DNA of 63,887 bases, the filler included, from Reclinomonas americana ATCC 50394 (lineage: Eukaryota), in assembly GCA_048213135.1 (NCBI GenBank). It is 4 parts of 3 records of this genome, joined end to end, with 100 filler letters (N's around TTAATTAATTAA, not from the genome) between each part and the next. Parts side by side here need not be neighbours in the genome. Positions count along the whole stretch, not along the records: positions 37,089 to 61,827 come from PS015085.1; 3 more parts are not named here. One strand, given 5' to 3'. Position numbers and translations under genes: made by a program. This document shows, in pieces, positions 1-63,887 of this stretch. Position 1 is the stretch's first letter, and every line of letters starts with the position of its first letter. Below the pieces are notes generated by a model that was not told the DNA's origin, ran no database searches, and worked only from the letters and a program-made list of their open reading frames with translations.

Positions 1-28127: not shown

Positions 28128-28875
28128 ATTGGGAAAGGTGGGTGGAAAAGGAAGTGTGAATGCTGCGACGCAACGAGGATTTCGATCTCTTGACCCTCAT
28201 CAGCCTGCTGCAATACTAGCAGCACCAGGTCTTCGTTCTCATGGGTGTTTCACCACGGGTCGATAGTTGTGTGATACCAGGGCGTTTTGGACTCTGCTGG
28301 AAGGATCACGATTTGGCGAAACCAGCAACGCCAGCTTGCACACGCTTCGATCACGTGAGTGTTTCACCACGGGTCAATAGCAGGGGGCTCAGAGTCCACA
28401 GTACTGCATGACGCCAGGGTGAATAGGACGCCAGGGGATCACAATCAATTGATCTCGTGGGCCTGTGCGACTTAGCAGGGGACATAATCATGGATGCGAG
28501 GGTGCAGTTGCCATCGGGGGTGCACGATACAAGGCGAACAGGATACGCTGCAAAAGATCGAGGAACACCAACAACACAAGATTTTTCGATCACGTGGGTC
28601 TTTCACCTCGGCTCAATGGTCAGGATCTCCGAGCGTACAGCATTGCCGATGGGTGCATGGCAGCAGGGCGAATAGGGTGCAAGGAGGCCAAGGTTTGCTG
28701 AAAACCCAACACGAACGTCGGACATGCATGTGACTTCACCGCGCGACAACGATTCTTCGCACGATGAAGGAGATGGTCTAACCGAGCAAGTACTCGGCTA
28801 AACGGGTCTGTCACTGAGAAACCATGCTTGCTGAGTCGCGCGAAGTCCAATCACTTTTGCAGGACACATTCAATC

Positions 28876-29163
28876 ATGCGACTCTGCGCGTTCCTCGCAC
28901 TCCTCCTCGCTCTCGCCTCCCTCGCCTCTGCCGCCAGTCCACTGGTGCTCACCAAGTTCTCCGCGCTCGAGGTGCATTCTCCACTTCTGTTCTTTCTGCA
29001 ATTCCTTTACTCTTCTCAGCGACTCTCTCTGTCTTTACCCTCACAGGTTGCTCTCACTGGTGCGCGCTGCTTGGATGGATCGCCTGCGGGGTACTACTTC
29101 CGTCCCGCCACGAATAGCACAGATGCGGCCAAGTGGATCATTTATCTGGAGGGTGAGCAGTGA

Positions 29164-29219
<56 letters not shown>

Positions 29220-31770
29220 AGAGGAGAAGAGGGGTCCGTCATGCCACTCTGCTTCCCCAAGTTATATATGATCGCGGTACCTCTTGCTGCATTCGTTTCT
29301 TCTGGTGTTCGCATCACTCTATGATGGCATTCGGTCTCAGTCATGGTCTCTCTTACTCGTCCCTGACCATATGCCACTCCACTCATCAGTGCTGCCTCTT
29401 GTCGCATCCTCTTCCTCTTGCCCTCTCGTGTTTCACTCTCAGTCATGCTCCCTTGGGAGTTTTGCATTCTTTCAGTCATGCCTCTGGTGTTCGCGTCACT
29501 CTATCATGGCATTCGTTCTCAGTCATGTTCTCTCTTCCTCGTCCGTGGCCACATGGCACTCCTCTGTTCGTGGTGCCTCCTGCTGCATTCGTTGCCTCTG
29601 GTCATGACATCTGTTCTCACTCTTCCCTGGTCATTTGGCACTCCTCTCGGTGCCTCTTGCTGCATTCTCTTCTTACCTCTCTTCTGTCGCTCATGGCTTC
29701 CTCCATCACAGTGTTTCCCGTCATGCTCCCTTGGGGGTTTCTGCACTCCTGCTTTGTCACGTCTTTTGGATACCACTCTTCTCCTCGGTGCTGGCCGATG
29801 TGCATCTCGCTGCATCCTCTTGTCCTCTCATGGCTTCCTCTCATTTCATGCTCGTGGGGGTTTCTGCATTCCTGTCTTGTCGCTTCTTGTGCGTGCCACT
29901 CCTCTCGTCAGTGTTGCTCGTGGTGCCTCTTGTCGCACTCTCTTCCTCTTGCCCTCCCATGTTTGCTCTGCCATGCTTCGTTGGGTGTTTCTGCATTCTT
30001 TCACTCCTTCATTATCATGCCACTCTTCCTCCACTGTTCGCGTTACTTGATAATGGTATCTGTTCTTTCTCTTGTTCTCTTCCTCGTCCGTGGCCACATG
30101 GCACCCCTCCGATCGTTGTCTTGCCCTTCACGGCTTCCTCCGTCACGCGTTCTCCGTCACGCTCCCTTGGGGCTTCTGCATTCCTTCAGCATACTGCCAC
30201 TCTTCTACGCCGGTTATGTTGGGCTGGCTTCGTTTCCTCTACTTCTCTCACGGTATTCATGCTGCTCCTCCTTGTTTGTGGCTTGTGTTGCTTGCCATTC
30301 TGCTTCCCAATCCTGTTCTGCGTTGCTCTGCGCATTTTCATCCTGCATTCTTCATGTCTTGCTTCGTTGGTCCAACACCTCTTCCGTTTCTTCTCAGCCT
30401 TCTTCTGCTGGCATGATCATGCCCTCTCCAGATCTCTCTGTTTCTCCTCACTCCCCCACCCTCCCCCTTTCAGGTGGCGGCCTCTGCTACACCCCCAGCG
30501 ACTGCGCCGATCGCGTGAAGAGCGACCTCGGCTCCTCGACACACTGGAAAGACTCGCGACACGAAGGCAACCTGCTCTCCGACGACCCCTCCAAGAACCC
30601 CGACTTCTACCAATGGAATCACGTCTTTGTGCCATGTTCGTGCGCTCTGTCCCTCTCTCCCCTCTCCCCCCTCGCCTCACTCAATGGTGGTTGTTGTCGG
30701 CAGACTGCAGCGGCGACCTGCACTCGGGCCAGCGCCGCATTGTCGCCTTTCCACCGTTCCAGGACTTTTACTTTGCCGGCCACCTCATCTTGAGTGCCAC
30801 GCTGAAGCACCTGCGAGACTATGGGATCAGTGGTGCCGAGGAACTCATTCTCAGTGGCTTCTCAGCTGGCGGCATCGGCACGTTCACCAACGCCGAGTTT
30901 GTCGGGCAGCAGTTCCCGGAGGCGCGATACTCGATTGTGCCAATGGGTGGCTTCTTCCTGGACATTACGCCGTTCAACCCCATGGACGCTTCGATTGGCG
31001 TGTGGCTCTCGGCGGCTGCTGGTGAGTGAGGAGTTGTACTGGGGGTCGGTGGACGATTTGTTTGACTCGTTTCGCGTGCGCACAGCGCTGTATGACGCGT
31101 ACTTGCCGCCGTCGTGTGTGGAACAGAATGCCAATTGTTGCGTGCGGCTTGCTGGTCTCTGTTGCGTGCACGCACCACCTCTTCTTGACTCCTTTCCGCA
31201 CCAGTCACTGGCCGCTGCTACTGCTCCAACTGGTTGTATCCGTACATCAATGTGCCGACGTTTGTGGCGGAGAATCAGGTGGGCCTGGCAGAGAGTCAGG
31301 GTCTCTCTGTGCATGTGTCTGTCTGTCTGCCTGCTTGTATCTCCTCCTTTCACTCTCTGGTCTCCGTCTTCCTCTGAGCGTTTCTGGCAGTTGTGTGCGC
31401 TTCTCTTTCTCAGTTTCCTCTCCCCCATCCCTAAGCGTCTTTCTGTTCGCCTCACGATCGCGGGCCGTTGCTTTCAAATTGTAGACGGGGCTGCCACGTT
31501 GCCTGTGTGTCTGTCTCTGTCAGTCTCTCTCACACTTTCTCTCCTCTCTCGCCTTTCTTGCCCATTTCTCTCCATTTCTGTCAGACTGTGCCTTCGTGTT
31601 TCTGCCCTTCTTGCCTTCCTGCACCTGCCTGCTTGCCAAAGCGTCTCCCTTTCTTTCTATTTCTAGCGCTCCTTCTAGATATGTCGCCCTTGCTCCTCCC
31701 CGCCTCACGCCTTTCTTCCTTTCTCTTTCAGCCTATCTTCGTTTGCTTTGCCCTCGTTTCTGCATGCTCG

Positions 31771-31801
<31 letters not shown>

Positions 31802-32322
31802 TCTCTCTTACTCTGTCTCTTTCCCTTTCCCTTTCCCTCATCCCCTTCCCTCCCCACCCCCGCAGTACGACTCGAACCAGCTGTACGACCAGGACAATTG
31901 CCCAAAGGGCGACTCCGACGCCAGTCGCCAGTATGTGCAGTTCTTTGGCGAGCAGATGCGCGCCTCCCTGCAACACGTAATCGACAACCCGCGTGACGGC
32001 CTGTTTGCGCCCTCGTGCCTCAAGCACGATGTGGAGTGGAACTCGGTGATTGTCGGCGGCCAATCGTGGCGCACCGCCCTCGGGAATTGGTTCGTATTGC
32101 ATGCGCCCTTATTTGAGAATCTGCACTGTGCAACTCACGATGAGTTTGTGTGTTGCGCAGGTACTTTAGACGGTCTGGACCCACCAAGGTCGTGGGTGCG
32201 TTTACTTTTGTGGTAGTAGTGGGTGAATGCGTGCATGCCGTGCTCACACGTGGGGGTGCGCAGATACGTGCGGCGTGCTGCCGTGCACACCCAACTGCAA
32301 GCACCTCGAGCCGCCATTGTGA
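28876..32322 (+). CDS. Secreted pectin acetylesterase / Notum-family alpha/beta hydrolase
   Basis: Signal peptide MRLCAFLALLLALASLASA, then ARCLDGSPAGYY, KWIIYLEGGGLC, NPDFYQWNHVFVPYCSGDLHSG, nucleophile elbow GFSAGG, NQYDSNQL and FAPSCLKH. TGA 32320-32322. Confidence 0.93.
29230..30400 (+). repeat. Degenerate intronic tandem repeat in the pectin acetylesterase intron
   Basis: Repeated TCATGCTCCCTTGGG..TT.TGCATTC-like blocks. CTCTTCCTCGTCCGTGGCCACATGGCAC occurs twice (~29532 and ~30077). Confidence 0.75.
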
Positions 32323-32470
32323 TATTGAAGGACGACGTGGTCGCTTTATTCACCCAAAACATGTTGTGTACAGTGTGTTTCAAGTCGAAGCCCCAGCGAT
32401 TCGAATCCGAATTCACAATTGCAAGATTGAGTTGCAAATTGTCGAATTCAAAGCGACTCCGCAGTACGAC

Positions 32471-36480
<4,010 letters not shown>

Positions 36481-36844
36481 TGCAAAAGACGGAGGTAAGA
36501 AGGGGAAAGAGAATGCTGGCAGCTGTCACACCGTTTTTGCCTGTTTCTCCCTCACATCATCACTCGCCTTCTCGCAGTCTCACGTTCACCAAGTCTCTCT
36601 CTCTCTCTGTGTGTGTTGTCTCTGAATCGCTTGTGCACTCGCACCCAGCCTCACAGTCTCACATTGATTCAGCTGTCGCCCTCATATCTCTCTCTCTCTC
36701 TCTATGTCTATCTATCTCTCTCTCTCTCTCTCTCCGTGTGTTGTCTCTCGGAATCTCTTGTGCGCTCACACTCAGCCTCCCTCACATCTTCTCTCTCTCT
36801 CCTCACAGTCGTGCAATGATTCAGCTGTCTCCCTCACCTCTCTC

Positions 36845-36902
<58 letters not shown>

Positions 36903-37088
36903 CTCTCTCTCTCTACTCTCGCTCTACTACTACGTACTACCTACTCTACCTCTCCTACTCTCTCTACTCTCGGTACTCGTACGACGACNNNNNNNNNNNN
37001 NNNNNNNNNNNNNNNNNNNNNNNNNNNNNNNNTTAATTAATTAANNNNNNNNNNNNNNNNNNNNNNNNNNNNNNNNNNNNNNNNNNNN

Positions 37089-39242
37089 TGCCGCCTCTCC
37101 GCGAGACGACAAGATCACGACTTGTGTCACACCCATGGACAAGCCGTGGACCGCCTGCGTCACCCATGGCGGCGTACAGAACGCCGCACACTCTTCAGCG
37201 CCCTCGCCGCTGGCCTTGCACATCAGGTGCCACTCGGCCAGCGACACAGACGGCACACAAAATGTGGCCTCCATCTCCGTGGCGAACGGCTCGTCTGCCG
37301 ATTTCTTGTCGGCGCTGTCGTGCACAACGAGTGGCGATGAGTAAGCGCCACTGAAACGAGGCAGAGAGCACAGAGAAAGTTCAAGACGCACAGCTGCAGT
37401 TGACAAATGTCTTCAAAGGTCTCACAGCAGCGCGTAAAGGCCAAATCGGACTCGCTGATATCGGCAGGTGCGCAGGTGAAGCCGAGCGACGACGAGAGGT
37501 TCGGATGGCTGTGCANNNNNNNNNNNNNNNNNNNNAACAACACACGAGAGAAGGCGTGCGGCGGAGCATGAGGTGTGAGCGAGAGAAAGGAGTGCGAGGG
37601 AATAGAGACGAATCGGGTCGTACTTGAGCTGGCGAATCCGAAGGTGGTCCACGAGGCGCTTGGCAAAGTCCACTGGAGACACCGGCGGCAAGGACTCCAA
37701 TGGTCGATCAATAAGCACACATCGATATTCGTTGCCGCCACTGGCGAGCGGGCATCGCAGCACGAACGGCAACAGCATGGAGTGCAGGCGACCGGGGGTC
37801 GACGTGGCAAATGTGTAGCGCGGACTCAGCAAGTTGTAATCAATGTAGCCGTCCATCAGTGGCAGCAGCTGAGGGCCCGATGGTGGCAACGAGTGAGCAC
37901 GTCGACGCATTGGGGACAATGAGAGACTAGGGAGGGAGAACAAACCATGGAGAGTGCCTGTCGAGTGCGCACTGTGGCCGGACACAGGAACCTCTCTGTG
38001 CACGCAGTGTCAGCTGTCGCATCGACAAACAGAAAAACGCGCCCCATCTCACGCACTTGGCACGACGACAGCCACCAGGGGTTCACCAAGCACCTTGCCG
38101 ATCACGACGGTGCCATTGACGAGAAACGTGACAAAGTCGGGATGATCGTCGAATACTGCCGACGGCGACTTATACACGAGATCCGGCGGCTGCGGCGGGT
38201 CGAGAACTTGGCATGGCGTGATATCGAAAACGCGCAAGCGGATGTCGGTGCCAGTGGTGGCCAGCCATCGATTACCGAAAATCGACACACTGAGTACGTT
38301 GGCGAGTGGCAAAGTGCACGTGGCCAGTGGATCGTAGTATCGGCAGCCGCCATCGTCGGAAGACGGATTCTGCAAATCCCACAGCAGAACGCCAGGAGAG
38401 CCCGCGTGTGCGCTGACGAGCAGACGGCCATTGTCGGTCACGGCGAGCGCGTTCACGCTCCTCCGCTCCACGTTGAACAGGGCCACTGGCCGCACATACC
38501 CGCCCGGTAGCTCGGCGGGGTCGGGCGGTTGCGGGGAGCTCACCGACCACATCTGCAGCATCCTGCACGTCGGCGACTGCACGTCCTTTTTGGCAAACGC
38601 CAAGCCAACAATGGCGCACTCAGAGTCCGCTGTGAGCACGACACAACGCGGAAACAAGCCATCGACACCACTCGCCGTCACCACTCCTCGCAAACACGGG
38701 TACTCGAGCATCGGCTGCTCCGTGTGCTGTCCCAGCTGCTCCGTGCGCGGTTCCAGCTGCTCCGTGCGCGGTTCCAGCTGCTCCGTGCGCGGTTCCAGCT
38801 GCTCCGTGCGCGTGCGCCGCCCCAGCGGCAGTCGTCGCAGCAGACCGTCACGGGAGACACACACGGCAAAGCGCTGATGACGGGCCACGGCCACCCCCGT
38901 CACCGGCATCGGAGCGCTGAACAGAATCTTTTTGCCGGGCCCTGCGCTCCACATTACGACTCCCACCTCGCCAGTCTCCGTGCCATACACCACCCGCTCA
39001 TCGTCGCCGGCCACGGCAACGCACAGCACTCGCGAACCGACCCGCAGCCAGCACTGCGCACTCTCATCAATCCCGGTCTCGCGTACGGGCACGCGATTAA
39101 CGACATCGTCATAGCACATCACGATTCGTGGGTATCTCCACTCTCTACATGCGCACGTCATGCCGTTGACCGTGGTGGGCTTGGGTTGCTTCTTGGCCGC
39201 GCGCCACGTTGTGTCCATGGGCGAGGAGGACTCAGTCGACAT
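37089..39242 (-). CDS. WD40/beta-propeller-like hypothetical protein (multi-exon)
   Basis: Exon ~38060-39242 has WD-like segments (SVNALAVTDNGRLLVSAHAGSPGVLLWDL; VLSVSIFGNRWLATTGTDIRLRVFDI). Further exons run into the gap at 37088. Confidence 0.6.
38714..38812 (-). repeat. 21-bp coding tandem repeat (RTEQLEP x~4.5)
   Basis: CCAGCTGCTCCGTGCGCGGTT repeated in frame. Confidence 0.95.
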
Positions 39243-39563
39243 CTGATGGCGGACAGACAGAAACAGAGTGAGTGTGATGGTGGGCACAAGAGAGAGAGGG
39301 GGGAAGGAGAGAAGAAAGTGTGTGTGTGTGTGAAAGGGAGAGAATGGAACTCTCACCGTTGCTCGTCACTCGATTGATTTGTTCCTTGTTTGTGCGTTGT
39401 CAGAGACGACGGAAGAGTGTGTGCGCGCGGGAAAACAACGAAGCTCGTGCGTCGGTGATGAGCAGTCGATGCTTGGTGGGTGATTGATGTCAGAGAAATA
39501 AACGCGACTGACAGGACGATGCATTGGTTGCCTGCCACGCCACCGGGCGACTTGCCAGCTCAC

Positions 39564-41252
39564 TCACTCATCGTCTCCCCGCGCGAATTCCTCCGGCCCC
39601 CACCGCAACATCTCGCGAATGGCCCATTCGAGCCCCGCCGCCGCATTCACCACCGGCTTTGTGCGAATGCGCACCTCCAGCGGACCCTCCTCCATCACGC
39701 GCCGATCGGCCGCGGTGTGCCAGTCGAACATGGCGGGGTGTGTCGAGTCGAGAAACGGGTTCAGCTCAATGATCCACACGCGCTCCGCTGTCACCGCAAA
39801 GTCGACAATGTACCGATCGAAACCGTGGTCGCGAACACGCGGGTGCACCTGCAGGTGGTGGTGGAGAATATCAACAAACCAGGGGTGACGAGAGACAAGG
39901 CAGAGGAGAGAGGGAGGGAGGGAGAGAGAGGGAGAGAGAGAAGGAGAGAGAGGGAGAGNNNNNNNNNNNNNNNNNNNNNNNNNNNNNNNNNNNNNNNNNN
40001 NNNNNNNNNNNNNNNNNNNNNNNNNNNNNNNNNNNNNNNNNNNNNNNNNNNNNNNNNNNNNNNNNNNNNNNNNNNNNNNNNNNNNNNNNNNNNNNNNNNN
40101 NNNNNNNNNNNNNNNNNNNNNNNNNNNNNNNNNNNNNNNNNNNNNNNNNNNNNNNNNNNNNNNNNNNNNNNNNNNNNNNNNNNNNNNNNNNNNNNNNNNN
40201 NNNNNNNNNNNNNNNNNNNNNNNNNNNNNNNNNNNNNNNNNNNNNNNNNNNNNNNNNNNNNNNNNNNNNNNNNNNGAGAGAGAGAAGAAGAAGAAGAAGA
40301 AGAAGAAGACGAAGAAGAAGAAGAACAGGCCTGAAGCACAAGCACAGTGAGCTCATGGTGCTCTCTTCGCCCCTTGCAATCTCCTCTCGCTCACCTCCTT
40401 CTCGAAATAGTCGACCATGCGGCGCACCAGCTCGTCTCGCTGCGCCACCACGTGCGGAAAGTGGATCATGTAGTTGTACTGAGAGAGCGCGTTGAGGCGG
40501 CCGTGATTGACGAACCCGCGGAACTCCTGATCGACGTGCAGCGCGACCCAGGCGCGCACCACAAAGTTCAGCTGGTACTCCTCATCGCTCTGCTCCAGCG
40601 CCAACAGCAGGTCGTTGTGCACACGCTCGCTGTGCAGGAACGCCTCCATCACATCGCTGGCTTGCGACATCTTCAGCAGCTCCCCGTTGGCCTCCAGCAG
40701 CGCATACAGCTTCCCGTTGTCGTCGCTCGGATCAATGCCCTCGTCACGCACCACGCGGCGATACGCGCGACGAAACTTTGCGCTCCCAATCGACGCGTCC
40801 TTGGCGCTGCGCGACGACAAGCGCACAAACACCACCTGTCGCCCACACTCTGACAAATGCCCATACTCGTCCTTGACGCGCTGCATGGCCGCCTCCAGCC
40901 GCTCCTCCATGGCCGCACGTTTCTCTGCGAAATCGGCTGCACCTGTACTGTCCGCCATGGCGCGCGCCTCCTCACGCGACACGGGCACAAACACCGTGGG
41001 AAAGGTCACCTCGTCGCCCAGCAACGGCACCCAGTTCTCAATGTTGCACTGCAGCAAGTGGCGCGTGCGTGCCGCCACATCTTCGACGGTGACCTCGGAG
41101 AATCGCGGACGATCGTCATCAACGGCGCCGGCATCGACGTGGCGCAACGCCGAGCGCCCGGCTGTGAGCGCAGCAAGGAGACCCGCCTGTTGTGCTGCTG
41201 GCGGTGGTGGTGGTGGAGGAGGAGGAGGAGGTGGTGGTGGTGGCGCGGACAT
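39564..41252 (-). CDS. CDC123/D123-like (R2K clade) ATP-grasp protein with N-terminal poly-Pro + WH2 motif
   Basis: NIENWVPLL..TFPT, FVRLSSRSAKDA, EFRGFVNHGRLNALSQYNY and YIVDFAV...VWIIELNPF...AMFDW match CDC123-type ATP-grasp motifs. N-terminus is MSAP(n)AAQQAGLLAALTAGRSALRHV. One intron ~39853-40395 contains a gap. Confidence 0.88.
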
Positions 41253-41340
41253 GCGATGGTGGGACAGAGGGACGACAGCGCGCTGCAAAAACTGGCTCAA
41301 AAAAGGAGGGCATGAGCAGAGCTGTAATACACCAATTCGC

Positions 41341-43801
<2,461 letters not shown>

Positions 43802-43926
43802 CAATTCGCGACTTTGGTTTCCCGCTTTGCGAACCTCAAAGACGCAATATTAGACGTTGACAATTGCGCGGGACGAGAAAGGACACACCTTTTGTCACAC
43901 AAACAACTTTGCACGTCAAAACACAA

Positions 43927-45771
43927 ATGAAGGAGGGTCTCTTTGGTTGCTTCTCGGACTGCGGTACGTGCTGGCCCGCTGTATGTGTGTGTGTGGGCAG
44001 AGAACGAGAGAAAGAGAGAGAAAGGAGTGGAGAAACTTTTTGTGGGGGCGAAATGTCAACCGCCGCTTGTGAGAAAACGCCCCGCTCTTTGCAGTTTGCC
44101 TCTCTCTTTTCTTTGTTTATGTGCGTGTGTGTGTGCGGGTATTACGTGTGCGTACTGTTATCTGCAGCTCTTCCACCTACATAATGTGTGTATCTTGTGT
44201 GCATTCTGCGTGAGAAAGATGACTGTTTGGCAACTGTTTGTTTATTTGTTTGTGTCATGGTCATTGTCGACGAGCGCATTCGTCATGTTGTTGTTCATGA
44301 GGGCAAGAGCTCGAGTGCATTATGCTTTTTTCCGCATGTGAGATTGAGATGCAGATATTCGGTCACACTCACACACTCACTCATTCTGTGACTAAATGTG
44401 CGCAGGCATCTGCCTCTGCTCCACCTGCTGGTGCGCCGCATTTGTTTGCTTTTGTTTGTTTTTCCCAATCTCGAACATGTTACCTCATGCGTTGTGTACA
44501 TTTGGATTTTTCCCGCCCCCAGCTACCCGTGCCAGCTCGGCCGCAACGACTACGGTGGGACATGCATTGCGAGGAGGCAGAAAGCTGACACTCGCACGCG
44601 CAGAGAAAGAGAGAGTGTGAGAGAGAGAGCGAGACAGGGAGACGAGGGAAACCGGAGGCTTTTGTAGTGGGCTGGTGATCGAGCAGAGAGAGAGATGTAT
44701 GGGTATCTGGTGGGAGGCGGACAACATGAGAAAGAGAGTGCGCGTGTGAGCCTTTTGCTTACTTGACGTGTCTCCTTCCTCCACCGCCGCAGGTGTGAGC
44801 CAGCTGCAGGCTGGCCAGAAGGTCACCTATGGCGAGGGCATGATGGGCCTGCCTTGCATCCTCTGTGAGTTTCTCCATCCCGCTGCTCTGCTCACACACT
44901 AGTGTCTCACTCACTGTTCTCCACACTCACAGCCTGCTGCTGCACGCCGGTTGCGTCTGTCGTTGATGCGATGTTTCTTTTCCCAATGTTGAATGCTGAC
45001 CGTGCGCTGTTTACTTTGGTGACATTGTCGTCGTTGTCGTCGGACAGTACGTTGCGTTACCTCGCTCTCTCGGGATTCGTCGCCTGGATTGTGTGCTGAC
45101 TGTTGTGTTGTGACGCGTGTAGGCGTTCTACCTGACGTGCTGCAAGCACCCGCAGGCGGTGCGCGTGGCTCTGAAGGAGGAGCCCGGCTCATGCGTTGGC
45201 GATTGTCTCGTCGGTGTGTGGGAAGAAGAGAAGGGGGAAGGGGGACAAGGAGGGAGAAGTGATGTCGGTTTAGCTCCCTGCTCTGGTGCCTTGCTTTCCG
45301 TCTCAGTGTGTTGATCGTGTCGCGTGTACGTCGTCGGCGAAGAGATTCAGCTCTGTGTCTGTCTCTCAGACTGCTTGTTCCATTGTGGGTTTTGCCCATT
45401 CACCTCCTCCGCTTCTCGTGTCTTGTTGTCTCTCCCCTCTGTGCTGTTTGCATGGTTGCTCGTGTCGGTAACCTTCGCCTCCTTGTGTCTCTCTCCTGCT
45501 CTCTCGTCTCTCGCTTGACTGCGCATGTAGGCATATGGTCCGTGGGTTTCAGTCTGTTCTCTCTTTCTCTCTCTTCCTCTATCGGGCTGCGTGTGTTCCT
45601 TGTGATGATCCTTCTCCGTTTTGTGGATTCTATGTCTCGCTGTCCACTCACACTCTCAAGATGCTTGTGTTTTTTTTCGCTGGAGTTCTAACTCTCTTGT
45701 GCCGTCTCGTTCTCTGTCTCTCAGACTGCTTGTGTTGGTGTGCCCTCTCCTCCTCTTCCTTCTCTCTCTCC

Positions 45772-45849
<78 letters not shown>

Positions 45850-45935
45850 CTCTCTCTTCGTCTCGTCGTCGTCGTCGTCGTCGTCGTCTCGTACCGTCTC
45901 GTACGTCGTACGTNNNNNNNNNNNNNNNNNNNNTC

Positions 45936-45999
<64 letters not shown>

Positions 46000-46055
46000 A
46001 CTACTACTACTACTCTCTCTGTGTGTTTCTTTTCTCTCTCTCTCTCTCTCTCCTC

Positions 46056-46109
<54 letters not shown>

Positions 46110-46244
46110 CTCTCCCTTCTACTCTATCCCTCACCCCCATTCCCCACAGGCTGGCTGTGCTTCTGCTGCCGCAACGCCCAGATTGGCCGCGAGCTCAAGC
46201 TGCACGCCCCCTCGGCCACCCAGACTGGCATGACGGGCCATTAA
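43927..46244 (+). CDS. PLAC8-family Cys-rich protein, tandem copy 1 (8 small exons incl. a putative 3-nt exon)
   Basis: Spliced: MKEGLFGCFSDCGICLCSTCCYPCQLGRNDY...LPCILSCCCTP(Y)AFYLTCCKHPQAVRVALKEEPGSCVGDCLVGWLCFCCRNAQIGRELKLH. TAA 46242-46244. Confidence 0.92.
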
Positions 46245-46647
46245 AAAGCGCCCCCTGTTTGTGTCGACTCCAGCCACAGTGCACGTGTGCTGCTGCTGCT
46301 GCTGTCAACCCTCCACTCCCTTTACTCTTGACCCCCTCTACGGGCACTCCTCTCCCAACACCCAACCTTTTTTTCCCCCATACCTCAACTATATAAAGTG
46401 TGGATGTGTGCGCCGACGTACCCGAGCAGAGTGTGTGTGTCCCCGATCCTATTGCGCATGCACCCTGCTGTTTGGTACCGTTACTGTGTCACGGCGGACA
46501 AAGGCGACACAAGAGAATGAAAGTGGCTCGACGGGAGCACAAGGAGAAAGTGGTGGATCGCGAGGAGGGCGGGAAAGGGTGAAAGTGCGTGGCCACGAGC
46601 ACGGAGGCGGACAATACAGCATCTCTCGTCGTTGAGCGAGGAAAAGA

Positions 46648-47843
46648 ATGAAGGAGGAGCTTTTTGGTTGTTTCTCGGATTGCGGTGCGTGCTGTTCGCG
46701 GCATTGATGAGTGGTATGAAGAGGGACGAGAGGAAACGCGTGCTGCTCGTGTCTTGCGTGTGTGCGCCCAGCGCGGGGAATGTCACCGCCACACTTTTTG
46801 AAAAAACGCAGCACACTTTTGTGTGGCTTCGTGTCACTCGCAGCGGTACACCCAGTGCCTTTGTTGTATATGAGTGCCTCTTTCGCGATGGGGACGGAGG
46901 AGAGATGCACAGATTCAGTGACTGCGTGCTCATACGTTGTCTGCGACAGGTGGCTGCCTGTGCTCCACGTTCTGGTTTGTTTTTCGTGTCTGCAACACTC
47001 CCATCTACAACGATCTGCGCAGGAAATGCTGATGATTTTGTTCGCCCATTTTTTCGCGCCATTTAGCTTTGCCTGCCAGGCGGGCCGCAATGACTTTGGT
47101 GAGTGGCGCATGAACATGCGTGTACAACAAGGGAGCGCACGGCAGCTTACTACTTTTTGTTCCCGCGCGGTAGCCATGGAGGAGCTGCAAGCTGGCCGTG
47201 GCAAGGACACTGAGTACGGCCAGGGCATGATCGGCATTCCCTGCTTCCTCTGTGAGTTTGATTGCGTCCTCGCTTGCATCACACATGCGAAGCAGTGTCC
47301 TTACTTCCTACGACCCTCACAGCTTGGTGCTGCACACCGGTTGCGTTGATATATTTCCGACTGATATCGATTGTATTTCTTCGCGGCTGTTCTCTGACTG
47401 TGGCGTTCTTGCTGGCGTTACTATCTTCCGACAGTTCGTTGCGTGACAACTGCGAAGCTTGCAGCTGGATTTGCGCAACACGTGCATGGGTGTACATGTA
47501 TATGTGCTGACACCGCCCCTGTTTTGTGGTTTCACGATCAGTTCTACTACCTGATTTGCTGCAAGCATCCGAAGGCCATCCGCGAGATTATGAAGGAGGA
47601 GCCCGGTACATGCATGGGCGACTTCCTCGTCGGTTCGTTGCTAGCTGAGAGTGTGCAGAGAAGCATCATTTGGGTTCTCTGCATTTCCTTCCTATTTTTC
47701 TCTCTTTTTTTATGCAAGCGTGTAATTCACTGACCACTCATGCACATGTAGGCTGCTTCTGCTGCTGCTGCCGCAATGCCCAGATTGGCCGCGAGCTCAA
47801 GATGCACGCTCCCTTGAAACAACGCACCGGCATGGGCCACTAA
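46648..47843 (+). CDS. PLAC8-family Cys-rich protein, tandem copy 2
   Basis: MKEELFGCFSDCGGCLCSTFCFACQAGRNDF...WCCTP(F)FYYLICCKHPKAIREIMKEEPGTCMGDFLVGCFCCCCRNAQIGRELKMH. Same intron positions as copy 1. Confidence 0.92.
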
Positions 47844-48052
47844 ATGAGCCACGCACGGTAGTTTCTGTCTGCGAGTGCACGAGGTGTCAGATGTCGCTCA
47901 AAACGGCATCACTGCGCTTGTCCACTCCACCGCACCTCCCTTTCAACTCTTGACTATTTTGCGCCACTTTCCGTTCTCTCGTATCAAAAACATGAAAATG
48001 GAATATGTGTGCAATCCTCCACTGCTTGTGTGGTGTCTCCTCCTTCATCAAA

Positions 48053-48122
48053 GGGCACTTAGCTTAATGGCGGAGCACCTGCACCTGGCGGGAGGTCGTC
48101 GGTTCGAGTCCGGCAGTGTCCT
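48053..48122 (+). tRNA. tRNA-like gene/pseudo-tRNA (Ala-like acceptor G3:U70, aberrant 5-nt anticodon loop)
   Basis: Acceptor GGGCACT/AGTGTCC; D arm GCTT-AATGGCG-GAGC; anticodon arm CCTGC-ACCTG-GCGGG; variable loop AGGTC; T arm GTCGG-TTCGAGT-CCGGC. A and B boxes are intact. Confidence 0.75.
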
Positions 48123-48129
48123 TGCATAT

Positions 48130-48175
48130 CGACTGAGATCGTAGGTCTCGGTCGCCCCCCTTTTTGTTATTTTTT
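48130..48175 (+). terminator. Hairpin followed by oligo-T (likely Pol III terminator) downstream of the tRNA-like gene
   Basis: CGACTGAGATC-GTA-GGTCTCGGTCG (11 bp with 2 G:U) at 48130-48154, then TTTTT at 48161-48165 and a second T run. Confidence 0.6.
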
Positions 48176-48323
48176 GTGCACCACCCTTGACACCCCCTAC
48201 CATCTGCGTGGAGTCCCACCACTGCCTAGGTGCCAGCAACGTGCTGCGGAATGCAGAGAACGGGCGACATTTCAGTTGTGAAGAGGAGCCAAAAAAGGAA
48301 CTCGCAACCAAAATATTGGTTCA

Positions 48324-53111
<4,788 letters not shown>

Positions 53112-53732
53112 GACGGAGTGGAAAGTGACTGAAGGGACAGCAACGAAGTCCTGCACTTCGATGGTCTCGAGGTTTGCTATGACCAACAGCTGTTCTTTGA
53201 TAGCTGCTTGAGCAGATAGACATCAAAGAACGCTGAGTGAAGCACCAGCTGTCACTTGCTGCTTCCCATCAAGCAGCAGCAAATCCAGAGTTGACCGGCT
53301 GTCTTGCAAAGGTCGTAGCTTCCAGAGACGCTCCGGCAGTCAGGGTATTGACAGGGCCGCCGGGCACGATACCGCTTGGTGTGTGAAATCCGGATTTCCA
53401 TCACGGTTTCGTAATACGATCGGAGTCTTCACACTCTCCTCTCGTTTTGCACTTTCTTTCCTGTTGAAAGAAACCAAGTGAACTCCCGTCATTGTGTTGA
53501 CTCTGATCGTTCACGTCGAAAGGGTGCTGCAGCAGCCAGGCAGTCTGTCCACAGTACCTTTTGCGGAGCGCACCGCTCCATGTCCTTCACGACTGCCTCG
53601 TTCGTGAAGTGACCCTCGACCCATGGGTTGACAGTCCCGCCTCGCCAGCACCAGCAGTCTTCCGTCAGCCGCCCTTCCCTCTTCACAAACACAACACAAC
53701 AATTACCGATTTACCAAACTACACCGCCGCGA

Positions 53733-56700
53733 TCATCTCGGCTGATCGTCGTCGTCATGCGGCAGTAATCTTGTCTCCGCAGTCGGCGGCTCGTGGTGCA
53801 CCGACTGCATGGCGGGCGGGTTGCCTTGCGTGTTGAGGAAGGGTTCATGCAGCGTGCCGCCTGGCGACTTGTCGCGGTTGCGACGCTTCACGATGAAGTT
53901 GCCGAGGGCGACGAGGATGCGAAAGGCGAATCCACAACCTGCGTGGTGCACACGAGATGAGATGGCGTAGGATAATAGGAGACAGCACCCAGGGAACACT
54001 CACCGCCAGCAATGCCGATGAGCGAGCCAAAGTACTCGCTGAGAGTCGTCGGTGTCTGTATGCGAGAGAGGAGTGAGACTCTAAACGAAGAAAGAGTGAG
54101 TCCCTGGAGTGTCGCGAACCTCGGCAAAGCTGCAGCACACAATCACAAGAGGAGCAGTGTGAGTGAGTGCACGGATTCACTTGCATGTAGAATGCACAAG
54201 GTCACGCACTTGAGGTACGTCGGCGAACTGGAACTGACGAGAATCGTGACAGCGGCCTCGGGTCCAAACGCCTTGCCAAGGTTGCCCTGACTGACTTGGA
54301 AGCTGTGTGGAGCCGAAGTCAGGCACAATCGACGTCACGCAAGGCGGCGTGCAGCGCAACTCGAATTCGGTGAATGACTTGCCACTGTTCTGGTACTTGT
54401 ACACATTCGGGTTGATCAGCACCACGTTCTCCGAGCCAACGTTGAGGGAGACGCCGGTCATGCCCTGCGGCTCGGCAATCACCGCCTTCCAACTCCACTC
54501 CGTGTACGGGAGGCCGTTGGTGTCCTGCAAAGATGTCAACTTGGCAGGCGGGAGGAGACGGCGCGTGGTGCGTTCATAAACACACCGGCGTGGGCGGAAT
54601 GGTGAGGGTGGCGGGGTCGAGACCGTTCTTGGGAGTAAAGAGGAACATTTGCATGGAGCTATTTGTCATGACGTTCTGTACGGAGGGGAGTGAGTGAATA
54701 AGAGAGAGACAGAGAGAGAGAGGGCAGCGTGAGGCACGGGAGGCTCACATTGGTGTCCTTGTTCAGGCCGACAATGACCCACGTGCGCGATTGCAGCGAC
54801 GCCGAGTACGACAGGCGCGGTTGGAACAGGTTGACGTAGTAGCAGTAGACGTTGACTGAGCAAAGGGAAGTGAGTGCCGGAGGGTGAATACGAGGATAGG
54901 GGGCACATTACGCACCCGTGGCAGTCGCGCCGTGCGAGATGGTGCCGAGATACGAGGCCTGCGAGATGCTCGGCCATCTGTGTGAAGCAGGGAGTGAGGA
55001 TAAACGAAGGGAAGGAGGAGAGGTAGAGGGGGGACAAGAGGAGGAGAAGAAGAACAAGGAGGGAAGAATAAGAAGAAGAAGAAAAAAGAGCAGGGGGAGC
55101 AGCAGCAGCAGCAGGAGGAGGAGGAGGAGGAGGAGGAGGAGGAGGAGAGTAACGCACACAAGGTCGGCTTCGCAAGCAGTCAGGCTGCCGAAAACATTGG
55201 TGGTGGCGCAGTACATGGGCGGGATCTGTAGAGAGATGATGAGCGCACGGCGTGGCAGCAGCAGAGAAGGTGAGAAACGCACCAGGCTCGCGTCGACCAC
55301 GGTGTCGGGGGCGTAGAGGCACACGGCAAAGGCAGGGAATGGTACCTCTGCGTAAACGGGGGAAGGGGGTGAGGAGATGGTGTGGAAAGGGAGTTGGAGA
55401 AAAGAGGAGGAGGAGGAGGAGGAGGAGGAGGAGAAGGAGAAGGAGAAGGAGGAGGAGGAGGAGAAAACAAGAAGAAGGAGGAGGAGAAGAGGGGAAAAGA
55501 AGAAGAAGAAGAATTCAGAGAGAGGAGGAGAAGAGGGGAAAAGAAGAAGAGCAAGAACAGGAAGGAGAAGAAGAAGACGCCGAAGAGCAAAACAAGAACA
55601 AGAACACGATGAATGCAAGAAGAACAAGAGAGGAGCAGAAGTCAATGATGAAAACAAGAAAACAACAGAAGAGAGGAGGAGAAGGAAGAGGAAGATAAAC
55701 AGGATAAACGGAAGGAGAAGAAGAACAAGAACTCGAAGAATGCAAGAAGAACAACAAGAAACAACAGAGGAGAAGAGGAGAAGGAAGAGGAAGATAAACA
55801 GGGAGGTAAAGAAGAAGGAGAAGAAGAAGACGCCCAAGAACACAAAGAATGCAAGAAGAACAAGAAAGAGAAGCAGAAGCCAAGCATGAAAACAAAAGAG
55901 GAGAAGAGGAGAAGGAAGAGGAAGATAAACAGGAAGGAGAAGAAGAAGAAGAAGACGCCGAAGAAATACACGAAGAAAACATGAAGAATGCAAAGAAGAA
56001 CAAGAAGGAGAAGGCAGGGAAGAAGACGAACAAGAAGGAGATGCAGAAGTCAATGATGAAAACAAAAGAGGAGAAGGAAGAGGAAGACAAACAGGAAGGA
56101 GAAGGAGAAGACGCCGAAGAGCAAAAAAAACAAGAAACAAGGAGGAGGAATGAACAGAGACCGAACAGATCAGTCACTCCCTCTCCCTCCCCCTCTCCCT
56201 CCCCCTCTCTCTCCCCTCTTCAACACACCACTCGTGAGCGTCAAGGGCGTCACAGTCCACGGAGGCAGATTGCGCGACTGCACAAGACGACTTGACACAT
56301 TCTCAGTGAGCGACACACACACAAGAGACTAGACAGTGAGTGAAAGTGAGCAGCAGAACTCTGTGTAATAGCCAAAGAAGCCGATGAAAACGGCTGCGGA
56401 GATGATGAGCGGGAACCATCTGTGTGTGAGAGAGAGAGAGTGAGTGAGTGTTAGATGCGACTGTGCGTGATCTCGACGCAACAATGTAAGTGTTCTGTTG
56501 GTTACGCATGAGCAGCGCACATTGGAGGAAGTTGCAGTCATTCCTCTCTCTCTCTCTCTCTCTCTCACTGAGAGGCCGGCCTGAGTTTCCAGACACAGGA
56601 CACTTCTCCGCTTGTCGCAGACGGATGGGTATCAGCACGCACTTGTGTGCTATGTATCTATGACAGCGATCTCAATAACATGGCACTTTGTGTTTGGGGA

Positions 56701-56982
56701 GAAACGTCGATCGCGACGTCGACACACAGTATCTTCGACGTCGACGTCGGTGTACACAGCGGCTGCCTTGATGGCCAAGTCTACCTGCAAACAATTTATG
56801 CACCTTCGTTTTATGATTACCACTTGTCCTCTCCGCGCAGTTGATCGCTGCTTGTGGAACTTTTGAATTGGCCAAGGAAAAATAAAATTCGATTTCTCCT
56901 GCTCCGTACCGTCGTCAAGGGCAAAGATAGCCGTGGTCGGGGCCGCACTTGCATCAGCGGCAGGCATTCCTCTCTCTGCCAT
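53733..56982 (-). CDS. Two-TM membrane protein resembling the DEG/ENaC/PAC (TMEM206) channel superfamily, compact ectodomain
   Basis: Hydrophobic TM1 WFPLIISAAVFIGFFGYY, then PPWTVTPLTLTSEVPFPAFAVC (FPAxTxC-like), a beta-rich ectodomain, pre-TM2/TM2 IQTPTTLSEYFGSLIGIAGGCGFAFRILVALG and a short hydrophilic tail. 5' exon junctions are partly unresolved. Confidence 0.6.
55500..56150 (+). repeat. Purine-rich degenerate intronic minisatellite
   Basis: GAAGGAAGAGGAAGA(T/C)AAACAGG x4 and GCAGAAGTCAATGATGAAAACAA x2. Confidence 0.8.
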
Positions 56983-57343
56983 TTTCAGGCACACATTGAC
57001 TCTTTGCAGTTCATTCGTTCGATCGCAACTGCCGTTATTACTTACGTCTTCAAACACACGCACACGCGCACACACACACACATGCTCTCCGGTGGGTGCA
57101 TGCTGATGCGTGCGTGTGTGATTGCCTCGTGTTGATTCATGTTAATGCACAGCAAGCAACACCGCCGCCACGCTGCGAGAGGAAGACGCGGGAAAAACGA
57201 TGTTTCTGGGCGGGAATGCATGCGCAATGATACACTTGCCCTCGCGAGTTGTGACGAGGAACACAAGGCGGTGTGTATGTGTGTGTATGTACGCATGTCG
57301 GTCGCTGATGCACTCACCTTGGTCACTGATGCACTCGTTTGTA

Positions 57344-60300
57344 ATGTCGCCTGACTTGCGCATCTTCCAGCTGCGTCCTCCGCCTGTCGCGACGGCCTCC
57401 TTGTGCTCCTCGAATCGTCGTGCTAGGCGGTGGTTGTGGCGCCTCCCGATCCGTCCCTTCCCCGCGTCCACCTGTTACTGCTGTAAAGTACGAAGTGCCC
57501 TCCCCAGCGGCACCCACTCTGCAGCCTCCTTCCCCTCGAGCTCTGGCATCGAATCCACCGCTGCAGCAACAGGCGGACGCCCTCCACGAGGCCAGCACCT
57601 TGCCACCACGTCAGCCTCCTTCCCCTCAGCCGCCCGAGTCGCCGCTGCACCAGCAGGCGGACCCCCTTCCCGAGGCCAACTGCTTGCCTCCACCGCCCGC
57701 TCTTCCGCCTCCAGCCCCTCAGCCGCCCAAGTCGCCGCTGCAGCAAAAGATCGACGCCCTTCATGAGGCCAACACCTTGAAGGCCATTCTTCCACTGGCT
57801 GGCGATCCGAGCAACTTGTCGACGCTGGAGTGCCTTGTTGCGTTCATCGCTGACGACACACACGCACACGCACTTAGTCACCCATCATGCACACGACNNN
57901 NNNNNNNNNNNNNNNNNNNNNNNNNNNNNNNNNNNNNNNNNNNNNNNNNNNNNNNNNNNNNNNNNNNNNNNNNNNNNNNNNNNNNNNNNNNNNNNNNNNN
58001 NNNNNNNNNNNNNNNNNNNNNNNNNNNTCTCCCTCCCTCTCTCTCTCCTCACATTCTCTCGTGCAGCTGCTACTCATCAATACGGTGGTGCTACTGCTGG
58101 ATGGCTACGACGAGTGTGACCAAGCACCCGGAAACTTGTATGTCACCCACGAACTGCACGTTGCGTGAAAAGCATTCACATACTGGTAGCTCATATCGCT
58201 TCTCACTGCTGTTGCACAGCTGTGGCCAAACATCCTTCTCGTCGTGTCTGTTCGACGCGAATTCATCAGCCGCCTCGGCAACTTGTGGGCGGAGAGTCAC
58301 TTTGTGCCAGTGGACCCTGCGATGTCGCGCGCTGCACGACTTTATGAACCCGAGTGCACGCTGGCACGATGCATGCTTCGTTTGTTCTCCAAGGACGACA
58401 TCGATCTCTTTCTGCAAAAGTTGAACAATCATGCCGAGTTCATGTCGTGAGACAAGCGCAAATGCTAACGTCTGCGTACAGGTTTGTGGAGTCGCGCGTG
58501 GATCATCCGCGCACCTGGCAGCAGTACAAGCGGCAGATTGAGCGCACACCGGGACTGGAAGGACTTGCGCCTTCGGTGAGTTAGCACTCAGTAGAAGGAG
58601 GACAACACGGTAGTGGGAATTGTTTTCTCACATTTTCTTAATCACGCAGCCACTCATGTTAAACATGATTGTTCTGGTCATCGAAGATCTGGAGCGTCTG
58701 ACCCAGAGGCGCAACGGCGGTGCGTCGATGACTCGAGTAACGCGTACACGACTGTATGAGGCATTCGCGAAACACAAGCTGCAGTGGGAGTTCGAGCATC
58801 ACAATGCGCACATTCGTCAGGTGTGCATGTATCTGCTGGCGTTTGTTTGTTTGTGGTGAGATGTACGAAATCCTTAGCTGTATCTGTGCGATGCGCAGCT
58901 GTATGGCGACGATATCTCGGAGGAGGATTTCAGTCTGCGGGTGTGGGACTTGTGCTCGGACCTGGCGGGTGAGATGATGCTGCACTCGTTGACGTCGGTG
59001 CGGCAGGGCCAGCTCGAGGTACGTGGCTGTAGCGTGTGGTTGAGTCTCTCCTTTCCCCTCCCGCGAGTTTGCCTTCTCTTTTGCTCACGCGGACCGCACT
59101 TTCGTGTATCCGGCGCCGCAGCGCACACAAAGAGCTGTCGCGGAGCAGCATTTGTGGAACAAGTGGTTTGATCGAGATGATGCGTTGCAGAACTCGGTCG
59201 TCCGTGCTGTTGCGTCCGTTCAGTTGGAGAAAATTCATCACTTCTAGTCCCCGTGTCTCACCCCCCCTATGCAGGCACTGCTCAAGTGGAGTCTGTTGGG
59301 AGTGTCGCAGCAACGCGTGGAGTTTATGCACAAATCGGTGCTAGAGTACTTTGCCGCGCAGTCGTGGCTCGCTGATGTGCAAATGCTGGCCCGTGGCGAG
59401 ATTGAATTGGAGGTCAGTGATGTGCTTTTGCCTGTTCTTCTGCATGAATCCTCATCCCTATCCAAATGTGCTGTCCTCTGCAGGATCGTCTTGACAGGCT
59501 GTGCTGCAGCTTGAGTGGTCAACGTACGCTGCTCACATCAGATGAAGTGAGCAACTTTTGTATTTTATTAATCACGCGCGCTCGCCTCGCCACTCATGTC
59601 TGAACCCGCAGGCGCTCAACTCCGTCCTTTCGTTCGCGGCCGAGCAAGTGCGCACTGAGCCGGCACTGCAGGACGTGTTGTGGAGTGCGATTGCACTGTC
59701 GCAGACGGAGGAGAGGGTTGCGGCAGTGGCATCGAGTGCTGCCAGTGCACTGTGTCTTGCCGAGGTCCCGTTCAGCGGACGAGGCTTGTCGGGTGTGCGA
59801 GTGTCGGGCGCAGATCTGAGAGATGCCGTGATGCACAAGACGGTGTGGACGGCAGCCGATTTACGAGGTGCGAATCTTGGCATGGCGTTTGCACGAGGGG
59901 CAGACTTCAGGGATGCGATACTGGAGGGCACCAAGTTTCCCCCCAAATCATTGCAAGGCCACACGAGGGAGGTGCGTGCGCTGGCTGTGACACCCGATGG
60001 CCAGCACATTGTGAGCGGCAGTCCAGACATGACAATACGGGTGTGGTCGGTGGCAAGTGGCGAGGAGGTGCGCCGGTTGGAGGGCCACACAGAAGATGTT
60101 TACGCCCTGGCAGTGACACCGGATGGTCAGCACGTTGTGAGTGGCAGCCTTGACATGACTGTACGGGTGTGGTCACTGGCAAGTGGTGCTGAGGTGCGCC
60201 GACTGGGAAGCCGCATGGGTGCAGTGACTGCAGTGGCCGTGACTCCCGATGGCGAGCACGCTGTGTGTAGCTGCTTGGACAAGACTGTACGAGTGTGCTC

Positions 60301-61827
60301 ACTTGCACGTGGCGAGGAGGTGCGCCGACTGGAAGGCCACACGAGTTTCGTGAACGCAGTGGCAGTGACACCCGACGGGCAGCACGTTGTCAGCGGAGGT
60401 AACGACATGACCGTTCGAATGTGGTCACTGGCCAGTGGCAAAGAGGTGCGCCGATTCGAAGGACACACGTGGTATGTGAATGCAGTGTCAGTGACACTGG
60501 ATGGCCAGCACGTTGTGAGTTGCAGTGAGGACAGGACCGTACGGGTGTGGTCGCTGGTAAGTGGCNNNNNNNNNNNNNNNNNNNNNNNNNNNNNNNNNNN
60601 NNNNNNNNNNNNNNNNNNNNNNNNNNNNNNNNNNNNNNNNNNNNNNNNNNNNNNNNNNNNNNNNNNNNNNNNNNNNNNNNNNNNNNNNNNNNNNNNNNNN
60701 NNNNNNNNNNNNNNNNNNNNNNNNNNNNNNNNNNNNNNNNNNNNNNNNNNNNNNNNNNNNNNNNNNNNNNNNNNNNNNNNNNNNNNNNNNNNNNNNNNNN
60801 NNNNNNNNNNNNNNNNNNNNNNNNNNNNNNNNNNNNNNNNNNNNNNNNNNNNNNNNNNNNNNNNNNNNNNNNNNNNNNNNNNNNNNNNNNNNNNNNNNNN
60901 NNNNNNNNNNNNNNNNNNNNNNNNNNNNNNNNNNNNNNNNNNNNNNNNNNNNNNNNNNNNNNNNNNNNNNNNNNNNNNNNNNNNNNNNNNNNNNNNNNNN
61001 NNNNNNNNNNNNNNNNNNNNNNNNNNNNNNNNNNNNNNNNNNNNNNNNNNNNNNNNNNNNNNNNNNNNNNNNNNNNNNNNNNNNNNNNNNNNNNNNNNNN
61101 NNNNNNNNNNNNNNNNNNNNNNNNNNNNNNNNNNNNNNNNNNNNNNNNNNNNNNNNNNNNNNNNNNNNNNNNNNNNNNNNNNNNNNNNNNNNNNNNNNNN
61201 NNNNNNNNNNNNNNNNNNNNNNNNNNNNNNNNNNNNNNNNNNNNNNNNNNNNNNNNNNNNNNNNNNNNNNNNNNNNNNNNNNNNNNNNNNNNNNNNNNNN
61301 NNNNNNNNNNNNNNNNNNNNNNNNNNNNNNNNNNNNNNNNNNNNNNNNNNNNNNNNNNNNNNNNNNNNNNNNNNNNNNNNNNNNNNGAGGAGGTGCGCCA
61401 ACTTGAGGGCTACACGAGTAATGTGAATACAGTGGCACTGACACCCGATGGCCAACACGTTGTAAGTGGCAGTGCGGACAATGTGCGAGTGTTGTCACTG
61501 GCGAATGGTAATGAAGTGCGCCGACTGGAAGGTCACACGGGGGAGGTGCTTGTCGTGGCCGTGACACCCAACGGCCACATTGTGAGTGGCGGTCGAGACA
61601 AGACTATTCGGTTATGGTCACTGGCAAGTGATGAGGACGTACGCCGACTGGGAGGTCACACAATGGATGTGACCGCAGTGGTAGTGACACCCGACGGTCA
61701 GCACATTGTGAGTGGCAGCAATGACAATACTGTGCGTGTGTGGTTACTGGCAAGTGGCGAAGAAGTGCGCCGGTTGGAAGGCCATAGAAGTTTGGTGGCT
61801 TCCATAGCAGTGACGCCCGACGGTCAG
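57344..61827 (+). CDS. NACHT-like NTPase + pentapeptide repeats + tandem WD40 repeats (NLR/HNWD-like); start uncertain, 3' end in gap
   Basis: Walker B LLLDGYDE; PLML; TRTRLYEAF; winged-helix EFMHKSVLEYFAAQ; ASSAASALC..FSGRGLSGVRVSGADLRDA...ADLRGANL; at least 9 ~42-aa WD40 repeats LEGHTxxVxAVAVTPDGQHVVSGxxDxTVRVW. Confidence 0.88.
59950..61827 (+). repeat. 126-bp tandem WD40-coding repeats (interrupted by a gap)
   Basis: High nucleotide similarity between consecutive units (GTGACACCCGATGGCCAGCAC...GAGGAGGTGCGCCG). Confidence 0.9.
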
Positions 61828-61929
61828 NNNNNNNNNNNNNNNNNNNNNNNNNNNNNNNNNNNNNNNNNNNNTTAATTAATTAANNNNNNNNNNNNNNNNN
61901 NNNNNNNNNNNNNNNNNNNNNNNNNNNAA

Positions 61930-63887
61930 TAGTGAGTGCAAGTGGAGGAAGGATGACTCCCTTCGCCCAAGCACGAGTCGCAACTTGCGTAAATCACGTC
62001 ACCCGAGGCCGTAAAGAGCGGAATGGTGGCGTCGAGAGCGGGTACGGTACGCAGCAATTTGAACGTTCGCAAGTCCCACACCGCGCTGTTGATGATAACC
62101 TCCAGACCGGTCGGCGAGAACACACCAGTGCCATACTGCGTCAATTTGTCAAACTGTGCATGAAGGGAATGCCGAGTGAGTCGAACGGAACACGACCGTG
62201 TACATGGAAGCGCAACAGAATCGTGACATGCCTTGTGCAAGCGTTTCGGCGGCGACCGCGGATCCCAGATCGATGTGTCGGAGAGAATGAGATCGTCGCG
62301 CGGATGAAAGTAGGACACCCTATCGTGGGAGAAGCTCGGTTCGTCCAATTCCTATATCAGCAGGCACACGTCAGAAAAGGCAAGAGAAACAACACAGAGA
62401 GCATATGCCGATTGCACATGGAGCGAGACACACCAGCAGTTTCACACCCGTCTCCACGCAGTGCACTGCTACGTTTTTCTCGCTCGTAGTCACCAGCATA
62501 TCTCCGGCTCTGCTGAACTCGCCTGCAAGACCAACAAATGGGACCAAACATGCTGCCACGACGCACACACACACACACACACCACTCACCAACATAGTAG
62601 CCATCGAACGAGTATAACATTTTGCCCAGATCCGCGTTTGACACGAGACCAACTTGATCGTAGCAGCCAAGACTGACCAGTGCGCGTTTGTCGAAGCGTG
62701 GCCAGCTGGACGACATGTGATCGAGCGATTTGTCGCCGGCTTCGGGCCACGGGTCACATTGTCGCTGTGTCCAAGACGAGTAAGTCACCCAAGAAGCGCG
62801 TCAACACCACTCGCACACGACTCGCGCTCACCAACTCGTCTCGGTCACCCTCGTACACATACAGTGAACCATCGTCGCATCCCATGAGAACGTGGTCTGC
62901 GAACATGGTGAGACGTGGTAGAAGATAAACATCAGCCTCCACGATCGATTCGCACCGTTCGGCAAGAAGCACACAGTTGTGAACCCCAGGTATCCCTGAT
63001 ACTCGCCCGGCTCGTACACTGTCAGCTTGTGGCGGAAGCGGCCGTGGATAAACGAACGCTGTCGTGCAGCCGTTCCCAAAGGGCCCCATCGACCCGTCGC
63101 TTCGCGATGGTGCAGTCGGTAGGCCAAATTGCCAAACTCGGTGCGTTCTCGTGGCTTTGGGCACACATGCGGGCGGAAGAACGAGAGAGGTGGAAGAACG
63201 CTGACTGGATTGGCGCAGTTCCGATGCTGCTGTCTGCAGGCGCACATACATACACAGAACAATAGTAGAGATGAGACCGTAATCCTTGGCTTCCGTGGAC
63301 AACATGAATCTCACCGTAGGTATTGCGTGGCAATCTGCTCGAGGAGAGTGGGACCGCTGGATGGCCAACCCATGCGGTCCGCATCGCCACCACTCATGAC
63401 ACCGCCGTGGCCTGGTGTGGAGTGTTTCGTGGCACTCAATGGCAGCGGTGTAAGGGATGAACGAGGGGTTCCGCCGGCAGCTGCGAGCGGCGCGCGGTCT
63501 TTCCAGCGCACAGCCAGTCGAGGTGCAGAGGGAGGTGCCGCGGCACCAGCAGCGGCCGTGGCAGACATGGGAGCCGGGGAGGCCAGCGGGAGGACACTTG
63601 GTGAGGCAAAGGAACCGAGCGCTCCAGTACCGAATCGAGTGCCGGGTGTGCGAGGCGTGGACGGCGTGCCAAGAGGTGACGGCAGCGGTTCCTGCGACGC
63701 CGTCAACATGCCAGCGGAGCGAGGTAATCTCTGCGTGCACGAGACGACATTGTCAGTCGGCGTCATGACGACAGTGGATGCGACACAGCAACCAACCGCT
63801 TCCTGCTGCAACGCCTCTGCGGTGTGCACGAGACCGCGTTGTCGCAGGTGGTCGCGAATGACCTCAAGCAATTCTGCATCGGAGAAA
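61930..63887 (-). CDS. DCAF1: DDB1- and CUL4-associated factor 1 (VprBP) homologue, partial (LisH + WD40 region)
   Basis: LisH LEVIRDHLRQRGLVHTAEALQQEA; TLLEQIATQYLRQQHRNCANPVSVLPPLSFFRPHVCPKP; FHPRDDLILSD..IWDPRS; FDKLTQYGTGVFSPTGLEVIINSAVWDLRTFKLLRTVPALD. Confidence 0.92.

Follow-up and report, generated by a model that had tools for sequence, protein, structure and literature searches.

Two small genes lie in tandem on the plus strand of the window, that is, the whole stretch of 63,887 nucleotides of Reclinomonas americana ATCC 50394 DNA that was analysed. We built the gene models from GT-AG sites and the conserved reading frame. The model of copy 1 (43927-46244), in which all introns are GT-AG, places exons 1 to 4 at 43927-43963, 44406-44430, 44523-44554 and 44793-44864, and exons 5 to 7 at 44933-44949, 45123-45213 and 46150-46244, with a candidate microexon at 45048-45050 between exons 5 and 6. 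A gap of 20 N (45914-45933) falls within its last intron. Copy 2 (46648-47843) is modelled with exons 1 to 4 at 46648-46684, 46950-46974, 47067-47098 and 47174-47251, and exons 5 to 7 at 47323-47339, 47542-47632 and 47752-47843, the candidate microexon being at 47435-47437. The reading frame is intact in both copies with the microexon included and equally with it skipped, giving predicted proteins of 123 and 124 amino acids or of 122 and 123 amino acids. When the two copies were compared, 83 of 122 amino acids and 286 of 364 exon nucleotides were identical. Four-fold sites are still identical at 29 of 40 positions, and the copies are therefore not anciently diverged.

Exon 5 is itself a microexon of 17 nt (44933-44949 in copy 1, 47323-47339 in copy 2), and its donor is G|GTTGCGT in both copies. 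In copy 1, exons 1 to 4 total 166 nt and end in phase 1. The frame cannot do without the 17 nt of exon 5, which bring the conserved exon 6 back into phase 0. The spliceosome of this organism thus already copes with tiny exons. The other small exons of the two genes measure 25, 32 and 37 nt and the short introns 68-119 nt, and there are also introns of 238-442 nt.

The predicted proteins contain 18 (copy 1) and 17 (copy 2) cysteines, with two Cys-rich regions around a hydrophobic segment. Two Cys-rich regions parted by a hydrophobic segment in a small protein are described as a PLAC8 feature, and a CC/CLXXXXCPC motif is described for the plant PCR/FW2.2 proteins (PMC12467093). The strict plant motif C[CL]XXXXCPC was absent from both proteins, and a motif one residue longer was present, as CLXXXXCXPC in copy 1 and CLXXXXCXAC in copy 2. 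Animal PLAC8 has this longer form. An earlier note on this DNA had called the genes PLAC8 paralogues and had placed the microexon in a membrane segment. The Cys-rich and hydrophobic layout agrees with the first statement, although the strict plant motif does not, and the label rests on motif likeness. As for the second, hydropathy over 19 residues reaches its maximum (1.45 and 1.54) in a stretch that spans the microexon position, and the putative membrane segment is no more than this maximum.

The searches for homologues yielded none. In a Pfam scan with six translations of single exons, each 23-30 aa long, 0 families were matched at E values up to 10, PF04749 included. The exon-6 read-through ORF query (region 1-40, longer proteins) gave 1 candidate and none that scored, the exon-7 query gave no homologue candidate and the Atlas search no usable match. 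When a profile of both exon-6 translations was compared with 1.84 billion representatives, 2 matches were found at E values up to 0.001. Each spanned just a short part of the profile (positions 8-22 and 3-14) and lay in a protein of 5655 or 262 aa; neither was taken as a relative. Two loci from a metagenome scan were intron-free coding stretches in which only 13-20 residues matched, and were treated as chance. A third paralogue near 62.3 kb was rejected as well, the tblastn match being weak and the translations unconvincing. Finally, Rfam detected only the tRNA in the whole window and no known RNA within the introns.

A conserved island between exons 5 and 6

We observed that the gap between exons 5 and 6 contains, in both copies, GACAG followed by TAC or TTC and then by GTTGCGT. 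The codon is TAC (Tyr) at 45048-45050 in copy 1 and TTC (Phe) at 47435-47437 in copy 2, in phase 0 on both sides in each case, and the downstream GTTGCGT occupies 45051-45057 and 47438-47444. The spacing between the acceptor AG and the donor is exactly 3 nt, and the sole change inside it swaps Tyr for Phe. If used as an exon, the codon would split the gap into two half-introns, 5a and 5b. In copy 1, 5a is 98 nt long (44950-45047; donor GTTGCGT, CTGAC at 44996-45000, acceptor GACAG) and 5b is 72 nt long (45051-45122; donor C|GTTGCGT, CTGAC at 45096-45100 with its A 23 nt from the intron end, acceptor TGTAG). In copy 2, 5a has 95 nt (47340-47434; donor GTTGCGT, CTGAC at 47394-47398, acceptor GACAG) and 5b has 104 nt (47438-47541; donor C|GTTGCGT, CTGAC at 47507-47511, acceptor GATCAG). 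The strings and positions of the GACAG, codon and GTTGCGT elements, the CTGAC motif in each half-intron (44996, 45096, 47394 and 47507), the Tyr/Phe change and the divergence of the surrounding intron had all been put forward in the earlier note, and all were confirmed.

With 72-104 nt, the half-introns are typical in size for the window; the short introns measure 68-119 nt in these genes and 64 and 67 nt in an anoctamin gene. A perfect CTGAC is found in 4 of 4 half-introns, its A lying 23-48 nt before the intron end; each single motif is weak evidence, since 12-33% of dinucleotide shuffles, depending on the half-intron, carry one. In 5a of both copies the terminal AG is the sole AG, a situation met in 2.3% (copy 1) and 3.7% (copy 2) of mononucleotide shuffles. 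The island AG is therefore the first AG downstream of the exon-5 donor. An origin of 5a and 5b by tandem intron duplication was considered and found unsupported, as the two are unlike (p 0.42 and 0.997).

Around the codon, 24 nt form a conserved island (45037-45060 in copy 1, 47424-47447 in copy 2) in which 20 of 24 positions are identical. In MAFFT alignments of the two copies, this 83% compares with 82% for exon 5 and 76% for exon 6. Over the aligned columns, intron interiors are 36-46% identical, with 46% and 37% for the half-introns and 38% for intron 4. Once the donor heptamer and the last 3 nt had been taken off, the 5a interiors of the two copies were no more alike than shuffles (p about 0.87, with a score of 13 and a null mean of 15.1). 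For the whole introns, the 20/24 match was the best ungapped 24-mer; the null had a mean of 15.6 and did not go above 19. None of 300 dinucleotide shuffles reached 20/24, and the similarity of the island exceeds chance. It is the strongest internal block among the six paralogous intron pairs; the sole other one, of 17/21, is in intron 1 (p about 0.013). In the same intron, a second conserved block (44052-44080 versus 46779-46809), with a score of 27 and a null maximum of 32, was not significant and was dropped. The stretch upstream of the codon, a pyrimidine-rich run ending in GACAG, is identical at 9 of 11 positions. The sample behind these figures is one duplication and two sequences.

Such an island might be non-functional, and its resemblance to AG + 3 nt + donor accidental; it could be left over by chance from the common ancestor of the tandem copies, or be a short patch of gene conversion between them. 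In line with this, the copies are just moderately diverged at four-fold sites, the 17/21 block exists, and AG-NNN-GT occurs 9 times in the 12 introns of both genes. Among these 9 sites, only the island pair lies at homologous places. A remnant also fits badly with the shuffling result while intron interiors are otherwise at shuffle level, and with the fact that the conserved bases are those of an acceptor and of a donor 8-mer validated elsewhere in the window. A recent conversion patch should hardly carry mismatches at 4 of 24 positions next to exons that are no more alike than the island. We consider a non-functional island decidedly unlikely.

Splice signals of the island

GTTGCGT was found 27 times in the window, whereas about 8 (8.0) occurrences were expected by shuffling, 27 being reached in 0 of 100 shuffles; a second-order Markov model predicted 9.1. 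In both copies, exon 5 has it as its obligatory donor. In addition, C|GTTGCGT, the 8-mer identical to that of the microexon, is the donor of the anoctamin introns at 10807-10870 and 12486-12552 as placed by spliced alignment. When these two introns are removed, the translations align across the junction with homologues P0007 and P0008; the best anoctamin match is only 60% identical. These results indicate that GTTGCGT, including C|GTTGCGT, is a genuine working donor type in this genome. We found no description of a donor of this type among the openly accessible papers listed for the heptamer, none of which dealt with splice sites. The scan for CAG-NNN-GTTGCG/GTGCG proposed in the earlier note was carried out on the window. 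It gave 7 matches of AGNNNGTTGCG versus 2.68 expected, a number reached in 1 of 100 shuffles, and two of them are the islands. Those at 431, 35789, 35861 and 59712 lie inside long open frames, and the one at 48960-48970 on the minus strand, judged by eye to be the 3' terminus of an intron that precedes a peptidase-like exon, was rejected as a microexon.

To score the sites, we used crude matrices made from the 12 undisputed sites of the two genes. Compared with 189 decoy AGs, the island acceptors came out at the 84th and 93rd percentile, inside the spread of the 12 real acceptors. The inner donors did poorly, at the 37th and 61st percentile when ranked among 311 decoy GTs; the chief cause is the G at position -1 in 10 of the 12 donors of the matrix. 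In copy 1 the island in fact holds three overlapping signals, namely the AG at 45046-45047, a donor-like GTACGT at 45047-45052 and the GTTGCGT at 45051-45057. Copy 2 has the same arrangement with a donor-like GTTCGT (47434-47439). With the same 12-donor matrix, the GTACGT starting at 45047 and the GTTCGT starting at 47434 ranked at the 92nd and 96th percentile. GTWCGT thus outscores the inner donors, and the island can therefore also be read as a different donor.

This brings in the possibility that the gap is a single intron of 173 or 202 nt, with the island as a conserved non-exonic element and a main mRNA that lacks the codon. The element could for example bind U1 or act as a decoy (through GTWCGT and/or GTTGCGT) and tune the splicing of the neighbouring 17-nt exon 5, or it could give rise to a minor unproductive isoform. 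Without the codon the frame stays intact, the two overlapping donor-like sites would suit such a role, and introns of 173 and 202 nt are not unusual in genes that have others of 238-442 nt. Moreover, if 5a were removed first, the GTWCGT donor would be recreated across the junction, and its use would lead to a stop after 64 or 66 residues, early and at the same place in both copies, as in regulated unproductive splicing. Against this, an element acting only as a donor leaves unexplained the conserved pyrimidine-rich run with its AG (9/11), the AG-free 5a of both copies and the CTGAC within 5a. A donor within an AG-free stretch also has no exon of its own to end, and use of the island donor with 5a retained would shift the frame in both copies. 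Weighing these points, we hold a single intron to be unlikely.

A candidate 3-nt exon and competing readings

We propose that both genes probably contain a constitutive or alternative microexon of 3 nt, to which we give a probability of about 0.6. The gap between exons 5 and 6 would then consist of two ordinary short spliceosomal introns (98 and 72 nt in copy 1, 95 and 104 nt in copy 2) around a single codon, which would lengthen the most hydrophobic, Cys-rich stretch of the protein by one aromatic residue. The conserved acceptor and donor, the validated donor type, the CTGAC motifs, the sizes of the half-introns and the preserved frame are in favour of the 3-nt exon suggested in the earlier note. 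On the other hand, leaving the codon out also keeps the frame and gives a protein that looks just as plausible, and nothing forces its inclusion. The arrangement is older than the duplication that gave rise to the two copies.

For such an exon, splicing would proceed by intron definition, the signals recognised in each intron being the GTTGCGT donor, the CTGAC branch site and the first downstream AG. The acceptor AG and the next donor are 3 nt apart and therefore could not be committed simultaneously, so that the two introns would be removed sequentially. The recreated GTWCGT donor would be a hazard on the route to the microexon. Removing 5b first would be the safe order because the overlapping GTWCGT site is destroyed. 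We infer both the use of these sites and the order of intron removal.

The earlier note had also mentioned a conserved recursive-splicing element, by which one intron would be removed in two steps and nothing left in the mRNA. An acceptor and a donor close together within an intron would be in agreement with this, and recursive splice sites share this feature. Recursive splice sites are juxtaposed AG|GT, and recursive splicing is known from very long introns, whereas here AG is followed by TAC or TTC and not by GT, and the introns are tiny. After the first step, the in-frame donor would lie 3 nt inside and the codon would stay. The only GT that is regenerated takes its G from the end of exon 5 and its use would disrupt the frame, and no clean donor arises. 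A recursive element that leaves no trace is contradicted by these features, and we regard it as extremely unlikely.

Alternatively, the island could serve as a distal donor of exon 5, with 5a retained as coding sequence and joined through the island donor to exon 6, giving a protein with an altered C-terminal half. Read on from exon 5, the frame meets no stop within 5a of either copy (76 and 82 codons), and the lengths of 5a differ between the copies by exactly 3 nt. With the donor at 45047 or 47434, exons 6 and 7 would be free of stops in the shifted frame, which would run for at least 173 residues. Contrarily, the peptides encoded by 5a are unlike outside the island, and 5a has just 11-12 A in 85-88 nt, which is enough alone to keep frames open. 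It is the standard frame that is conserved in exons 6 and 7, and with the donor at 45051 or 47438 a stop would follow after 98 or 99 residues. A distal donor is thus very unlikely.

Coming back to the candidate microexon, the island could in addition act as a three-way switch (AG, GTWCGT and GTTGCGT), with the order of intron removal picking among three products. The first would carry the extra aromatic residue and have its downstream cysteines shifted by one in the hydrophobic segment, the second would be the protein without the residue, and the third would be the truncated product ending after 64 or 66 residues. This idea is speculative, and we see it as decidedly unlikely. If true, it would mean regulated single-codon alternative splicing in a unicellular eukaryote, predating the gene duplication, in a setting of intron-definition splicing with none of the animal microexon machinery.

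Comparison with known microexons and significance

Microexons of 3 nt are described in animals, such as micro-Ex8 of Drosophila homothorax (PMC7392893), that of cytohesin-1 (PMC6314551) and the three-base exon of MAP4K5 (PMC8632122). Like the candidate described here, these are in these reports conserved in-frame single codons between two introns that add one residue, and are readily missed by aligners and gene finders. In contrast to our sequence-based candidate, the animal cases as reported are proven at the RNA level, mostly alternative or regulated, and set in long introns. The R. americana codon instead lies between introns of 72-104 nt and next to an unusual GTTGCGT donor, in a protist-like genome. 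In plants, microexons of 1-15 nt, among them those of 1 nt in APC11 and VPS55, are described as missed by annotation and as having well conserved splice sites, notably the donor hexamer, and paralogues or isoforms with and without the microexon coexist (PMC8831610). These features resemble ours. Unlike our candidate, the plant microexons of that report are backed by RNA-seq and RT-PCR, and they are needed for the frame or the N-terminus, whereas the frame here needs no microexon.

With microexons of 1-3 nt already documented in plants and animals, the result is modest and local either way. If the codon is unused, the island would still be a clear conserved cluster of intronic splice signals beside a 17-nt exon. 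If real, the microexon would be among the shortest possible in-frame exons, and would offer a clean natural test case for how two introns with sites 3 nt apart are removed in order. It would also imply that splicing by intron definition puts no practical floor under exon size, and that gene finders systematically lose such codons in intron-rich protists.

Two copies of a small Cys-rich gene

The window is eukaryotic DNA in which short GT-AG introns abound and CT microsatellites are present; genes for an anoctamin, D123 and a pectinacetylesterase-like protein were recognized in it. A small Cys-rich gene occupies 43.9-47.9 kb in two copies on the same strand (copy 1, 43927..46244; copy 2, 46648..47843; both plus), with no further copy in the window. 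Each copy was modelled by joining conserved open segments at GT-AG sites, which gives seven exons; the candidate microexon would be an eighth. Without it, the exons of copies 1/2 measure 37, 25, 32, 72/78, 17, 91 and 95/92 nt, and the 17-nt exon 5 is required for the frame because exons 1-4 total 166 or 172 nt. The products have 123 (copy 1) and 124 (copy 2) residues with the candidate codon, the frame being intact with or without it. The copies share 83 of 122 residues, 286 of 364 exon bases and 29 of 40 four-fold sites; judged by this last figure (72%), the duplication is not ancient, which tells against the microexon reading.

The products may resemble animal PLAC8. Single-exon translations of the gene matched no Pfam family, protein searches with the exon-6 and exon-7 translations found no homologue, and two metagenome loci considered as relatives were dismissed as chance matches. 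For the anoctamin, the best relatives were an MMETSP transcript (60% identical) and Hanusia phi (58%), so the proteins searched included no close relative of the organism. Both Cys-rich proteins match the layout described in PMC12467093, that of a small protein with a hydrophobic segment between two Cys-rich regions. The motif of the plant proteins compared, C[CL]XXXXCPC (PMC12467093), is found in neither protein, but a version longer by one residue is present.

The last intron of copy 1 spans at least 936 nt including a 20-N gap, versus 119 nt in copy 2, and is full of CT and GTC/ACT microsatellites at 45720-46110. A tRNA-Arg (CCT) gene follows copy 2 on the plus strand after some 200 nt (48052-48123). 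At about 48800-48965 on the minus strand, an exon directly after an intron ending GTTGCGTAG encodes a GGSHGG-type stretch and looks like part of a candidate serine peptidase of the prolyl-oligopeptidase kind. At 15851-15950, 36989-37088 and 61828-61927, the 12-mer TTAATTAATTAA stands between two runs of 44 N. These blocks look like an artificial all-frame stop linker joining contigs, so neighbourhood across them may not be real; both gene copies are situated between such joins.

A conserved island between exons 5 and 6

In the apparent intron between exons 5 and 6, the earlier note had read GACAG, a single codon and GTTGCGT, the codon being TAC in copy 1 (45048-45050) and TTC in copy 2 (47435-47437). 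Both strings are exact, and the four CTGAC motifs it had placed at about 44996, 45096, 47394 and 47507 were all found there. The codon separates an upstream half-intron, 5a (44950..45047 and 47340..47434), from a downstream one, 5b (45051..45122 and 47438..47541). The divergence it had described around the codon was borne out, the interiors being 37-46% identical, near shuffle level. In a MAFFT alignment of the two copies, identity was 38% in the intron 4 interior, 82% in exon 5, 46% in the 5a interior, 83% (20/24) in an island at 45037-45060 (47424-47447 in copy 2), 37% in the 5b interior and 76% in exon 6. With the donor heptamer and last 3 nt taken off, likeness between copies did not exceed that of shuffles for 5a (p ~0.87) or 5b (p ~0.08), and the intron interiors are therefore essentially randomised. 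The island score was reached in none of 300 dinucleotide shuffles (maximum 19), and the island is the strongest internal block across the six intron pairs; intron 1 holds one further block (17/21, p ~0.013), close to the branch region. AG-NNN-GT occurs nine times in the 12 introns, with homologous placement only for the island pair. Our reading is that the island codon is a 3-nt microexon, to which we give a probability of roughly 0.6.

The data lend no support to the idea that the 5a/5b arrangement arose when an intron was duplicated in tandem, since 5a and 5b are dissimilar (p 0.42 and 0.997). In copy 2 the candidate codon matches the codon that opens exon 6, in keeping with such an origin, but this is one weak coincidence. 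We also observed that intron 2 (44460-44469) and 5a (44978-44987) of copy 1 have TTTTCCCAAT in common, which is absent from copy 2; it lies within a local alignment with a score of 30, a value that none of 300 shuffles attained (null maximum 26).

Splice signals around the candidate codon

The window contains 27 copies of GTTGCGT versus 8.0 expected from shuffles, none of 100 of which attained that count, and versus 9.1 expected under a second-order Markov model. It is the exon 5 donor of both copies, where the frame permits no other. In the anoctamin gene, which is unrelated, the introns 10807-10870 (64 nt) and 12486-12552 (67 nt) were removed; the translations then align unbroken over either junction with the homologues P0007 and P0008, and both introns show C then GTTGCGT, an 8-mer identical to that after the candidate microexon. 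Among donors in this genome, GTTGCGT is a common type. It is preceded mainly by T or C, not G (11480 among the sites), and deviates from the canonical GTRAGT over positions +3 to +5; U1 may pair with it in a bulged or shifted register. No description of this donor class was found in a search of open-access papers. GTTGCGTG occurs twice at 31137-31167, with a spacing of 24 nt, downstream of the pectinacetylesterase-like open frame; the two may be tandem alternative donors.

On the acceptor side, GACAG also serves intron 1 of copy 2, and the candidate acceptors rank at the 84th and 93rd percentiles among 189 decoy AGs (12-site acceptor matrix). The half-introns measure 98 and 72 nt in copy 1 and 95 and 104 nt in copy 2, the other short introns here being 64-119 nt. 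Each contains a perfect CTGAC with its A 23-48 nt from the intron end, but CTGAC also arises in 12-33% of its dinucleotide shuffles, which weakens the motif as evidence. In both copies the sole AG of 5a is its final two bases (2.3% and 3.7% of mononucleotide shuffles), and therefore any 5a branch point would lead to the island AG.

The inner GTTGCGT donors reach only the 37th and 61st percentiles among 311 decoy GTs on a matrix of 12 undisputed donors. Ten of these 12 carry G at -1, and the GTGAGT and GTGCGT types make up most of them, which explains the low ranks; when left out of training, the GTTGCGT donors of exon 5 rank at the 84th and 87th percentiles. To the anoctamin spliced alignments we give more weight than to this small matrix. 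On it, donor-like GTACGT (45047-45052) and GTTCGT (47434-47439), which share the G of the acceptor AG, rank at the 92nd and 96th percentiles. Three signals thus overlap within the island. The variable base would be equally tolerable at +3 of this donor as in a Tyr/Phe codon. What weighs most against the microexon is that an mRNA lacking the codon stays in frame, and the sequence therefore does not force inclusion. This and the higher score of the overlapping donor favour a conserved, non-exonic splice-signal element, which we consider unlikely.

Splicing outcomes and known microexons

As derived from the sequence, joining exon 5 straight to exon 6 gives a protein of 122 (copy 1) or 123 (copy 2) residues, and use of both inner sites adds one residue, Tyr or Phe, respectively. 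When 5a leaves first, the final base of exon 5, a G, and the codon rebuild GTACGT or GTTCGT across the junction, and use of this donor would remove one base and lead to a stop after 64 or 66 residues. Trace-free recursive splicing, which had been proposed as the alternative to a microexon, is therefore impossible here, and keeping the codon is the sole productive continuation once the inner acceptor is used. When 5a is kept and the island donor used, the frame is shifted, with a stop after 98/99 residues or an open frame of at least 173, a lower bound limited by the stretch translated. The frame is open through 5a for 76 and 82 codons, which the scarcity of A in 5a explains (11-12 of 85-88 nt), and the encoded peptides of the two copies are dissimilar. 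Chance, an alternative distal donor and recursion jointly hold what probability the microexon and the non-exonic element leave.

For the microexon, we propose that two independent short introns flank the one-codon exon, each recognised by intron definition. Since acceptor and next donor are 3 nt apart, 5a and 5b would be excised in succession and not together, and removal of 5b first would avoid the regenerated donor; both this order and inclusion of the codon are what we infer. In animals, three-base exons are described for Drosophila homothorax (PMC7392893), cytohesin-1 (PMC6314551) and MAP4K5 (PMC8632122). Plants have exons of 1-15 nt, including 1-nt ones with well-conserved donor hexamers that are missed by annotation (PMC8831610). 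Tiny exons themselves are thus already documented, and the one-codon exon would join this ultra-short class, distinguished by a protist-like host, a 17-nt exon as neighbour and the overlap of signals in its island.
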